A DNA stretch of 64,000 nt from Methanobacteriota archaeon. GTDB lineage: Archaea > Thermoplasmatota > Thermoplasmata > SG8-5 > DAIRED01. The position numbers were made by a program, and so were the translations under genes. The number at the start of each line of letters is the position of its first letter. Positions within the stretch are counted from its first letter, which is position 1. The notes under the pieces are model-generated. The model was not told the DNA's origin, made no database searches, and was given only the letters and a program-made list of their open reading frames with translations. Location: assembly GCA_043799545.1 (NCBI GenBank), contig JAZDNO010000019.1:32001-96000 (forward strand), written 5' to 3'. This document shows, in pieces, positions 1 to 64,000 of the stretch.

Positions 1-518
1 CCAGGCTGGACTTCTTCCTCACCAACTACTCGGCCTACCTCGTGTACAAGTCTGCGATTCCGGGCGTCGCCTGGGACTTCTTCCATCTCGGGGGGGAGTA
101 CTCGGCGAAATCCGTTTCCGGAGTGGATTACACTTACAATTCCCTGCGCGCGGACACCATGGTCCTCATTGTCGACAACACGAACCGGACCGACGAGGGC
201 GCGGATGGCGTTGGAGCGGTGGAGGTCTCTGGGACGATAACCCTGAGCGCAAACTTCTGGGGCTTCGGGGAGATGGCCGCAATCGGCGTAGTCGCCTTGG
301 CGATGGCCGCGGTAATCGGAATGGCGCTCATGCGTAAAGGGGGAAGGAAACCGGCCTCCAGGCCCCCTGCCCATACACATGCGAAGCCAACTGCCAAACC
401 ACCAGGGGGCGGCTCGCAGGCCCAGCGCCCGGCGAGAAAGCTGCTGCGCCCCGTCTTGCGCTCGTCCATCCAAAATAGAAAACCATTATCTCCAAAGAAG
501 GGGATGCGGGGGCGGTGA
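1..518 (+). CDS. Hypothetical membrane-anchored protein, C-terminal part (5' end outside window)
   Basis: The frame of ORF 42..518 stays open to the window edge (RLDFFLTNYSAYLVYKS...). It has one hydrophobic helix (MAAIGVVALAMAAVIGMALM) followed by a basic Pro-rich tail. Confidence 0.6.
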   Translation, partial: RLDFFLTNYSAYLVYKSAIPGVAWDFFHLGGEYSAKSVSGVDYTYNSLRADTMVLIVDNTNRTDEGADGVGAVEVSGTITLSANFWGFGEMAAIGVVALAMAAVIGMALMRKGGRKPASRPPAHTHAKPTAKPPGGGSQAQRPARKLLRPVLRSSIQNRKPLSPKKGMRGR

Positions 519-522
519 GACG

Positions 523-1119
523 ACGTACACTGACGAGGAGGGCGCTCTGGCGGTGAAGCTGGCGAGGGCTACGATTGAGCATGCGGTAGGCGGGTCGCAG
601 GCGCCGGACCTGGCAATCCCCGAGAGCTTCAGGAGCAACGCTGGCGCGTTCGTCACCCTGAACACCTACCCCGACGGGCGCCTCAGGGGATGCATCGGTT
701 ACCCTGAGCCTTTCTACAGGCTCGAGGAATCGATTAAAAGGGGGGCGCAGTCGGCGACGCACGACCCCAGGTTCTCCCCGTTGGCGAAGCGGGAGCTAAT
801 GGGCGTCGTGGTCGAGGTCAGCATCCTCACGCCGCCCGTGAAAATCGCAGTTGATAAACCGACCGAATACCCGAAACACATAGTCGTGGGCAGGGACGGC
901 CTCATAGTGGAGAAGAAGTACCACAGGGGGCTCCTGCTGCCCCAGGTCGCGACGGAGTACAAATGGGATTCCAAGGAGTTCCTGGCGAACACCTGCATGA
1001 AGGCGGGGATGATGCCGGACGCATGGCTGGACCGCGACACCGAGATATGGAAGTTCACTGCCGAGGTCTTCGGCGAGAAGGAGCCTCGTGGGCAGGCGAG
1101 GCGGATGGAGCTGGGCTGA
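523..1119 (+). CDS. AMMECR1-domain protein (TIGR00296-like)
   Basis: Motifs GAFVTLNTYP, LRGCIGYPEP, DPRF, GRDGLIV, GLLLPQVA and CMKAG. The start is uncertain: ACG at 523 after a GGTGA RBS, or ATG at 379. Confidence 0.9.
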   Translation, partial: TYTDEEGALAVKLARATIEHAVGGSQAPDLAIPESFRSNAGAFVTLNTYPDGRLRGCIGYPEPFYRLEESIKRGAQSATHDPRFSPLAKRELMGVVVEVSILTPPVKIAVDKPTEYPKHIVVGRDGLIVEKKYHRGLLLPQVATEYKWDSKEFLANTCMKAGMMPDAWLDRDTEIWKFTAEVFGEKEPRGQARRMELG

Positions 1120-2399
1120 TGGGGCTGGACCTCGTCGTCAAGGGGCGCGCCCTTCTGGACGGCGAGCCGACACAGTGCTGCATCGGCGTCAAGGACGGCC
1201 TCGTCGCCGAGATAAGGAAGGTGCTGGATTGTTCCGATTCGCTCGACTTCGGGGACGCGCTGCTGTTGCCCGCGGCTGTGGACCTGCACGTCCATCTCCG
1301 CGAGCCTGGCAAGGAGCGCAAGGAGGATTTCTTCACGGGAACGATGGCGGCGGCCTTCGGCGGCGTTTCGTGCGTCGCGGACATGCCCAACACGGTCCCG
1401 ATGACCTCGGACGCCAAGTCTTTGAGGGAGAAGCATCTGCTGGCCGGCGCGAAGGCCAACGTCGATTACGGCCTTTGGGGCTTGCTGGCGACCGGTTCCG
1501 ATTTCGACGTTCTGCGCAAGGGAACCGTGGGCTTTAAATTCTTCATGTCAGAGACGACCGGCGCGGCGGGGACCTCGTTCGAGGCCTGGCCGGCACTCGC
1601 AAAATCTGCGGGCCCGTCTCTCGCTGCCGTACACCCTGAGCACCCCCTGGAAATGGAGAGCGGGGTATCTAGCGACCTGGAAGGGCACTCGAAGCTGCGC
1701 AACCCGCTGGCCGAGGCCAGAGGAATCGCGGAAGCCGGGGCCCTGTTCGCGAACGTGCACATGTGCCACGTCTCGTCGAGGAGGGGGCTGGAGGCTCTGG
1801 CGAAGCTGAAGGAGGGGCGCGGGGGCGGCTTTCTGACGGCGGAGGTCACGCCGCACCACCTGTTCCTCAACTCCAGGTCGGAGCTTGGAGCCATGGTCAA
1901 GGTCAACCCTCCCCTCAGGGAGAAGGCGGACCAGGCGGCGCTCTGGGAGGCGCTGGCCTCGGGCGCAGTCGACACCGTCAGCTCGGACCACGCCCCGCAC
2001 ACGCTCGAGGAGAAGCGAGTGGATTTCGAAGACGCGCCGTCGGGCCTTCCGGGCGTGGAAACTGGCTTCCCTCTCATGCTGAAGGCGGTGAAGGACGGGA
2101 GGCTGACGCTGGCAAGGTGCGTCGAAGCCTGCTGCACGGCCCCGGCAAAGAGGTTGAATGCGAACAAAGGCGTAATCGCCGTCGGGTACGACGCCGACCT
2201 TGTCGCGGTCTCGATGCGAGATGTTGTGAAAATCAGGGACGACGACATGCACTCGAAGTGCGGCTGGACGCCCTACGCGGGGATGGAGGCGATATTCCCC
2301 AGGATGACCATGGTTCGCGGCCAGACAATCGTCCGCAACGGCTCGCTGGAGAGCGAGCGGTGCGGGAGGGCGCTCCCTATCCCCGAACCTCGAAAGTAA
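1119..2399 (+). CDS. pyrC: Dihydroorotase (amidohydrolase family)
   Basis: Motifs DLHVHLREPG, DMPNT, EVTPHHL, KVNPPLR, SDHAPH and GLPGVET. The ATG overlaps the upstream TGA (TGATG). Confidence 0.85.
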   Translation: MGLDLVVKGRALLDGEPTQCCIGVKDGLVAEIRKVLDCSDSLDFGDALLLPAAVDLHVHLREPGKERKEDFFTGTMAAAFGGVSCVADMPNTVPMTSDAKSLREKHLLAGAKANVDYGLWGLLATGSDFDVLRKGTVGFKFFMSETTGAAGTSFEAWPALAKSAGPSLAAVHPEHPLEMESGVSSDLEGHSKLRNPLAEARGIAEAGALFANVHMCHVSSRRGLEALAKLKEGRGGGFLTAEVTPHHLFLNSRSELGAMVKVNPPLREKADQAALWEALASGAVDTVSSDHAPHTLEEKRVDFEDAPSGLPGVETGFPLMLKAVKDGRLTLARCVEACCTAPAKRLNANKGVIAVGYDADLVAVSMRDVVKIRDDDMHSKCGWTPYAGMEAIFPRMTMVRGQTIVRNGSLESERCGRALPIPEPRK

Positions 2400-2652
2400 C
2401 CGAATCGCCCGTCGGCTCCGACCATTCAACCGCGACGCTCTCCACCCTGGCGCGCGGCTGGTCGTGCGAGCACCACCTGATGAACTCCTCGACATCACCG
2501 CGTTCACCCTCAGCGACGGCTTCGACGGCCCCGTCTGGGCGGTTGCGCACCCAGCCAGTCAGACCAAGCTCCTTCGCCCTCCTGCGGGCGTTGTCCCTGA
2601 AGAAAACTCCCTGGACGAGGCCCCTGAAGACGACCCTCGCCTTTGCGCTCAT
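2377..2652 (-). CDS. acyP: Acylphosphatase
   Basis: GLVQGVFFR and GWVRNRPDGAVE signature, 91 aa. Confidence 0.95.
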   Translation of the reverse strand: MSAKARVVFRGLVQGVFFRDNARRRAKELGLTGWVRNRPDGAVEAVAEGERGDVEEFIRWCSHDQPRARVESVAVEWSEPTGDSVTFEVRG

Positions 2653-3851
2653 TTCGCCAGCGGCGACATCGCCCTCAACTTTCCTACGATGCGGGGCATC
2701 TCTCCCAGGAAATAGTCGATGTCCTCTTCCGTGTTCCCGCGGCCCAGCGATAGGCGCAGGGAGCCGTGCACTTCCTCGGCCGGGAGCCCCAGGGCGAGAA
2801 GAACGTGAGAAGCCTTTAGCGACTTTGTGGAGCAGGCCGAGCCCGTCGAGGCCGCAATCCCGGCCATGTCAAGATGGAGCATCATCGACTCGCCCTCTAT
2901 GAACCTGAACCTGAAGCTGGCGCTGTTCGGCAGGCGCTTTGTCCTGTGGCCAGTGAGGTAGCATTCCTTTATCGACGAAATCGTTCCATCGATGAGTCTT
3001 TCCCTCAAAGCCGTCACCCTGGGGACGTCGGTGTCGAGTCGCCGCACCGCCAGCTCGGCAGCCTTTCCGAAGCCGACTATGCCCGGGACATTCGAGGTGC
3101 TCGGCCTCAGCCCCTTCTCGTGCGAGCCGCCGAAGTTCAGAGGCTGGATGCTCAGGCCCTTCTTCATGTACAGCATGCCAACCCCCTTTGGCCCGTACAT
3201 CTTGTGGGCCGTGACAGACATGAAATCCGCATTGAGTTTGTTGACATCCAGCGGTATCTTCGAGGCGCTTTGGATGGCATCGGTGTGAAAGAGCGCGCCC
3301 CCCTCATGGGCGATTTTTCCAATCTCCCCGATAGGCTGGACTGTCCCGATTTCGTTGTTCGCATGCATGATGGAGACGAGCCTCGTGCTCTTCCTCATCG
3401 CCTTCGCGACGTCGTCAGGGTCCACCAAACCCTCCGAGTCGACGGGCAGGAACGTGGCCTCGTAGCCGATGGTCTCCAGATGCTTCATCGTGGCCAGGAC
3501 GGCCGGGTGCTCGATGGCGGAGGTGATGAAATGGCCTCCCTTGTTCTGCTTGAGGAATGCCGTCCCGAGTATCGCCAGGTTGTTGGACTCGGTCCCCCCT
3601 CCCGTGAAGTATATCTCATCCGGGGCTGCGTCGACCATCTTCGCGACCCGCGACCTGGCAATATCGACGGCCGCGTGCGCCTCCACGCCGTAGGAGTGCG
3701 CGCTCGACGCGTTTCCGAAGATTTCCGAGAAGTACGGCAGCATCTCATTCAGGACGAGCGGGTCGACGGGGGCGGTCGCAGAGTGGTCGAGATACACGCG
3801 CCGTATGACCTTTCCAGCCGCCTTCCCCTGGGTCGCTGCGTTGTTTGTCAT
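2649..3851 (-). CDS. iscS: Cysteine desulfurase (IscS/NifS class)
   Basis: YLDHSATAP, HANNEIGTVQP, PLP lysine in HKMYGPKG, catalytic Cys in STGSACS. Confidence 0.95.
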   Translation of the reverse strand: MTNNAATQGKAAGKVIRRVYLDHSATAPVDPLVLNEMLPYFSEIFGNASSAHSYGVEAHAAVDIARSRVAKMVDAAPDEIYFTGGGTESNNLAILGTAFLKQNKGGHFITSAIEHPAVLATMKHLETIGYEATFLPVDSEGLVDPDDVAKAMRKSTRLVSIMHANNEIGTVQPIGEIGKIAHEGGALFHTDAIQSASKIPLDVNKLNADFMSVTAHKMYGPKGVGMLYMKKGLSIQPLNFGGSHEKGLRPSTSNVPGIVGFGKAAELAVRRLDTDVPRVTALRERLIDGTISSIKECYLTGHRTKRLPNSASFRFRFIEGESMMLHLDMAGIAASTGSACSTKSLKASHVLLALGLPAEEVHGSLRLSLGRGNTEEDIDYFLGEMPRIVGKLRAMSPLAK

Positions 3852-3957
3852 TCTATCATTTCTGGTATCTGTTCATCACATATATTTCTGTCGGGCTCGA
3901 CGTGGAAAAACATCGAGGGACTTCCAGAACGCAGGCGAAGCCCGCGCATGAACAACG

Positions 3958-3995
3958 TTTAAATACGGATACGGTTTCGGGGCGCCCACTGGTGA
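3958..3995 (+). promoter_or_regulatory. TATA box (TTTAAATA, 3958-3965) and GGTGA RBS (3991-3995) of rpl10e
   Basis: Archaeal TATA-like octamer about 35 nt upstream of ATG 4000, with GGTGA 4 nt before the start. Confidence 0.6.
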
Positions 3996-3999
3996 TAAA

Positions 4000-4515
4000 A
4001 TGGTACGCAAGCCGGGCAAGATGTACACGCAGACGAAGGGCAAAGCCTATTGCCGCAGGGAATACATGGGCGGCGTTCCAGCGAACCGCATAACCCAGTA
4101 CGACGTCGGCAACCCGAAGGGGGACTTCCCAGTCGTCATGACCCTGGTGGTCGACGAGACCTGCCAGATAAGGCACACGGCCCTTGAGGCGGCGCGCATA
4201 GCCACCAACAAGTCCATCCAGAAGGCGGCAGGCTCGCTTGGTTACCATCTCAAGGTCAGAGTTTACCCCCACCACGTCATCAGGGAAAACAAGATGGCGA
4301 CTGGCGCGGGCGCAGACCGTGTATCGAGCGGAATGCGAAGGGCATTCGGCAAGGCCGTCGGCACGGCGGCGAGGATGAAGCGCGGGCAGAAGATAATCAC
4401 CCTGCGGACCAGCAACCTCCATTTCGACGCCTGCAAGGAGGCGCTGTACAAGGGCGGTTACAAGCTCCCGACTCCCGTGCGCATCATCGTCGAGAAAGCG
4501 GGCGAGAACGCATAA
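4000..4515 (+). CDS. rpl10e: 50S ribosomal protein L10e (uL16)
   Basis: [38 protein letters not shown] and GMRRAFGK motifs. Confidence 0.97.
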
Positions 4516-4564
4516 ACCTGTCCCATAAACATTTTTACCTGAACAGCCTTTTCACAATGCTGCA

Positions 4565-6439
4565 ATGCCAAATCGAAACGTCATCCCGATAAAGGACGCC
4601 CCGCCGGGCGATTTTAAAAACCTCGGCGTGCCAGCGTCCAGGCTCGCCGCGCTTGCGCAGGCCGGGCTCGCAATCCCCGAAGGCTTCGTCGTCTCTCAGG
4701 AGATGCTCAACACGGTGCTGGACGCCGACACGGTGGCGAAGCTTCGCGACCTGGGGCTTCGCGCCGGAAAGGCGGACGAGGCGGAGGGCGCGGCGCTGTG
4801 CCGCGAGGCGGGCAAGATCCTCGGCGAGGCAGGCATGCCGTGGGAGACGGAGATGGAGCTCGCGAAGGCGCTGGAGGCGATGCCCCAGGGAGCTTGGCTG
4901 GCGCCCAGCCAGGAGGATGGCGGCATCCCAGTGTTCGCACCAGTGCGCACGAAGAACGCGCTGATAGAGCGGGTGCGGGAGATATGGGCCACGGTCCTCG
5001 ACGCGGATTCGCCGGAGACCTGGCACGAGCCGTTTTCACCCGTCGTCGCAATGGCGGCGCAGGACTTCGAGGTCTCCGGAATCGCGGAGCTGGCAACCGA
5101 GGGGCGCGCCTTCATCGACATCGAGGCTGTCTTCGGTCTGCCCCAGGCCATGTCCGACAGGAAAATCGCCAGGGACAAGTACCGCTGGTCCGTCGCGGAA
5201 TCGCGCCAGCTCAGGGCGGATGTCGCCAAGCAGAGATGGCAGTATTCCATCGCCGACAAGGGCGTTTCCAGGGTGGACGTTTCCCCCGCGCTGGGAGGGG
5301 AGCGCAAGCTTTCGGAGGACGCCCTCGCGGGGCTGGCGAGCGCCGTCCAGGGCGCGGCAGACGCCCTCGACGGCGCCCCCGCGGTGGTCTGGGCCATCGC
5401 GGACGACGAGGTGAAAATCCTGTGGGTTCTGGACCTCAAGCCTTACGAGCGCAGGCCGAAGAAAGCCGAGGTGAAACCCGCAGCCGCCCCCGTCCAGGCG
5501 GTCCAGGACGCCCTCCCGGTCACTGCCACCAAGCTGATGGTCTCAGCCGAGGTCGGCTCGGAGCCTCCTGCAGGCGCAGAGGTTCAGGGCGCGTTCCCGA
5601 TATCGATAGACTCATTCCTCAAGGCGAACCTGCTCGCGCATCCACAATCGCCCGAGGGGGCAAGCTTAGAATCCTTCAAAGCCGGCCTCCCGACGGCGCT
5701 GGAGTCGTACGCCAAGGCGATGCGGCCGCGCCAGGTCGTCGTATCGCTTTCCAACCTTTCGAGCGAGGAGTTCGCAGCGCTTCCAGGCGGGGGGAGGTTC
5801 GAGCCCGCGGAGCGCAATCCGCTCATGGGGTTCCGGGGAAGCGCGAGGCACCTTTCGGTCGGGAACGACAAGCTGCTGGATGCCGAGCTATCGGCAATCG
5901 CGGCGGCGCGACAGCGCGGCGCCCGCAACCTTTCCCTCGCCCTGCCGTTCGTGCGCACGACAGACGAGCTTCTGGCTCTTGCGGCAAGGGCGCGCTCCCT
6001 CGGGCTGGAGCGCGGGCAGGACTTCAAGCTCTGGATGTTCGTCGAGGTTCCGTCCAACGTCTTCATGGCAGAGGATTTCGCCAACTTGTGCGACGGGCTC
6101 GCGATTCGGCTGGAGCCGCTTTACCAGCTGCTGGCGGCGGTGGACCCGGGCTCGGCATACCTCGCCGACGCGGGCTTCGCCAGGCCATCCGACGAGGGGG
6201 CGAGGCGGGCCGTGGCGGAGGTCATCTGCAGGGCGCGCTCGGCCGGAAAGCCGGTCGTTATATGCGGCGAGAAGCTGCACGAAGCGCGGGAGGTTCTCGA
6301 AACGGCAATCAGGGAAGGCGTGGACGCTGTCTCGGCGCCGCCGCAGCACCTGACGCAGCTGGCCAGGGCCGTTGCGGGAATAGAGCAGCGCATATTGCTC
6401 GAGGGCGCGGCGAGGCTGAGGTCGGGAGGAAAGGCTTGA
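4565..6439 (+). CDS. Degenerate PEP synthase-like protein (N-terminal ATP-grasp plus C-terminal PEP-binding barrel, no phospho-His domain)
   Basis: PpsA-like segments IPEGFVV, IEAVFGL, PVTATKL, ERNPLMGFRG, FVEVPSN and VICGE are present. The TSHAAI motif is absent and the protein is 624 aa. Confidence 0.75.
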   Translation: MPNRNVIPIKDAPPGDFKNLGVPASRLAALAQAGLAIPEGFVVSQEMLNTVLDADTVAKLRDLGLRAGKADEAEGAALCREAGKILGEAGMPWETEMELAKALEAMPQGAWLAPSQEDGGIPVFAPVRTKNALIERVREIWATVLDADSPETWHEPFSPVVAMAAQDFEVSGIAELATEGRAFIDIEAVFGLPQAMSDRKIARDKYRWSVAESRQLRADVAKQRWQYSIADKGVSRVDVSPALGGERKLSEDALAGLASAVQGAADALDGAPAVVWAIADDEVKILWVLDLKPYERRPKKAEVKPAAAPVQAVQDALPVTATKLMVSAEVGSEPPAGAEVQGAFPISIDSFLKANLLAHPQSPEGASLESFKAGLPTALESYAKAMRPRQVVVSLSNLSSEEFAALPGGGRFEPAERNPLMGFRGSARHLSVGNDKLLDAELSAIAAARQRGARNLSLALPFVRTTDELLALAARARSLGLERGQDFKLWMFVEVPSNVFMAEDFANLCDGLAIRLEPLYQLLAAVDPGSAYLADAGFARPSDEGARRAVAEVICRARSAGKPVVICGEKLHEAREVLETAIREGVDAVSAPPQHLTQLARAVAGIEQRILLEGAARLRSGGKA

Positions 6440-7602
6440 GCCGGGCGTCGTCGGGATTCCCCCGGAAGGGCTCCGGGAGGAAGGCGGTGCGGGCTAACCT
6501 CGGCGACGCGCTCGAGGAGGATTTTTCCTTTGGCGGCGGGCGCGTGCTGGGCTCGATGTGCACCGCCCCGCTCCCGATTGCCGTCGAGGCGCATTCGAAA
6601 TTTATCGAGTCGAACCTGGGCAACTCGGGGCTGTATCCGGGAACTGCGAAGCTTGAGCGGCAGGTCGTCGCCTGGGTATCGGACCTGATGCACGGCCGGA
6701 ACCTCGCAGGGCACGTCGTCGGCGGCGGGACTGAGGCCAATATCACAGCGCTCTGGGTCGCCCGCAACGCGACCGGAAAGAAGGAGGTGGTGTTTCCCGA
6801 GAGCGCCCACTTCTCGTTCAGCAAGGCGTGCGACCTACTGGGCATGAAGCCAGTCATCGCCAGGCTCAACGACGACTTCACCGTGGACGTGGACGACGCG
6901 CGCCGAAAGATTGGCAAGAACACCGCTGCCGTCGTGGGCATCGCGGGCACGACTGAGGTGGGAGCGGTCGACGACGTGGCGGCGCTGGCCGAGGCGTCCG
7001 AGGGGAAGACGCTCCACGTCGACGCGGCCTTCGGAGGTTTCGTCATCCCGTTCCTGTGCAAGCTCGGAGGCGAGTTTCCGGGCTTCGATTTCTCGGTGCC
7101 AGGCGTGAGCTCCCTCACTATAGACCCACATAAGATGGGGATGGCCACGGTGCCCTCGGGCATCCTGCTGTTCCGCGGGCGGGACAGGCTGGACGGCATA
7201 GCGGTGGACGCGCCGTACCTCACGCTCACTAAGCAGACCGCGCTTTCGGGCACGAGGTGCAGCGCGGCAGTGGCATCGTCGTACGCGGCCATCCGGACCC
7301 TGGGGTTCGAAGGCTACGTCAGGCTGGTCAAGGGCTGCATGGACAACACTGCGCACCTGGCGAAGCGCGCCGGGCAGGAAGGCCTCTCGCTCGCGCTCAA
7401 GCCGCGGATGAACATAGTCAACCTCTCGGTCGATTCCCCGGAGCGCCTGCAGGCCGAACTGGACAGGATGGGATGGAAGGTCTCGAAGGCCTGCAAACCG
7501 AAATCCCTCCGCATGGTTGTGATGCCGCACGTCACTCGGCGGGTGGTTGACTCTTTCGTCCCCGACCTGGCCAAGGCCGCCCGGAGGCTGGGGGAGATAT
7601 GA
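6436..7602 (+). CDS. mfnA: PLP-dependent tyrosine/aspartate decarboxylase
   Basis: RVLGSMCT, NLGNSGLYPGT, GGTEAN, HVDAAFGG and DPHKMG. The TTG start overlaps the upstream TGA. Confidence 0.92.
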   Translation: MSRASSGFPRKGSGRKAVRANLGDALEEDFSFGGGRVLGSMCTAPLPIAVEAHSKFIESNLGNSGLYPGTAKLERQVVAWVSDLMHGRNLAGHVVGGGTEANITALWVARNATGKKEVVFPESAHFSFSKACDLLGMKPVIARLNDDFTVDVDDARRKIGKNTAAVVGIAGTTEVGAVDDVAALAEASEGKTLHVDAAFGGFVIPFLCKLGGEFPGFDFSVPGVSSLTIDPHKMGMATVPSGILLFRGRDRLDGIAVDAPYLTLTKQTALSGTRCSAAVASSYAAIRTLGFEGYVRLVKGCMDNTAHLAKRAGQEGLSLALKPRMNIVNLSVDSPERLQAELDRMGWKVSKACKPKSLRMVVMPHVTRRVVDSFVPDLAKAARRLGEI

Positions 7603-8594
7603 AGGTCGGCGACTTGGATGTTGACATCGGCTGCGCGGTCAAGGAAGCGCTGAAACGCAAGGCCAAGAGCATTGTCCTGCAGGTGCCGGAGGGCCTGAAG
7701 AGGCGCGCTGGCGAGATGGCCGACGCCTTCGAGAGGAAGGGCATTTCAGTTATTCTGGCCGGAGATCCGTGCTACGGAGCCTGCGACCTGTGCGCGGGAC
7801 ACGGCAGGGACATACTGGTCCATGTCGGGCACACCCCGCTCGGGCTTCCCGGAGACGACGAAGTCATATTCGTGGAAGCCATTTCGTCCGCGCCGGTGGA
7901 GGCGGTCGTCTGCAAGGCGCTTCCCCTGCTAGGTTCAAAGGCCGGTCTGGTCACGACCGCGCAGCACGCCCACATGCTGGACGCCGCGACCGCGCTCGTC
8001 CGAAAGTCCGGAAGGAAGGCTCTCAGAGGAACGGGCGATGGCAGAGTCAAATATCCCGGGCAGGTCTTAGGGTGCAACGCCAGCGCCGCCCGCTCCGTCG
8101 CAAAACGCGTCGATTCATTCCTATTCATCGGCACAGGCGTGTTCCATCCGATTGCGGTGTCCCTCGCGACCCGCAAGCCGACAATCGCCGCGGACCCGCT
8201 CTCCGGCGAAGTGCAGGACGTCGGCCCGCTGGCGGAGCGGATTCTCAGGCGCAGGCACGGGCTCATCGCCGTAGCTTCGAAGGCGCATGAATTCGGAATT
8301 ATCGTATGCACCAAGCGCGGGCAGCGCCGGAAATCGACGGCGCTCGCCCTGGCGCGGAAGATAAAAAAATCCGGGCGCTCCGCCCGCATCGTGGCTGCGA
8401 ACGAGATAGAGCCGTGGCGCTTCAAAGGGTTCGGTTTCGACGCGCTCGTTTCGACCGCATGCCCGCGGCTGGCCATAGACGATTGCGCCAGGTTCGACGT
8501 GCCGCTACTCACTCCCGTCGAGGCGGAGATTGCCATCGGCGGCAAGGCTTGGGGGGATTACCAGTTCGACGAGATAGCCCCTTCGCTCGGTTAG
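7599..8594 (+). CDS. dph2: Diphthamide biosynthesis enzyme Dph2
   Basis: LQVPEGLK, CYGACD, HVGH, GQVLGCN and TACPRL, giving the three Fe-S cysteines. Confidence 0.95.
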   Translation: MKVGDLDVDIGCAVKEALKRKAKSIVLQVPEGLKRRAGEMADAFERKGISVILAGDPCYGACDLCAGHGRDILVHVGHTPLGLPGDDEVIFVEAISSAPVEAVVCKALPLLGSKAGLVTTAQHAHMLDAATALVRKSGRKALRGTGDGRVKYPGQVLGCNASAARSVAKRVDSFLFIGTGVFHPIAVSLATRKPTIAADPLSGEVQDVGPLAERILRRRHGLIAVASKAHEFGIIVCTKRGQRRKSTALALARKIKKSGRSARIVAANEIEPWRFKGFGFDALVSTACPRLAIDDCARFDVPLLTPVEAEIAIGGKAWGDYQFDEIAPSLG

Positions 8595-8610
8595 GCCTTT
8601 TACAGAATAA

Positions 8611-8618
8611 TATATATA
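8611..8618 (+). promoter_or_regulatory. TATA box of ftsZ
   Basis: TATATATA in the AT-rich gap about 45 nt upstream of ATG 8664. Confidence 0.55.
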
Positions 8619-8663
8619 CGTGAAAACCTATTAGCCTTTACAACCAAAAGGGATGGGTGCACG

Positions 8664-9812
8664 ATGAAATCGATAATAGACTCGGCTTTGCAGCAGCATG
8701 CAGAGGACCAGAAGAGCGCGGAAGTTTTGAAGAGCGCGGGGGTACCTAGCCAGCAGTCCACCGGCAGCCCCGACGACGACGACCTGTTGAAACTGGTCGA
8801 GACGCTCAGGATCAACATCAAAATCATCGGATGCGGCGGAGGCGGTTGCAATACAATCAACAGGCTGACGCAGTCCGGGATAGTCGGCGCTCAGCTCCTC
8901 GCCATCAACACCGATGCGCCGCACCTCCTGCACATCCACGCGCCGAAGAAGATGCTCATAGGCAAGAAGTTAACGAAGGGCCTGGGCGCCGGCGCGCTCC
9001 CCGAGGTCGGGGAGTCGGCGGCTAAAGAAAACGAGGACGAGCTCAAGGCGTACATCAACGGTTCGCACATAGTCTTCGTGACCGCTGGCCTGGGTGGCGG
9101 GACCGGGACTGGCTCCGCGCAGTACATCGCAAAGACCGCGAAGGAGTCGGGCGCGCTCGTCATGGGCATAGTCACCCTACCGTTCAAGGCGGAGGGCCAC
9201 CTGCGCATGGAGAACGCCCTCAAGGGCCTTGAGAAGCTGCGCAAGTTCACCGACACCACGATAGTCATCAACAACGACAAGCTTCTGGAACTTGTCCCGA
9301 GGCTCCCGCTGGACGCGGCATTCAAGGTCGCTGACGAGATCCTGATGAACGCCATAAAGGGCATCACGGAAATCATCACCAAGCCCGGGCTGGTCAACAT
9401 CGACTACTCCGATCTGATGACAATCATGAAGAACGGCGGCGTCGCGATGATTGGGATGGGCGACTCGGACGAGGACAGGGACCGCGTCGACGAGGCGGTC
9501 AAGGAAGCCTTGTCTTCGCCGCTGCTCGGCGAGGTCGATATCTCGCAGTCGAAGGGAGCGCTCGTGCGCATCGTGGGCGGCTCCGACATGACAATCACCG
9601 AGGCGCAGAGGGCGGTCGAGCTGGTCGGCCAGAAGATATCCCCGACCGCGCGCATCATCTGGGGATGCACTGTCGACCCGACGATGGAGAAGTCCGTCAA
9701 CCTGCTGCTAGTGCTCACGGGAGTCAAATCGAAGCAGTTCGTCGACACCCACGGGCCGTCGGTCGTGACAGGAAGGCCCCCGCAGAATGATGCGTTCGAA
9801 GAGGTCAGGTGA
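8664..9812 (+). CDS. ftsZ: Cell division protein FtsZ
   Basis: GCGGGGCN, AINTD, GLGAG, the GLGGGTGTG tubulin signature and GLVNIDYSD. Confidence 0.97.
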   Translation: MKSIIDSALQQHAEDQKSAEVLKSAGVPSQQSTGSPDDDDLLKLVETLRINIKIIGCGGGGCNTINRLTQSGIVGAQLLAINTDAPHLLHIHAPKKMLIGKKLTKGLGAGALPEVGESAAKENEDELKAYINGSHIVFVTAGLGGGTGTGSAQYIAKTAKESGALVMGIVTLPFKAEGHLRMENALKGLEKLRKFTDTTIVINNDKLLELVPRLPLDAAFKVADEILMNAIKGITEIITKPGLVNIDYSDLMTIMKNGGVAMIGMGDSDEDRDRVDEAVKEALSSPLLGEVDISQSKGALVRIVGGSDMTITEAQRAVELVGQKISPTARIIWGCTVDPTMEKSVNLLLVLTGVKSKQFVDTHGPSVVTGRPPQNDAFEEVR

Positions 9813-10152
9813 ACGGCCGGAGCGCCCCCGCAGTTCAGGGAACCAAAGACCCAGGGTGACCGCCGCCGAGCGCAAGGCCTTGCGCAGGGGCAAGCGCCCG
9901 AGGTACGTACTGTTCGAGAGCGAGAGCCACGGCGCGCTTTGTGGAGCCTATGCATCGCTTCGCGCCAACCCATCAGTCTGGGTGGAGAAGCCCCCGAGCG
10001 TGATAGAGACGCGAGGCCAGGTGACCATAATCAGGGTCTTCCACAAGGATTTGGAGACGGCGAAAACCCTATTGAATTCTGTAGCCGGGGTGCGGACCCT
10101 GCGAACGAGCGGGACGCTTCGGGCGCTGAGGAGGAAGGCGGGGCTGAAGTAG
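9787..10152 (+). CDS. Small basic protein, possibly Rpp14/Pop5-like (RNase P protein fold)
   Basis: RPRYVLFE near the N-terminus and TLRTSGTLRALR near the C-terminus resemble Pop5 RxRY and SGTI motifs. The start may be GTG 9856. Confidence 0.5.
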   Translation: MMRSKRSGERPERPRSSGNQRPRVTAAERKALRRGKRPRYVLFESESHGALCGAYASLRANPSVWVEKPPSVIETRGQVTIIRVFHKDLETAKTLLNSVAGVRTLRTSGTLRALRRKAGLK

Positions 10153-10153
10153 G

Positions 10154-10840
10154 TTAATTCCCTTTTTCCAGCCTGTCGATAAGGCGCTGGGGAAGTCCGG
10201 CCTTTCTTCCCGCAAGCATCGTCTTGCTCACGCTGTAAACCAACCTGTGGATGCTCGCGTCGGTAACCGTCCTGTCCTTGATATCGAGCGTGGCGAAGGA
10301 GGCGCGCCAGTCCCCGTCTCGCGGCTGCCCCACGCTCCCTGGATTTATAACGTATCCTTTTCCAAACAAGGAGACGAACGGCCAATGCGTGTGGCCCAGC
10401 ACAAGGACGTCGGCCTGGGCTTTCCTCAGCAGGTCGGAGGAGGCCCCATCCTGCATGATGTATTTGTCAGGGTCGAAGGGGGCGCCGTGGTGCACGGCGA
10501 TTCTCAAGCCTTCGATTTTCAACTCAAGATGCTCCGGCATCTCCGTCAAATAAACTGAGCTTTGCATCGAGAGATTCTTATGAGTCCACTCTTCGGCCAG
10601 CGCCGCATTCTGATTGAAATTCTTCCAGTCGCCAGAGATGTTAGCGATTTCGTGGTTGCCCTTGATGGACTCGATTTTCTCGCGGGCGAACAGCGCTATG
10701 ACCTCGTTCGGGAAGGCGTTGTAGCCGACCACGTCGCCAGCGTGTAGAATCCTAGCGATTCCCATCCTGCGGATTTCGGCGAGGACGGCCTCCAAAGCTG
10801 GAAGGTTCGAATGGACGTCGGAGATGAGGGCGAGCTTCAA
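10154..10840 (-). CDS. Metallophosphoesterase (YfcE-like)
   Basis: SDVHSN, HAGDVVGY, GNHE, HHG, GHTH and NPGSVGQPRDG. Confidence 0.9.
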   Translation of the reverse strand: MKLALISDVHSNLPALEAVLAEIRRMGIARILHAGDVVGYNAFPNEVIALFAREKIESIKGNHEIANISGDWKNFNQNAALAEEWTHKNLSMQSSVYLTEMPEHLELKIEGLRIAVHHGAPFDPDKYIMQDGASSDLLRKAQADVLVLGHTHWPFVSLFGKGYVINPGSVGQPRDGDWRASFATLDIKDRTVTDASIHRLVYSVSKTMLAGRKAGLPQRLIDRLEKGN

Positions 10841-10880
10841 TTTGGCACCATGGGCACGAGTGTTCTCACCGCATTTAAAG

Positions 10881-13800
10881 TTACGGTGGGGTGTTCATCC
10901 TACGCTTTCGGAACTGGATAGCCATCAGCACTGCTGCGCCTATCACTGTGATTGTTATTATCATTGCGGGAATCAGCCAGAGAGTAGAATTTGGACTAGC
11001 TTCGACATCCACTGTCAACGTATCTGTATCCCAATTGCCCGCTGCATCCGTCACGTTTAAGGTGACTATGTATTCACCGCTCGTCCAGAATGCCATCGAA
11101 GGGGCGGCGCCGAACAGCACTATGATCGTGCCGTTGTAGTGAACTGTCCATGTGTAATTGGCAATTTGAATATTATCTGCGGAGCCAGTTCCGTCGAGCG
11201 TGATTGTTTTTCCGACTCTCGTAGTAATATCATCTCCGGCCTGCGCTGTCGGAGGGATATCGTCCGGGACGTTGGTGGCGTTCACCAAGACAATGTCCCT
11301 TGCCTTGTTGCCCGCCCCATCCGAGACTGTCAAGGAGACGTTGTATATTCCGGGGTAAGTCAAGCTCATTTCGGGCATGGCTCCGTAGAGGGTGCCGTTT
11401 AATCCGCCGTGCGTGTAATTCCAAGTGTAATTGACGACCCCGATGTTGTCAGTTGATGCAGACCCGTTCAGGGTGAATGTTGCCAGAATGGGTGTTTTAA
11501 AGTCATCGCCGGCCTCAGCCGTGGGCGCGTCGTTGTCCCTGACATTCAGCGTTTCCTCTGTAAGGACTCTTTTATTTCCAGCCCCATCGACAGCCGAGAG
11601 CATGTATCTCAGCGGTTCAAGGCTTCCGGCTGGAATGCTCAAATCCAGGCTGTAATTGCCATCAGAAGACCCGACCATCGTTTTATTTGTCCAGTTGGCG
11701 CTCCCGAACCTATAGGCCACTCCAACAATGGGCGATGAGAGCGCATCGGACACCCGTGCCTCGAAACGGTACGCATCCCCTGTGGTCGCATCCGCGGAGC
11801 AGTTTGGCACCAATGACGGCGGCGTCGCATCGTAGCCGCAAGCGATTTTGTCGTTGGCGGGAGACGTCTCATTAAAGCCAGCGAGGTCAATCGCCTTCGT
11901 ATACAGTTCGTATTTTCCCTCTCCGCCAGGGAATGTGAAATTCCATTCAAACGGCTCGTTTTCGTCCTTGCCAAATAATGCCCAGCTCCCCCATGTGACA
12001 CCGTCACTGCCAGTGCGATACCATAGACTGACGTTTGCGATCCCCACGTCATCGCTGGCGGAGCAATTAAGGTTCAGATGGCTGTTTTTAATCCAATAAT
12101 TATCGGGGGCTCGCAGCTGACTCGCAGGTACCTGCGTGTCATACATCCAGGTGAGCTGCGCACAAGCCGGCTTCGGCTCTGTGTTGCCAGAGGCATCGAC
12201 CGCTACTGTGTAGAACTCGTAGAAACCGTGGCCGGAATTCGCTGGTTGAACTCCGGGAGCGAAGAACCAAGGCGAGGGAAATACGGAATAATCATAGAGC
12301 GTCCAAGCTGTCCAATTCTCCAAATCGCCGCTGAAGCGGTACCACAAATCCACCGTGACGACCCCACTATAGTCGTCGGTAGCCTTCGCTTCTATGATGC
12401 AATATCCCCAAGAGTTCTGGACTGTCTGGAAAATCGGTCTAGAAACCGGTGGATTGGCATCGCTGTACGTCCCGATTGGAGGTGCCATGAGCGGATAATG
12501 GTCTTTCGACTGGCCTCCGGGGATGTTGACCGGCGTGTCGCCGATGCCGTCCGCGCCGGTTGTATCCTGTAAAAGTCCTGAATTAAAATCGACGCCAGCG
12601 TAATCATCCCAGATGTTTCCGCCAGTCGGGTACGAGGTGTTCCAGGCATTGCCACATGTGTCCACTGCATGCTCGTCATTGCCGACGAATGAGTTGCGCC
12701 AGAACCTGTTCCCGCTCGAGTTATGGGTGGCGTTCACGCCTACGTAGTTGTCCAAGATGTGGAATCCGACGAAACTGTTCGCCGTTGAATTCCGTAGGAA
12801 TATAGCCGTGCTCTTTGCCCGCTCGATTGTTATCTCCAGATCGAATTGGCCAGGATTCTGGAACACAGTGTACCCAAGCACGCTGATAAAGTACGCTCCG
12901 TCAGGCGGATTGTGCAGCCTCAACCCCTCTTCGGCGTCGGAGTCTGCGCAGTAGCAGTAAATCCCCGTGCCATAAGATGATTCGTAAGCCTCGAACAAGC
13001 AAATGTCTCGCGTCACGATTTCCTCCCATTGGATTATCCCATCCGCCGGCTGCCCAGCAGCCCCGTCGAGGAATATCGCCAAGTCGAGGTCGGGGGCGTT
13101 CGAATGCCCGGAGATGCTCACATCGAATATGGTGGCGTTTGTGATTGAGACCGAGCGCCTGAACCCATCGCTGTCCGCGAACAAGGAAATCCAGTCCTCT
13201 ACCGTATTCTGCGGGCCTGATAGATCGCTTGCATTGACGTCGAGCCCATTTTCGGCTGTGTGTATCTCGCTTCCGAAAGCCCGCTCCGAACAGTTGGCCA
13301 CGGTGTTGTTTCCGAGATAGTTGTCATGGGAAGTGTCAAGGATGATTCCGAAATCGTTGTCCCAGAGTGCGTTGTCAAAAACGCGGTTGTAGCTCGAACC
13401 AGCAAATGCGATGCCCGTCGTTCCTGACGAGATGTTGCATGAGGTGACACTGACGAACATCGATTCCATTGATATTCCCACACCGTTTTCTCTCAAGGTG
13501 TTGCCTATGATTTCGCATCCCTGGGCGCGGGACCATGCCTGGATTCCTATGTCGTTGTACGAAATGTGGTTGCCTTGGAGCGAGTTCCCGAATGAGTTGT
13601 ACCCCCCACCGAGTTCCACGCCGACGGAACCATTCGATATTTTGCTAGATTGCAGAACGTTGTTCTTCGATTTTGAGTCGAATCTGACGCCAAGATGGTT
13701 GCCTGTCAGGTTGTTTACAGAGATGGTGCTGTTATCGCAATTCGACAGGGATATCGCGCAAGTGTCGTTCGACAGGTCGTTAAACCTTATGGTGCTGTTG

Positions 13801-14759
13801 CCGCAATACGCCATCGCGATGCCCATTGAAACGTTGGAGCACTTCAGCTTCTCGATGGTCATAGTGCTACAATTCACAAAGATGGCTTGTCCGCAGTCCG
13901 TGCTCTGTGTCACCCCAGCTTGGTTCTTGAGGTAGCAGACAGGTTTGCCGTGGACGAGGTTCGTCGTCGGGATTGTATGGCTGGCCCAATTCCAGACTTG
14001 GGAGCCGGTACTGGTGAATGCAATCCCCCGGCCGTCCATCGCGTTACCGAGCATCCTGACAGACGTGCACATGTCGAACTGGACATCGTCGCCGAAGCTT
14101 GATATATTGTTGCCGGTTACGTTCACCGATGACCCACCAGTGAGGTACAGCCCGACATCGTTGTCCTCAACCTCGTTGTCGGCTAGGCTCACGTTATTAC
14201 TATAGCTCAAATAAATCCCGTACGAATTATTGTGAATGGCGTTGTCTTGCACTGACGACGTGTCTGCATGGATGTTGACGCCTTTGCCGTTTCCGGCAAT
14301 GGTATTCTGTTCGACATCGATGTTTTGACCTTTCAAATATATCCCGATGGAGTTGTTGACAATCGCGTTGTCGGTTACTGACCCTCCAGAGGAGTCGAGG
14401 CTTATGGCGCCAGTGTCCTCGTTATAGGGGCCGCCGCTCACGTTCGACAGATGGCAATTTTTGATGACGAATGCGACCGTCGTGCCTGTGACCTTGATAC
14501 AATAATCGCCACCCGTCGCTGATATTTTCCATCCATCGATGACGAATGGATTCGACGCCCCCCCATTTCCGCCGGTAACTCCGTTCGCAGGAGTGAAACC
14601 CCCGTCAAACGTGATGAGGATCGGCGCATGGTTGGCGTAACGCGGAATGATGTGGCTTCCTGTCAAACCAGAACTCATCCAGGGGTTAGTGAAAGCGGTC
14701 AGCGCCGAGAGGATGATTGCCAACGCGAGTAATCCCGCGACCGTACCAGACTTCCACAC
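10881..14759 (-). CDS. Large cell-surface protein: NosD/CASH beta-helix repeats, PPC-like insert, Ig-like modules, two PKD domains, C-terminal TM anchor
   Basis: Signal peptide after the GTG start with a GAGGTG RBS, many N.I..N..GI.L repeats, two PTAEAG/PTAQAG...DGSASTDN-type PKD motifs, and a terminal hydrophobic helix followed by FRKRR. Confidence 0.85.
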   Translation of the reverse strand: MWKSGTVAGLLALAIILSALTAFTNPWMSSGLTGSHIIPRYANHAPILITFDGGFTPANGVTGGNGGASNPFVIDGWKISATGGDYCIKVTGTTVAFVIKNCHLSNVSGGPYNEDTGAISLDSSGGSVTDNAIVNNSIGIYLKGQNIDVEQNTIAGNGKGVNIHADTSSVQDNAIHNNSYGIYLSYSNNVSLADNEVEDNDVGLYLTGGSSVNVTGNNISSFGDDVQFDMCTSVRMLGNAMDGRGIAFTSTGSQVWNWASHTIPTTNLVHGKPVCYLKNQAGVTQSTDCGQAIFVNCSTMTIEKLKCSNVSMGIAMAYCGNSTIRFNDLSNDTCAISLSNCDNSTISVNNLTGNHLGVRFDSKSKNNVLQSSKISNGSVGVELGGGYNSFGNSLQGNHISYNDIGIQAWSRAQGCEIIGNTLRENGVGISMESMFVSVTSCNISSGTTGIAFAGSSYNRVFDNALWDNDFGIILDTSHDNYLGNNTVANCSERAFGSEIHTAENGLDVNASDLSGPQNTVEDWISLFADSDGFRRSVSITNATIFDVSISGHSNAPDLDLAIFLDGAAGQPADGIIQWEEIVTRDICLFEAYESSYGTGIYCYCADSDAEEGLRLHNPPDGAYFISVLGYTVFQNPGQFDLEITIERAKSTAIFLRNSTANSFVGFHILDNYVGVNATHNSSGNRFWRNSFVGNDEHAVDTCGNAWNTSYPTGGNIWDDYAGVDFNSGLLQDTTGADGIGDTPVNIPGGQSKDHYPLMAPPIGTYSDANPPVSRPIFQTVQNSWGYCIIEAKATDDYSGVVTVDLWYRFSGDLENWTAWTLYDYSVFPSPWFFAPGVQPANSGHGFYEFYTVAVDASGNTEPKPACAQLTWMYDTQVPASQLRAPDNYWIKNSHLNLNCSASDDVGIANVSLWYRTGSDGVTWGSWALFGKDENEPFEWNFTFPGGEGKYELYTKAIDLAGFNETSPANDKIACGYDATPPSLVPNCSADATTGDAYRFEARVSDALSSPIVGVAYRFGSANWTNKTMVGSSDGNYSLDLSIPAGSLEPLRYMLSAVDGAGNKRVLTEETLNVRDNDAPTAEAGDDFKTPILATFTLNGSASTDNIGVVNYTWNYTHGGLNGTLYGAMPEMSLTYPGIYNVSLTVSDGAGNKARDIVLVNATNVPDDIPPTAQAGDDITTRVGKTITLDGTGSADNIQIANYTWTVHYNGTIIVLFGAAPSMAFWTSGEYIVTLNVTDAAGNWDTDTLTVDVEASPNSTLWLIPAMIITITVIGAAVLMAIQFRKRRMNTPP

Positions 14760-14930
14760 ATCCGCACCTCGGGGAAGCATCGGATTGCCGAGTATTAAGG
14801 CTATTGGTAATTCATTTTGTAGAAAAGGAAATTGAAAAGGGTTTTTCTCTCTCATCAGAGCCGCAGAATGATACGCCCCTGGCGATAAATTCTGCAAGCG
14901 GAATGGGTGATGTGCGGTGGGAGTATGGAT

Positions 14931-16598
14931 TTAATCCATGTCTCCCATCCCACCGCCACCCATACCGCCCATGCCACCCGGCGGCATTCCGCCGCCTGGG
15001 GCTCCGCCAGCGCCGCGCTTCGCGGCTATGACGTCGTCTATGCGCAGTATCATGTTCGCGACCTCGGTCGCGCTGCATATCGCCTGCGTCTTGACGCGGA
15101 TCGGCTCGATGACGTTCATCTTTACCATGTCCTTCGTCACGCCGTTGAAGATGTCGATTCCCACGTTCGACCTCTTCCCCTTGCCCTCGTGCTCGGACCT
15201 GAGGTTGATGAGCATGTTTATCGCGTCCAGGCCTGCGTTCTCCGCGAGGGTCCACGGGATGATTTCCATGGCCTTGGAGAATGCCTCGATTGCCAGCTGC
15301 TCGCGCCCGCCGACAGTCGTCGCGTAGTCCTGGAGCCTGAGCGAGAGCTCGACTTCCGTCGCGCCTCCGCCTGGCACTACAATTCCGTCCTCTATTGCGA
15401 CAGCGGTCACCTTCAAGGCGTCGTGCAGCGCGCGCTCGAGCTCGTCGACGACGTGCTCCGTGCCGCCCCTGAGCAGTATAGATACGCTCTTGGGGTTCTT
15501 GCACTCGGTCACGAACGTCATGTCCGTGTCCCCGACCTTGCGCTCCTCGACGAGCCCGGCCCGACCGAGGTCGTTGGCGCTCAGGTCGTCCAGCTTGCTC
15601 ACGAGGTTCGCTCCGGTCGCGCGGGCGAGCTTCTCCATGTCGCTCTTCTTGACCCTGCGCACTGTGTAGATGCCCTCCTTCGCGAGGTAGTGCTGCACGA
15701 GGTCGTCCACGCCCTTCTGGCAGAACACGACGTTGGCGCCGGACTTCTTGATGATGTCCGACTTGGCCTTCAGCGTGCGCTCCTCCTCCGCGAGGAACTT
15801 CTCCATCTGGGACGGGTCGTTTATCTGAATCTTGGCGTCGACCTCGGTCTTCTTGATTTCAAGCGCAGCGTCAAGCAGCGCAATCTTGGCGTTCTTGACT
15901 GCCTTTGGCATCCTCGGGTGCACGCGCTCCTTGTCCACTATGATTCCCTGGACCAGCTCGGTGTCCGTGACGCTCGCTCCGTGCTTCTTCTCGACCTTCA
16001 CGTTGTCCACGTCGACGGTCCAGCCATCGCTGGACTTGTCCGCGACCGCCCGTATTGCCTTAACGCAGAGGTTTGCAAGCATCTCCCTGTTCGGGCCGGC
16101 TCCGCCCTTCGAAGACATGGCGGTCATGGCGACCTTCCTCAGCATGACCTCGTCGGTGGGGCTGATCTTGATTCCCATGGTCTTGAGAATTCTGTTGGCC
16201 TCGGTCGCAGCCAGCGAATAGCCGGACGCGATTATCGTCGGGTGGACGTTCTGCTCGATGAGGAATTCCGCCTTCTTCAGCAGTTCCCCAGCGATGACCA
16301 CGGCGCTCGTAGTCCCGTCGCCGCACTCGTTGTCCTGGGTCTTCGCCACCTCGACGACCATCTTGGCCGCCGGGTGCTCTATGTCGATCTCCTTCAGTAT
16401 GGTCGCGCCGTCGTTCGTTATGACGACGTCGCCCATGCTGTCGACCAGCATCTTGTCCATTCCCCTCGGTCCTAGGGTCGAGCGCACCGCATCGGCGACC
16501 GCTTTCGCGGCGTTGATGTTGTTAAACTGGGCGCCCTTGCCCTTGTTCCTCTCCGTGCCCTCTCTCAGCACGATTATCGGTTGCTGTCCTGACATCAT
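14931..16598 (-). CDS. ths: Thermosome (group II chaperonin) subunit
   Basis: [26 protein letters not shown] and a GGM-rich C-terminal tail. Confidence 0.98.
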
Positions 16599-16730
16599 TG
16601 TATTGTACCCCCCTTTCGGGTGTGTCGAAACAATAGTGGTGCTTCTATATAATGGTTACGGCAAGGTTATTACGAAGCGCAATGTAAGCGACTGCAAACT
16701 TATTTGCACGATATCGCCAATCTCCCGCGC

Positions 16731-17249
16731 ATGTCCGATGCCATCCGCACCGTCGCCCAGCTCATGGAAATCGCTGCCCGCACGGCCCCCAAGGCCGCGG
16801 GAAAGGATTTCATTGAAATCAAGACGCTCTACGGTGACGACCTGAAGAAGACTGGCGAGGAGATGCTCAATCTCGCCGAGGAGCGGAACAATCCTGGATT
16901 CGCCCGCGACGGGAAGAACGTGCTGGCATCGGAGGCGCTTGTCCTAATCGGCGTGCGCGAGCACGCAGGCCTCGGCCTGGACTGCGCCGCCTGCGGCTTC
17001 AAGGCGTGCAACGGAATGGTTCAGGGCTCGGTCGAGACTGACTTCGCAGGCCCGAGTTGCTCAATGCGCTTGCTCGACATGGGCATCGCACTCGGCTCGG
17101 CTGTGAAGACAGCATCGCTGCATAACGTGGACAACCGTATCATGTACCGCGCTGGGGTAGCGGCCAGGCGCCTCGGGTTCATCAAAGCCTCGGTGGTCAT
17201 GGGAATACCGCTGAGCGCAACCGGAAAGAGCATCTACTACGACAGATAG
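16731..17249 (+). CDS. Ferredoxin-domain protein (DUF2148-like)
   Basis: [33 protein letters not shown] and DNRIMYRAG. Confidence 0.8.
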
Positions 17250-17271
17250 GCGATTTGTCGAGTTGCAGCAT

Positions 17272-17904
17272 TCAATCCTTCGGTAAGTCCGTGGCGCAGA
17301 CCCGGCACGTGTCAACGCCCTTCCTGTTCGGCATCTGGCATTGGGGGCACAGGACCATTCCTTCTGGGACGCGCACCGGTTCCGGGGATTGTGGCTCGGG
17401 TACCAAAGGATGGGTGATCTCTTGGTGTGCGTGGGTCTGATACCTCTTGGCCACGGCGTCGTGGATGTTCGGTTTTTCGTAATCATACGAATCGAACTTC
17501 GCCCGCGTTCTGGAATTCCTCAGGTAATACCAGAAATAAAGGTAGAGCGCAGCCGATATCAGAAGAAACGGATTGATAAGGCATAGCAGGAGCGCGAGGA
17601 TTGCCAGCAATCCGTAGAATTCCACGCCCCACCGCCTGGCCCACTCGGCCATCATCGTCAATCCGATGGCCATGATTATGACGAGGGCGCCTAGAGCCAA
17701 GAGCATCACGCCGACCAGCCTGAACATCGAGCCGAAGTCCATGCCGCTGTAGGAGTAGCTAGAAATGAGGTTGCCCAGGCCGAAGAAGGTTGCGCCGAAG
17801 TAGAGGTAAACTGCGCCCATAACTATCGAGATAATGCTGATGGCCAGTATTCCTCGCGGAATCTTCTTTCTCTTCGACCTCATCACAACTGTAATCCGTT
17901 CCAA
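17272..17904 (-). CDS. Hypothetical 4-TM membrane protein with C-terminal zinc ribbon
   Basis: Four hydrophobic helices followed by CPQC...CRVC. Confidence 0.75.
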   Translation of the reverse strand: MERITVVMRSKRKKIPRGILAISIISIVMGAVYLYFGATFFGLGNLISSYSYSGMDFGSMFRLVGVMLLALGALVIIMAIGLTMMAEWARRWGVEFYGLLAILALLLCLINPFLLISAALYLYFWYYLRNSRTRAKFDSYDYEKPNIHDAVAKRYQTHAHQEITHPLVPEPQSPEPVRVPEGMVLCPQCQMPNRKGVDTCRVCATDLPKD

Positions 17905-17931
17905 AAATATAAAGACGATGCCTTGGAATCG

Positions 17932-20900
17932 TCATGCTTGCGTGCGCGAGGAATCCGTTGGCTGGTCAAGATGCGGATTCTCTTCGAGCACCGCCTTTTC
18001 AAGGCTGCCAGCCCCGGCTGCCTTTGCGAATTCCAGCACCTCGCCTGACATTTTATTAGCGGTCGATGGGTCTCCGGATTTCGCGCAAAAAAGCGCAAAA
18101 GTCCTCTTGGCCCTGGCGAGGGGAAAGCCTTCGTTCAGCCTGGCATGGATTTCTATGGATTTTTCAAAGTGCCCGCGCGCCGAAGAGGCGTCCCCCTTCG
18201 CCGCCTCCAGCAGCCCGGCAACCCTGTGGTAAACAGCCAGGAGGTTGTCCGCCTTCATCGAGTCCGCGTCGGCCTTCGCCCCGGCTAGCAGGCCCGCCGC
18301 CTCGTCCAGGCGCCCCTCGCCCGTGCACACCTCCGCGAGGGAGACGCGACAGAGCGACTGCATCAGGCGGTCCCCGACCTCCGCGCCGAGCGCCATGCCG
18401 CGCTCAAGGAACCCCCGCGCCTCCGCCGGCCTCCCGGCCTGCAGGTGCAAATCCCCGAGGTTCGCGCAGGCCGTCCCGGCACTGGGCAGGTCGCCTATCC
18501 TCTCAGCAAGCTCCCTGCTCCCTGAAATGTAATTCTCGGCCTTCTCGAATTCCATCATGTCCTGCCACATCAGCCCTATCCCTATCATGTTCGAGCATTG
18601 GCCGGTCAGGTCGCCGATGCGCTTCCTGATGCCGAGCGCCTCCTCCATGTAGCGCAACGCGCCCCTCGGGTCCCCCTGGTTCTTGCTGATGATTCCCAAG
18701 TTTCCGGCGGTGCTGGCGATGCCCCTCAGGTCGGAGATGCTGCGCTTGACCGATAGCGCCTCGCGGTAGTAGCCCGCGGCCTTCTCCCAAGCCCCCCTGC
18801 TGTGGTGGATGGCTCCGATGTTGTTGAGGCTGGCCCCCAGGCCGGCTAGGTCGGCCAGCGCCCGCCTCCCAGCCGCGGCCTTCTCCAGGTGGGGCAGCGC
18901 CTCGTCGAACCTCCGGGTCTGGAGGAAGAGGGTGCCGAGCACGTGCTCCGCGGAAGCCAGCGCGGCTTCGTCGCCAGAGCCCCCGGCAATCTCCATCTGG
19001 CGGCGGGCCCAGCTCTCGGCCTCCCTGACCTCCCCGCGCTTCAGGTGGGCGTAGTACATGACGTGGCATGTCCTCGTCAGCTCCGCGGACGGGCCGAGCG
19101 GTTCGAGGATTGCGAAAGCCTCGCCGCCCAGCCTGAGGCTCGATGGCCAGTCGGATTTCATGTCATGCGCCTCGGCCATAAGCGTGAGCACCTTCCCGCG
19201 GTCCTGTCCAGCAGCCTCAGGTAGCAACCCCTCGTATATCGTCAAGGCCGAATCGTAGAGTCCCATGTAACGCTCGCAGTCCCCGAGCTCCATCATCGCG
19301 TCCCGTCCGATGTCCCCAGACTCCTTGGCGAGCCTGTAGAGCTTGGCCGCCTCCTCGATTGCGAAGCGCCTTTTCGCGTCCCGCGCGGCGGCGACGAGAT
19401 GGGCTGGCGCCCGCGGGTCGCCGGCGTTGTGGAGATGCAGGGCGATTTCCGAGAGTTTCCCGGGCGCGGATGTTCTCAACATGGACTCGGCAGCCATCCT
19501 GTGCAGCTCGCGCCGCATCCCCGCCCCCATGCGCCCGTACGCAGCCTCCCGGACCTTGGAATGGTCGAACCTGTAGCCAGCCGCCCCGCTACGGACGAGC
19601 CCCGTCCCGCACTCGATGAAATCCAGCCTCCCGAGGAGGTCCATCCTCGCGGCCCCGGTCAGGTCTCCCAGGGCTTCCAGCGCGAACTCCTCCCCGAGCA
19701 CCGCCGCGGCGGAAAGGAGCCTGGCGTCTTCCGGAGGCATCCTGTCGAACCTCCGGTTGACGATGTCCGCCACCCGCTCCGGCATCTCCAGCTCGTCGAC
19801 AGCCTTCGCGAGCCTCCACCTGCCGCCTTCATCCAAAGACAGGACCCCGCTCTCCCTCAGCAGCCTCAGGAGTTCGAGTGTGTAGAAAGGGTTCCCTCCG
19901 CCCTCCCTCTGGAGCCTGGAATAGAACGCCTCCTCCAGAGTGGAGCCTTCCAGCGCTGACTCCACCAAATCGCGCGAGCGCTCCGTCTCTAGCCGCTCGA
20001 GACCGATGATGGAAACGACCCCTTCGCGGGACATGGTCTTCATGGCGCTAGCCAGCGGATGCTGCTTTCCGTCGGCGGGCGCGACGTCCTCCGGCCTGAA
20101 AGTGCCGAGAATCAACATGCGCGTCCCCCTGGCGCTCCTGGCTAGGTAGTGTACGAGCGACACGGTCGTCGGGTCGGCCCACTGGAGGTCGTCGAGGTAG
20201 AGCACGATGGGTTTTTCCGCCGCCTTGCGCGAGAGCCCCGCGAGGATGTTGGAGAGGAGCCCGTTCTTCCTCAGGCCAGGGTCGTCGACCAGATGTCTTC
20301 CTTCGTACCTTCCGCTGCGAACGAGTGATTCCAGCGCGGACTTCGCCATATCCGTCTCGGCCACGTTTCCGCTCCAACCGGACAGTCCGGGCCCGAGCTC
20401 CGAGAGAAGCTCGTCCATCTCGGCGAGCAGCGGCTCGTTCTCGCGCCCCATCGTGATGGACGCCAGCGAGAGCCCGCTACGGCTCCTCAGGGTTATCCTG
20501 AAATTCCCGTAGGATATGGAGCCGAGGTTGGCCTGGCCCGCCCCCAGCGGCGAGAGCGAGTCCTTCGCGAAGTTGGAGATGGCCTGGAGCATGCCCGAGA
20601 ATATGTCCGCGTCCACGCCACCTTTACCGGAGGCGCCGTCGGAGCCCCCGCCGGGCTTCGCCGCGCTGGCAACCAGAACTCCCCCCTGGTCTATCAGGTA
20701 CAGGCAGAGCAGCTCGGGCGGCGGGTCGTCGTCCAGCACGTATGCGATTCCGAGCCCGGCCAGCGCCTCCCGGACCGGGTGGAGCGGTTCGAGGGTGCTC
20801 TCGACGCACCAGCCCCTGGCCACCGAGGCGCCTTTCTCCTCCGCCGTTGCGAGCGCCTCCTCGCAAAGCCTGCTCTTGCCGATGCCAGCCTCGCCCGAAA

Positions 20901-21012
20901 CCAGGACTGCCGAGCCGTCTCCTGCGAGCGCCCGTTCAAGGCGAGACCTCAGCTCTGCCAGCTCACTGGACCTCCCCACAAGCGCGGGCTTGAACGAACG
21001 CTCTGCCTGCAT
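17932..21012 (-). CDS. STAND/AAA_16-type NTPase with longin-like insert and C-terminal TPR array
   Basis: LVGRSSEL, Walker A GEAGIGKS, Walker B LYLDDLQWAD, GGNPFY and repeated ASLNNIG/AGNLG TPR helices. Confidence 0.85.
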   Translation of the reverse strand: MQAERSFKPALVGRSSELAELRSRLERALAGDGSAVLVSGEAGIGKSRLCEEALATAEEKGASVARGWCVESTLEPLHPVREALAGLGIAYVLDDDPPPELLCLYLIDQGGVLVASAAKPGGGSDGASGKGGVDADIFSGMLQAISNFAKDSLSPLGAGQANLGSISYGNFRITLRSRSGLSLASITMGRENEPLLAEMDELLSELGPGLSGWSGNVAETDMAKSALESLVRSGRYEGRHLVDDPGLRKNGLLSNILAGLSRKAAEKPIVLYLDDLQWADPTTVSLVHYLARSARGTRMLILGTFRPEDVAPADGKQHPLASAMKTMSREGVVSIIGLERLETERSRDLVESALEGSTLEEAFYSRLQREGGGNPFYTLELLRLLRESGVLSLDEGGRWRLAKAVDELEMPERVADIVNRRFDRMPPEDARLLSAAAVLGEEFALEALGDLTGAARMDLLGRLDFIECGTGLVRSGAAGYRFDHSKVREAAYGRMGAGMRRELHRMAAESMLRTSAPGKLSEIALHLHNAGDPRAPAHLVAAARDAKRRFAIEEAAKLYRLAKESGDIGRDAMMELGDCERYMGLYDSALTIYEGLLPEAAGQDRGKVLTLMAEAHDMKSDWPSSLRLGGEAFAILEPLGPSAELTRTCHVMYYAHLKRGEVREAESWARRQMEIAGGSGDEAALASAEHVLGTLFLQTRRFDEALPHLEKAAAGRRALADLAGLGASLNNIGAIHHSRGAWEKAAGYYREALSVKRSISDLRGIASTAGNLGIISKNQGDPRGALRYMEEALGIRKRIGDLTGQCSNMIGIGLMWQDMMEFEKAENYISGSRELAERIGDLPSAGTACANLGDLHLQAGRPAEARGFLERGMALGAEVGDRLMQSLCRVSLAEVCTGEGRLDEAAGLLAGAKADADSMKADNLLAVYHRVAGLLEAAKGDASSARGHFEKSIEIHARLNEGFPLARAKRTFALFCAKSGDPSTANKMSGEVLEFAKAAGAGSLEKAVLEENPHLDQPTDSSRTQA

Positions 21013-21056
21013 CCGGCACTCCCGTCGCCCAATCGCTCCGTGAAATAATATCCTTT

Positions 21057-21824
21057 TCATCTCCGGGCGCGAGTCTTCCTCGGCTCGACCATGTTGTCCT
21101 TCCACTTTCCGAGCCTGGTGCCGTCCATGAGGTAGATATCAGCGCTCGATGTATCCAGTATCCCGCCTTTGAACAGCGGGCCGAGGATGTCCCGCCCCCG
21201 CTCGTTCACGGGCGTCCCGCCGCAATAAGGGTGCAGGGCCGGTAGAAGCACGAATCCTTTTGGCATATCCTCATACCTGTCGTTTTTCCCGGCCTTGCCC
21301 CTCAGCCAGCATTTCTCTGTCGCTCGGCGGCCTATCCCGTCGACGAAGAGCGCAGTCGGGTGGGCGTGCGCGACGAACAGAGTCTTGGATGCGAACACGG
21401 TTTCCGATGGCCAGGAATGCCCGTGGCAGAAACCGAAGTCCCCGATGGTGAAACCTGAAGCGGGATGGATTTTAGCCCACTCTGGCGCCAGGTAGTCCAA
21501 GCCGCCGTCGTGGTTCCCCCTCGCCAAGTCCACGCGCTCGAACTGCATCTCCAGAGTGCGAAAGAAGCGCGGCACTTCGTAGCGCTCCTGGTCCGACATC
21601 CTCGGAAGGTTGTGTTTCGCGTCCCCGGCGATGACGAGCTTCGTCGCGCCGACCGCCTCCCCCATGGAAACGAGCAGGCTGGCCATCGCCATAGTCTGCG
21701 ACGGCACCTGCACCCCGCGTGACGATATCTCGTGCTCGATGCCTATGTGAAGGTCCGCGGCGACAAGGTATTTCCCGCCGTCGTGTTCGAACGTAAGCGC
21801 GGGGCGGCCGTGAATGGGCTCCAT
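21057..21824 (-). CDS. ICC-like metallophosphoesterase
   Basis: ADLHIG, AGDAKH, GNHDG, CHGH and AHAHP. Confidence 0.85.
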   Translation of the reverse strand: MEPIHGRPALTFEHDGGKYLVAADLHIGIEHEISSRGVQVPSQTMAMASLLVSMGEAVGATKLVIAGDAKHNLPRMSDQERYEVPRFFRTLEMQFERVDLARGNHDGGLDYLAPEWAKIHPASGFTIGDFGFCHGHSWPSETVFASKTLFVAHAHPTALFVDGIGRRATEKCWLRGKAGKNDRYEDMPKGFVLLPALHPYCGGTPVNERGRDILGPLFKGGILDTSSADIYLMDGTRLGKWKDNMVEPRKTRARR

Positions 21825-21891
21825 GCAATGGGAGGGAACGCGCAATGGCGAGAAATAGTTTGCGCGAAAATGACATAGCCGCTTCAGGCGC

Positions 21892-22350
21892 TCAAAGCTT
21901 CAGCCAGACCATTGTCTGCCCGTGCAATAGCTCCCCGCTCGGCCTGAACCCCAGGCTTTTATACAATCTCTCTGCAATCCTGTTATCCGGCTCGTAGGAA
22001 GTGCCGAGCCTGGCGCATTTGCCGTGCGTCTCCTCCCGGATTCGCCCGATGAGCATCTCCATCGCCCTTCTCCCGTGCCCCTTCCCCTGGTACCTGCGGT
22101 CTATCATGAGCCTCGTGAGCCAGGCACCCCCAAAGTCGTTTTCAGGTGAGTAAAACACGGTCCCGACCATTGTTTCGCCGTCATAGACTGCCAGCACCTT
22201 GTGGTCTTTGTAGATGTGGGCCTCGGCGAGCGACATGACGTTCGGCCTGTTCGACTTGAAGTAGAAACAATCCTTCTGCTCCGGATGGACCTCCAGGTCA
22301 ATGCATTCGTGGAAGTTCTTGTCAGTTATCTCTTCGAATCTGATGGCCAT
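21892..22350 (-). CDS. GNAT N-acetyltransferase (polyamine acetyltransferase-like)
   Basis: RLMIDRRYQGKGHGRR acetyl-CoA motif and AERLYKSLGF. Confidence 0.88.
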   Translation of the reverse strand: MAIRFEEITDKNFHECIDLEVHPEQKDCFYFKSNRPNVMSLAEAHIYKDHKVLAVYDGETMVGTVFYSPENDFGGAWLTRLMIDRRYQGKGHGRRAMEMLIGRIREETHGKCARLGTSYEPDNRIAERLYKSLGFRPSGELLHGQTMVWLKL

Positions 22351-22486
22351 GGAGCGAAATGATGGTGGCCGTTGATTAAGTTTGCCCTGCCGCTCCCCGG
22401 CAGACATCCTCATGTGACCATACCTCTCGAAATGGTTTGCATGCGAAAGTATTTGCGCAGCCATCCGATATCGCGTTCGGGATGCG

Positions 22487-23245
22487 ATGACAAAGAACTA
22501 TTCGGAATGGGCAAGGTACTACGATGCGATGACGGATCCGGAATTGCTGAAGCGGGAGATGCCGTTCCTCCTGTGGGTGTTTCGCAAGTACGGGCGTAAG
22601 GAAACGCGGAAGTTACTGGATGTCGCGTGCGGCACTGGGCGCCACTCCATACCTTTCGCCGAGAATGGATTGAACGTGACAGGAGTGGACCTAAGCCCCG
22701 ATATGCTCTCTATGGCCAAGAAGAAGGCGAAGAAGCGCGCATTCTCCATCGATTTACGGACTGGTGATATGCGAAAGCTTCGCTTCGACGAGGAATTCGA
22801 CGCCATCATCTGCATGAACTCGGCTTTCAACTACATGATGACGGACGAAGATGCGGTCAAGGCTGTCGGGGGATTCCACAAGGCTCTCAGGCCAGGCGGG
22901 GTCGCCGTAATTGACGTCATGAATTTCGTGAAGCTGATGAGGTCGTTCAACAAGAGGGTGGAACGGAAAGGGGGGAGGGATGGAATAATGTTCGAGTCGG
23001 TTATAAACCACAGAGTCGAGGACTTGCCAGCCATCTTCATTCACGACGAGATCGGAGCCTTCTGGGCCGAAGGGAAGGAGACGAAAATTCACGAGGTTCA
23101 CAGGCTGAGGATGTTCAATTACAATGAGATGGCCAGGATATTGTCCGAGGCTGGCTTCCGCAGGGTCGAGTGCTTTGGCAGTTTCGGGGACAGGAAGGCC
23201 GCGACGAAGAACGCCAAGCGTCTGATTTTCGTCTGCGTCAAGTGA
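22487..23245 (+). CDS. Class I SAM-dependent methyltransferase
   Basis: LLDVACGTGRH, GVDLSPDML, GDMRKL and FDAIIC. Confidence 0.9.
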   Translation: MTKNYSEWARYYDAMTDPELLKREMPFLLWVFRKYGRKETRKLLDVACGTGRHSIPFAENGLNVTGVDLSPDMLSMAKKKAKKRAFSIDLRTGDMRKLRFDEEFDAIICMNSAFNYMMTDEDAVKAVGGFHKALRPGGVAVIDVMNFVKLMRSFNKRVERKGGRDGIMFESVINHRVEDLPAIFIHDEIGAFWAEGKETKIHEVHRLRMFNYNEMARILSEAGFRRVECFGSFGDRKAATKNAKRLIFVCVK

Positions 23246-23249
23246 ACAC

Positions 23250-23975
23250 TCACCGGCCGTGCTTCGGAAGCCCCGCGACCTTTCCGAACATGAGAAGCTC
23301 CCCGTCCGATACGGCGGCGGCTGAATAATCATCGAACGAGCCCAGCATCGGCGACAGCGGCTCCACGTCCCTGCCGGTCACGCTCCTTCCGAACGATATG
23401 GGCGAGAAGGCCGGTAGAACAACAACCCTCTCCGCGGAAGACCAAAGGAAGCACGGCGCCCCCGCCCTCGCGCCCAGCTCGTCCCGCACGCGCAGCGACG
23501 GATGCTCGTGCCCGATTGCGAGCCAGCCCTTCGCTGGACGGCGCGCTTTGAGATGCCCGTGCGCGATTGCGAACTGGCCGATTCGCAGAGAGTCGCGCAT
23601 ATCCAGCTTCCTTCGCCGTAGAATTGTACCGAGGAAGTTGTCATGATTCCCCTTCAGGATGACGGGTTCGCAGCGCCCGTTCAGTAGGTCCAGCAGCCCG
23701 TTCACCTCGTCCCATTCCTGCCTGCGGTTGCGGCCTAAGCTGTGCTTGAGGTCCCCGGCAATCACCAGGCGCGATGGTTCGTAGCGTTTTATTATCGCTT
23801 CGATTCTCTTTTCGATGACTTTATACTGGGTCGAGGGAACACTAGCGCCTTCGGCCCGCGCTTCCGCCTCGTAGCCGAGATGCAGGTCCGCGACGGCGAA
23901 CGCGCGCTCGCGCTCGAACCAGATGCCGAAATCTGCTGTTGCGAAGACGCCGGGGAGCAGCTGTATGGAGTCCAT
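23250..23975 (-). CDS. ICC-like metallophosphoesterase (second paralogue)
   Basis: ADLHLGYE, AGDLKH, GNHDN, AHGH, GHEHPS and LPAFSP. Confidence 0.88.
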   Translation of the reverse strand: MDSIQLLPGVFATADFGIWFERERAFAVADLHLGYEAEARAEGASVPSTQYKVIEKRIEAIIKRYEPSRLVIAGDLKHSLGRNRRQEWDEVNGLLDLLNGRCEPVILKGNHDNFLGTILRRRKLDMRDSLRIGQFAIAHGHLKARRPAKGWLAIGHEHPSLRVRDELGARAGAPCFLWSSAERVVVLPAFSPISFGRSVTGRDVEPLSPMLGSFDDYSAAAVSDGELLMFGKVAGLPKHGR

Positions 23976-24459
23976 GGGTCTGCGATGCCGGGGCTGGTAT
24001 TTGGGGTTTGCGCCTCTCGCCAGCTCGCTCAAGAATGCAAAATAAAAAAAAAGGGGGAGTGAGCCTGAACCCCCTCCCGGGGCGAATCGAGGCCGAAGGG
24101 GCCCTTCAGGGCTTCTATCTCCCTTCCTTTTCTGAGTCTCCAAACGATTTTCGGGTGTGTTTGGCCGGGTCCGCACGGTCCTCCCGCCCGGCGCTGTCCG
24201 GAAATTCCCCTTACTCCGGATTGCCCGGTCCTGTCAAACACGGACGCCTTGCAGCATCTCCCGCGCGTATCGCATCCCCTGGCCCGGTCAAACACTTCCC
24301 CCAAGCTCTTCCTTTTCGAGCCCCTTCAGCCTCTCAATCATCTTTATCCTGCGGGGAGTTTACGGAATCGGGGGTCCGGGATATAGGGATTTTTGAACTA
24401 GGTCTGTTACCTGCAAAAGGGTTAAGTATTATCAGGTTTGTTACCAGATTGGTGTTCAG

Positions 24460-25047
24460 ATGTTCATACCAGGCAGCTCCATGAAAGACGCCGTGCTAGA
24501 ATCTCTCAAAGACGGGGAGATGTCAATCAGCAAGCTACACAGGCATCTGGCCTCCGAGGGATTCAAGATGCACAGGCTCGTCCTGACGGGGTATCTGAAG
24601 GCCCTGGAGGACGTAAGCGTCCTCAGGTCAAAGGACATCCCGCCTTCGAAGGTCTACGACGCGCCCTCGGGGGGAGAGCTGGGGATTTACGAGTCCATAG
24701 GAGCCTTGGCCATGTCCTCGACAAAGGGCGGCGGTGAGGCTTCGAAGCTGGCGGTGTTCGCATTCCAGAAGCTGTTCCGCAGGCCCGTTTTCAGGGAGGA
24801 GCTGAGGCTGGCCGGCTTCGAGGGGGAGATACTCGCCGAACGAATCACCGGGGAGGAGCGCAACGAGGTCAAGCGCGCCCTGGCCAGGAAGGGTCACAAG
24901 GTCCCGGACAACGACCCGGCCTACAGGGTGACGATAGCGGACGAGGCGCTGGAAGTCCTGTGCAGGGACGTGCTCGCCTCCGCGGTGCTGTCGCGGTTCA
25001 AGGCGCACTCGCTCGTCCTGGAAACCAAGCAGACGAAGCTGGGGTGA
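24460..25047 (+). CDS. Conserved archaeal winged-helix protein
   Basis: N-terminal wHTH-like pattern (MSISKLHRHL...LVLTGYLKALED...PPSKVY). The start may be ATG 24481. Confidence 0.7.
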   Translation: MFIPGSSMKDAVLESLKDGEMSISKLHRHLASEGFKMHRLVLTGYLKALEDVSVLRSKDIPPSKVYDAPSGGELGIYESIGALAMSSTKGGGEASKLAVFAFQKLFRRPVFREELRLAGFEGEILAERITGEERNEVKRALARKGHKVPDNDPAYRVTIADEALEVLCRDVLASAVLSRFKAHSLVLETKQTKLG

Positions 25048-25051
25048 GCAC

Positions 25052-25777
25052 ATGGGCAAGCGCTGGGTGGCGGAGAAGAAGCGCGACTACTACTACCGCA
25101 AGGCCAAGAAGGACAACTACCGCAGCAGGGCCGCCTTCAAGCTCAAGCAGATAGACGAGAGGTGCTTTGTTCTCAAACCGGGCAACGCGGTCCTGGACAT
25201 GGGCTCCAACCCTGGCGGGTGGTCCCAGGTCGCCGCGGAATTGGTCGGGGATGCCGGAATAGTCATCGCGGTCGACTTGAAGCCAATGGACCCTGTGCCA
25301 GGAGTGACGTTCATACGCGGGGATGTGCGCAAGGCCGAGGTGATTGACGAAATCCGGGCGGAGCTGAAGGAAAGTGGCGCGACGAAATTCGACGTGATAG
25401 TCTCGGACATGTCCCCGAACATCAGCGGCAACTATGACATGGACCAGGCGCGCTCCGTCGAGCTTTGCGAGGCAGTGCTTTCCACAGCGGACGAGCTCCT
25501 GCGCACCGGAGGCAAAGTCGTGATGAAGGTCTTCGAGGGCGACCTGTTCAAGGAGCTGAAGGCCAAGGTCAAAGTCAGGTTCCCGTACGTGCGCGTCCAC
25601 GGGCCGAAGGCGTCGCGGGCGAGCAGTTCCGAGATATACATAATAGCCAAGGGCTATCACCGGCCAAGCGCTGATGCCCGCGCAAGCGAAGCGGAAGCCG
25701 GGACGGGCGAGGAAAATATTACGGACGCCGAATGGGCCGAGAACAAGCGGAACGAGAAGAAGGGGTACGGGTTCTAG
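25052..25777 (+). CDS. rlmE: 23S rRNA (uridine-2'-O)-methyltransferase RlmE/RrmJ
   Basis: YRSRAAFKL, LDMGSNPGGWSQ, VSDMSPN, KVFEG and ASRASSSEIY, with a GGTGA RBS. Confidence 0.95.
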   Translation: MGKRWVAEKKRDYYYRKAKKDNYRSRAAFKLKQIDERCFVLKPGNAVLDMGSNPGGWSQVAAELVGDAGIVIAVDLKPMDPVPGVTFIRGDVRKAEVIDEIRAELKESGATKFDVIVSDMSPNISGNYDMDQARSVELCEAVLSTADELLRTGGKVVMKVFEGDLFKELKAKVKVRFPYVRVHGPKASRASSSEIYIIAKGYHRPSADARASEAEAGTGEENITDAEWAENKRNEKKGYGF

Positions 25778-25843
25778 GGCGCGGCCAGTCATTGGCAAAA
25801 CGGAAACATCTATATCGGAGGAACCGTTTACGGGCACATAGGT

Positions 25844-28800
25844 GTGGCTAGCATGAGAACAATCGCGGCGGTGTGTGCGTGCGCTTTGTTGTTGGCGGGC
25901 ATCGTGACCGTGGCGCCTGCGAGCGCCAGGCAGGATGTTTTCCAGACAGACGCGGACGAGTTGGTCTTACGAGTAGCCATAAAGACCGACATACAGACAC
26001 TGAATCCCCTGATTGCGGGGGACGATGTCACCTGGAAGGTGCTGCAATGGGTGTACGACACTCCGATTAAGACCGATCTCATAGACCCGTCCAAGTACGT
26101 GCCGTACGTGGCCACCAATTCGATGAATTACACGCCATCATCGCTATTCAACTACGACAACCACACGGACTGGGAACCCGCGGCCCTGTCGGGTCAGATG
26201 ACGGTTTATTACAATTTCACAGGCGTTGCCTTCCACGACGGGCACCAGATGGACATCGAGGACATCCTGTTTTCGTACGGCGTCGCGGCGGCCTTACCGG
26301 AATGGGCTAGCAAAGTCCAGTGCCTGATGGACAAGGGGGGCGGTGCAGGCAGCAACTACTCTACGACCCACTGGCTTGGGCTGAGGGCGTACTGGGAGAG
26401 CGCAGACCACCTCCACGCGGCCCTGAGATTCTATCTGCAGGTCCCGTACGCGGATTTCGCGAGCGATACTCTCGCGGTGATGATTCTGCCCCAGCACATC
26501 TGGTCCATGAAGTTATCGGGCCAGGATGTCGACGGCGCGGACCCGTTCCTGCCCGCGGTCGACCCGAACGTGTGGAAGGCGAACCTTGCCATAGGGTACG
26601 ACAACTCCAACGTGATTGGCTCGGGCCCCTTCAAGTTCGACTACTGGACATCCGGGACAAGCGTGAAAATACTGACGTGGAGGGAGCATTTCAACCATCC
26701 GCAGCCGCGCATCGACGCGATACTATTCAATATATATCATACGTCCGAAGCGGCCATCGCGGCGCTCCAGCAGGGGGATGTCGACTATATCGGATGGTCT
26801 ATAACTCCCGCAGAGGCGTCGGTTCTGGCAAGCACACCCAGCGTCGCAATGTCGCAATCCGCACAGAGAGGGTACATCTACCTCGCCTACAACATGCGGC
26901 TGAAGTCGTTCGGCTATCTGAACAACGACCCGGCGCAGGGAGATTACGGAAAACAGTTCAGGAAGGCCGTGGCCCACTGCATCGACAAATACACGATTGT
27001 CCACGTCCTGCTGCAGGATTTCGCCATCGCCGCGGACGGACCGGTCAGCCCTGTAGATTCGGACTGGTACAACAACAGCCTGCCGCAGTTCAGCTTCGAC
27101 CCGGGCGAAGCCACGCGCATGCTCGATTACGGCGCTGACGGCATAGACGGGAATGCGGACGACTACCAGCTGACGGACCCGGGAAGCCCCCCGGGCGTCG
27201 GCAACTGGTGGAAGAACCCGGACGGAACGGCGATAGGAAGCGGTCCTGGAGGGAAGATAGAGATTCTCACGCCCGAGGCGTCGTACGACCCCGTGCGCGC
27301 TCAGGCCGGGCTCATGATTGCCGCCCAGCTTCAGCAGGTCGGGGTTTATGCGGAATCCGTGCCCTTGGATTTCGCAACTTTGGTCTCCCGCGCGGATGCC
27401 AGGAACTTCGACATGCTCATACTTGGGTGGAACATAGGTACGGAACCGCACGATTTCCTATACGCTTTCTTCCACTCGGATTTTGTGGATGTCGGCCAGA
27501 ACTACCCGGGATACAGGAACACATCGTTCGACGCCATGATAGAGGATGCCCGCAGCACCGGGAGCTTCGAAGTCCGGCAGAAGGACATCATGGACGTCCA
27601 GGCCTGCATCGCTTACGACCGCCCCTGCGACGTGCTCTATTTCAGAACCAACATCGAGGCGTACAGGACGGACCGCTTCGTGAACTGGTCGGTGGGGTCG
27701 ACCGGGTCCATCTACTGCTGGCGCTCGATAGTGGGCATACACCCGCCGGCCACACCCATGGTATCCTTCACCTCGCCCGGAGCGAACGCCGCCGCCTTTT
27801 CCGTTACCCAGGACGTGGCCGTGGTTTTCAGCGAGAGCATGGACACTGCCGTAACGCCGAGCCTCCACCAGATAAATGGCACCGCGGTGGCATATTCGTT
27901 CGCAGGATGGGGCATGACCCATTCCAAGAACGACACGGCGTACTGGACGCACTCTCAGAGCTGGGCTGAAAACGATTACTTAACGTTGAGGGTCTCGGGA
28001 TACGAAGACCTTGACGGCAACGCGGGTGCGGACTTCGAATGGTCGTTCACCACGGCTGACAGCACACCGCCGACCTCCGTGGTTGGAGCAGTTTCCCCCT
28101 ACGTGAGGAACACGACGCCTCTCGCGCTTACCATCGCGGCCAGCGATTCCAGCGGCGTCGCCTACGCCGAGCTGTGGTACAGGCATTCCGCGGACAACGC
28201 CACATGGGGCGCGTGGTCGAAATCCGGCAACGACACTACGTCTCCGTACGCCTACGATTTCACATGGCCAGACGGGGAAGGATACTACGAATTCTTGTCG
28301 AGGGCCTGCGATTTGATTGGCAACTACGACGGCGGGACATCCGTCGCCGAGGCAAGGCACAGGTATTCGGTGGACCTTCCCCCGACCTCGTCCGTCTCGG
28401 CAGTCGCGCAGTACTGGAACAGGGCTTCCACATTGCCAGTCGCCGCCACGGCAAACGACGTCGACGGCACGGTGGCCAACGTCACGCTGTTATACAGCTA
28501 CAGCGCCAACAACGCCACGTGGTCGGCCTACAAGCCCGCCGGCGCGGACGCGGCGGAACCGTGGAGCTGGAGCTTCGCATTCCCAGACGGGCAGGGGCAT
28601 TACAGGTTTTACTCGGTGGCAGCGGACGCAAATGGAAACATGGAGGACGCCCCCGCGGCGTACGATGCCAGATGTGCGTTCGACTCCGCCGCCCCCGCAG
28701 TGACGGACGCGAGTCCGGCGGCCGGGACCACCGGCGAGGCATTTGGCGCAAGCGCCTCGGCCACGGACAATTTCGTCCTGGCATCCGTGCGCGTCATTTA

Positions 28801-29911
28801 CTGGTTCGGCTCCGGGAGCGAAGCGAACGTTTCGATGGTTTTGACCGGAACTGGCGTGTACGGGTCGGCGATACCGGCGCCTCCGGACAGCGTGGACGCG
28901 CTTCATTACCGCATTGCAGCCGTCGATGCCGCGGGTAACTGGATATCGACCGCTTCGAAAAGCATACAGATAATCGACAACGACCCGCCGTCCGCGGATG
29001 CGGGTTCGGACATTGCAGTGAACGAGAGTTCGACGGCATCCTTCGACGGCTCGGGCTCCGCGGACAACATAGGGGTCGCAAATTACACTTGGACCTTCAA
29101 CGACGGTACGGGGAATTTGACAATCTACGGCGCCTCGCCGACCCACAATTTCACGGCCCCAGGCACCTACATCGTTACCCTCGTTGCGAGGGACGCCGCA
29201 GGCAATGAGGATTCGGACACTGTCGTCGTGATAGTCAACGCTCTCGTTCCAGCGGATTCGGACGGGGATGGCGTTCCCGACGCCGAAGACGCATTCCCGG
29301 ACGATTCGGCTGAATGGCTGGATTCCGACGGAGACGGAGTGGGGGACAACGGCGACGCATTCCCGAACGACCCGGCCGAATGGGCGGACTCAGACGGCGA
29401 TGGAATAGGGGACAATGCGGACCAGGGCGCAAACGAAACGAGCATCCCCGGCGACCAGGACGGTTTCCTGGGCGAATACTGGTGGCTCATCGCCGTGATT
29501 GCGCTTGTCGCCGTAGCGGGAGCCTTTTTCGCGTTAAAACGAAAACCCGAGATTCCCTCCAAGCAGCCACCGCAAATCAGGCAGGCCGAGTGCCCCAAAT
29601 GCGGATTCACGATCGAGGCTGGCGCGGAATGCCCGTTCTGCGCGGAGGATGCGCATGCTCCTATCAAACCAGAGCCCGCAAAGGCCGCTCCGCCGCCCGA
29701 GCCCGTAAAAACGATGCCGGCAGGGCTCGAGAAGGCAGCGGTGGCCCCCGAACCATCGACGCCGCCTAAGGCCGCATCCGCGCCTGGCCCAGCTCAGCCG
29801 AAGCCCAGGCTCAGCGACGAGGAATTGCTCTCCCGCATCGAGGCTGCCCACAAGGAAGGAAAGATGGGCGAGGCGCAGTACCAGAAAAACATCGCCCGGT
29901 TCAAGAAATAG
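25844..29911 (+). CDS. Family-5 (Opp/Dpp) solute-binding protein fused to Ig-like, PKD and TSP3-like repeats, TM helix, zinc ribbon and SHOCT-like tail
   Basis: Signal peptide, then DIQTLNPL, IGSGPFKF, FRKAVAHCID and NYPGYRN SBP motifs. These are followed by Ig/PKD modules, DSDGDG repeats, a TM helix (YWWLIAVIALVAVAGAFF) and CPKC...CPFC. Confidence 0.88.
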   Translation: MASMRTIAAVCACALLLAGIVTVAPASARQDVFQTDADELVLRVAIKTDIQTLNPLIAGDDVTWKVLQWVYDTPIKTDLIDPSKYVPYVATNSMNYTPSSLFNYDNHTDWEPAALSGQMTVYYNFTGVAFHDGHQMDIEDILFSYGVAAALPEWASKVQCLMDKGGGAGSNYSTTHWLGLRAYWESADHLHAALRFYLQVPYADFASDTLAVMILPQHIWSMKLSGQDVDGADPFLPAVDPNVWKANLAIGYDNSNVIGSGPFKFDYWTSGTSVKILTWREHFNHPQPRIDAILFNIYHTSEAAIAALQQGDVDYIGWSITPAEASVLASTPSVAMSQSAQRGYIYLAYNMRLKSFGYLNNDPAQGDYGKQFRKAVAHCIDKYTIVHVLLQDFAIAADGPVSPVDSDWYNNSLPQFSFDPGEATRMLDYGADGIDGNADDYQLTDPGSPPGVGNWWKNPDGTAIGSGPGGKIEILTPEASYDPVRAQAGLMIAAQLQQVGVYAESVPLDFATLVSRADARNFDMLILGWNIGTEPHDFLYAFFHSDFVDVGQNYPGYRNTSFDAMIEDARSTGSFEVRQKDIMDVQACIAYDRPCDVLYFRTNIEAYRTDRFVNWSVGSTGSIYCWRSIVGIHPPATPMVSFTSPGANAAAFSVTQDVAVVFSESMDTAVTPSLHQINGTAVAYSFAGWGMTHSKNDTAYWTHSQSWAENDYLTLRVSGYEDLDGNAGADFEWSFTTADSTPPTSVVGAVSPYVRNTTPLALTIAASDSSGVAYAELWYRHSADNATWGAWSKSGNDTTSPYAYDFTWPDGEGYYEFLSRACDLIGNYDGGTSVAEARHRYSVDLPPTSSVSAVAQYWNRASTLPVAATANDVDGTVANVTLLYSYSANNATWSAYKPAGADAAEPWSWSFAFPDGQGHYRFYSVAADANGNMEDAPAAYDARCAFDSAAPAVTDASPAAGTTGEAFGASASATDNFVLASVRVIYWFGSGSEANVSMVLTGTGVYGSAIPAPPDSVDALHYRIAAVDAAGNWISTASKSIQIIDNDPPSADAGSDIAVNESSTASFDGSGSADNIGVANYTWTFNDGTGNLTIYGASPTHNFTAPGTYIVTLVARDAAGNEDSDTVVVIVNALVPADSDGDGVPDAEDAFPDDSAEWLDSDGDGVGDNGDAFPNDPAEWADSDGDGIGDNADQGANETSIPGDQDGFLGEYWWLIAVIALVAVAGAFFALKRKPEIPSKQPPQIRQAECPKCGFTIEAGAECPFCAEDAHAPIKPEPAKAAPPPEPVKTMPAGLEKAAVAPEPSTPPKAASAPGPAQPKPRLSDEELLSRIEAAHKEGKMGEAQYQKNIARFKK
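29255..29421 (+). repeat. About 2.6 tandem 63-nt (21-aa) TSP3-like Ca-binding repeats
   Basis: DSDGDGVPDAEDAFPDDSAEW / LDSDGDGVGDNGDAFPNDPAEW / ADSDGDGIGDNAD. Confidence 0.85.
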
Positions 29912-29969
29912 TCGTCTCCGGGGCAGTCGATGGCTGGAAACAGATGCTGTGCGCGCCCGCGCCGTTCCT

Positions 29970-31325
29970 CTACGCCTTCGACGACAACGCCCGGGCCTTC
30001 TGCAGGCACCTGACCGCATCGTCACGCTTCCCCAGCTGCACCAGTATCCTGCCTTTGTTCACCCATGCCGTCGCGTAGCGCGGCTTCAGGCGGATGGCCT
30101 CGTCCTCGCACAGCTTCGCCTCGCCCAGGTTGCCCTGGCGCGCTAGCGCTATGGCCTTGTTGTTCCACGCCACCGCGTAGCCCGGGCGGATTTTCAGAGC
30201 CCTGTCGTAGCTCTCCAGCGCCTCATCCACGCTGCCGACCCTGAACAGCAGGTCGCCCTTGTTGCACAGGGCTATCTCGTTTCTGGGGTTGAGCTTCAGC
30301 GCCATGTTGTGGGCCCTGAGGGCGTCGCCGTACATCTCCAGCCTTTTAAGGGCCACGCCCTTGCTCGTCCACGCGGCCGAAGGCTTGGAGTCTATGTGTA
30401 TCGACCTCTCGTAGTATGCGAGCGCTTCCTTGTATTTCCCGTCCCTCAGAAGTCGGTCCCCTTCAGCGACAGCGGAAACGGAAACCCTGAACAGCATGAA
30501 GCTGGCCACGATTCCCCCTAAGGCTATGCCAGCCAGAATCGAGACGTTCAGAAGGCCGAGGTTCGACCATTTGTACATGCCGGTGATTGCGAAAGCCCCA
30601 CACATCGCCCCAACGGTCGCGACGACGACTATATCCACGTACCTCGAGCCGAAGATGTGCATCTTCGGCAGTTCACCCTCCGCGGTGTCCAGCTCTAAGG
30701 CGGCTTCGGGCTCGGCAAACGCATCGCCCCTGGCCTTCGGCGATGGCCTCGCCTTCACGACCGGCTCCTCGGCTGCCAATGGTTGCTCGGAGGCAGTCTC
30801 CGCCTCGGGCGCCTGCGCTTCTGGCTCGGCTGCTGGGATGGGCTCGGGCGCCACCATTTCGGGCTTTGGTTCGGGCGCTGGAGGCGGGCCCGGTTTGGGA
30901 GACGCGGCACTCGCAGGTTCAGACTCATCCAGGGCGTCCGACAGCTTGTCCAGTTCGCTTTCGAGATCAAGTGCGAAAAGCTCGTCGGCGCCCTTCTCGG
31001 GCTCGATTTGTTTTTCCAGGAATTCGGAACCGCACGACGGGCAGCTTTGCGACCCGGGTGGCACGGAAGTTCCGCACATGGGACAGTCAAAGCTCTCCTC
31101 GGCAGCCAGAACGAGAGAGTCCAGGAGGTCGTCGATGTTGTCTTCCTCCTTCGAATCGACCCTCGCCTGCTCGTTTTCGAGCATGCCTTTCAGCAAATCG
31201 TCGACGTCGGCGCCGGATTTAGGGAGGGGGGCCACGAGGGCCATGCCGCACGAGGCGCAGGCTTTTGCGCCCTTGGGATTCGCCGCGCCGCACACCTTGC
31301 AAACCGTTCCGTTTTCAGAAGCCAT
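29970..31325 (-). CDS. Membrane protein with two N-terminal zinc ribbons, acidic/Pro linker, two TM helices and TPR repeats
   Basis: CKVC...CASC and CPMC...CPSC, two hydrophobic helices, then AWTSKG / ALCNKG / AWNNKA / AWVNKG TPRs. Confidence 0.85.
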   Translation of the reverse strand: MASENGTVCKVCGAANPKGAKACASCGMALVAPLPKSGADVDDLLKGMLENEQARVDSKEEDNIDDLLDSLVLAAEESFDCPMCGTSVPPGSQSCPSCGSEFLEKQIEPEKGADELFALDLESELDKLSDALDESEPASAASPKPGPPPAPEPKPEMVAPEPIPAAEPEAQAPEAETASEQPLAAEEPVVKARPSPKARGDAFAEPEAALELDTAEGELPKMHIFGSRYVDIVVVATVGAMCGAFAITGMYKWSNLGLLNVSILAGIALGGIVASFMLFRVSVSAVAEGDRLLRDGKYKEALAYYERSIHIDSKPSAAWTSKGVALKRLEMYGDALRAHNMALKLNPRNEIALCNKGDLLFRVGSVDEALESYDRALKIRPGYAVAWNNKAIALARQGNLGEAKLCEDEAIRLKPRYATAWVNKGRILVQLGKRDDAVRCLQKARALSSKA

Positions 31326-31425
31326 TCTGGACCGCAGATTTTTATCTGCGCATATAAAGCTATCGCAACCTCCGGGAGCCTAAAGGTTAAATAGGCAATA
31401 CGATTTCGACCCGTTGGGTATCAGA

Positions 31426-31644
31426 ATGAAGCTCTATCTCAAGCTGTACTTCTCGAGCGAGGGGAAGAATCCGCTGGACGTCATCAGGGACATCGAGGGG
31501 GTCGGGTTCGGGCCGGTCGTGGGCGACTACGACTTCGTGGCAGAGTTCAAGACTCCGGAGGAATACGGGCACATAATAAAGAGCCTCCACATGTCTTTGA
31601 AGGGAAGCGGCGCGCAGTACACCCTCAACACCAAGAAGGTCTGA
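31426..31644 (+). CDS. Small conserved hypothetical protein
   Basis: 72-aa ORF with an alpha/beta pattern (LYFSSEG...GFGPVVGDYDF) and an upstream AT-rich promoter gap. Confidence 0.7.
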   Translation: MKLYLKLYFSSEGKNPLDVIRDIEGVGFGPVVGDYDFVAEFKTPEEYGHIIKSLHMSLKGSGAQYTLNTKKV

Positions 31645-32053
31645 AGTCGGAAAGGATCCTGGCGTGGTCGAAAGCCATCTCGACGGGCAACCTTTTGAGC
31701 GGCAGCCACGCCGCGGACTCTGCATCGTCGCCGCCCCTGGCCTCGCCGCTCTCGTAGCGCATCACGAAAACCGCGCTAACGACGTGCCCGCGCGGGTCTC
31801 GGCCGGGCTCGGAGTAAATCCCGAACAGCCGTTCGACCTTGGCAATTATGCCGGTCTCCTCCAAAAGCTCCCTGATCACTGCCATTTCGACAGTCTCGCC
31901 AGCTTCGACGAATCCGCCAGGCAGGGCGTGCAGCCCCTGGAACGGCGGACTCCCGCGCCTCACCAGAAGGATGTTGTCGTCCTTGACGACAATGGCGTCG
32001 ACAGCCAATCTCGGACCGGGACGCGCGTTCCGGCCAGCCTCGTTCGTTGGCAA
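31625..32053 (-). CDS. NUDIX hydrolase
   Basis: Nudix box GGFVEAGETVEMAVIRELLEETG and RDPRGH. Confidence 0.93.
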   Translation of the reverse strand: MPTNEAGRNARPGPRLAVDAIVVKDDNILLVRRGSPPFQGLHALPGGFVEAGETVEMAVIRELLEETGIIAKVERLFGIYSEPGRDPRGHVVSAVFVMRYESGEARGGDDAESAAWLPLKRLPVEMAFDHARILSDFRPSWC

Positions 32054-32056
32054 GGT

Positions 32057-33706
<1,650 letters not shown>

Positions 33707-33747
33707 TGGGACACCAGCCGCCACATCGCCGCAACATTAAAAATACT

Positions 33748-34872
33748 TTACTTTAAATCTATAGCTTTCTCCGGGCATACTTCATGGCAACAATAGCATC
33801 GTATGCACCTTTTGTAGTCCATCACGGCGATTGGCTTCCCCTTGCCCTTCGCCTTGATTTCGATGCACTTCTTCGGGCACATCTTCGCGCACTCCCCGCA
33901 CGCGGTGCACCTTGCTGGGTCCGGCACCGGCCTGCGCGTCCATCTGCGCAGCAGGAACTCGGGCGCTGCGGCCGGCAGGTTGCTGACCTTCGCCTTCGTC
34001 CATTTGAACCTGATGTCGGAGAAGTCGGCCAGGGTTGCACCCACCACGTCAACATCCTCAATCTTTCCGGTGGATATTCCCCGCGCAACGGCGTTTGAGA
34101 TGGTCGGGACCGCGAGAGGGCTCATTTTCACGAGGGATGTGGCAACGATGTCCATCGCCGTTGGGTCGTCCGATGCCAGTATCGCCCCGACCTTCTTAGG
34201 GTCCCCGCCTGACGGTCCCGCGCCCTCCATGCCGACGATTCCGTCCATTATCACGAGCGCCGGCTTAGCCCAAAGGGCAAGGTCGAGCAGCATCTCCGAA
34301 AAGTCCCGGGCGTCGGGGAGCTTGGCATGGTAAGCCTCCTTGGAATAGCCAGGGATGAGGCCGTAGTGAATCTTCACGGCGCCGGTGAACGTTGTGAACG
34401 AATGAGTCTTCAATTTCGGCAGGGAGACGATTTTGTCCGCCTCCGCCGCGGCCTCAATTATCTCGAAGTTTTTTATCAGCTTCCCATCTGGATACGACAC
34501 GCGCACGGTGCCGATATTCTGGTTCAGCCCCGCTTTCGTTCCCTCGACGGCCTCGTGCATCTGGCTCTTTCGGTAGCACTTCTCCAGCCTGGCTTGCGTG
34601 AAGCCCATCGCGGGGCTGTCGCCGACGACGACCTTCGCCCCTGCCGCTTCGAGGAGCTGGATGGCCGCCTTCACGACTGCGGGGTGCGTAGTAACGGCAT
34701 CGTCCGGCGCCTTCGGCATCAGGAGGTTGACCTTCAGGAAGACCTTGTCTCCGGGAGAGATGAAACGGCCGATTCCGCCGAGGCTTGCCACTGCGCCGTT
34801 AACAGCCTTCGAGACCTCCGCGTCATCGTACGAGCCGCACTTCGCAATCGAGACCCTTGTCCTTTCGCTCAT
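33748..34872 (-). CDS. DUF362 family protein with C-terminal 2x[4Fe-4S] ferredoxin
   Basis: KVNLL, VTTHP, LPKLKTH, GMEGAGP, CTACGECAKMCP and CIRCYCCHEVCP. Confidence 0.9.
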   Translation of the reverse strand: MSERTRVSIAKCGSYDDAEVSKAVNGAVASLGGIGRFISPGDKVFLKVNLLMPKAPDDAVTTHPAVVKAAIQLLEAAGAKVVVGDSPAMGFTQARLEKCYRKSQMHEAVEGTKAGLNQNIGTVRVSYPDGKLIKNFEIIEAAAEADKIVSLPKLKTHSFTTFTGAVKIHYGLIPGYSKEAYHAKLPDARDFSEMLLDLALWAKPALVIMDGIVGMEGAGPSGGDPKKVGAILASDDPTAMDIVATSLVKMSPLAVPTISNAVARGISTGKIEDVDVVGATLADFSDIRFKWTKAKVSNLPAAAPEFLLRRWTRRPVPDPARCTACGECAKMCPKKCIEIKAKGKGKPIAVMDYKRCIRCYCCHEVCPEKAIDLK

Positions 34873-34951
34873 GGACACCACCATCCCCACGCTGCGTAAA
34901 AGGATTGCCGCTGAACCGAAAGCTAATCAACGACCGAAGCAATGCGGAGCC

Positions 34952-35566
34952 GTGAAGCGCATCTCCCTCGAAATCGCCCTCCAGAATCGGCCCCAGTTCC
35001 CGTCGCCGGACCCGTCGCTGGAGCAGTACCTCACCCCCGCGCCGCTCGCAGCGGACATCCTCTACTGGGCGCTGGCAGAGGGCGACATCCAGGGCAAGAG
35101 CGTCCTCGACCTGGGCTGCGGGACGGGGATTTTCGCGGTCGGCGCGTCGCTGCTCGGTGCGAATCGAGCCGTCGGCGTGGATTTGGATGGTAGCGCTTTG
35201 ACTGCGGCGCGGGAATTCGCTGGCAAAGCTCGCGCGGACGTCGGTTTCGTCCGCGCTGATGCGAATCATCTGCCGTTCAAGAACAAGTCCGTGGCAGACA
35301 CGGTCCTGATGAACCCGCCCTTCGGCAGCCAGAAGCGCCATGCCGACAGGCCTTTCGCCGAGGCCGCGGCCTCGCTAGCGCGCGTGGTCTATTGCATACA
35401 CCTCGCCGAAACCGAACCGTTCGCGAGGCGGCTCTACGAAAAGCTCGGCGCTCGAAGCCTCGCATCGAAAACCTATAAATTCGAGATACCGCATACCTAT
35501 GAATTCCACAGGCGCGAAAAAGAGCTTGTCGATGTCGCGGTGCTCAGGGTGGGGATGGTGAAGTGA
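34952..35566 (+). CDS. METTL5-family RNA methyltransferase
   Basis: LEQYLTP, LDLGCGTG and MNPPFG. Confidence 0.9.
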   Translation: MKRISLEIALQNRPQFPSPDPSLEQYLTPAPLAADILYWALAEGDIQGKSVLDLGCGTGIFAVGASLLGANRAVGVDLDGSALTAAREFAGKARADVGFVRADANHLPFKNKSVADTVLMNPPFGSQKRHADRPFAEAAASLARVVYCIHLAETEPFARRLYEKLGARSLASKTYKFEIPHTYEFHRREKELVDVAVLRVGMVK

Positions 35567-36150
35567 TGGGACGTTCGGGGGACGGCCGGAAGGTCGTGAT
35601 GCCAGGGGAGGAGATAGCGGCCTCGGAGGAGTTCGTCGTGGGAGAAGGCACGTACGAGCGCGAGGGCAGGATTTTTGCCTCGGTGACCGGGACAGTCGAG
35701 CTGGACAAGCTGGATATGGTGGCGCGGGTCAGGGCTCTCAACGCTCCGAGGCAGCTCAAGGCCGGGGACACGATAGTCGGCGCAGTCTCGGAAATAAGGG
35801 GAACTATGGTGAACATACAGACAATCGCTCCGGAGGAAGATGGCCGCAGGATGACCGGGCAGGACATGGGGACCATCCACATATCGAAGGTCACGGAAGG
35901 CCGCAGCGACGACCTGCGCGAGATGTTCAGGCTGGGCGACGTGGTCAGGGCGAAGGTCATCCAGGTCAAGCCGTCCCTCCAGCTCACCACCGCCGGTCCG
36001 GACTTCGGGGTTATCAAGGCGTTCTGCACGAAGTGCCGGGCGCCGCTGGCCCTGCGAAAGGGGGACCTGCGCTGCGACAACTGCGAGCGCATAGAGCGAA
36101 GGAAGCTTGCCAAGGGATACAGCTCGCCAGCCTTCTTCGAAGAGGGTTGA
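35563..36150 (+). CDS. csl4: Exosome RNA-binding subunit Csl4
   Basis: VMPGEEI...GEGTY, an S1 domain (IHIS, FRLGDVVRAKV) and a C-terminal CTKC...CDNC zinc ribbon. Confidence 0.93.
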   Translation: MMGRSGDGRKVVMPGEEIAASEEFVVGEGTYEREGRIFASVTGTVELDKLDMVARVRALNAPRQLKAGDTIVGAVSEIRGTMVNIQTIAPEEDGRRMTGQDMGTIHISKVTEGRSDDLREMFRLGDVVRAKVIQVKPSLQLTTAGPDFGVIKAFCTKCRAPLALRKGDLRCDNCERIERRKLAKGYSSPAFFEEG

Positions 36151-36153
36151 AAG

Positions 36154-37854
36154 ATGCGTAAGAAGCTGGTCGAGCGCTTGTGCTCGCAGGGGATTCTCAT
36201 AGAGCCGTCGGCGTTGAAGATGCTCCAGGCGGGGCCGGAGCCGCTGGCCACCCTGGAAAGGTTCCTCGGCTCGTCCAGGCAGAACCCGCTGCTGATAACC
36301 GGCACGGACGTCCGGGAATTCCTGGATTCGGAGAATGCAAAGGCGGAGCTTCAGCCAGCGCCCGCCCCGCCCCCGCCGAGCCCCGACGAGGAGGAGCCGG
36401 ACGAGGGGGCGGCGAGGCCGTCGACGGGCGTCGCCATGTACATGGACGCCCCGTCCATGGTTCCCCCCCCTGTCGGGCCCGAACCGATCGTTCTGCGGCT
36501 GGGCGGTGGCGAAGCGGGGTCGATGCCGGACGAAACGCCGACCGTCCCGGCGGCCGAGCCGCCCAAGACATCCGGGCGCACATCCATGTCCAACCGGGCG
36601 GCGGCCAAGGGCTACGATTCAGACGTCGCGGTCATTCAAGAAATAACGGACGAGAGCCGTTGCACCGGCCAGGCGAGCGATTTCAAGAACTACTTCGAGG
36701 ACAGGCTCCGCGTCCTCAGCCGGCTCCTGAAGCAGCGACCGGAGATGGGGGGGGCGGTCAAGGTCGAGAGCGCGCTCGGCTACGACGCCCGCGAGGCGCG
36801 GGTAATCTGCATGGTCAGCGACGTCGCCCGCCCCCAGGACAAGCGCGTGAGGGGGACGTGGCTCACTGTCGAGGACGAGACTGGAACGATGCGCGTTTGG
36901 CTGCCGGACGAGGGCGGTTTCGCGGGAAAGTACGTCCTGAAGGACGAGGTCATTGGAATATTGGGAAAGGTCCAGAAGCCCAGGGGCCATCACCCCGGCA
37001 GGGACCGGGGGAACTACATCGTGGCGCAGCATCTGATCAGGCCAGAGCTCGTGGGGCCCCGCACGCCCAGGCGCTCGGAGAACCCGCTGGTGATGGCCTG
37101 CGCGGGAGACCTTCACGTCGGCAGCAGCCACTTCCTCCCCAAGCCCTGGGGGAAGCTGGTCTCGTGGCTGAAATCCGGCGACGGCACGGCCGGAAACGTC
37201 AAGTACCTGCTCATGCCCGGCGACATGGTCGACGGCATAGGAATCTATCCCAACCAGGACGAGGAGCTGGAGATTGACGACGTTTACCTGCAGTACGAGC
37301 GGCTGGCCACGATGCTTGCGGAGATACCGGACCACATAGCGCTGATAATCCTGCCCGGGAACCACGACGCCCAGAGGCTCAGCGAGCCGCAGCCGGCGCT
37401 GCCCCAGAAGGTCCGCGACATCCTGGGCACTCGCCCCTCGTACGTCGGAAACCCGAGCTACCTGATGGTCGACGGCGTGCGGGTACTGGCCTACCACGGA
37501 AGGGGATTCGACGACTTCGCGGGGAACCTCGGGCCGATAGGGTACCAGCAGCCGATGCTCCTCATGCAGGAGATGCTGAAGCGCAGGCACATGTCCCCGA
37601 TATACGGCGGCAAGAACCAGCTCGCGCCGGAGCGGCGCGACCACATGGTCATCAACCCCGTGCCGGACGTTTTCGTCACCGGCCACGTCCACGGGGCGGG
37701 GATAGAGGATTACAAGGGCGTCGTGAACATAAACGCCTCGACTTTGCAGTCGCAGACGCCGTTCCAGGCGTCGCACAACTTCAACCCGGACCCTGGCAAA
37801 GTCCCGTGGGTCAGGCTCGACACCTTCGAGTTCGGGATGGAGAGCTTCTTCTGA
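36154..37854 (+). CDS. polD1: DNA polymerase D small (proofreading) subunit DP1
   Basis: YFEDR, an OB fold (VEDETG), GDLHVG, GDMVDGIGIYP, PGNHDA, YHG and GHVH. Confidence 0.95.
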   Translation: MRKKLVERLCSQGILIEPSALKMLQAGPEPLATLERFLGSSRQNPLLITGTDVREFLDSENAKAELQPAPAPPPPSPDEEEPDEGAARPSTGVAMYMDAPSMVPPPVGPEPIVLRLGGGEAGSMPDETPTVPAAEPPKTSGRTSMSNRAAAKGYDSDVAVIQEITDESRCTGQASDFKNYFEDRLRVLSRLLKQRPEMGGAVKVESALGYDAREARVICMVSDVARPQDKRVRGTWLTVEDETGTMRVWLPDEGGFAGKYVLKDEVIGILGKVQKPRGHHPGRDRGNYIVAQHLIRPELVGPRTPRRSENPLVMACAGDLHVGSSHFLPKPWGKLVSWLKSGDGTAGNVKYLLMPGDMVDGIGIYPNQDEELEIDDVYLQYERLATMLAEIPDHIALIILPGNHDAQRLSEPQPALPQKVRDILGTRPSYVGNPSYLMVDGVRVLAYHGRGFDDFAGNLGPIGYQQPMLLMQEMLKRRHMSPIYGGKNQLAPERRDHMVINPVPDVFVTGHVHGAGIEDYKGVVNINASTLQSQTPFQASHNFNPDPGKVPWVRLDTFEFGMESFF

Positions 37855-38293
37855 GCGTCCCGTCCGGCCCGACCTCGCCCCTGCACACCCTCGTGGAGGA
37901 GAGGGGGCGCCCGTCGCTCGCGCTCACGAGCCCGATTGCCAGTATCTTCAGGGCCTTCAAACCGCCCACCTCGCGCATCTCGTTGATGCGCCTGGCTCCG
38001 TCGAGAGTCTCCTCGGAGACGACTATCGCGTCGAATTCCCCGCTCGCCGCCGGCCCGATTTCGTCTTCTATTTCGCCTATCTCGTAGGGCTTTCCTTTCG
38101 CGAGCTTGTCGCACATCGCGGCCAGCTCCTTCTTCCGCAATTCGAAAGAGGGCACGTCGTGGCACTTGCCATGCGCCATGGCGCTGGAGGCGAGGCCTAT
38201 GAAAACCTCGTCGCCCACATCGAAGGCCAGGGCGAGAAGCGCTTCGTGGCCCCTGTGCAGGTGGCTGAAAGTTCCTCCGAGGCAGACCCTCAT
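37811..38293 (-). CDS. coaD: Archaeal phosphopantetheine adenylyltransferase
   Basis: GGTFSHLHRGH, IVVSEET, INEMR and LSSTRV. Confidence 0.88.
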   Translation of the reverse strand: MRVCLGGTFSHLHRGHEALLALAFDVGDEVFIGLASSAMAHGKCHDVPSFELRKKELAAMCDKLAKGKPYEIGEIEDEIGPAASGEFDAIVVSEETLDGARRINEMREVGGLKALKILAIGLVSASDGRPLSSTRVCRGEVGPDGTLRRSSPSRTRRCRA

Positions 38294-38382
38294 GGCGACG
38301 GGTAAGCGTTGTCTGCATAAGGCTTTTCGCGCCAGGGCGAAGACCGAAAAAGTGATTAACGCCCCCTCCATCACTCCGAATC

Positions 38383-38850
38383 ATGAATGCCCTCGTGGTC
38401 TACTACTCCAGGACGGGGATGACGAAAATAGTCGCCGAGACGGTGCGCGCGCTCCTCCAGTGCGACGCCGAGGAGCTGAAGGACACGAAGAAGCGCAAGG
38501 GGCTCGTCGGCTACATGCGCTCGGGCCGCGAGGTCATGGAGAAGGGAACGACGACGCTGGAGCCCACATCGCGCGACCCGGCGGACTACGACCTCGTAAT
38601 AGTGGGAACGCCGGTCTGGGTCTACACGATGTCCACTCCCGTGAAGGCGTGGCTCGAACAGAACGAGGCTAAGATAAAGAAGCTGGCGGTCTTCTGCACC
38701 TGCGGGAGCGACCCCGGCCACACAATCGAGGACGTGGAGGCGGCCTGCGGGCTCGTGGCCGGGGCCAAGCTCGTCGTGTTAGCGAGGATTGCCAAGAGGG
38801 CGATGCACGTAGAGGAGACGACGGAGTTCGTGAGGAAGCTGCAGGCGTAG
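38383..38850 (+). CDS. Flavodoxin family protein
   Basis: YYSRTGMT, GTPVW and FCTCG FMN-binding loops. Confidence 0.88.
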   Translation: MNALVVYYSRTGMTKIVAETVRALLQCDAEELKDTKKRKGLVGYMRSGREVMEKGTTTLEPTSRDPADYDLVIVGTPVWVYTMSTPVKAWLEQNEAKIKKLAVFCTCGSDPGHTIEDVEAACGLVAGAKLVVLARIAKRAMHVEETTEFVRKLQA

Positions 38851-38966
38851 GCGCGCTGGCGCGACAGGGTTCGCACGATTGCGAAAACCTTATATATCGC
38901 GGGGTTTTACGCCCTCCATGGGTGCGCTGGAAACATCTCGGCGCCACCTTTCGCGGAGGAATAAGA

Positions 38967-41234
38967 ATGAAAATAAAGAATCTATTTGCATTAGCGATTG
39001 TGGGAGCGATGCTTGCATCGGCTTTTGCCGGGCTCGCGGCGGCGGACATCATATCGGTGGACGACGACAGGGAGCTGTACATCGTCGCCACGGATTTGGA
39101 CAACCGTGACTACTTTCCGGGAGAGCAGGACATAGACTTCTACATCCAGTGGTACAACCAGGGAGGCGACATCTCCACAACGGACACAGACCTGACCGCG
39201 GTCAGCTGCACGGTGAACGCGGTGGTGCGCAACCTTGCCGGAGCGATAGTGAACAGCCCGGTGTCCTGGGACGAGAACACTGTGGACTACATGGGGACAT
39301 GGCACGAGGGGAACTTTGCGACGTTCAACAACTTCCAGTTCGACGTGGTTGGCAATGCCAAACCGGGCGTGTACAACCTGACCGTGACCCTGACGTTCAC
39401 GGACGCAGCGGAGACGGCCTCCGAGACCGAGTACATAACCTTCGAGATTCTCCAGTGCGCTTTTGTGAACGACGTCGGCGGGCTCATCCCCGGGGACAGC
39501 AACAGGAAGATAGGCGTATACGTCTCGACGGGCATGACGGGCGAGGACCTGTGGCCCGACATCACGCTGACGCTCACCAGGAACAACACGGCCTTTACGT
39601 GGTTCGGCTCGACCGGAGCGACCTCGACGTCGTCGTGGGACAACCCGATATACTCGTGGGCGGGCCACACCTTCCAGTTCCTGATTTCCGTTTCGCCATC
39701 CATGAAGGCCGGCGATTACGACTTCCAATATTCAATCAACTACACCAACGACGACGACGTGCACTGCACCGAGACGGGCGTCATCACGGTTACAGTGGGC
39801 CACCTGGCGATGATTGGCACCACAACGGCGGTCGCCTCCATCGAGCAGGGGACAACCAAGGCCAACTTCACTCTTGTGATATCGAACACCGGGACAGTGA
39901 ACCTCTACGGATTGAAGTTGCGCGTGGACCCAGCGAGCATGTACTTCACGGTCATGCCCGCGGACCACTGGGAAGGCAGCCAGCCCGTGAGCTACGCGGA
40001 GATCGAGGTGGGCGACATCGCAGTCGGCGGCTCGGTCAGCAAGACCATGGTCATAGGCTTCAACGCATACATCCCCGAGGGCAGGCACAAGCTCATGTTC
40101 GGCTTCGACTGTTTCTACTACGACCCAATATCGAGGAGCTACCTGAAGGCGAACTCGACATGGCTGGGCAACCCCTGCTATCCGTACGTGACAATGGACG
40201 GAAACGGCTTCGGGCTGTCTCCGGATGAGAGCACAGTCGACGGTCCGTTCGTCATGCTCGACGTAGTCGACAGCGCCATGGACGTGAGCCTGCAGAGCAC
40301 GACCGTTTTGTACAAATCCCTGGGGCTCATCGACAATGAGCTTGACGTCAAAGTGCTAAACTACGGATACATCGATTACGACAACGTGGTGCTGACGATG
40401 CTCACCAACAGCCCCGACTCGCCGTTCCTGAACGCCGTGGACCCGACGGCGGCCAGCTCCGAGGACGTCATCCTGCCGGGCATCTTGGGTGCGACCGACT
40501 CCGTGTGGCCGGTCCAGTCGGAATACACCGTGACGTTCCGAGTCACCTTGCGGACGGACGCGGAGATGGGCGTGTTCAACGTGCCTGTGACAGCCAGGGG
40601 AATCAACAAGGACATGGGTGTTGAGGTCGAGGCCACGCTCAACGCGAGGGTGACAATCGCCGGGGTAGGCCCAAAGCTTGTGGTAACGTCCTCGACCCCG
40701 TCGAAGATAAACCCAGGCAGCAACTTCGTACTCACGCTGACCATAGAGAACCAGGGGGACGACACCGCGCGAAACGTGGTCATGTTCTCCATCAACGGCG
40801 GAACTTGGGACAGCCTCGAGTTGAACGGAGAGCTGGCGGCGCCAGTCCCGATGATAACTCCGCTCGTCCTCCCGGACATAGCGCCCGGAGACAACATAAC
40901 AGTGACCATCGCAATGAAGTCGCCGGCAGACATGTCCAACGGACACGTCTACATGGTGGAACTCGGCGTGAGTTTCATAGACTCGTACGCCGACCCGTAC
41001 TCGTACAGCAACGCCCAGACGACGTACTTCCAGGTCTCGGTCAAGACCAACGGCATGGGCGGCTCGTCCCTGGGGAATCTCTTCTTCATACTGACGCTGG
41101 TGGGAATCGTCGTCATGATATTCCTCTGCGTCTACACGGTGGTCTGGGCGAGGAAGAACTGGGTGCCGAGGCGCAAGAAGGGAGCATCGCCGTACATTGT
41201 CGGCTCGGAGCAACCGCCGCAGCCTCCCCAGTGA
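38967..41234 (+). CDS. Secreted S-layer-like/COG1361-type glycoprotein with C-terminal TM anchor
   Basis: Signal peptide (MKIKNLFALAIVGAMLASAFA), repeated Ig-like strands (LTLTIENQG), many N-x-S/T sequons and a terminal TM helix. Confidence 0.8.
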   Translation: MKIKNLFALAIVGAMLASAFAGLAAADIISVDDDRELYIVATDLDNRDYFPGEQDIDFYIQWYNQGGDISTTDTDLTAVSCTVNAVVRNLAGAIVNSPVSWDENTVDYMGTWHEGNFATFNNFQFDVVGNAKPGVYNLTVTLTFTDAAETASETEYITFEILQCAFVNDVGGLIPGDSNRKIGVYVSTGMTGEDLWPDITLTLTRNNTAFTWFGSTGATSTSSWDNPIYSWAGHTFQFLISVSPSMKAGDYDFQYSINYTNDDDVHCTETGVITVTVGHLAMIGTTTAVASIEQGTTKANFTLVISNTGTVNLYGLKLRVDPASMYFTVMPADHWEGSQPVSYAEIEVGDIAVGGSVSKTMVIGFNAYIPEGRHKLMFGFDCFYYDPISRSYLKANSTWLGNPCYPYVTMDGNGFGLSPDESTVDGPFVMLDVVDSAMDVSLQSTTVLYKSLGLIDNELDVKVLNYGYIDYDNVVLTMLTNSPDSPFLNAVDPTAASSEDVILPGILGATDSVWPVQSEYTVTFRVTLRTDAEMGVFNVPVTARGINKDMGVEVEATLNARVTIAGVGPKLVVTSSTPSKINPGSNFVLTLTIENQGDDTARNVVMFSINGGTWDSLELNGELAAPVPMITPLVLPDIAPGDNITVTIAMKSPADMSNGHVYMVELGVSFIDSYADPYSYSNAQTTYFQVSVKTNGMGGSSLGNLFFILTLVGIVVMIFLCVYTVVWARKNWVPRRKKGASPYIVGSEQPPQPPQ

Positions 41235-41495
41235 GCCGGAGAGCAAAACCCTTTTCCTTTCCTTTTCATTTTAGCAGAAATTCCGGCATGCCTTCCGCGA
41301 GATGCGACCGCCTCTTCAAGTGGAGCAACGTGACGGGCCTGACGAGGGCGGTGGGGGGCAGCTGTGGCGAAGCTGGCATCTAGTCAATTAAAACCCATAT
41401 TTTAATACACAACTAGCGATGTGGTCAATTATCGGTCACTTTTTCTCGCTCGCTATATGAACATTGACCACGCATATAGAATACGGTGATACCAA

Positions 41496-41792
41496 ATGAC
41501 CATCGAGACAATCAAGAAGACGGACGCAGGACGTGAGCTGAAGATAGTCGACGTGTCGGGCGCAAACCGGAGGAAGCAGGCCGTGAAATCCGCGGCGGTG
41601 ATGTTGGTGGCCGCGCTGGTGTTCGGCCTGGCCTTCGCTGCGGTGGCTGAGGGGGCTCACATCTCCCACGGATACGACGGCGAGCCGCGGGCCGCGGAGG
41701 ATGACGGGGGCGCAAGGCCGTGGGTCAAACTCCCCATCCCAGACTCGGACAGCGTGCCGGGCGGGGTCAGGCCCACCCGATTGCCTGCGTAA
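41496..41792 (+). CDS. Small hypothetical protein with one hydrophobic helix
   Basis: GGTGA RBS, and VMLVAALVFGLAFAAVA preceded by RRKQ. Confidence 0.6.
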   Translation: MTIETIKKTDAGRELKIVDVSGANRRKQAVKSAAVMLVAALVFGLAFAAVAEGAHISHGYDGEPRAAEDDGGARPWVKLPIPDSDSVPGGVRPTRLPA

Positions 41793-41940
41793 ACTGCCAG
41801 TACAAACCCTTTTTTAATATATTTTTCCAGACGCTTTTGACGTGGGCGGATGGCGCAGAACCTGTCCGGGCGCGGCCGGTCCGGAAATGCGCCGAGCCAA
41901 GAAAATGATGAAAACTGTGAAAGGATTTTTCAAGTGCGCT

Positions 41941-42834
41941 TCAAAGCTTGGCGACCTTGTCGACCTTTGCCTTCGGGTCTACCTCGACCTTCCCGCCCTT
42001 CACCAGTCCGATTCTGCAGTGCGGGCCTATCACGACCTCTCCGCCGGAGACCTCTTCCGCGATGACGCCGTCGATGTCCAGGCGCCCCTTCGCGACAAGC
42101 TTTTTGACTTTCAGCCGACCGTCGTCCCTGTGAAGCTTGATCTCTATCTCGTCCGCCTCGACGGACTCGGCGTGGTTCAGGTCCACGAGGCGCAGCGAGA
42201 CCTTCTTTGCCGTCATCTTTCCGAATACGAACAAGCCGCGCCCCTCGACCGTCTCCGCCTCGATGTCCTTCATCTCCGAGGCGCCGGAGAACTTCAGTTC
42301 CCTGGCCTTGATGGTGCCGCGGATGTCTACCGCGCCTGAGAGCACGCACTTGCCCACGTTCACGTCTCCTGTGATATCGCTGGCGCCCGAGACGCGCATC
42401 GCGTCGCCGCTCACGCTCCCCTCGATGTCGCACGCTCCGCTTATCTGGATGTCCGGGGATTCGACGTTCCCCTCGATGTCGCAAGAGCCAGACGCGTGGA
42501 ACGACTTGCTAGCTTTCACGGAGCCGGCCACGTCGCACGCCCCGGAAATCTCCACCTCCTCCGCGTCCACGTCGCCGCCAACGTCGCTCGCTCCGGATAC
42601 CTCCACCTTGACCGCGAACATGTCGCCGGGGTGGTCGCTGCAGCCGGAGACGCGGATGACGGGAGCGCGCTCGCCGCCTCCCTTGGCGCCCGAAGGCGAT
42701 TTTCCCTTCCTGGAATCGTCGCCAGCCTGCGCCTCGCTTTCGTACCTCAGCTTGATTTCCTTGTACGTCTCCTCGGACACCTCGCCGTTCGCGAACTTTT
42801 CGTCCAGCTTCCTCATCATATCCTTGAGTTCCAT
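41941..42834 (-). CDS. Bactofilin-like (polymer-forming cytoskeletal) protein with N-terminal SHOCT-like helix pair
   Basis: About 17-aa beta-helix repeats (VSGASDVGGDV, ISGACDVAGSV, ASGSCDIEGNV, ISGACDIEGSV, VSGASDITGDV) and a GAGGTGA RBS. Confidence 0.8.
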   Translation of the reverse strand: MELKDMMRKLDEKFANGEVSEETYKEIKLRYESEAQAGDDSRKGKSPSGAKGGGERAPVIRVSGCSDHPGDMFAVKVEVSGASDVGGDVDAEEVEISGACDVAGSVKASKSFHASGSCDIEGNVESPDIQISGACDIEGSVSGDAMRVSGASDITGDVNVGKCVLSGAVDIRGTIKARELKFSGASEMKDIEAETVEGRGLFVFGKMTAKKVSLRLVDLNHAESVEADEIEIKLHRDDGRLKVKKLVAKGRLDIDGVIAEEVSGGEVVIGPHCRIGLVKGGKVEVDPKAKVDKVAKL

Positions 42835-42918
42835 TTTTTATCACCTCTGAGGATGCAATGGCTCTCGGGATATTTATACAATCTTCAAAATAATAATTGA
42901 CAAACGCAACCCAGGGGT

Positions 42919-42930
42919 TTGCAATTGCAA
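42919..42930. promoter_or_regulatory. Perfect 12-bp palindrome TTGCAATTGCAA in a divergent promoter (candidate operator)
   Basis: Lies between the bactofilin TATA (TATAAATA on minus strand, 42871-42878) and the HTH gene start. Confidence 0.5.
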
Positions 42931-42967
42931 CGAAAAAGTTGAAATACTTGAAAATATATACAAAACC

Positions 42968-43393
42968 GTGCAAAAAAAGGCCTTCGCGATACTGTCGGTC
43001 ATGGCGTCCAAGTCCAGGAACGACGTCCTGGAATGCCTCAATGCCGGATACACGCACCCGAGCGAGATTGCCAAGAAGCTGAAGCTCACCCGCCAGGCCG
43101 TTGACAAGGCGCTGAGGGCCCTGTACGACCTTGGCATCCTCGACCGCTCGGCGGTCTTCCCGCCGGAGGGCCGGCCGAAAATCCTCTACACCATCAACCG
43201 CGCCGGCAGGAACCTGATACGGGCTCTGGAGGATGCGAGCCAGAACTACATCGACGACTTGGACGGGCGCCTCAGGGAAGAGCTGGCCGCCCTCGACGCC
43301 GCGCTGGCGGAGGGGCGGATGGGCGAGGAGGTCTACCTCAGGAAGCGCGGGGAGATAGAGGGAAGGCGCGGGGAGAATCCTCCCGGACTTTGA
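42968..43393 (+). CDS. ArsR-like wHTH transcriptional regulator with C-terminal SHOCT-like motif
   Basis: SRNDVLECL, PSEIAKKLKLTRQAVDKALRALYDLGIL and GRPKILY. Confidence 0.85.
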   Translation: MQKKAFAILSVMASKSRNDVLECLNAGYTHPSEIAKKLKLTRQAVDKALRALYDLGILDRSAVFPPEGRPKILYTINRAGRNLIRALEDASQNYIDDLDGRLREELAALDAALAEGRMGEEVYLRKRGEIEGRRGENPPGL

Positions 43394-43448
43394 CATCGGC
43401 CATGGAAAGCCTTTTACCAGAATCCCGCATCCTCCGAACCGTGCTCAG

Positions 43449-44798
43449 ATGACGGACGAGGATTCCGAGCGGCTGGAGAAGGCCAGCCTCCCAGGCAGAT
43501 TGGCGATGCGCTGGCACCCGTTTTACAAGGGGAAGGTCGAGATGATCGGCAAGTGCCGCGTGAAGGATTTCTCGGATTTCGGCGTGTGGTACACGCCAGG
43601 CGTGGCAGAACCTTGCAGGGCCATTGCGGCGGAGCCGATTCTGGCATACGAGCACACGAACAGATGGAACTACATCGCAGTCGCGTCGAACGGAACCAGG
43701 GTCCTAGGCCTCGGAGACATCGGACCGCTGGCCGGATACCCGGTGATGGAGGGCAAGTGCCTCCTGTTCAAGTACTTGGGCGGCGTGGACGCGACCTCGC
43801 TGATGATAGACACCAAGGACCCTGAGAAGTTCATAGAGACTGTTAAACTGGTCTCGCCGACGTTTGGCGGAATCAACCTGGAGGACATAAGGACGCCTGA
43901 CTGCTACCGCATCCTCGACAGGCTGAGGGCGGAGCTGGACATCCCGGTTTGGCACGACGACCAGCAGGGCACGGCGGCCATCACGCTGGCAGGGGTGATA
44001 AACGGCCTGAAGGTCGCGGGGAAGAAGCTGCCGGAGGCGCGAATCGCCCTCGTCGGAGCTGGCGCCGCCAACATCTGCCTCGCCAACACCCTGGTGAAGG
44101 CGGGAGCGGACCCCGGAAAAATCGTGGTCGTGGACAGCAAGGGCACACTCCACACGGGCAGGGAGGACGCGGAGCGGGATGGCGCGGCGAACCCCCGCAA
44201 GTGGGAGCTGGCGGTCAAGACGAACAGGGAGGGCGTCGTCGGGGGCATACCCGAGGCGCTCGCCGGCGCGGACGTGCTGGTCAGCGCGTCGAAGCCCGGT
44301 CCCGGCACAATCAGGAAGGAATGGCTCCGGGGCATGGCTGCGAATCCTGTAGTCTTCGCGGAGGCCAATCCAGTGCCAGAGATATGGCCGTGGGAGGCGA
44401 AAGAAGCTGGAGTGCGAATATTCGGCACGGGGCGGTCCGACTTCCCCAACCAGGTGAACAACAGCATCGGCTTTCCAGGCATCTTCCGCGGGACTCTCGA
44501 CGTGCGCGCCAGCACGATAACGGACGAGATGCACATCGCGGCGGCGCACTCCATCGCGAAGACGGCGGAGGAGCACGGTATAAGCGAGGAATACCTCGTC
44601 CCGACGATGGAAGACATGAACGTGTTCGTCAACGAGGCGGTCGCGGTGGCGGAGACGGCGATGGCGCAGGGCGTCGCGAGGCTGAAGCGCACGAGGCAGG
44701 ATTTGCGCGAGACGGCGGAGGCGCTGATAAAATCATCGAGGGCAAAGACTCAGCTCATGATGGCGCAGGGATTTATTCAAGAGCCGCCGGAGTGCTGA
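43449..44798 (+). CDS. mae: NAD(P)-dependent malic enzyme
   Basis: YTPGVA, GLGDIG, PVMEGK, INLEDI, HDDQQGT, GAGAA, ANPVPE and GRSDFPNQVNN. Confidence 0.95.
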   Translation: MTDEDSERLEKASLPGRLAMRWHPFYKGKVEMIGKCRVKDFSDFGVWYTPGVAEPCRAIAAEPILAYEHTNRWNYIAVASNGTRVLGLGDIGPLAGYPVMEGKCLLFKYLGGVDATSLMIDTKDPEKFIETVKLVSPTFGGINLEDIRTPDCYRILDRLRAELDIPVWHDDQQGTAAITLAGVINGLKVAGKKLPEARIALVGAGAANICLANTLVKAGADPGKIVVVDSKGTLHTGREDAERDGAANPRKWELAVKTNREGVVGGIPEALAGADVLVSASKPGPGTIRKEWLRGMAANPVVFAEANPVPEIWPWEAKEAGVRIFGTGRSDFPNQVNNSIGFPGIFRGTLDVRASTITDEMHIAAAHSIAKTAEEHGISEEYLVPTMEDMNVFVNEAVAVAETAMAQGVARLKRTRQDLRETAEALIKSSRAKTQLMMAQGFIQEPPEC

Positions 44799-44902
44799 AT
44801 CGATAGATAGCGGTTGGATGCTGGACCACCTCAAAAGTAGTGTACAGTGGTAGCCTCAATAATGTGCGATGTTTAAATTGATAATATGGATTAACAATAT
44901 GT

Positions 44903-44933
44903 GTTTCGGGACTGGTTTTTTCAGTCCCGAAAC
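44903..44933 (-). terminator. Perfect 12-bp stem-loop GTTTCGGGACTG-N7-CAGTCCCGAAAC
   Basis: Directly downstream of the minus-strand stop at 44945, between convergent genes. Confidence 0.6.
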
Positions 44934-44944
44934 CTTGGTTTTCA

Positions 44945-45124
44945 TTACTTTACGGACGGTTTCTTCTCGTCGCTTCCGCTCTTTATTCTAATAGTTCCCA
45001 TCAGCACCAGCACTACGAGCGTTATTATCACGGCGGCCAACAGGCCGAAAAAATACCAGCCCACTAGGAATGCAATCACCGACAGTAACGAGATTTTCGA
45101 CCAATCCATGGATATTGATACCAT
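44945..45124 (-). CDS. Small 59-aa membrane protein (not in ORF track)
   Basis: Hand translation: MVSISMDWSKISLLSVIAFLVGWYFFGLLAAVIITLVVLVLMGTIRIKSGSDEKKPSVK. It has a strong GGAGGTGA RBS. Confidence 0.75.
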   Translation of the reverse strand: MVSISMDWSKISLLSVIAFLVGWYFFGLLAAVIITLVVLVLMGTIRIKSGSDEKKPSVK

Positions 45125-45161
45125 TGTACATCACCTCCCTTTTATTGTTATTTTATTATCC

Positions 45162-45497
45162 TCAGAGAGGCCCGCCTACGGTGGGCAGGAATATCCCGAC
45201 GAATATCGCGACAATCCAGACGACCGCCGCTGTTGCGATGGCCTTCAGCCAGCCCATGTTGTACATGCTTCCGAGCGCGAGCGTCCATACAAGGCCGCCT
45301 AGCACCGCGGCAAGAAGCCCGTTGCCTAAGAAGAAATACGCCAGGGCATAGACAACGGCTCCTACCAGAGCCGCAATCAGGGCGGTCCCGAAGCCTTCGC
45401 TTTCACCGAACATGGCCGTTATCGCATAGATGATTATGGCCGATATGACCAGCGCGATAAGGAAATACAATAGCGTCGATATTATTGTTTCAGACAT
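45162..45497 (-). CDS. Small 4-TM hypothetical membrane protein
   Basis: Almost entirely hydrophobic 111-aa ORF (EGFGTALIAAL, YNMGWLKAI). Confidence 0.8.
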   Translation of the reverse strand: MSETIISTLLYFLIALVISAIIIYAITAMFGESEGFGTALIAALVGAVVYALAYFFLGNGLLAAVLGGLVWTLALGSMYNMGWLKAIATAAVVWIVAIFVGIFLPTVGGPL

Positions 45498-45714
45498 TTT
45501 TTATCCTTCCTTGATACTCAATCTATTGCTAGCTATATATAACTTGTTATCAAAAATTTAAATTCATCAGCTTGATAAATATTATTTTAATAAATAAATA
45601 TTTGAAAAATACGATAATGTTGAAATCAATACAGAGCTATGATGCGAGGAGCGAAACCCCCCGGGCAATCGAAACCTGGATTAATTCTATGGTAAGTTGC
45701 AACCCGATGTAAGT

Positions 45715-46071
45715 TCACGCCCGTTTGAAGTGCCTCATCCTCTTCGGTATCTCCAGGGAAATCTCCACGAGGCCCAAGCGCTTGCCGTCCTCGTACCACG
45801 GCGCCTGGTAGATTAGCTTCTTCACTCCGTCCTTTTCAATCGTGTACGCGTTCGTGCGACCGGATGCCATCATCGAGTCTATCTTCACGCGCGCCGCTGG
45901 AGGGTGGCATTGCCTCAAATCCTTACCGACTAGCTTCTTTCCCCCGTCCCTGACGAACGTCTTCTCCGAGCGCTTGTTCATCTCCAGGATTGTGCCGTCC
46001 TTAGCGCAGACGGTTATCGCTCCGGGGAATTCGTCTACCCACTGGTGCTGCTTGTAGGCTTTGGGATTCAT
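45715..46071 (-). CDS. Stand-alone PAS-domain protein
   Basis: DEFPGAITVCAKDGTILEMN, LVGKDLRQCHP and NAYTIEKDG. Confidence 0.8.
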   Translation of the reverse strand: MNPKAYKQHQWVDEFPGAITVCAKDGTILEMNKRSEKTFVRDGGKKLVGKDLRQCHPPAARVKIDSMMASGRTNAYTIEKDGVKKLIYQAPWYEDGKRLGLVEISLEIPKRMRHFKRA

Positions 46072-46256
46072 TGGAACACCTGATAGAAAGGGGAAGGAGC
46101 GAAGAAGGCAAAAAGGAATCGGATGGTCGGCATTGCCCAATGCTAGAGCATCGTTTATGATGGCCCATCCAGATACGGACTAGCACTGCATGGCTGGTGA
46201 GCTAGTCCTCTCTGGATGGGAACCCATTCTCATAACTAATTCTAAAATGATTCGGA

Positions 46257-46330
46257 TGGGCCCATCCAGATTCGAACTGGAGTCTCGAGCTCCCAAAGCT
46301 CGAAGTATGACCAAGCTAGCCCATGGGCCC
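46257..46330 (-). tRNA. tRNA-Pro(UGG)
   Basis: GGGCCCA acceptor stem, D-arm with TGGT, anticodon stem CGAGC-TTTGGGA-GCTCG, T-loop GTTCGAAT. CCA is not encoded. Confidence 0.95.
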
Positions 46331-46485
46331 TCGCCACGAGGATGGAGCGCTGGGATATATCTCTTTTCCGGTTCGGGGGAGCTATCAGCGGCGATATCCG
46401 GCCCTCATCCTTATATGAACGCGCAACCGGATGCAATCCAGCGTCAGGAACAAACTTTATGAGTTCAAATTGGTTGTGCATCCCG

Positions 46486-47901
46486 ATGAAAAGGTTGAGC
46501 GTCGTCGCCGTGACCGCGGTCCTGCTGGCGGTTTCCATAGCCGGCACGGGTTGGGCGCTGAGCACCGAGCCCGAGAGGAACCCCGGCGATTCGGTCGCAT
46601 TCGCCGTTCCTGTTTCAGAGCCCCTGGCGCCTGCCGCGGCTCCGCTGGCCGCGGGTTACACCCCGGCAAGCTTTCAGTTCGGCGTCGACGTCGAGACACA
46701 TGGCATCTACGTCGGCTACGGCGGGGCGCTTCGGGTCAGGCTCAACAACAGCCGGAGCGACAGCGAGATGCATGTCGTCAAGGAGCGAATCGTTTGGCTC
46801 GGGGGGATTGTCGAGAAGGATGTGAGCGTCGAGGTCGGGGCGAGGGCGGTGAGCGACCTCGGGCTGGTGTGGCTTCCCGGGCCGAACTTCGAGGGGGACC
46901 AGTCATACAAGGTCTCCCTGGAAATCCTCGTGAAGCAGGGCTCGTCGTGGAAGCGCCTGGGCGACGCGGGCGATCAGTGGACGGACTTCCAGCCGGGGTC
47001 TCTGCCGGTCATCGTGGATGGAACCGCCTCCGAATACGAGCGGGGCACCAATTGCTACGCATATTACGACAGGGCGAACGCCCTCATAGAGGACAGGGCG
47101 CAGACGGTGGCGGCGGCGCTCGCGGAGGCAACGTCCGGCATGCCTGGCGACCTCACGTACGAGAGGCTGTGCGGGGTCTATGACTGGGTCTCCCATAACA
47201 TCGCCTACGTCTCGGAACCGGAGGGCGAGGACGACTGGCAGACGCCCGAAGAGACGCTGGCGTCGGGCGGCGGGGACTGCGAGGATTTCACGCTCCTGAT
47301 ATCCGACATGGTTCTGGAGATGGGCGGGACCCCGAGGATGTACCTCATCGACGAGCACGCATTCGCAGCAATCTGGGTGGGCGAGAGCACGGCCGCCGCT
47401 GAAGATGCCATCAACGGTTACTACGGCGCGGAGTTGAAGCTCGCTTTCATAGAGGACGGCGGAGGGTTCTGGGTCGTGGCCGACCCTCTCGGCTCCCTGC
47501 ACCTTGGCGGGCTAGCCGTCCGGTCCGAGCCCACGTCCTCAACTGTCTGGGACTTCACTGACACGGCTGTCCTCTACGGAATAGACATGACGAGGGCGCC
47601 GGGCAGCGTCCGGATTTGGGAGCAGGACAGGCTCTGGGGCATATTCCAGATTGTATGCGACGTGCTCTTCCTGGCGGCTATCCTGATGGCAGTGGGCGTG
47701 GCTCCGAGGCCCGTGTGCGCCAGATGCGGAAGGAAGTTCTCCGGGGAGATTATGGAGTGCAAGGCATGCGGAGCCCTGCATCATCCACACTGTGCGAGCC
47801 AGGGATTTTGCGCGAACTGCGGCGCATCATTTAGCGCGCCCCAACCATTGCAGCCAAGCTCGCCCCCTCCGCCAACGCTGCCCCCTCGGGCACCACTATA
47901 G
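46486..47901 (+). CDS. Secreted transglutaminase-like protein with TM helix and C-terminal RING-like zinc finger
   Basis: Signal peptide, DWQTPEET, GDCEDF, EHAFA, VADP, a TM helix, then CARC...CKAC...HHPHC...CANC. Confidence 0.85.
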   Translation: MKRLSVVAVTAVLLAVSIAGTGWALSTEPERNPGDSVAFAVPVSEPLAPAAAPLAAGYTPASFQFGVDVETHGIYVGYGGALRVRLNNSRSDSEMHVVKERIVWLGGIVEKDVSVEVGARAVSDLGLVWLPGPNFEGDQSYKVSLEILVKQGSSWKRLGDAGDQWTDFQPGSLPVIVDGTASEYERGTNCYAYYDRANALIEDRAQTVAAALAEATSGMPGDLTYERLCGVYDWVSHNIAYVSEPEGEDDWQTPEETLASGGGDCEDFTLLISDMVLEMGGTPRMYLIDEHAFAAIWVGESTAAAEDAINGYYGAELKLAFIEDGGGFWVVADPLGSLHLGGLAVRSEPTSSTVWDFTDTAVLYGIDMTRAPGSVRIWEQDRLWGIFQIVCDVLFLAAILMAVGVAPRPVCARCGRKFSGEIMECKACGALHHPHCASQGFCANCGASFSAPQPLQPSSPPPPTLPPRAPL

Positions 47902-47925
47902 TGTCAATGAGCCGCCTGAGGATTT

Positions 47926-49215
47926 TCAATGCCCGGCCAGCATGGCCTCGAGGTCCTTCCCCGGCTCTCCGATGAGCATGAGGTTGTAGTTATCCTGCAG
48001 GACTTTGAGGACTTTTGGTGTGACGAACGCCGGCGGCGAAGGACCCAGCCTGATGTTCTTGACGCCCAGGTGAAGCAGGGTGAGCAGTATCGCCACCGCC
48101 TTCTGTTCGTACCACGAGAGCACGATAGAAAGCGGGAGTTCGTTCACGCTGCACTTGAACGCTTCCGCGAGCGCCTGCGCGATGAGTATCCCGCTGTAGC
48201 TGTTGTTGCACTGGCCAAGGTCGAGGAGGCGCGGGATGCCGTCTATGTCCCCGAAATCCCTGTCGTTGAAGCGGTACTTTCCGCACGCGACTGTGAGGAT
48301 TAAGCAGTCCCTCGGAACGATCTCGGCCAGGCGCGTGTAATAGTCGCGCCCCGGCTTTGCGCCGTCGCATCCGCCGATGAGGAAGAACCTCCGTATCTTC
48401 CCGGCTTTGACTGCATCGACAATCTTCGGCGCGAGGGCGAGGACGGGCGAGTGGTGGAAGCCGGTCATGAGCGGCTTGCCAGATTTCTCGGGTAGAGCGC
48501 CGATTTTCTTCGCGTGCTCAATAACCGCGCTGTAGTCGGCCCTTTCGACGTGCTTGCAGCCGGCGACCGCTACGATGCTGGTAGTGTATAGCTTATCCCT
48601 GTACGAGTCCAGCGGGGGCATCACGCAGTTCGTCGTCATGAGTATCGGCCCTCCGAATTCAGGGAAATCGGTCCGCTGCTTCTGCCAGGCAGTGCCCCAG
48701 TTGCCGGCGAGATGCTTGTATTTCCTCAGCTCGGGGTAGGCGTGCGCAGGCAGCAGCTCGCCGTGGGTGTAGACCATGATTCCGGTCCCCTCGGTCTGCT
48801 TCAGCAGGGCTTCAAGGTCAAGGAAGTCGTGGCCGGAGACCAAAATCCCGGGAGCGGCCTTCCTCCCGGTCTGGACCCGGGATGGGCTGGGAGTCCCGAA
48901 CCTATTCAGGGTCGCCTCGTCCAGCAGCTTCATGATGCGCAGGTTCGTCTCCCCGGCCTTGAGGACCAATTTCACATGGTCGTTCAGGTCGAAATCCACG
49001 TTGGTCAGGGTCTTGAACAGGGCCTCGTGCATGAACGCGTCCACGGCCTCGTCGTGCACGCCATATTCTCTGGCGTGGTAGGCATACGCTGCGATGCCCT
49101 TCAGACCGTATGTCAGAGTCAATTGCAGGCTCTGTATGTCCTCGTCCTTTCCGCACACACCCTTGACCGTGCATGCCTCTCCCTTCGCCGTCTGCTCGCA
49201 CTGGTTACAGAACAT
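47926..49215 (-). CDS. hcp: Hybrid cluster protein (hydroxylamine reductase), short form
   Basis: MFCNQCEQT...C...GVCGK, SGHD, HGELLP, TTNC, GGCDG, ACGKY, GQCN and WYEQKA. Confidence 0.95.
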   Translation of the reverse strand: MFCNQCEQTAKGEACTVKGVCGKDEDIQSLQLTLTYGLKGIAAYAYHAREYGVHDEAVDAFMHEALFKTLTNVDFDLNDHVKLVLKAGETNLRIMKLLDEATLNRFGTPSPSRVQTGRKAAPGILVSGHDFLDLEALLKQTEGTGIMVYTHGELLPAHAYPELRKYKHLAGNWGTAWQKQRTDFPEFGGPILMTTNCVMPPLDSYRDKLYTTSIVAVAGCKHVERADYSAVIEHAKKIGALPEKSGKPLMTGFHHSPVLALAPKIVDAVKAGKIRRFFLIGGCDGAKPGRDYYTRLAEIVPRDCLILTVACGKYRFNDRDFGDIDGIPRLLDLGQCNNSYSGILIAQALAEAFKCSVNELPLSIVLSWYEQKAVAILLTLLHLGVKNIRLGPSPPAFVTPKVLKVLQDNYNLMLIGEPGKDLEAMLAGH

Positions 49216-49483
49216 ATTTTTCCCCTCCTTTAATGCTGTTGCGGTCTGTCAGAGTCTGGGCCACGCCAGCGTAGCAGTCGTCGCACAGGAACCTCGGAGC
49301 CTTCCGCTCCCTCTTGCGCTCCATTCCGAGCATAGCCATGCCGGCGGTGTCCATCAACACCATCTCGGTGAACGTCACCTCCGCAATCCGCACGTGGTCC
49401 TGGCACAGGCCCATCCCGCACACGACGCATATCCCGACTGCCTGTGATTCCTTCCCCTTTTTGGCGCATTTGTAGCAGAGCAT
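49205..49483 (-). CDS. Small zinc-finger protein (DUF2180-like)
   Basis: CYKC...CVVCGMGLCQDH...LCDDC. It overlaps the hcp start. Confidence 0.8.
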   Translation of the reverse strand: MLCYKCAKKGKESQAVGICVVCGMGLCQDHVRIAEVTFTEMVLMDTAGMAMLGMERKRERKAPRFLCDDCYAGVAQTLTDRNSIKGGEKYVL

Positions 49484-49620
49484 ACCTTTGTCCCCGTGAT
49501 AAACAGGCGCCTATTTGTTATAAATGCAATCCCTACAAAATTAAACGATTGTGAACGTTATGGCATCCCACTCTGCTGGCGTGCAGAGCCAGTGACCAAG
49601 CGACCATTGCAACTCACCCA

Positions 49621-52533
49621 TCAACCTTCGCGACCCAGACCTTCTAGCATCTTCTCGCACCGTTCGGCGTCCTTCCGGATGTTGGACTTCCTGAACGCCT
49701 GCAGCGCCAGCATAAGGTGCTCACGCGCAGATTCCCGTCTTCCCTCCTTCGCCAGGAGTTCGGCATACTGCGTGCGCACGATTGCCCCGTCGATGACGAA
49801 ACCCGCCCCCTCCAGCCTATTGATGGATGATTCGTATTTGACGAAACAGCCATCTTTGTCGCCAGTTCCGAGAAGGACATCCCCCTCCAGCTTATCCACC
49901 ATGCCGATGAACTTCTTCAGGTCGAGTTCCTCCGCGACCCTCTTCGCGCGCTCAATGTTCACACTTGCGTCTTCCAGCCTTCCCGTGGCCAGGTTCAGCT
50001 CCGCCAGGCCGCAGTTCGCGCTGGCCTCGCCGGGCCTGTCTCCGTCCGCCGACGCGATCTCGAGTGCGTGCGTGTAGGCATCTAAGGCGCCCTCCGCATC
50101 GCCGAGATTCGTCTTGCATTTGGCTATATTTGTGTACAGGCGCGCTGACTCGACTCCCAACCTTTCCGAGAGTTCTAACGCCCGCGAGAAATGCGCCATC
50201 GCGTTGTCGAAATCGGCTGTGTCCTGCAGGAGTGCGCCGATGTTGGTGTTGGCGAAGAGCGCGCCCATCAGGTCTCCAATCCCCTCGCGGATGGCGAGCG
50301 CCCTCTTGTAGTAGTCGAGCGCAGCGCCGTAATCACCGAGGTCTGCGTGAGCGTTCCCGATGTTGTTCAGGGAAGCCGCGATGACATCCTTGTTGCCGGA
50401 TTTCTCTCGGGCCAACAACGCCTTCGAGTAATTCTCCAATGCCCGGGAGTTCTCTCCCCTGTCCGCGAGCACGTTGCCTATGAGGTTGAACGCGAACCCA
50501 GTCTCCTCGTAGGCGTTTCCCTGCTTCTCAAGAAGGGAAAGGCAGTCGTTGGCGCACGTCAATGCCGTGTCGAACTCACCAAGGCGCCAGTGAACAACCC
50601 CCTTTCCGACGGTCAGCTTGCTGAGCTCCGGGGAATCGGTAGCTTCGACTAGTTTGATTCCGGTTTCGAAGGATTCAATCGCGGCCTTCGGGTTCCCCGC
50701 CTTTTCTAGGGTATACCCGATTTTCCTGTGCAACCTGGCAGACCCTTCGGGCTCTTGGTTGGCCGACCTAGCAGACTCGTACTTCCCCACAGCTTCGACG
50801 AATCTGCTCACGAGCCTGAGCATGTCGCCGGTCCTCTCGCGTATTGCCGGAAGCCTCTCAGCATCGAGCAGGTTGCCGCTTTTGGCCGATGAGATGAGCG
50901 ATTCGACGAATTCGAAATATTCAATCGCCGACGCCGGTGCGTAGACCAAGGCGGATTTCTCCCCGGCCAAGAGGTTGTAGTTCAGAGCCTTGCCGTGCTC
51001 GCGGCTCCTTCTAAAATGGTACGCTAGTTCGTGGAGGCGCGCTTCTTGCAGTCCGAGCCCTTCGATTGTCTCCCCTATTCGCCTGTGCCTGGCCGCCCTC
51101 CATCGCTCCCCCGTTTCGCCGTATATTATCTCCCTAACCTTCGGCATGGAGAACCTGTATGCTCCGTCGTCCCGTATGACGAGATGTCTCCCTTCGAGGC
51201 GCTCCAAGGCGCTCTCGAACGATTTTCCTGGCAGGTCCTTTTCCGAGACCGCGCGCGATAGAATGTCGAAGTCAATATCCCCTGGCATCGCCGCCATCAG
51301 TTCTATAACTTCGAGTTCGAGGTCGTGGAGGGAGTCGATTTTGGAGTGCAGAAGCGCGGACATCTGCGCCCCCACGCCGCTGGAGATTTGATAGTCCAAC
51401 TCCGCAACATCCCCCACGCCCTTCGACACGATCAGGTCGGCGTATTCGCGAAGCAGCGCAGGGTTTCCGCCCGTCCTCTTGACGATTTCGAGCACGAGCT
51501 CTTCACGGAGCCCGTCCCCGCATGTTGAGCGGACGAATGCTGCGGCAGAAGGCTCGTTTAAATCTGCGAGGTGGATGATTTCGCCGTGCTTGTCAGCCAG
51601 AGTCATCAGGGCAGAGATGTGCTCAACCCCCTCCATCGGCTGCAGGGCTGCGATTACGAGCAGCTTCCTCTTTTTGTTGGTCCTCACAAGATGTTCCAGG
51701 AGTTGAAGCGAATTGCCGTCTATGGAGTGTGCGTCGTCGATGAAGAGCAAGGTTGGGGATTCCGATGCCAGCCTGTCGAACAGTAGCGAGTTCCTCTCGC
51801 CTATCCTGACCATCTGCTTCTTTATGTCGACATCGTCTCTCCTGGTTTCGAGGATGTACATCTTCTCCAGGAGTCCTTTCGCGAGGGCGGCGATGGGTGC
51901 AGCGGCCCTCATGTCCCCAGACCAGTTCCGCACGGTGTCGCCGTGCGCTGATTCCATCTCGGAGACGCACCTCCCGAGGTCCCTCCTCATCTGGGGGCTA
52001 TCGGTTCCGGACAGGACTCCCACGCAGAAGCAGTCACTCCCGTGCTCGATGAGTATCTTGCTGGTCCTATACTCCAGTTTGCCCAGGCCGCCCTCCTCGA
52101 TGCCGCCGTCCCCGATGGCCGCCCTGCCCAGGGAATCCCCCACAAAATTCTGCACTGCGGATATCATGCCGCCGACGATGTCCTCGTCCATCGGAGTGTC
52201 GACCCTGGCAGCGTGCGCCAGCACGAGCCCCGCTTTGTTGATGATGAAAATCCTCTCGAACGAGGCCTTCTCTTCCCAAGGCAGTTCGACTATTCCCACG
52301 TTCCTGAAAGACTGGACGAAGACGCCGTATGGCGGAGCCCCTTCGTAGCAATTGGCGGACAAGGTCTTCCAGTTGCCCGGCGGCAGCGCTTTCGCAAACT
52401 CCGACGCCAGGGTGCTCTTCCCTGTCCCCTCGTCGCCGGCGATCAAGATGAATCTTCCCGAACCAGAGAGCACTTCGCCGAGCCTCGCATTGAGCCTGCC
52501 GAGTTCGTCCACTCTTTCCAACCGAGGAACCAT
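49621..52533 (-). CDS. Second STAND/AAA_16-type NTPase with longin-like insert and TPR array
   Basis: Walker A GDEGTGKS, Walker B LLFIDDAH, GGNPALL and ASLNNIGN TPRs. Confidence 0.85.
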   Translation of the reverse strand: MVPRLERVDELGRLNARLGEVLSGSGRFILIAGDEGTGKSTLASEFAKALPPGNWKTLSANCYEGAPPYGVFVQSFRNVGIVELPWEEKASFERIFIINKAGLVLAHAARVDTPMDEDIVGGMISAVQNFVGDSLGRAAIGDGGIEEGGLGKLEYRTSKILIEHGSDCFCVGVLSGTDSPQMRRDLGRCVSEMESAHGDTVRNWSGDMRAAAPIAALAKGLLEKMYILETRRDDVDIKKQMVRIGERNSLLFDRLASESPTLLFIDDAHSIDGNSLQLLEHLVRTNKKRKLLVIAALQPMEGVEHISALMTLADKHGEIIHLADLNEPSAAAFVRSTCGDGLREELVLEIVKRTGGNPALLREYADLIVSKGVGDVAELDYQISSGVGAQMSALLHSKIDSLHDLELEVIELMAAMPGDIDFDILSRAVSEKDLPGKSFESALERLEGRHLVIRDDGAYRFSMPKVREIIYGETGERWRAARHRRIGETIEGLGLQEARLHELAYHFRRSREHGKALNYNLLAGEKSALVYAPASAIEYFEFVESLISSAKSGNLLDAERLPAIRERTGDMLRLVSRFVEAVGKYESARSANQEPEGSARLHRKIGYTLEKAGNPKAAIESFETGIKLVEATDSPELSKLTVGKGVVHWRLGEFDTALTCANDCLSLLEKQGNAYEETGFAFNLIGNVLADRGENSRALENYSKALLAREKSGNKDVIAASLNNIGNAHADLGDYGAALDYYKRALAIREGIGDLMGALFANTNIGALLQDTADFDNAMAHFSRALELSERLGVESARLYTNIAKCKTNLGDAEGALDAYTHALEIASADGDRPGEASANCGLAELNLATGRLEDASVNIERAKRVAEELDLKKFIGMVDKLEGDVLLGTGDKDGCFVKYESSINRLEGAGFVIDGAIVRTQYAELLAKEGRRESAREHLMLALQAFRKSNIRKDAERCEKMLEGLGREG

Positions 52534-52665
52534 TTTCCTTTCCCGCCCACAATGCGGAGCGGTATCAGCACCCGCACCCGCATTGGTAATGCGCCTTCGG
52601 ATATATCGCTTTGTTCATCCCTTCGCGTCGAATGCAGATTTCGATGGGCTGGCACGACCTGCCAG

Positions 52666-53412
52666 TCAAACGGGTTTTTTCTTCCTGTCTCGCCAGTAAT
52701 CGCAAATCAAGTATACGATTACGGACGCCAATATGCAGTACCCAATCGTCTCGACGACCGTCCGTCCGTAGGAATCCAGTATCGCCCCGCCAGCGTAGTA
52801 GCTCGCGCCGGCGATGGCGAAGCAGCCGATGAGCGAACCCGCGGTCACGGCTGCGAATACGACCCTTCCTCGAATCCCGGCCATCCTCCCAATCAGGGTG
52901 GACATGATTCCTCCGCTGCCCTGGACCGAGAGGCTCACGAACCCCGTCAAGCCCATGAATGCCAGCTTCTCCCCCTCGCGGCGCTTGCGGAGCCTGGCCG
53001 CTCCCTTCTCCTCCAGCTTGCGAAGCCACTTGCCAATGACGGGAATCATCTGGAGGAGGTCGAAGTTGTTCACAAGGAACATTGAGCACGTGATGTCAAT
53101 GAACGCGACCGAGAAGGCCACGAGAGCTATGTCCAAGAACGGGCTGGTTTCTCCGTGCATCTCGCGGAGGCCGGGCATGTCCACGCTCCAGCCTATCCAA
53201 GAAGCGACGGTGTTCAACCCCACGAGCAGAGCCCCCGGGATGAGCAGGTACTTGCCGATGGGGGTGATGAAGTAGAGCACCATCAGCGCCCCCGCGAGCA
53301 TGAAAGCCTCCCATTCCAGGAATTCGTATAGTGCGATGCAGTAGAGTGCGACTATCGCGACTGGAAGGAAGAACAATCCGAGGCGCTTCGCGACATATCT
53401 CCAATCAGGCAT
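52666..53412 (-). CDS. Small multidrug export-like membrane protein (COG2426-like)
   Basis: Multiple TM helices, and GSGGIMSTLIGRMAG...VTAGSLIG. Confidence 0.65.
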   Translation of the reverse strand: MPDWRYVAKRLGLFFLPVAIVALYCIALYEFLEWEAFMLAGALMVLYFITPIGKYLLIPGALLVGLNTVASWIGWSVDMPGLREMHGETSPFLDIALVAFSVAFIDITCSMFLVNNFDLLQMIPVIGKWLRKLEEKGAARLRKRREGEKLAFMGLTGFVSLSVQGSGGIMSTLIGRMAGIRGRVVFAAVTAGSLIGCFAIAGASYYAGGAILDSYGRTVVETIGYCILASVIVYLICDYWRDRKKKPV

Positions 53413-53983
53413 CTTCACCCTTCTCTGCGTGTGCGGCCTCGGCCAGATGCCCCATGAGCGCGGAAAAGGCCCTTCCCCTGTGGGAGATGCGGTTCTTGAT
53501 GGAATGGTCCATCTCGGCGAAGGTCATGGAAGTTCCATTCGGTACGAAGACTGGGTCGAAGCCGAAACCGCTTTCACCACGCGGAGCCTCTGAAATGGAG
53601 CCCTCGGTTACACCGGTGAAGATGTGCCTCTTGCCGTCAATCACCAGGCCGGCGCAGCATTCGAAGCGCGCGCTCCTGTCCTCGGCGCCTTCGAGCAGCT
53701 TGAGGATTCCCTGCCAACCCAGCGTCTTGTAAGCGTGGGCCGAGTAAACGCCCGGGAAGCCTTTCAGCGCCTCCACGAAGAGACCGGAATCGTCGATAAT
53801 GAACGGCTCCTCGACCCTGCTCGACATCCATTCGAGGCCGTAGTTCACGACGGCCTCCAGGGTCTCGACCTGCAGCTCCGGGTACGTGGTGTTGATTCTT
53901 TCAACCTTGTAACCCAGCGGCTCCAGCATGGCCCTGACCTCAGACGCCTTTCCCTCGTTCGACGTGACGAACCTAATGTTCAT
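53405..53983 (-). CDS. rdgB: Non-canonical purine NTP pyrophosphatase (RdgB/HAM1)
   Basis: FVTSNEGK, DDSGL, GFPGVYS, GFGFDPVF and KNRISHRGRA. Confidence 0.95.
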   Translation of the reverse strand: MNIRFVTSNEGKASEVRAMLEPLGYKVERINTTYPELQVETLEAVVNYGLEWMSSRVEEPFIIDDSGLFVEALKGFPGVYSAHAYKTLGWQGILKLLEGAEDRSARFECCAGLVIDGKRHIFTGVTEGSISEAPRGESGFGFDPVFVPNGTSMTFAEMDHSIKNRISHRGRAFSALMGHLAEAAHAEKGEDA

Positions 53984-54593
53984 GGTATCTGCCCCTTTTC
54001 TCAACCTGGCCGACGACTTTCTCAATCTCCCGCGCCCCCGGGAACTCCGCCCTGTATCCCTCGAGCACGCTCTCGAAGCAATCCATGTGCGCCGAGTGCG
54101 CCGACTGGAAAGCCTCCTTCAGCAGGTGGAGGTCGACCGCCTTCTTCTCCGCCTCGGGGGTGAGCTCCCCCATGCTGAAGTCTATCATGTAAAGCCCGTC
54201 CGCGACTATGACGTTGGACGTTGTGAAATCCCCATGGATAATGTCCGCCTTGTGGAGTTTTCCGGCGCAGCGGCCCAGCTCGCGGCACAGGCGCTTCCTC
54301 TCGGCTGGCTTCGCCGCGTCGATGGCCTCCTTGGCCTGCGGCCCTTCTATGAACTGCATGATGATTTTGTGGTTGGCCACGTCCGCGTCGTAGATGACCG
54401 GGACGAGGACGCCCGCCTTCCTGGCGGAGGCCACGAGCCTGACCTCGGCCCTCATGCGCTGCCTCCTGATGCGCTCGTCCAGCTCCGCGAGGCGGTAGCC
54501 CTTTGGGACGCGATGCTTGACAACCGCCTTCCTGCCCTTCCAATCAGCCAGGCACAGCTCCGCCTCCGCCCCGCGCCTGTAGATTTCCATCAA
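53973..54593 (-). CDS. bud32: KEOPS complex kinase Bud32
   Basis: RGAEA, KHRVPKGYR, IHGDFTTSN, IDFS and AVDLHLL. Confidence 0.93.
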   Translation of the reverse strand: MMEIYRRGAEAELCLADWKGRKAVVKHRVPKGYRLAELDERIRRQRMRAEVRLVASARKAGVLVPVIYDADVANHKIIMQFIEGPQAKEAIDAAKPAERKRLCRELGRCAGKLHKADIIHGDFTTSNVIVADGLYMIDFSMGELTPEAEKKAVDLHLLKEAFQSAHSAHMDCFESVLEGYRAEFPGAREIEKVVGQVEKRGRYHEH

Positions 54594-55063
54594 TCGCGCC
54601 CCTTGAACATGCCCCGGACAACGTCGCCCCTCGACAGGATGCCGACCAATCCCTCATCGCCAACGACCGGAAGCCTGTTCACGTTGTGGCCGTTCATGAG
54701 GTTGACGGCCACAGAGAGGTCGTCGCCCGGCTTCACGGTGAGCACCTTCTGGTGCATGACATCCTGGACCTTCATGTCTGCCACTTCGTGCATCGCTTTC
54801 GAAATCTCAGTCTGCATGTCCTCCTCGACGAAGGAGACGCTCACCATTGATAGAGAGGGATAGACCATCTTCAGGACCTTCGTGCGCTTCTTCACGGCCC
54901 CCACGATGTCAGACTCGCTTAGTATCCCGACGAGCTTCCCGCTGTCGTCCACGACTGGCACCCCCGAAATGCCAGCGTCCGCCATCCGGCGGGCGGCGTC
55001 CTTGACGCTCTCCTTCGGGCTCGCCTTGATTACCTTGACGTTCATCAAATCGCCGACTTTCAT
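54590..55063 (-). CDS. CBS-domain pair protein
   Basis: ISGVPVVD...LVGILSESDI and VNRLPVV...LVGILSRGDV. Confidence 0.92.
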   Translation of the reverse strand: MKVGDLMNVKVIKASPKESVKDAARRMADAGISGVPVVDDSGKLVGILSESDIVGAVKKRTKVLKMVYPSLSMVSVSFVEEDMQTEISKAMHEVADMKVQDVMHQKVLTVKPGDDLSVAVNLMNGHNVNRLPVVGDEGLVGILSRGDVVRGMFKGRD

Positions 55064-56364
55064 TTCTTTTCCTCCTTTCGCAGGTCTATGACGCGCTTCG
55101 CTTTGCCCTCGGAGCGCGGGAGCGATTCGGGCGGGAGAAGCTCCACCTTCGCCCTCACAGTTAGCAAGGCCTGCAGCTCCTTCTCCACGTCGGCCTTCAG
55201 CCTCGCCATCTGCGCCTTGTCCTGGTGCTTGAAGTTCGGGGAGACCTCCGCTTTGACACTCAAGTGGTCAAGGAGGTCGCGCTCGACAATTATCTGGTAC
55301 TGGTCCCCCATCTCCGGCATGTTCATGAGCACGTGCTCGACCTGGCTCGGGAAGACGTTGACGCCGCCTATGATGAGCATGTCGTCGCTCCTGCCCTTGA
55401 TGCGCATAATCCTCGGATGCCAGCGCCCGCACTCGCACTCCTCGTATTCCAGGGTGGCCAGGTCGCGCGTCCGGTATCGTATCAGGGGCATCGCCTCCCT
55501 CGTGAGCATCGTTATGACCAGCTCGCCTTTCTGTCCCGGCGGGAGTGGCTGCAGGGTCTCCGTGTCCACTATCTCGGGAAGGAACTCGTCCCCCCAGATG
55601 TGCAGGCCTTTCTGGTGCTCGCATTCGACTGCGACGCCTGGTCCGTACAGCTCGCTCATGCCGTAGCAGTCGTGCGCCCGCAGCCCGAACGTTTCCTGGA
55701 TGCGCTTCCTCGCCTCCTCGGACCACGGCTCGGCCCCAAAGAGCCCGACGCGCAGGCGCAGGTCCTTCTTCGGGTCCATCCCTTCCTTGATGGCCTCCTC
55801 GCCGATGTACATGGCGTATGATGGGGTGCAGGCGAGCGCGGTGGTCTTCATGTCCTTCATGAGCATGAGCTGGCGCTTCGTGTTTCCCGCCGCCGCAGGA
55901 ATGACGACCGCGCCGATGCGCTCCGCGCCGTAGTGGAATCCCAAGCCGCCTGTGAACAGCCCGTAACCGTAGGCGTTCTGGACTATGTCCTTGGGCGTGA
56001 CGTTCGCTGCAGCGTACGTCCGCGCCATCATCCGTATCCAGGTCTCCAAATCGTTGCGCGTGTAAGTTACGACCGTGGGCTTTCCCGTCGTGCCGGACGA
56101 GGCGTGGAGGCGCACGACCTTCTCCAACTGCACCGCGAGGATGCCGTACGGGTAGTGGTCCCTCAGGTCGGTTTTGACTGTGAAAGGCAGCTTGGCCACG
56201 TCTTCGAGCGAACGGATGGAGTCCGCGCTGACGCCCTTCTCCTTGAACCGCTTCCCGTACATCGGGACGTTGTCCGCAGCGTACCGCGCCATCTTCTTAA
56301 TGCGCTCGAGCTGAAGTTTCTGCAAAGCTTCCGGTCTCATTGTCTCAAGTTCTGGCTCGTACAA
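55060..56364 (-). CDS. paaK: Phenylacetate-CoA ligase family protein
   Basis: HASSGTTGKP, YGLFTGGLG, GAEPWSE, YGMSE, RYRTRD and GRSDDMLIIGGVNVFPSQVE. Confidence 0.92.
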   Translation of the reverse strand: MYEPELETMRPEALQKLQLERIKKMARYAADNVPMYGKRFKEKGVSADSIRSLEDVAKLPFTVKTDLRDHYPYGILAVQLEKVVRLHASSGTTGKPTVVTYTRNDLETWIRMMARTYAAANVTPKDIVQNAYGYGLFTGGLGFHYGAERIGAVVIPAAAGNTKRQLMLMKDMKTTALACTPSYAMYIGEEAIKEGMDPKKDLRLRVGLFGAEPWSEEARKRIQETFGLRAHDCYGMSELYGPGVAVECEHQKGLHIWGDEFLPEIVDTETLQPLPPGQKGELVITMLTREAMPLIRYRTRDLATLEYEECECGRWHPRIMRIKGRSDDMLIIGGVNVFPSQVEHVLMNMPEMGDQYQIIVERDLLDHLSVKAEVSPNFKHQDKAQMARLKADVEKELQALLTVRAKVELLPPESLPRSEGKAKRVIDLRKEEKK

Positions 56365-56442
56365 TCGAATCCCTCGCGCATCGGGGATTGTGGAGGGGGG
56401 TGAAATAGGTTTCGGGAGAGACCTGACTGCGAATGCAAAAAT

Positions 56443-56616
56443 CTATTTTTTATTGATGCGGTTCTTCTCTTTCGGCATGCCCGGCATCTCGTTTTGTCCG
56501 TCTAGCATGAACTTCACTGATTCGTTCATGTTGACGATTGCCGCTTCCATGCGCTCCAGGCGGCAGTTCAGGCAGTTGCAGCCTTCCATGGGTCGCTCGT
56601 TCTTGTCGGATTTCAT
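56443..56616 (-). CDS. Small 57-aa protein with CxCxxC motif (not in ORF track)
   Basis: Hand translation: MKSDKNERPMEGCNCLNCRLERMEAAIVNMNESVKFMLDGQNEMPGMPKEKNRINKK. It fills an otherwise empty gap. Confidence 0.6.
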   Translation of the reverse strand: MKSDKNERPMEGCNCLNCRLERMEAAIVNMNESVKFMLDGQNEMPGMPKEKNRINKK

Positions 56617-56704
56617 CGGATACCGTCATCTGGATGGCGGATTTGCCATTTATACCTATTCTTCAAATTATCCTATATGGTAGCGTGGTCGTCGGAGACC
56701 TCTT

Positions 56705-57043
56705 TCATGCCCGCTTGGGTTTGTATCTGTCCCTCTGGTCGAAAATTGCGAACGAGGCATATCCGGCATGAATCCTTGCGGAATGCTTCACTTCTTTATC
56801 GATGAAGAACCGGTCCCCCTTTCCGTAGGAGTTCTTCCTGCCCTCGACTGTCACCTCGGCGCGGCCTTCCAGGACGATTTCCCACTGGCTCGCGTGCGAA
56901 TGCTCGGGGACGTCCGTATCCTTGTCGAATTCCATGAAGACGATTTGGTGTGTCTCCGCTTGGGATATGAACACCCTCGCCCCATCGAACGGGATGTCAG
57001 CTTCAGGCAGGGCTTTCACAATTTCAGGGTATATGGATGGCAT
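56705..57043 (-). CDS. Cupin-domain protein
   Basis: VPEHSHASQWEIVLEG and FFIDKEVKHSA. Confidence 0.88.
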   Translation of the reverse strand: MPSIYPEIVKALPEADIPFDGARVFISQAETHQIVFMEFDKDTDVPEHSHASQWEIVLEGRAEVTVEGRKNSYGKGDRFFIDKEVKHSARIHAGYASFAIFDQRDRYKPKRA

Positions 57044-57172
57044 GGCGCATCACCTGCCAAAAGATGGCGCTTAGACTGAAATACCTTTCGCTCGCCCCCC
57101 GGATGGCCGCCCCCGGTTCTGCCGCTCTATCGAGTGCGCACCTTTTTACACAACCGCCCCTTCCCAACTAGC

Positions 57173-58396
57173 ATGGAAATTGAATTCCTCGGTGGCGCCA
57201 GCAAGGTCGGCAGCCTCGGCATGCTGATGAAGACCGGCGGCACGAAGCTCCTCATAGACTACGGCATAACGCCCACCGACCCGCCAGGGTATCCGGTGCG
57301 CACGACCGCTGTGGACGCGGTCCTGCTCACGCACGCCCACGTCGACCATTCGGGTATGATCCCCTGGTACGCGGGGAAATACGACAGCCCGATTCACGCC
57401 TCCCCTCCGACGATAGACGTTGGCCTGATGCTTATGGAAGACACAATCAAGGTCACCCAGGCGGAAGGATATCCCCTGCCGTACGAGCGTGGCGACGTCC
57501 GCGCGGCCCAGCGCAACTTCGACGAGACGGATGTGGGGGAAACGTTCCATGTCGGCGACGTAGAAATCGAGACATTTTCCGCCGGCCACATCCCTGGGGC
57601 GATGATGTACATGGTCAAGTCCCACGACTCAGTTTTGTTCACGGGGGACATCAACACCATCGACACGCGCCTGGTCGGGCGCTGCGACATGCCCCAGTGC
57701 GACACGCTGATACTGGAGAGCACCTACGCCGGCCGGCACCACCCCGACCGTCTGAAGACGGAATACGCTTTCCAGCGCAAGGTGGACGAGGTAGTCGCCA
57801 GGGGCGGAGTCGCCGTCGTTCCAGCGTTCGCCGTCGGGCGCACGCAGGAGGCTGCGATGGTGCTCGCGCAGAGCAGGCACCTCATCTGGCTCGACGGGAT
57901 GGGCAAGCGCGTTAACGAGGCCTACCTCGACCACCCGAAGTACCTGGCATCAGCGAAGAAGCTTCGCAGGGCCATGAACGTGTGCCAGGCTGTAAGGAAC
58001 ACCGGGGCGCGAAGCCAGGCAGCGCATGGGGACGTGATAATCACGACCAGCGGCATGCTGGACGGCGGGCCGGCGCTTAGCTACATAGACAAGCTGAGGC
58101 ACGACCCGAAGAACGCAATCCTTCTCACTGGCTATCAGGTCGAAGGGACCAACGGCCGAAGGCTCATGGACACGGGCAAGATGGTCTTCGACGGCGAAGA
58201 GAAGGAAATCAACTGCGAGGTCTCTTTCTTCGACTTCTCGGCCCATGCGGACCACAAGCAGCTCCTGCGCTTCGTGGACAAGTGCGAGCCCACGAAGGTT
58301 GTATTGATGCACGGGGACCAGCGCGAGGCGCTGGCAAAGGACTTGGAAGGGTACAACGTGGAGATGCCGAACGAGGGAGAGAAGATAGAAATCTGA
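57173..58396 (+). CDS. MBL-fold beta-CASP ribonuclease
   Basis: LTHAHVDHSG, AGHIPG, FTGD, ESTY, FAVGRTQE, SGML and FSAHAD. Confidence 0.92.
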   Translation: MEIEFLGGASKVGSLGMLMKTGGTKLLIDYGITPTDPPGYPVRTTAVDAVLLTHAHVDHSGMIPWYAGKYDSPIHASPPTIDVGLMLMEDTIKVTQAEGYPLPYERGDVRAAQRNFDETDVGETFHVGDVEIETFSAGHIPGAMMYMVKSHDSVLFTGDINTIDTRLVGRCDMPQCDTLILESTYAGRHHPDRLKTEYAFQRKVDEVVARGGVAVVPAFAVGRTQEAAMVLAQSRHLIWLDGMGKRVNEAYLDHPKYLASAKKLRRAMNVCQAVRNTGARSQAAHGDVIITTSGMLDGGPALSYIDKLRHDPKNAILLTGYQVEGTNGRRLMDTGKMVFDGEEKEINCEVSFFDFSAHADHKQLLRFVDKCEPTKVVLMHGDQREALAKDLEGYNVEMPNEGEKIEI

Positions 58397-58397
58397 A
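58388..58397 (+). repeat. Left copy of 10-bp direct repeat GAAATCTGAA
   Basis: Spans the last codons and stop of the beta-CASP gene. It is identical to 61268-61277. Confidence 0.7.
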
Positions 58398-58473
58398 CGC
58401 TACCGATAGTTTCCCATTTCGGTAAATTATAAGTATTGAACGGCCAATTGCCATCAGGGATTTCGATTGAAAT

Positions 58474-59391
58474 GTGGACGAGAGAAGTCCGGTTGTTCAA
58501 AAGGAGCCTGGTATCGTGTTTGATTGGCTCATCAACATCCCCGGGCCGACATTCCTGGTGTACCTCCTCATTTTTATAATATCCTTAACTGTGGTAGGCG
58601 GTTATTTATGTTACTTTGACCCAACTGGCAAATTGGACGAGCCTGGGATTACTGAGCTTGAAAAATACCATATAGCGGCATTGCGCGGAGGAGTCAAGGA
58701 AGTAATTGTCACGGCTGCATTCAGTCTCTGGCATAAGGGGCTTATCAATCTGGACAAAGATGAAATCGAACGTAACGAAAAAAATGTTCCCATACTAGAT
58801 CCCATCGAAAAAGAGGTATATGATGAGCTCTCAACCCCGAAAACAGCGTCCTCATTGGTGTACAGCATCGGCTTAGGAGTTAGGTTGGAAGAATACATGG
58901 AATCCATCAACAAGAACCTGGAAAGGCTGCATTTAAAACCTGGTAAAAGTGCTGCATCTAGAGACTGGCTGATACTCTTTTCTATTCTCACGCCAATCCT
59001 CGTCATCGGTGGATTAAAGTTGTATTTTGGGATTGTGCGAGAGAAACCTGTCATGTTTTTAATAATTCTTCTGTGCATGTCCGCCATACTCATCGTGGTT
59101 TTGTTAAATCCATTGAAGTTCCAAACAACACTGGGAAGGCGTTATCTGAATTCGTTGAAAGATCACTACAATTGCATCAAAGATCGCGCTCCAACGGATA
59201 TTCTCAGATACAATATGGACCCGGCTATCGGAATGGCAGTATTCGGCGTGACTGGGCTATATCTTGTAGCGTCTTTGAACACATTCACAAGCAAGTTCAC
59301 GCCGCAGACGTCAAGCGGGGGATTCGGCTGCGGGGGCGCTGGTTGTGGCGGCGGTGGATGCGGCGGAGGTTGCGGGGGGTGCGGCGGATGA
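58474..59391 (+). CDS. TIGR04222-like membrane protein with C-terminal Gly/Cys tail
   Basis: NIPGPTFLVYL, LEKYHIAALRGG, a TM hairpin, TTLGRRYL, and the tail GGFGCGGAGCGGGGCGGGCGGCGG. Confidence 0.85.
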   Translation: MDERSPVVQKEPGIVFDWLINIPGPTFLVYLLIFIISLTVVGGYLCYFDPTGKLDEPGITELEKYHIAALRGGVKEVIVTAAFSLWHKGLINLDKDEIERNEKNVPILDPIEKEVYDELSTPKTASSLVYSIGLGVRLEEYMESINKNLERLHLKPGKSAASRDWLILFSILTPILVIGGLKLYFGIVREKPVMFLIILLCMSAILIVVLLNPLKFQTTLGRRYLNSLKDHYNCIKDRAPTDILRYNMDPAIGMAVFGVTGLYLVASLNTFTSKFTPQTSSGGFGCGGAGCGGGGCGGGCGGCGG

Positions 59392-60503
59392 AGAAAAACC
59401 GAACTGGTTGCAATAATCCGCGCGAGTCACCGTTGATATTCCAATGGCATATCACCGACAAGTGCAACCTCAATTGCCGTCATTGCTACCAAGATAATGG
59501 GCCTGTGCCAGATCCGGAATTCCCGATGTTGGAGAGGACATTCAGACAATATCTGGATTTGCTGGATAAAATCAAAGAAACGGGACGCTGGAAGCCGCGG
59601 GGGCACATCAACATAACCGGTGGAGAACCATTGCTCCGAGATGATTTGTTCAAGCTATTGAACTTGATATCGGAAGCCGACCGACGTGTATCCGTAGGGA
59701 TACTCACGAATGGAACACTGGTCGACGATAAAATGGCTAAAAATATCGGCGACACGGGCGTCAAATTCGTCCAGGTTAGCATGGAAGGGGGGCGGAAAAC
59801 CCACGATTGCGTCAGGGGGCAAGGCAATTTCAATCTCGTAATCGAGGGAATAGAACGCCTGCAAGGTGCCGGTATTTCAACCTACGTTTCGTTCACCGCC
59901 CACCGTCTGAATTACATGGAATTTGGTGACGTAGCGGGGACATGTCGTAAATTGGGCGTGGATTGTCTTTGGGCCGACCGTCTTATACCTTGCGGACGGG
60001 GCAGGGAATTGGCGAACAGCACTCTTTCGCCTGCACAGACGAGGACATTTTTCCAGAACATGAAGCGCGCAAGGTACAATTTGTCGCGTGGATGGGGCAA
60101 GAAAAAAACCGAGATACGTATGAAGCGCTCCCTTCAATTCCTCATCGGCGGTGGAATGCCGTACCGATGCTCCGCAGGAGACCGCCTGATAACTGTGATG
60201 CCTGATGGAACGATGTATCCATGCCGGAGGATGCCCATTTCCGTCGGAAATGTAGCCGTTGAGTCCATATCAGACACATACTACAACAATGAATTCATGC
60301 AGGCGTTGCGCGATCCGGCCAGGGTGCCGGACGGTTGTGAGAATTGCCTTCACGCGAGCGCATGCCACGGAGGCTCCAGATGTCTGGCTAACGTCGTAAA
60401 CGGTTCGCCGTTTACAAGGGACCCGGGATGCTGGGATGCTCATTTTAACAGCTTGGAAAGTCCTGTCTTTGATGTTGGGGACGTGAGGTGTGAAGTATGG
60501 TAG
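59388..60503 (+). CDS. Radical SAM/SPASM domain protein
   Basis: FQWHITDKCNLNCRHCYQ, TGGEP, VQVSMEG, and SPASM cysteines CSAG...YPC...CENC...CHGGSRC...DPGC. It has an ATGA overlap with the upstream stop. Confidence 0.95.
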   Translation: MKKNRTGCNNPRESPLIFQWHITDKCNLNCRHCYQDNGPVPDPEFPMLERTFRQYLDLLDKIKETGRWKPRGHINITGGEPLLRDDLFKLLNLISEADRRVSVGILTNGTLVDDKMAKNIGDTGVKFVQVSMEGGRKTHDCVRGQGNFNLVIEGIERLQGAGISTYVSFTAHRLNYMEFGDVAGTCRKLGVDCLWADRLIPCGRGRELANSTLSPAQTRTFFQNMKRARYNLSRGWGKKKTEIRMKRSLQFLIGGGMPYRCSAGDRLITVMPDGTMYPCRRMPISVGNVAVESISDTYYNNEFMQALRDPARVPDGCENCLHASACHGGSRCLANVVNGSPFTRDPGCWDAHFNSLESPVFDVGDVRCEVW

Positions 60504-61237
60504 ACAATTTGCCGTTATCGAGCACGAATGTGGGACCGGAAAGCGTAAGAGCACTGGAACACTTTGTAGCAGATGTGTTGAAGGAGTTCCAAACTGACAT
60601 ATCATCCATCATTTTGTACGGCAGCGGTGCGCGTGCTGATTTCAGGGAGGGGAAAAGTGACCTCAACCTCCTTGTCGTATTTTCTAGTCTGGACATGGCG
60701 CGAATGAGCCGGTTCATACCTCTGCATGACAAATATCTTCGAAATCGAATTGTACCACTGGCATTGACGAAGAAGGATCTCGTTGACACGGCCCATGTGT
60801 TTCCACTCAAGTTTCTATCGTTTAAAGAGGCAAATGTCGTCCTATCTGGCATCGATGTGTTGAAAGAGATAGATGTGGACAATTCGCATGTCAGGTTTAG
60901 GTGCAAGCAGGAACTTCAAAACCTGTTGATGAGGTTGAGATACCACTACATATCCAACCAAGGGCGGGGGCTGACGAACATGATGTCTCGCACATCGACA
61001 AATTTCATCGAATCCCTTCGTGTCGTGATATTGTTGGAAACGGGCAACAAACCCGACAGAGTCGGGATAGTCGAGGCTGCCAGTTCAATCGGTATCGATG
61101 GAGGGGCTTTGAAGAAAGTGCTCGACATTAAGGGAAGGGATGTTGCCTTGCCAAACACAGAGTCCAGAGTGATTTTCGAGAGATATCTCCGAATTGTGGA
61201 GCAATTGTTAGCAAAGGTGGACAACCTTAAAGAATGA
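60497..61237 (+). CDS. Pol-beta-superfamily nucleotidyltransferase with helical C-terminal domain
   Basis: IILYGSGAR...SDLNLLVV. It overlaps the rSAM stop and has a GAGGTG RBS. Confidence 0.8.
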   Translation: MVDNLPLSSTNVGPESVRALEHFVADVLKEFQTDISSIILYGSGARADFREGKSDLNLLVVFSSLDMARMSRFIPLHDKYLRNRIVPLALTKKDLVDTAHVFPLKFLSFKEANVVLSGIDVLKEIDVDNSHVRFRCKQELQNLLMRLRYHYISNQGRGLTNMMSRTSTNFIESLRVVILLETGNKPDRVGIVEAASSIGIDGGALKKVLDIKGRDVALPNTESRVIFERYLRIVEQLLAKVDNLKE

Positions 61238-61267
61238 ATATAGCAAGAATATTTTTGTAAATAAATT

Positions 61268-61277
61268 GAAATCTGAA
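61268..61277 (+). repeat. Right copy of 10-bp direct repeat GAAATCTGAA
   Basis: Identical to 58388-58397, located at the right edge of the AT-rich cassette. Confidence 0.7.
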
Positions 61278-61297
61278 AAGGTTTTTGGAATTTCAGC

Positions 61298-61990
61298 TTA
61301 CTTTATTCCCCTGTCGTGCGCACCCACGCTCGGCCTGGCCTTCTCCGCGCCCTTGCCCTTTCTGCGGAGGCCGCGGCCCTTCTTTCCGGCGCTGGTCAGT
61401 CCGCGGTTCGCGCGTCCGCTCTGCTCATTGCCGCATATCCAGTTTATCTTCGGGTCCGCCCGTATGACCGGGTGGTCCGGGTCCACCAAGATGACCTCGA
61501 AGTACATGTTCTTCCCGTCCTGGGCGAGCCAGTAAGAGTTGAGAACCTCGAGGTTCGGGTACCTGCGGCCGACGCGCTCCTCGGCGATGCGCTTGAGGCT
61601 CTTGCCCGAAGTGATCTTGTTCAGGCCGCGGCGCTTCGGCTTGCGCCCGCCGATATGCTGGCGCTTCCTCAAAGGCCCGCGCCTGACCCGGCCCCTCACC
61701 ACAACGTATCCCTGTTTGGCCTTGTAGCCGAGGGAGCGCGCCCTGTCCAGGCGGGTCGGGTGCTCGATGCGCACGAACGCCGGCTCGCGGCGCCACGCAA
61801 TCATCCTGTGCCAGTTCAGGTCCTTCACGAACGAGTTGGCGGGGACCTTCCAGGCGTCCTTTATGTGAGAATACATGCTCTTCGCCGGCACGCCAGTGTG
61901 GAGCACAGTTGGCGGGGCCATGACGATTTCCTCTTCTGCCGGCGCTTCCTTCTTCTTCGGTCTGGCCTTCTTGGCCTTGTCTTCTGCCAT
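61298..61990 (-). CDS. rpl15e: 50S ribosomal protein L15e with N-terminal extension
   Basis: [40 protein letters not shown] and YFEVILVDP. Confidence 0.97.
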
Positions 61991-62095
61991 GTCAGTTCAC
62001 CTCTGCGACTCTTGCCGCGTTTCCGGGTTCGCCCGAAGGCACATTCCCGCTAGCCCAACGTATGTCGGGCCGAGTGCGGGACTCATCCCGCGACT
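61991..62095 (-). ncRNA. Structured 5' leader of rpl15e (candidate ribosomal-protein leader)
   Basis: Four hairpins: GCGGGA-UGAG-UCCCGC, GCCCGAC-AUAC-GUUGGGC, GCC-UUCG-GGC and GCGGC-AAGA-GUCGC. The G.U pairs work only on the minus strand. A TATA (TTTTATAT) lies at 62118-62125. Confidence 0.55.
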
Positions 62096-62127
62096 TGAAC
62101 CACCCCAGGCCGAGGGGATATAAAAGC

Positions 62128-63102
62128 TTAGAGGTTTAACAATCCATAGATGATGAATGGGAGTGCAATTGCAAGGATGGCTCCGTAGTAGTTCACCTGC
62201 TTGGAGTAGTCCACCTCTTTCCAGTACTCTTCGTCGATGTATATCACGGTCGTGACGAACAGCGAGGCGGCCAAGAACCCATAGGTCGCAATCATGATTT
62301 TGTCTATCGTCATCAGCATCGGCATCGGTGGCAGCGACGATGTCTGGCTGATGTGGAACATCACGGCGGAGATGAGCATCGACGTGCCGAAGCCGATTCG
62401 GTTGGCTATCTTATCCGGCCTGAACGCGAACGAGAGGCCTGAGACTATGCAGAAGATTATCGGCGGGAGGAGGGTCTTGATGGCTGTCGTGGTCACGGCC
62501 CTGCCGATGCTGATGGAAAATGTGGTGCGCGAGTATGTCTCCCCCCAGTTCTCGTAAACCTTGTCGCTGACGGAGATTGCGACATCGTTCATCTGCCAGC
62601 CGGGGATGTTCAGAGATTCGTCTATCGTCGTGCCATCGGTGTCGGCGACGTACACGAGGTCGTCGACCGTGAGCTTGGAGTCTTCTATCTGGATGACTAT
62701 CTCGAACTCGTTGAACGGGTAGGTCTTGAACTGCGGTTCGTTGTAGAGCGACGCTTGGATGCGATACCAGACCTCGCGCACGCCGTCACTCGTCACGTCC
62801 GAGAGCTTCTGCGTCGAGCTCGCGCGCCCGTTCATGAACTCGTACGATAGCGCGGAGAAGTTCGCATCGCTCGCGTCCCATGCGAGCCACATGTAGAAGT
62901 CTATGGTGTACGTGCCTTTGTTGGCGTCGAAGTTGCCGAAGCCGACGACGTAAATTCCGACGGTCACCTGAGTGGCGCCGGCGGCCTGGCGCGTGGTCGG
63001 GGGCGCTGGTGCGGCCGCGTCCACGGAGCCGAGCGGCACCAGCGACAGGGCCAGGAGCCCGACGAGCGCGAGCGCCGCCATCCTGTAAATCCTCACAGAC
63101 AT
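62128..63102 (-). CDS. Pentameric ligand-gated ion channel (GLIC/ELIC-like)
   Basis: Signal peptide, VTVGIYV...TYTIDFYMWLAW, a YPFN loop, M1 LLPPIIFC and four TM helices. Confidence 0.85.
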   Translation of the reverse strand: MSVRIYRMAALALVGLLALSLVPLGSVDAAAPAPPTTRQAAGATQVTVGIYVVGFGNFDANKGTYTIDFYMWLAWDASDANFSALSYEFMNGRASSTQKLSDVTSDGVREVWYRIQASLYNEPQFKTYPFNEFEIVIQIEDSKLTVDDLVYVADTDGTTIDESLNIPGWQMNDVAISVSDKVYENWGETYSRTTFSISIGRAVTTTAIKTLLPPIIFCIVSGLSFAFRPDKIANRIGFGTSMLISAVMFHISQTSSLPPMPMLMTIDKIMIATYGFLAASLFVTTVIYIDEEYWKEVDYSKQVNYYGAILAIALPFIIYGLLNL

Positions 63103-63153
63103 TTCGATACCTCTGGGCAGGGCTATGCGGAAGGGATAGAAAAGGGTTTAGCC

Positions 63154-64000
63154 TCACATCCTGTAAACGCCGCTCTTCGTTTCCGGGAACGGCGCGTTGA
63201 GCGAGGCGGATATGCCGAGTGCGAGCACCATGCGCGTCTGCGCCGGGTCTATGATGCCGTCGTCCCAGATTCGCGCCGACGAATAGTAAGGCCCGCCCTC
63301 CTTGTCGTACTTCTGCAGGATTGGGTCGGTCAGCTCCCTCTCCTCGTCGGCCGTCAGCTCCCTACCTTTGCGCCACATCTGGTCTTTCTTGACAGTCAGC
63401 AGAACGCCCGCGGCCTGCTTCCCGCCCATGACTGAGATACGAGCATTGGGCCACATCCAGAGCTGCCTCGGTCCGTATGCCCGCCCGCACATGCCGTAGT
63501 TGCCAGCGCCGAAGGAGCCGCCGATTATGACAGTGAACTTCGGAACGGCAGCGTTCGACACCGCGGAGACCATCTTCGCCCCGTCTTTTGCAATCCCACC
63601 GGCCTCGTACTTGCGCCCAATCATGAAGCCGGTGATGTTCTGCAGGAACACCAGTGGAATCTTCCGCTGGCAGCAGAGTTCTATGAAGTGCGTGCCCTTG
63701 AGCGCGCTCTCCGAAAACAGCACGCCGTTGTTCGCCAGAATGCCGACCGGGTAGCCCATGATGTGGGCGAAGCCGGTGACCAGCGTCGTGCCGTACAGCT
63801 CCTTGAACTCGTGGAAGCGCGAGCCGTCGACGACGCGCGCGATTATCTCCCGGACCTCGAAAGGCTGGTGCGAATCCGCCGGGACGATGCCGTAGATGTC
63901 CTCTATGGGGTAAAGCGGCTCGTCTGGCTGCCCGCATTGGATGAACGTCTTTGGTTGGCGGTTCAGATTCTCCATTATGTTCCGCGCGGTGCGGAGCGAC
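63154..64000 (-). CDS. Methylcrotonyl-CoA carboxylase-like carboxyltransferase beta subunit (5' part outside window)
   Basis: [49 protein letters not shown] and WDDGIIDP. Confidence 0.93.

Follow-up and report, generated by a model that had tools for sequence, protein, structure and literature searches.

A Roadblock/longin-like module predicted inside the ATPase core of a STAND-TPR protein, and its genomic association with Ras-like GTPases in Thermoplasmatota

The window, a 64,000-nucleotide stretch of a Thermoplasmatota genome (contig JAZDNO010000019.1), carries on its minus strand a gene for a STAND-type ATPase with a TPR array. The frame is open without interruption over 17932-21105 (minus strand), and the start codon is likely M32 at 21012, in agreement with database protein P0002 (1026 aa) and with where homologs begin. 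The features of this gene, and a second gene of the same architecture in the window, are as follows.

17932-21012, minus strand: whole gene, STAND (AAA_16) ATPase with an inserted, putatively Roadblock/longin-like module and a TPR array; 1026 aa from M32
20728-20982, minus strand: N-terminal half of the P-loop core (strand 1, Walker A, helix 1, strand 2, and short conserved EPLxP helices), from the Pfam AAA_16 stretch 42-128 and the AF2 model
20290-20727, minus strand: inserted module with its linkers (core 20320-20712), putatively Roadblock/longin-like, from profile, alignment and AF2
19846-20289, minus strand: C-terminal half of the NTPase core (helix 2, Walker B, sensor-1 region, GGGNPFY), from alignment and AF2
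17986-19308, minus strand: TPR array, MalT-like (Pfam TPR_12, 4e-34; TPR_MalT, 6e-12)
49621-52614, minus strand: second paralog with the same architecture, module at 51865-52260; one of nine paralogs

The Pfam AAA_16 model matches the protein with 91.1 bits against a cut-off of 32.6, and the match is split into two stretches. Walker A (GxxxxGK[ST]), Walker B (hhhhDD), the sensor Arg and GxP motifs are all present in the gene. Walker A reads GEAGIGKS (residues 71-78 of P0001, window 20872-20895) and Walker B reads IVLYLDDLQWAD (residues 300-311 of P0001, window 20173-20208). The C-terminal core half also contains the sensor-1 region LILGTFRPED (20086-20115) and the conserved GGGNPFY motif (19882-19902), and an alignment of 30 homologs has invariant columns at G/K, D, Q, W, R, E, G and P. 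In the AF2 model the N-terminal core half is made up of E34-39, H46-59, E63-68 and H78-93. The NOD begins about 10 residues past the start codon, and its modelled fold resembles solved STAND or ORC/Cdc6 structures. By its sequence the gene product is a STAND ATPase of the MalT/AAA_16 type, which bears a TPR arm and in which the Walker A, Walker B and sensor motifs are intact.

The TPR array presumably serves as a sensor or protein-binding arm. We found no effector domain at either terminus, and no HTH or cyclase domain over the gene, by Pfam or NCBIfam; NCBIfam returned just partial TOMM kinase/cyclase and TPR matches, far under the cut-off. The tripartite effector-NOD-sensor plan is therefore incomplete by these searches, with the TPR sensor there and a terminal effector absent. 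A preliminary description of the locus had proposed both the TPRs following the NTPase core and the lack of an N-terminal effector, HTH or cyclase domain, and the Pfam and NCBIfam results bear it out on each.

Between Walker A and Walker B lies an insert of about 130-145 aa (20290-20727). The module itself, of about 125-135 aa, follows core strand 2 and precedes the helix ahead of the Walker B strand in the AF2 model. The insert of about 130 aa that the preliminary description placed at 20320-20715 coincides with the module core. About 30 homologs with the insert have a spacing of 215-228 aa from Walker A to Walker B, as compared to 100-165 aa in ordinary AAA_16 proteins. Only this protein and its closest relatives have a Gly-rich loop after insert strand 2. 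Within this genome the nine paralogs conserve the insert to the same degree as the ATPase core (mean identity 33% for the insert, 32% for the core and 24% for the TPRs).

A model of the ATPase with its insert was built with AF2 from a 30-sequence alignment (pLDDT 84, pTM 0.78); a single-sequence AF2 model of residues 32-420 was unusable (pLDDT 43). By DSSP the modelled insert elements are E100-107, E113-118, H135-156, E165-168, E171-178, E181-188, H193-210 and H217-231, an order of strand-strand-helix-strand-strand-strand-helix-helix. The insert strands have pLDDT values of 82-88 and the central helix is moderate at 56-65. No helix lies ahead of strand 1. Profile positions 6-130 of the module recur in other proteins, and both C-terminal helices that follow E181-188 (H193-210 and H217-231) travel with the mobile module.

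Searched alone against Pfam, the insert matched no model at threshold, with no Robl_LC7 match even at E<=10, and PDB sequence searches with the module profiles A2 and A3 gave insignificant helical or de novo proteins only. Among relatives of the insert, Robl_LC7 was the commonest weak Pfam match (4/30 and 9/72, all sub-threshold) and Fuz_longin_1 the next (3/72). Direct comparison by hhalign of a 210-sequence module alignment with a Robl_LC7 alignment from 27 archaeal genes gave a probability of 90.9 (P 1.1e-6), in a register that holds across strand 1, strand 2, the helix and strands 3-5; 20 column shuffles reached a maximum of 2.9 and the reversed alignment 1.8. Protein-language-model neighbours of the module were short archaeal proteins and an Asgard 'Roadblock/LAMTOR2' cluster, and Methanobacteriota were also named among the clusters nearby. 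Shape searches with the whole ATPase-insert model (Foldseek against PDB, VIA-align wide, ESM-Atlas) are uninformative on the insert fold, because they returned ATPase cores alone (RuvBL, ORC/Cdc6, MalT, AAA_16). The profile comparison, the secondary-structure order and the predicted dimer described below support the insert as a distant member of the Roadblock/LC7-longin superfamily with a longin-type order of elements. Together with the weak Pfam matches, they lend support to the longin/roadblock-like fold that the preliminary description had suggested.

Prediction of the insert as a homodimer gave an ipSAE of 0.60 in three runs, as compared to 0.02 for the best of three controls, with a partner pLDDT of at least 79 and at least 82% of contacts common between runs. 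This ipSAE mark was reached by 20/30 proteins solved as pairs and 1/23 solved as single chains. The predicted interface consists of the central helix and an antiparallel pairing of strand 3 with strand 3 (insert helix residues 37-63, strand residues 66-78), and the conserved surface of the insert falls on the predicted dimer helix. The prediction is thus of a homodimer in the style of Roadblock and longin domains, joined by the central helix and the third strand; since this interface is canonical for them, the model may be echoing solved dimers that it has memorised. Packing against the ATPase core might hide the dimer surface when the protein is full-length.

MalT (PDB 8bob) and an archaeal STAND-TPR protein (PDB 6mfv) are likewise AAA_16-type STAND ATPases with TPR sensor arms. 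The protein studied here differs from MalT-type STANDs in having an alpha/beta domain of about 130 aa between core strand 2 and helix 2, and no DNA-binding or enzymatic effector domain at either end. With the Roadblock/LC7 proteins (MglB, LAMTOR2/3, dynein LC7, Asgard RB proteins; PMC10933270, PMC4316618) the module shares a strand-strand-helix-strand-strand-strand core, profile homology, a predicted dimer joined by central helix and third strand, and an association in genomes with Ras-like GTPases. Unlike these free proteins of about 120 aa, it falls under every Pfam threshold, has two C-terminal helices and no N-terminal helix, and sits within another enzyme or on membrane receptors. A longin corresponds to a Roadblock domain minus its N-terminal helix and plus an additional C-terminal helix (PMC10933270). 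The modelled module has the same element order as longins (SNARE longins, TRAPP Bet5/Trs23, MON1/FUZ, Asgard longins), but it has no significant sequence match to them and is prokaryotic, non-Asgard and ATPase-inserted. In Rag GTPases and in Asgard GTPase-Roadblock/longin fusions a domain of this kind is also joined covalently to a nucleotide switch; there the fusion is terminal and on small GTPases, whereas here the module is internal to a STAND ATPase core. Domain II of RuvBL1/RuvBL2 (Rvb1/2) is another whole domain that interrupts an AAA+-like core between its Walker A and Walker B motifs, but it is an OB-fold domain in hexameric AAA+ proteins. The RuvBL proteins are the top Foldseek matches of our whole model with a TM of only 0.32-0.38, which makes the likeness a topological analogy and not kinship. 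We found no description of a Roadblock/longin module inside a STAND core in the open-access literature, in agreement with the preliminary description, which had not recognised the architecture as described. A 2026 preprint makes the general remark that GTPases and ParA proteins have profilin-longin-like domains associated with them.

The module family, for which Pfam has no model, comprises 4448 cluster representatives at E<=1e-3. The 2 Mb genome studied here encodes 17 module proteins, nine of which are the ATPase paralogs, while the others include membrane-receptor tails. Elsewhere in the same genomes large single-pass surface proteins and multi-pass membrane proteins carry the module as their cytoplasmic tail, and it is also found as tandem pairs and with DUF835 and TPRs. 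The receptor-like proteins combine a signal peptide and a TM helix with Ig-like or DUF11 domains and the module. The module is mobile and confined to certain lineages. In a midpoint-rooted tree of modules the main ATPase clade is set apart from the receptor-type modules (support 0.998), but four of this genome's ATPase paralogs lie on the receptor side, as do a few others; we therefore do not claim a single insertion event. Three canonical Robl_LC7 genes are present in this genome, and the module profile does not retrieve them.

The neighbours of the studied gene are a thermosome gene, a GNAT gene and a metallophosphatase gene. This synteny is kept in close relatives only, and distant homologs have other neighbours. 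We found no conserved partner gene next to the gene, the downstream membrane/zinc-ribbon gene not being kept, and no GTPase gene beside it. The genome has ten Ras-like GTPases, and the C-terminal extensions of its long GTPases show no match to module or Robl profiles.

Across the phylum, the module is closely associated with Ras-like GTPases. Of 201 Thermoplasmatota genomes, 34 have both the module and a Ras-like GTPase, one has the module alone, three have Ras alone and 163 have neither. Ras-like GTPases are thereby present in 34/35 module-bearing genomes, a count that takes in related genomes; the co-occurrence could reflect a shared signalling-rich lifestyle. A Ras-like gene lies within reach of 22 of the 150 module genes listed as compared to 2.6 expected (∼8-fold), while 128/150 have no GTPase neighbour. 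Five neighbouring pairs of an ATPase-insert gene and a Ras-like gene were verified (in genomes G080, G074, G156, G010 and G032), and in two of them (G080, G074) the genes are on the same strand and overlap or are 4 bp apart. ATPase-insert genes beside GTPases span four taxonomic families. The coupling to small GTPases put forward in the preliminary description gains real comparative backing at the level of the module family, from adjacency and near-perfect co-occurrence, and finds no counterpart in the neighbourhood of this gene. Judged from these genomic patterns, the module family and the Ras-like GTPases point to an undescribed ATPase-GTPase signalling network across the phylum.

We consider it fairly probable that the insert dimer is a platform for a Ras-like GTPase on the STAND ATPase, linking an ATP switch to a GTP switch. 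The insert would substitute for the absent output or adaptor domain and use its central helix and third strand to dimerise either with its counterpart in a second ATPase protomer or with a receptor-tail module. The resulting dimer would form the platform for the Ras-like GTPase. Ligand binding by the TPRs and ATP-driven STAND oligomerisation would be coupled to assembly or disassembly of the platform, and the ATP switch would in this way be linked to the GTP switch.

Perhaps the insert is instead a homotypic adaptor, which would pair with the module on receptor tails or on further ATPase protomers and have no contact with any GTPase; the GTPases would then be parallel parts of the same lifestyle. 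In other STAND systems death-fold or effector-associated domains act as adaptors, and in this genome the same module occurs on many different proteins, it is predicted to dimerise, and most module genes, the studied gene included, are without a GTPase neighbour. Still, we hold this to be unlikely in view of the near-perfect co-occurrence with Ras-like GTPases, the eight-fold enriched adjacency with its operon-like ATPase-insert and Ras pairs, and the role of small GTPases as the known partners of the superfamily (PMC10933270, PMC4316618). Rather improbable is an autoinhibitory lid or small-molecule sensor, in which the profilin-like insert binds a ligand or blocks the NTPase oligomerisation face until the TPR arm is engaged. 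The insertion falls between strand 2 and helix 2 of the core, a site that in AAA+ initiators faces neighbouring subunits; ligand binders exist among profilin-like folds, and the insert is conserved as much as the core. Against a lid or sensor, Pfam searches of the insert and its relatives gave no PAS or GAF family likeness, the conserved surface sits on the predicted dimer helix, and the module also occurs as a free C-terminal tail without the ATPase.

Immune sensors are often STAND-TPR proteins, and nine divergent paralogs with fast-evolving TPR arms could be the product of an arms race in an antiviral (Avs-like) sensor family with the insert as effector or adaptor. This is very improbable, since the PADLOC defence models yield a generic TPR match only, Pfam and NCBIfam find no nuclease, protease or other killing domain, and the neighbours are housekeeping genes with no defence-island context. 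Hardly any weight is left for the insert as an ordinary variable helical segment of AAA_16, the outcome that the preliminary description had set against its own suggestion. The Walker A to Walker B length does vary in AAA_16 (100-165 aa), but this explanation is refuted by the five modelled strands of the insert, the independent occurrence of the module in unrelated proteins, its Robl_LC7 homology by hhalign and the absence of a counterpart in ordinary AAA_16 models.

Regulation of STAND/NLR-type ATPases normally runs via terminal sensor and effector domains; with a partner-binding domain within the P-loop core, the design of that regulation would be a different one. Roadblock/longin platforms and Ras-like GTPases have been treated chiefly as features of Asgard archaea and eukaryotes; the module is a large unannotated branch of the superfamily in another archaeal phylum, tightly co-distributed with Ras-like GTPases and attached to membrane receptors and ATP switches alike. 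It offers a testable system for how GTPase platforms worked before eukaryotes, and it suggests that an unmodelled domain meriting a family definition is present in thousands of proteins labelled only 'TPR repeat protein' or 'AAA family ATPase'. More tentatively, Thermoplasmatota may possess a two-switch network of longin-tailed receptors, module-bearing STAND ATPases and Rab/Ras-like GTPases docked on module dimers, in which the GTP state gates STAND oligomerisation or the reverse. If so, Ragulator/TRAPP-type platforms would have in this network a counterpart that is prokaryotic and non-Asgard, and its STAND/NLR-like switch would be regulated in a new way, from inside the nucleotide-binding domain.

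The focal gene encodes a STAND ATPase that is intact and bears a TPR arm; it belongs to the AAA_16 STAND family, except that it carries no terminal effector. A single open reading frame spans window positions 17932-21105 on the minus strand; its start is set at M32 (window 21012) by the N-termini of homologs and by database protein P0002, which is identical, and the product is 1026 aa long. Pfam detects AAA_16 (91 bits) in two separate stretches, followed C-terminally by a MalT-like TPR array, in agreement with the repeats noted in the preliminary description. NCBIfam, Pfam and PADLOC revealed no effector domain of any kind, HTH, cyclase and kinase domains included; that description had likewise listed no N-terminal effector, HTH or cyclase domain. 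The core motifs are positioned as follows:

20872-20895, minus strand: Walker A, GEAGIGKS
20290-20727, minus strand: insert between the Walker motifs
20173-20208, minus strand: Walker B, IVLYLDDLQWAD

The Walker motifs are 229 residues apart in the focal protein and 215-228 in about 30 full-length homologs, as compared to 100-165 in ordinary AAA_16 proteins, confirming the extra segment read from the sequence at this position.

Across 30 aligned homologs (28-78% identical), conservation of the insert matches that of the ATPase motifs, and the insert carries its own signature: a Pro-rich lead-in, a Y..N..G strand, a D.DIF..ML.A..NF..DS helix, a G..SE turn and a W.G motif. The AlphaFold2 model of the ATPase and insert built on this alignment (pLDDT 84, pTM 0.78) places the insertion after strand 2 and before the helix preceding the Walker B strand. 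The predicted insert comprises strands 100-107 and 113-118, helix 135-156, strands 165-168, 171-178 and 181-188, and helices 193-210 and 217-231; its strands are confident (pLDDT 82-88), its central helix moderate (56-65), and a disordered Gly/Ser-rich loop is confined to the focal protein and its closest relatives. This order of elements is that given for longin domains, a Roadblock fold minus the N-terminal helix and plus an additional C-terminal helix (PMC10933270). In the Foldseek search the model's best matches were RuvBL1/2, two proteins that likewise have a domain between their Walker motifs; because the TM scores were only 0.32-0.38, this likeness is an analogy of topology only.

The insert matched no Pfam model above threshold, and no PDB sequence matched its profile. 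When a 210-sequence module alignment was compared by hhalign with a Robl_LC7 alignment of 27 archaeal genes, retrieved with PF03259 from the window's and related genomes, the two matched in register across strands 1 to 5 with a probability of 90.9 (P 1.1e-6), versus at most 2.9 for 20 column shuffles and 1.8 for the reversed alignment. Robl_LC7 was the commonest weak Pfam match among individually scanned relatives (4/30 and 9/72), followed by Fuz_longin_1 (3/72); the remaining families had one or two matches at most each among the 72, and DUF934 equalled Robl_LC7 in the 30-member scan with four members. As a lead only, a language-model search returned short archaeal hypothetical proteins and an Asgard 'Roadblock/LAMTOR2' cluster as neighbors. 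Judged from profile comparison and the predicted structure, the insert belongs to the Roadblock/longin superfamily as a distant member that scores below threshold, bearing out the resemblance first proposed; by sequence it falls outside Pfam Robl_LC7. An ordinary helical segment of AAA_16 proteins was excluded. Searches of the open-access literature returned no description of a Roadblock/longin domain within a STAND ATPase, consistent with the initial impression of an undescribed architecture; links between the superfamily and NTPases in general are already well known (PMC4316618, PMC10933270; 2026 ParA preprint).

This conserved module sits inside the P-loop core and also occurs on membrane receptors. 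Its profile matches 4448 cluster representatives at E<=1e-3, of which 1891 still match at E<=1e-10, the best being mostly ATPase-insert-TPR proteins of about 1000 aa. Within one genome collection, full-length insert-bearing matches came only from Thermoplasmata/Thermoplasmatota MAGs, and bacterial AAA_16 relatives were without the insert. The window's genome (2.06 Mb, 94% complete) encodes 17 module proteins, nine of them ATPase-insert-TPR paralogs. The module occurs in the following contexts:

Window 49621-52614, minus strand: ATPase-insert-TPR paralog, module at about 51865-52260, Walker A GDEGTGKS
Contig C18:133501-135330: DUF835, module and TPR array, a second architecture joining module and TPRs
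Window's genome: two large proteins with signal peptide, DUF11/Ig-like domains, TM helix and C-terminal module
Window's genome: 8-TM protein with C-terminal module
Window's genome: small module proteins, one with a possible zinc ribbon
Profile matches: present two or three times in proteins of 1300-2400 aa that also contain CARDB and DUF5915
Profile matches: tandem pairs in proteins of about 570 aa
Profile matches: short proteins

Three metagenomic relatives of 1600-2400 aa (P0124, P0145 and P0230) combine CARDB, two to three modules spaced by about 500 residues and DUF5915 at the C-terminus. The paralog at 49621-52614 shares only about 23% identity with the focal protein. Mean identity across the nine paralogs is 33% in the insert, 32% in the ATPase core and 24% in the TPR arm, suggesting that constraint on the insert resembles that on the enzyme core.

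The focal gene is surrounded by genes for a metallophosphatase-like protein, a GNAT, a methyltransferase, a membrane/zinc-ribbon protein and a thermosome subunit, with synteny limited to close relatives and no GTPase gene among these neighbors. The membrane/zinc-ribbon gene, just downstream (17272-17904, minus strand), codes for a small protein that crosses the membrane several times and ends in a CxxC...CxxC tail resembling a zinc ribbon; it has no Pfam family and is absent at this position in the closest relative's locus (L001). Further downstream on the same strand are the thermosome (Cpn60_TCP1) subunit (14931-16598), syntenic in the close relative, and a 1338-aa surface protein with NosD/beta-helix and PKD domains (10881-14897).

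Elsewhere, the genome encodes ten Ras/Rab-like GTPases and one MglA-like gene adjoining a canonical Robl_LC7 gene. At C18:63444-65077 a canonical Robl_LC7 gene is immediately downstream of a 420-aa frame, whose last 150 residues, after about 260 N-terminal residues, are an MglA/Arf-like GTPase. Two receptor-type module genes, those of the large surface proteins with signal peptide, DUF11/Ig-like domains and TM helix, directly adjoin Ras-like GTPase genes outside the window (C28:18568-25033 and C10:198322-202422), one with two same-strand GTPase genes upstream and the other with one convergent. Long and short Ras-like GTPases form adjacent pairs at C2:114602-115993, C30:72325-73722 and C28:18568-19885. 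Five of the ten have a conserved, apparently helical C-terminal extension of about 100 aa that matches neither module nor Robl_LC7 profiles.

Across 201 sampled genomes of the phylum, 35 carry the module and 37 a Ras-like GTPase (E<=1e-15): 34 have both, one the module alone, three the GTPase alone and 163 neither, and both classes include small as well as large genomes. Among the 150 module matches listed, 22 had a Ras-like gene inside a stretch given by the match's open frame plus 1.5 kb, versus 2.6 expected by chance when a deliberately generous interval is used. These counts overstate significance because related genomes are not independent; the pattern nevertheless holds at family level. 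Small GTPases beside insert-bearing genes, for which the preliminary description had suggested a survey, are absent at the focal gene and present in other genomes: at five of six loci examined, spanning four taxonomic families, a genuine Walker A, module, AAA_16 and TPR gene directly adjoins a Ras-family gene (two same-strand with frames overlapping or 4 bp apart, one convergent, two divergent). One divergent GTPase is a 343-aa TPR-Ras fusion (L149:437-1465, minus strand). By gene content, the module is co-distributed with Ras-like GTPases and often adjoins them.

Complex prediction paired two inserts with an ipSAE of 0.60 in three runs, compared with 0.02 for the highest-scoring of three controls, with partner pLDDT no lower than 79 and 82% or more of the contacts common to the runs; the mark was attained by 20/30 proteins solved as pairs and 1/23 solved as single chains. 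The predicted interface, formed by the central helix and antiparallel strand 3-strand 3 pairing, is that of the classical Roadblock/longin dimer, and the score may therefore mirror solved dimers; self-binding is predicted rather than established by it. The insertion site is presumably the position where AAA+ initiators bear an extra helix towards adjacent subunits, and by this analogy nucleotide-dependent pairing or unpairing of inserts is plausible.

Alternatively, the insert might be a homotypic adaptor acting without a GTPase, or an autoinhibitory lid or ligand sensor, and the protein as a whole might be an immune sensor. Under the GTPase-coupled mechanism that we infer, the module would dimerize, with itself or with receptor tails, and the dimer would present a platform for a small GTPase. 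TPR-sensed input and ATP-dependent oligomerization would thereby couple to a GTP switch.

Follow-up and report, generated by a model that had tools for sequence, protein, structure and literature searches.

A membrane protein ending in a short run of Cys and Gly residues is encoded here directly ahead of a radical SAM/SPASM enzyme and a nucleotidyltransferase-fold protein, which raises the question of whether the enzyme modifies the tail of its neighbor. To our knowledge, TIGR04222, DUF2207 and TPM proteins with such "uncomplex" Gly-rich tails are very common, yet their function is not known. A preliminary description of this DNA had proposed that the radical SAM enzyme acts on the tail of an integral membrane protein rather than on a free peptide. 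We asked what the cassette itself, the conservation of its parts and its occurrence in other genomes say about this proposal.

A horizontally acquired three-gene cassette

Three overlapping ORFs of 305, 371 and 246 aa (genes A, B and C), all on the forward strand, are found in the 64-kb window, by which we mean the whole stretch of 64,000 nucleotides that was analyzed. They are enclosed by two copies of a short repeat:

58388 to 58397, forward strand: GAAATCTGAA, the left member of a pair of 10-bp direct repeats, overlapping the beta-CASP RNase stop codon
58474 to 59391, forward strand: gene A, TIGR04222-domain membrane protein, 305 aa when read from GTG 58474
59388 to 60503, forward strand: gene B, radical SAM/SPASM enzyme, 371 aa, with PF04055 at residues 22-179 and PF13186 at residues 261-320
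60497 to 61237, forward strand: gene C, ANT/KNTase-like two-domain nucleotidyltransferase-fold protein, 246 aa
61268 to 61277, forward strand: GAAATCTGAA again, the right member of the pair, lying between the gene C stop codon and the 3' end of the L15e gene, which runs convergently

This gene order is directly observed, and the translational coupling of A to B and of B to C that had been described holds exactly, with ATGA shared at 59388-59391 and the 7-nt ATGGTAG at 60497-60503. For gene A, the GTG at 58516, which follows GGAG at 58503-58506, appears to be the likelier start because both L020, a 79%-identical relative, and most homologues start there.

The cassette is more AT-rich than its flanks. 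The earlier counts of G+C in 60-nt lines (20 at 58561 and 23 at 59521 versus 44 at 57781) proved exact, and the GC content of the cassette (58397-61273) is 0.481 versus 0.598 for the whole window, the minimum among all segments of 2877 bp (mean 0.597, sd 0.035). Third codon positions follow suit, with a GC3 of 0.51-0.58 in genes A, B and C versus 0.82-0.85 in the flanking genes. Homology with a congener, G001, ends at 58396 and starts again at 61274; in that genome, the slot flanked by the genes for the beta-CASP RNase and L15e carries an AAA_14 ATPase and a TIR-domain gene, with a GC content of 0.39. TIGR04222 was detected in none of 40 relatives of the host archaeon and in none of 14 control genomes, and gene A is the only TIGR04222 gene in the host genome itself. 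The insertion that had been suspected from the first reading is thus upheld by composition, by absence from the relatives and by the other cargo in the same slot of the congener: the cassette was acquired horizontally. Exactly two copies of GAAATCTGAA are present in the window, flanking the cassette, with a chance expectation of 0.07, and a target-site duplication was considered. The significance of the repeat is uncertain, however, because it is absent from the corresponding sites of L020 and G001.

The tailed membrane protein and its radical SAM neighbor

The assignment of gene A to TIGR04222 is secure (98.4 bits where 43 are needed; E 4.6e-28; 28-228 of the 229 model positions aligned), and the domain is followed by a low-complexity Gly/Cys region, as the membership criterion of the family requires. 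The AF2 model of A (pLDDT 85.6) has long helices at residues 24-47, 158-188 and 194-211, then short ones at 250-275, ahead of a disordered tail, with pLDDT below 50 for residues 280-299. A Foldseek search of the PDB with this model gave nothing significant (top row MotA, E 0.41). The tail is the proposed substrate segment:

59317 to 59388, forward strand: Cys/Gly tail of A, GGFGCGGAGCGGGGCGGGCGGCGG, residues 282-305

Apart from one F and one A, the tail consists of G and C only; as had been described, it contains five Cys, each directly followed by GG. Its codons are mixed, which sets it apart from a pure DNA microsatellite. A is the only Cys/Gly-tailed ORF among the 16,829 six-frame segments of the host genome. 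The preliminary description had named a poorly conserved tail as an outcome that would refute its proposal. The opposite was observed: no part of the carrier is better conserved than the tail, and C291 and G299-C-G-G-C-G304 within it are the sole invariant columns in an alignment of 24 TIGR04222-type carriers.

The side of the membrane on which the tail lies can only be inferred. A cytoplasmic location, previously suggested from positive-inside residues, remains plausible without being established. The loop after TM3 of TIGR04222-type carriers has a net charge of +3.4 across the family, as compared to -0.75 at the N-terminus, and TPM-type carriers, in which a signal peptide, the TPM domain, one TM and the tail follow one another with K/R past the TM, place the tail inside. 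These features favor a tail on the cytoplasmic side. The segment preceding the tail in TIGR04222-type carriers is predicted to form two short helices of marginal hydrophobicity, and contains Asp/Glu in several members. In A, residues 250-268 are hydrophobic (Kyte-Doolittle 1.74), and if they were to span the membrane the tail would face outside. A periplasmic tail has been predicted for TIGR04222 proteins linked to MNIO enzymes (PMC12452194), in contrast to the cytoplasmic one favored here.

Gene B carries the cluster-binding motifs of its family:

59463 to 59486, forward strand: CxxxCxxC radical SAM cluster motif, with C26, C30 and C33 invariant in 30 sequences
60168 to 60431, forward strand: SPASM auxiliary-cluster region from C261 to C348, with seven invariant Cys

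Both domains anticipated for B were recovered, Radical_SAM (PF04055) with 83.9 bits against a cut-off of 29.5 and SPASM (PF13186) with 32.7 against 21.5. The invariant C-terminal Cys in the alignment are residues 261, 279, 317, 320, 326, 332 and 348, giving a SPASM spacing of Cx2Cx5Cx5C instead of the usual Cx2Cx5Cx3C. None of the NCBIfam equivalogs matched B at its cut-off. No RRE was found in B and there is no room for one, since the radical SAM domain begins as early as residue 22; the CxxxCxxC motif begins at residue 26 and there is no N-terminal Pfam match. No docking domain was detectable in B either, and in the absence of both, how B would recognize a low-complexity tail is unexplained. 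A complex prediction for B, with SAM and three 4Fe-4S clusters, and residues 262-305 of A scored 0.03 against a mark of 0.32, and counts neither way.

Judged by sequence, the closest relatives of B with solved structures (SkfB, CteB, PqqE and anSME) are all modifiers of peptides or proteins. Best among the solved structures are the sactipeptide and ranthipeptide maturases SkfB (6EFN, 91.9 bits) and CteB (5WGG, 76.5 bits). Together with PapB they have the SPASM architecture in common with B and form Cys thioether cross-links, but they possess RRE or leader-binding domains at the N-terminus, and their substrates are short peptides with a leader, whereas B begins at the radical SAM core. Enzymes of the rSAM_ACGX family (TIGR04340) are, like B, rSAM/SPASM proteins of similar length without an RRE, and the match is end-to-end, albeit far under the cut-off (147.9 bits versus 400). 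Their substrate is a small peptide with short Cys-Gly-containing repeats, as opposed to the membrane protein tail proposed for B. The anaerobic sulfatase-maturing enzyme anSME oxidizes a Cys of a full-length protein and is the oxygen-independent counterpart to an oxygen-dependent enzyme. It resembles B in having a SPASM domain, a length of ~370 aa and no RRE (PDB 4K36-4K39). The match is distant, however (70 bits), its target motif C/S-x-P-x-R is not present in the tail of A with its G, C, F and A only, and no anSME model is found within the 25 best NCBIfam matches of B.

Linkage of the enzyme with tailed carriers

Radical SAM relatives of B are found in at least 585 species genomes (at least 598 stretches matched in the contig scan, 585 of which encode such relatives), and the pairing with a tailed carrier in hundreds of species, mostly anaerobic. 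Carriers were identified with an iterated HMM combined with a tail screen, as single-sequence tblastn with A was too insensitive. For the best 80 of the at least 598 loci, 58 have an adjacent ORF with a Cys/Gly/Ser tail end. In a quick IQ-TREE phylogeny, the tail-adjacent loci all fall within a single rSAM clade (SH-aLRT 99, 70 rows), in which 56 of 70 members have an adjacent tail and two further loci are cut by a contig end. About one fifth of the clade members thus lack an adjacent tail gene, which counts against B acting on the tail. Yet each of the five such "orphan" cases tested has a single unlinked TIGR04222 gene whose product ends in a Cys/Gly tail, so that homologues without a carrier, the second outcome that was to refute the proposal, are not the rule. 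The co-occurrence is observed, but its counts are drawn from related genomes and are not independent. Separately, the unlinked carrier kept in all five orphan cases does not discriminate between a tail that is the substrate and a tail that serves B.

Carriers within the clade are TIGR04222, full-length DUF2207, TPM-domain or small 3-TM proteins; judging from these sequences, the shared partner is the tail and not TIGR04222 as such. On the rSAM tree, carrier and tail types are clustered (19 changes, as compared to a mean of 43 after shuffling). The preliminary description knew of no archaeal example, but another archaeal instance exists (L029). Our literature search found no paper on radical SAM enzymes with such tail carriers, nor did we find a curated family model of this pairing; radical SAM partners are not mentioned in the paper that treats TIGR04222 in depth (PMC12452194).

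It could be argued that B is a small-molecule or cofactor enzyme similar to AhbD or NirJ, with A serving as scaffold, transporter or sensor of the same pathway and its tail being ordinary low-complexity sequence. Indeed, the scores of B for TIGR04053 (152.6 bits) and for the tetrapyrrole-modifying enzymes AhbD (130) and NirJ (124) are about equal to those for the peptide maturases, B has no RRE, and Cys-free Gly-rich tails are common in TPM and DUF2207 proteins (L108, L126). However, all of these scores lie far under the family cut-offs (395 for TIGR04053), and no further pathway genes are conserved near the pair. Moreover, neighbors in the clade bear Cys-containing tails specifically, across unrelated carrier architectures, and it is the GCGGCG region of the tail alone that is invariant in the carrier. 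We therefore consider this explanation unlikely, without dismissing it.

A second enzyme type associates with the same tails. MNIO (DUF692) enzymes are oxygen-dependent. They have been proposed as modifiers of TIGR04222 tails, and this pairing has been published (Microb Genom 2025, PMC12452194). That system and the cassette have in common the carrier family, Cys/Gly(/Ser) tails, a whole membrane protein as the proposed substrate and homologues of gene C. They differ in that the enzyme of the cassette is a radical SAM/SPASM protein; tail modification is undemonstrated in both. At one locus (L110), a tail with the same end, CGGGCGGCGG, lies beside a BufB-like MNIO. In the 94%-complete host genome, no match to MNIO (PF05114) was found, either adjacent to the cassette or elsewhere, while the control, Caulobacter vibrioides, was detected.

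These MNIO loci bear on the possibility that the direction of action is reversed, with the unmodified tail binding iron, Fe-S or another metal and serving B through cluster delivery, membrane recruitment or as a redox relay. In favor of this, the tail is flexible and rich in Cys, B depends on three 4Fe-4S clusters, and linkage alone is silent on which partner acts on the other. But the same tails pair with MNIO, enzymes without Fe-S clusters (PMC12452194), and the closest solved relatives of B by sequence need no such helpers. We give this reversal little credence.

Gene C and the proposed maturation module

That C has a nucleotidyltransferase fold, as first described, is clear from structure prediction and weak by sequence, its Polbeta score being 17.4 bits against a cut-off of 26.9. 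Its motif is located as follows:

60620 to 60667, forward strand: nucleotidyltransferase motif region of C, G42-S43 ... S54-D55-L-N57, supported by family conservation

The AF2 model of C (pLDDT 96.5) matches ANT(9), AadA and ANT(4') in Foldseek with E 2.7e-7 to 4e-5 and probability 1.0, the best of those quoted being ANT(9) 6SXJ (E 2.7e-7, probability 1.0, TM 0.55). C shares with these enzymes a length of ~250 aa and a two-domain fold, with an N-terminal Pol-beta domain and a C-terminal helical domain, but identity is only 11-15% and the genomic context of C is tail carriers, not resistance. In D55-x-N57, a conserved Asn replaces the second metal-binding carboxylate of the canonical enzymes, whereas, of the canonical pattern hG[GS] ... 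[DE]-h-[DE] plus a third carboxylate, G42-S43 and D120 are retained. At E<=1e-3, the family numbers 2069 representatives. Conserved positions are G42 (78/78), S54 (70/78), D55 (61/78), N57 (72/78) and D120 (72/78), and NTP_transf_2 matches 33 of the 78 members at E<=0.01. Homologues of C follow tail carriers whether the adjacent enzyme is a radical SAM protein, an MNIO or absent. C may be an ANT-like accessory of Gly-rich-tail carriers that is independent of enzyme type. That the gene tracks the carrier and not the enzyme points to an additional step, as yet unknown, in how the tails are handled. C probably acts on the tail or the carrier, by binding or by further modification, but its activity is unknown.

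The combination of a radical SAM protein, a nucleotidyltransferase and a membrane effector could also be read as an anti-phage defense module in a defense hotspot, given the ATPase and TIR-domain genes in the slot of G001, weak PADLOC matches of B to pVip and of C to the PDC-S09 and PDC-M05A nucleotidyltransferases, and a distant fold match of C to Hailong HalB. The pVip match is limited to the generic radical SAM core of B (residues 19-145), however, and viperins have no SPASM domains. The PDC-S09 and PDC-M05A matches are confined to the generic nucleotidyltransferase motif of C, and A has no PADLOC match at all. In addition, the Cys-tail pair is conserved over many phyla in ordinary chromosomal contexts, and C also stands alongside tail carriers with MNIO or without an enzyme. 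A role in defense is thus highly improbable.

We conclude that the cassette is probably a horizontally acquired protein-maturation module, in which B modifies the cytoplasmic Cys/Gly tail of A and C is an accessory. Linkage and tail conservation support the original proposal that the tail of an integral membrane protein is the target, while the action of B on A is inferred and no modification has been shown. A would be anchored in the membrane and carry, on the cytoplasmic side, a short disordered Cys/Gly tail at its C-terminus. B, translationally coupled to A and without an RRE, would recognize this tail directly and change its Cys by radical chemistry, leaving a membrane-tethered, modified peptide appendage. 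B may then be the oxygen-independent counterpart of the MNIO enzymes that adjoin the same kind of tail in aerobes.

The chemistry is likewise inferred, as neither biochemistry nor mass spectrometry has anywhere shown a modification of these tails. The MNIO BufB forms 5-thiooxazole from Cys; the one other known source of this product is a radical SAM enzyme (PMC11626156), whose family is called SbtM in NCBIfam (TIGR04082). SbtM is a thio(seleno)oxazole-forming radical SAM/SPASM maturase (Lewis et al. 2021, as cited in PMC11626156 and PMC12668002). To the extent that it is described in these citing papers, it provides a precedent for a radical SAM enzyme and an MNIO being able to form the same Cys-derived heterocycle. 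SbtM and B are both radical SAM/SPASM proteins that act, in the case of B by proposal, on Cys of a ribosomal product. However, the substrate of SbtM is a free peptide and that proposed for B a membrane protein tail, and B matches TIGR04082 with 136.2 bits against a cut-off of 350 and only at model positions 201-498 of 516, and thus lacks the N-terminal ~200 residues of SbtM. If the tail is indeed the substrate, conversion of Cys to 5-thiooxazole is a serious candidate by analogy, since both BufB and SbtM make such a product, though we would not expect it with confidence. A sactionine-type thioether between Cys-S and Gly-C-alpha is the other leading candidate, somewhat less favored, and some other chemistry is about as likely as the thioether. 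The physiological role is also inferred, with metal binding as our leading guess.

More speculatively, and with considerable doubt, Cys/Gly tails of membrane proteins may constitute a widespread, undescribed class of post-translationally altered appendage, their Cys turned into a run of thiooxazoles or a ladder of thioethers on the cytoplasmic face. They would be made by two unrelated classes of enzyme, radical SAM/SPASM in anaerobes and archaea or MNIO in aerobes, depending on oxygen, with the tail recognized by the ANT-like accessory. The product would then be a membrane-tethered metal-binding or redox module and not a secreted natural product.

The coupled radical SAM gene provides a direct experimental handle on such tails. 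If B does modify the tail of A, it would represent a large, RRE-independent SPASM family that acts on whole membrane proteins and whose relatives occur in at least 585 species genomes. After sulfatase maturation, this would be the second case of an aerobic and an anaerobic enzyme converging on the same protein cysteine, and would mean that such systems reach archaea by inter-domain transfer.

The three-gene cassette and its slot

Our analysis confirmed the three-gene cassette as a whole, consisting of the following co-oriented genes.

58474-59391, co-oriented with B and C: gene A, TIGR04222 membrane protein (ORF, 305 aa)
59388-60503, co-oriented with A and C: gene B, radical SAM/SPASM enzyme (ORF, 371 aa)
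60497-61237, co-oriented with A and B: gene C, nucleotidyltransferase-fold protein (ORF, 246 aa)

The ATGA and 7-nt (ATGGTAG) overlaps reported in the preliminary description are both exact, and its hand-counted G+C values (20, 23 and 44) were reproduced on recount. The AT-richness claimed from them also holds at larger scale, with a GC content of 0.481 for the cassette (58397-61273) versus 0.598 for the window, no 2.9-kb stretch of which is lower. In the cassette genes GC3 is 0.51-0.58, whereas the neighbouring genes (beta-CASP RNase, L15e and PaaK-like) have values of 0.82-0.85. Gene A probably starts at GTG 58516, 14 codons 3' of the first GTG, since GGAG (58503-58506) lies 10 nt upstream and the same start is found in the closest relative (79% identical) and most homologues. 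Its product matches TIGR04222 (HMM, 98.4 bits versus a cut-off of 43) and, weakly, DUF2207_C, and ends in the Cys/Gly tail GGFGCGGAGCGGGGCGGGCGGCGG.

The product of gene B is a radical SAM (rSAM)/SPASM enzyme with invariant C26, C30 and C33 and seven invariant C-terminal cysteines. It has no N-terminal RiPP recognition element, as the radical SAM core begins at residue 22. Of its 79 NCBIfam matches, not one is at or above cut-off, the top scores (bits/cut-off) being TIGR04053 (153/395), ACGX rSAM (148/400), SbtM (136/350) and AhbD (130/500). Its nearest solved structures by sequence comparison are SkfB, CteB, PqqE and anSME, all SPASM enzymes that modify peptides or proteins. The same genome encodes further rSAM/SPASM paralogues with 26-28% identity to B (G000:C18:35415-37503 and G000:C2:144842-145816), including a tandem pair on contig 18; these are unconnected with the tail system.

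The closest instance, in JGI metagenome contigs (B 78% identical, DNA 79% over the whole region), has the cassette in the same slot, flanked by the genes for the beta-CASP RNase and L15e. In the congener G001, this slot carries no cassette and instead holds two other genes, with a GC content of 0.39.

L116 (G001:C239) 377-1630, + strand: AAA_14 ATPase gene
L116 (G001:C239) 1687-2340, - strand: TIR-domain gene

Homology between the window and G001 is lost at 58396 and regained at 61274. The slot has the appearance of a hotspot for variable, possibly defence-related cargo. This prompted the alternative that the cassette is itself a defence system, for which the TIR and AAA_14 genes of G001 speak, but PADLOC matches were generic only. 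The cassette lies between two copies of a 10-bp direct repeat, GAAATCTGAA (58388-58397 and 61268-61277); these are the only copies in the 64-kb window, versus 0.07 expected, and none was found at the corresponding places of G001 and the 79%-identical relative (L020). The repeat could be an insertion remnant or chance. In the enzyme tree, B falls among bacterial TIGR04222-linked enzymes together with one other archaeal MAG (L029), where homologues of A and C are present too. Tree position and composition indicate that the cassette was gained from bacteria at a variable locus, with the direction of transfer inferred, not rooted.

Pairing of enzyme and tail across genomes

About 1000 relatives of B at 40-50% identity were found in a large protein collection, and in a scan of one genome per species at least 585 of at least 598 matched stretches encoded them. 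In all of the first three long contigs inspected, the enzyme gene is directly preceded by one for a Cys/Gly-tailed TIGR04222 protein. When the best 80 species loci were screened, using an iterated HMM and the composition of ORF ends, 58 had an adjacent ORF with a Cys/Gly/Ser tail. Every tail-linked enzyme falls in a single clade (SH-aLRT 99, 70 rows), where the tail is adjacent in 56 rows and two more are cut by contig ends. Outside it, excluding two outgroup sequences, none of nine rows adjoins a carrier (a membrane protein bearing such a tail), and these look like paralogues. All five in-clade orphan enzymes that were followed up have exactly one TIGR04222 gene elsewhere in the genome, and its product carries a Cys/Gly tail in every case. 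Across 16,829 six-frame segments of the window's own genome, no ORF other than A has such a tail, and no gene for an MNIO (oxygen-dependent DUF692 enzymes, PF05114) was found; TIGR04222 was absent from 40 relatives of this archaeon and 14 control genomes.

The carriers beside the enzyme are TIGR04222 proteins from many phyla, full-length DUF2207 proteins (540-700 aa), TPM-domain proteins (270-330 aa, mostly rumen Bacillota) and small 3-TM proteins. All types have Cys-rich G/S tails with the stereotyped ends CGGCGG(D/G/N), CGGGGAD, CGGGGSW or GSGGSSSF; the constant of the system is the tail, not the carrier. Among 24 aligned TIGR04222-type carriers (mean identity 31%), the sole invariant columns, C291 and G299-C-G-G-C-G304, lie in the tail. 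Gly and Cys codons are mixed in the tail DNA of A and tandem-repeat scores are weak, which points to selection at the peptide level rather than slippage. Carrier type is clustered on the enzyme tree (19 changes versus a shuffled mean of 43), though only suggestively, as labels are shared among related genomes. Our combined findings make it probable that B modifies the tail of A, which is well supported by comparative genomics and has had no biochemical test. We found no description of radical SAM pairing with tail carriers in the literature searched or in NCBIfam.

Several loci depart from the simple pair. Two Nitrospirota genomes (L037 5065-6628 and 6931-7989; L038 983-2600) have an in-clade rSAM without an adjacent carrier, followed by conserved genes of ~330-347 aa and ~200 aa and, in L037, by another radical SAM gene. 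A betaproteobacterial locus (L050 5015-5953, 6053-6931 and 6928-7659, all - strand) has one rSAM gene, a gene C homologue and two tandem TIGR04222 paralogues, both ending in Cys/Gly tails; one enzyme would here have several substrates. Another bacterial contig (L024 10-741, 808-1965, 2138-2743) has a second rSAM/SPASM gene (best match TIGR04133, 226 bits versus a cut-off of 425) 3 kb upstream of the TIGR04222-rSAM pair, with a gene for a 243-aa protein without family match before it and one for a TPR protein after it, and may hold another maturase-substrate set. On one bacterial contig a sulfatase gene (L023 2493-3941) lies directly upstream of the pair, probably by coincidence, and is mentioned in view of the distant relationship of the rSAM to anSME.

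Gene C and its contexts

The product of gene C is weakly matched by sequence. Its AF2 fold (pLDDT 96.5) has the two-domain architecture of the aminoglycoside nucleotidyltransferases ANT(9), AadA and ANT(4') (Foldseek probability 1.0). The family (2069 representatives at E<=1e-3) conserves G42-S43, S54-D55-x-N57 and D120, with Asn in 72 of 78 sequences at the site of the second metal-binding carboxylate of canonical enzymes. A membrane protein with a Gly-rich tail lies beside C in 19 of 22 contexts with informative flanks. An rSAM is present in 12 of these 19 (window, L020, L029, L034, L035, L045, L049-L052, L057, L117) and an MNIO in one (L110), possibly a second (L118). The other five have neither: L106, L122 and L125 have Cys tails, and L108 and L126 have Gly-rich, Cys-free tails on TPM-like proteins. 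A full-length C match was found in 13 of 50 rSAM-bearing genomes searched, plus one weak partial match in a Ruminococcus genome. C thus tracks the carrier of the tail rather than the modifying enzyme. Its role may be to bind the tail or to alter it further, and the D-x-N motif makes its catalytic competence uncertain. In L118, a 168-aa protein ending CGGGCGGCGGD (1323-1829) is encoded 3' of the gene C homologue; the next ORF (1829-1996, 55 aa) resembles an MNIO N-terminus by eye only and may represent an MNIO gene that is broken or was mis-assembled.

Tail topology, MNIO systems and possible chemistry

In TPM-type carriers, a signal peptide that looks cleavable is followed by a TPM domain of ~140 aa, one TM and a K/R-rich stretch running into the tail, a layout that places the tail on the cytoplasmic side. 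For the TIGR04222 type, AF2 predicts three long helices (24-47, 158-188, 194-211), then a soluble helix and two short ones (250-264, 266-275), with the tail disordered. Across this family the net charge is +3.4 in the loop after TM3, which has 7.8 K+R, and -0.75 at the N-terminus; the pre-tail segment is of only marginal hydrophobicity (0.9-1.96), with Asp or Glu within it in several members. Predicted from these features, three TM and a cytoplasmic tail fit best and would suit a radical SAM enzyme located in the cytoplasm; a fourth TM is possible. A published MNIO study predicted the tail to be periplasmic (PMC12452194).

According to that study (PMC12452194, Microb Genom 2025), many TIGR04222 genes, mostly in Actinomycetota, adjoin MNIO genes, and their Cys-rich tails were proposed as MNIO substrates; radical SAM partners are not mentioned there. 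The MNIO BufB converts Cys to 5-thiooxazole in copper-binding bufferins, a modification known once earlier, from a radical SAM enzyme (PMC11626156) whose family is named SbtM in NCBIfam. On the MNIO-bearing contig L110, a C homologue, a TIGR04222 protein and a BufB-like MNIO (198 bits) are consecutive, and the TIGR04222 protein shares the ending CGGGCGGCGG with A. Radical SAM enzyme and MNIO thus take the same slot beside the same tail. By analogy, our leading guess for the chemistry would be thiooxazole formation, given the precedent of BufB and a radical SAM enzyme for this modification and the same-slot MNIO. Thioether formation onto the Gly C-alpha is the second guess, because SkfB and CteB are the nearest solved relatives of B by sequence; neither has been demonstrated. 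The radical SAM form was found in Syntrophobacter, Desulfobacterales, Nitrospirota, rumen Ruminococcus and archaea. Together with the shared slot, these organisms suggest that the radical SAM enzyme and the MNIO are an oxygen-independent and oxygen-dependent pair, as are anSME and FGE.
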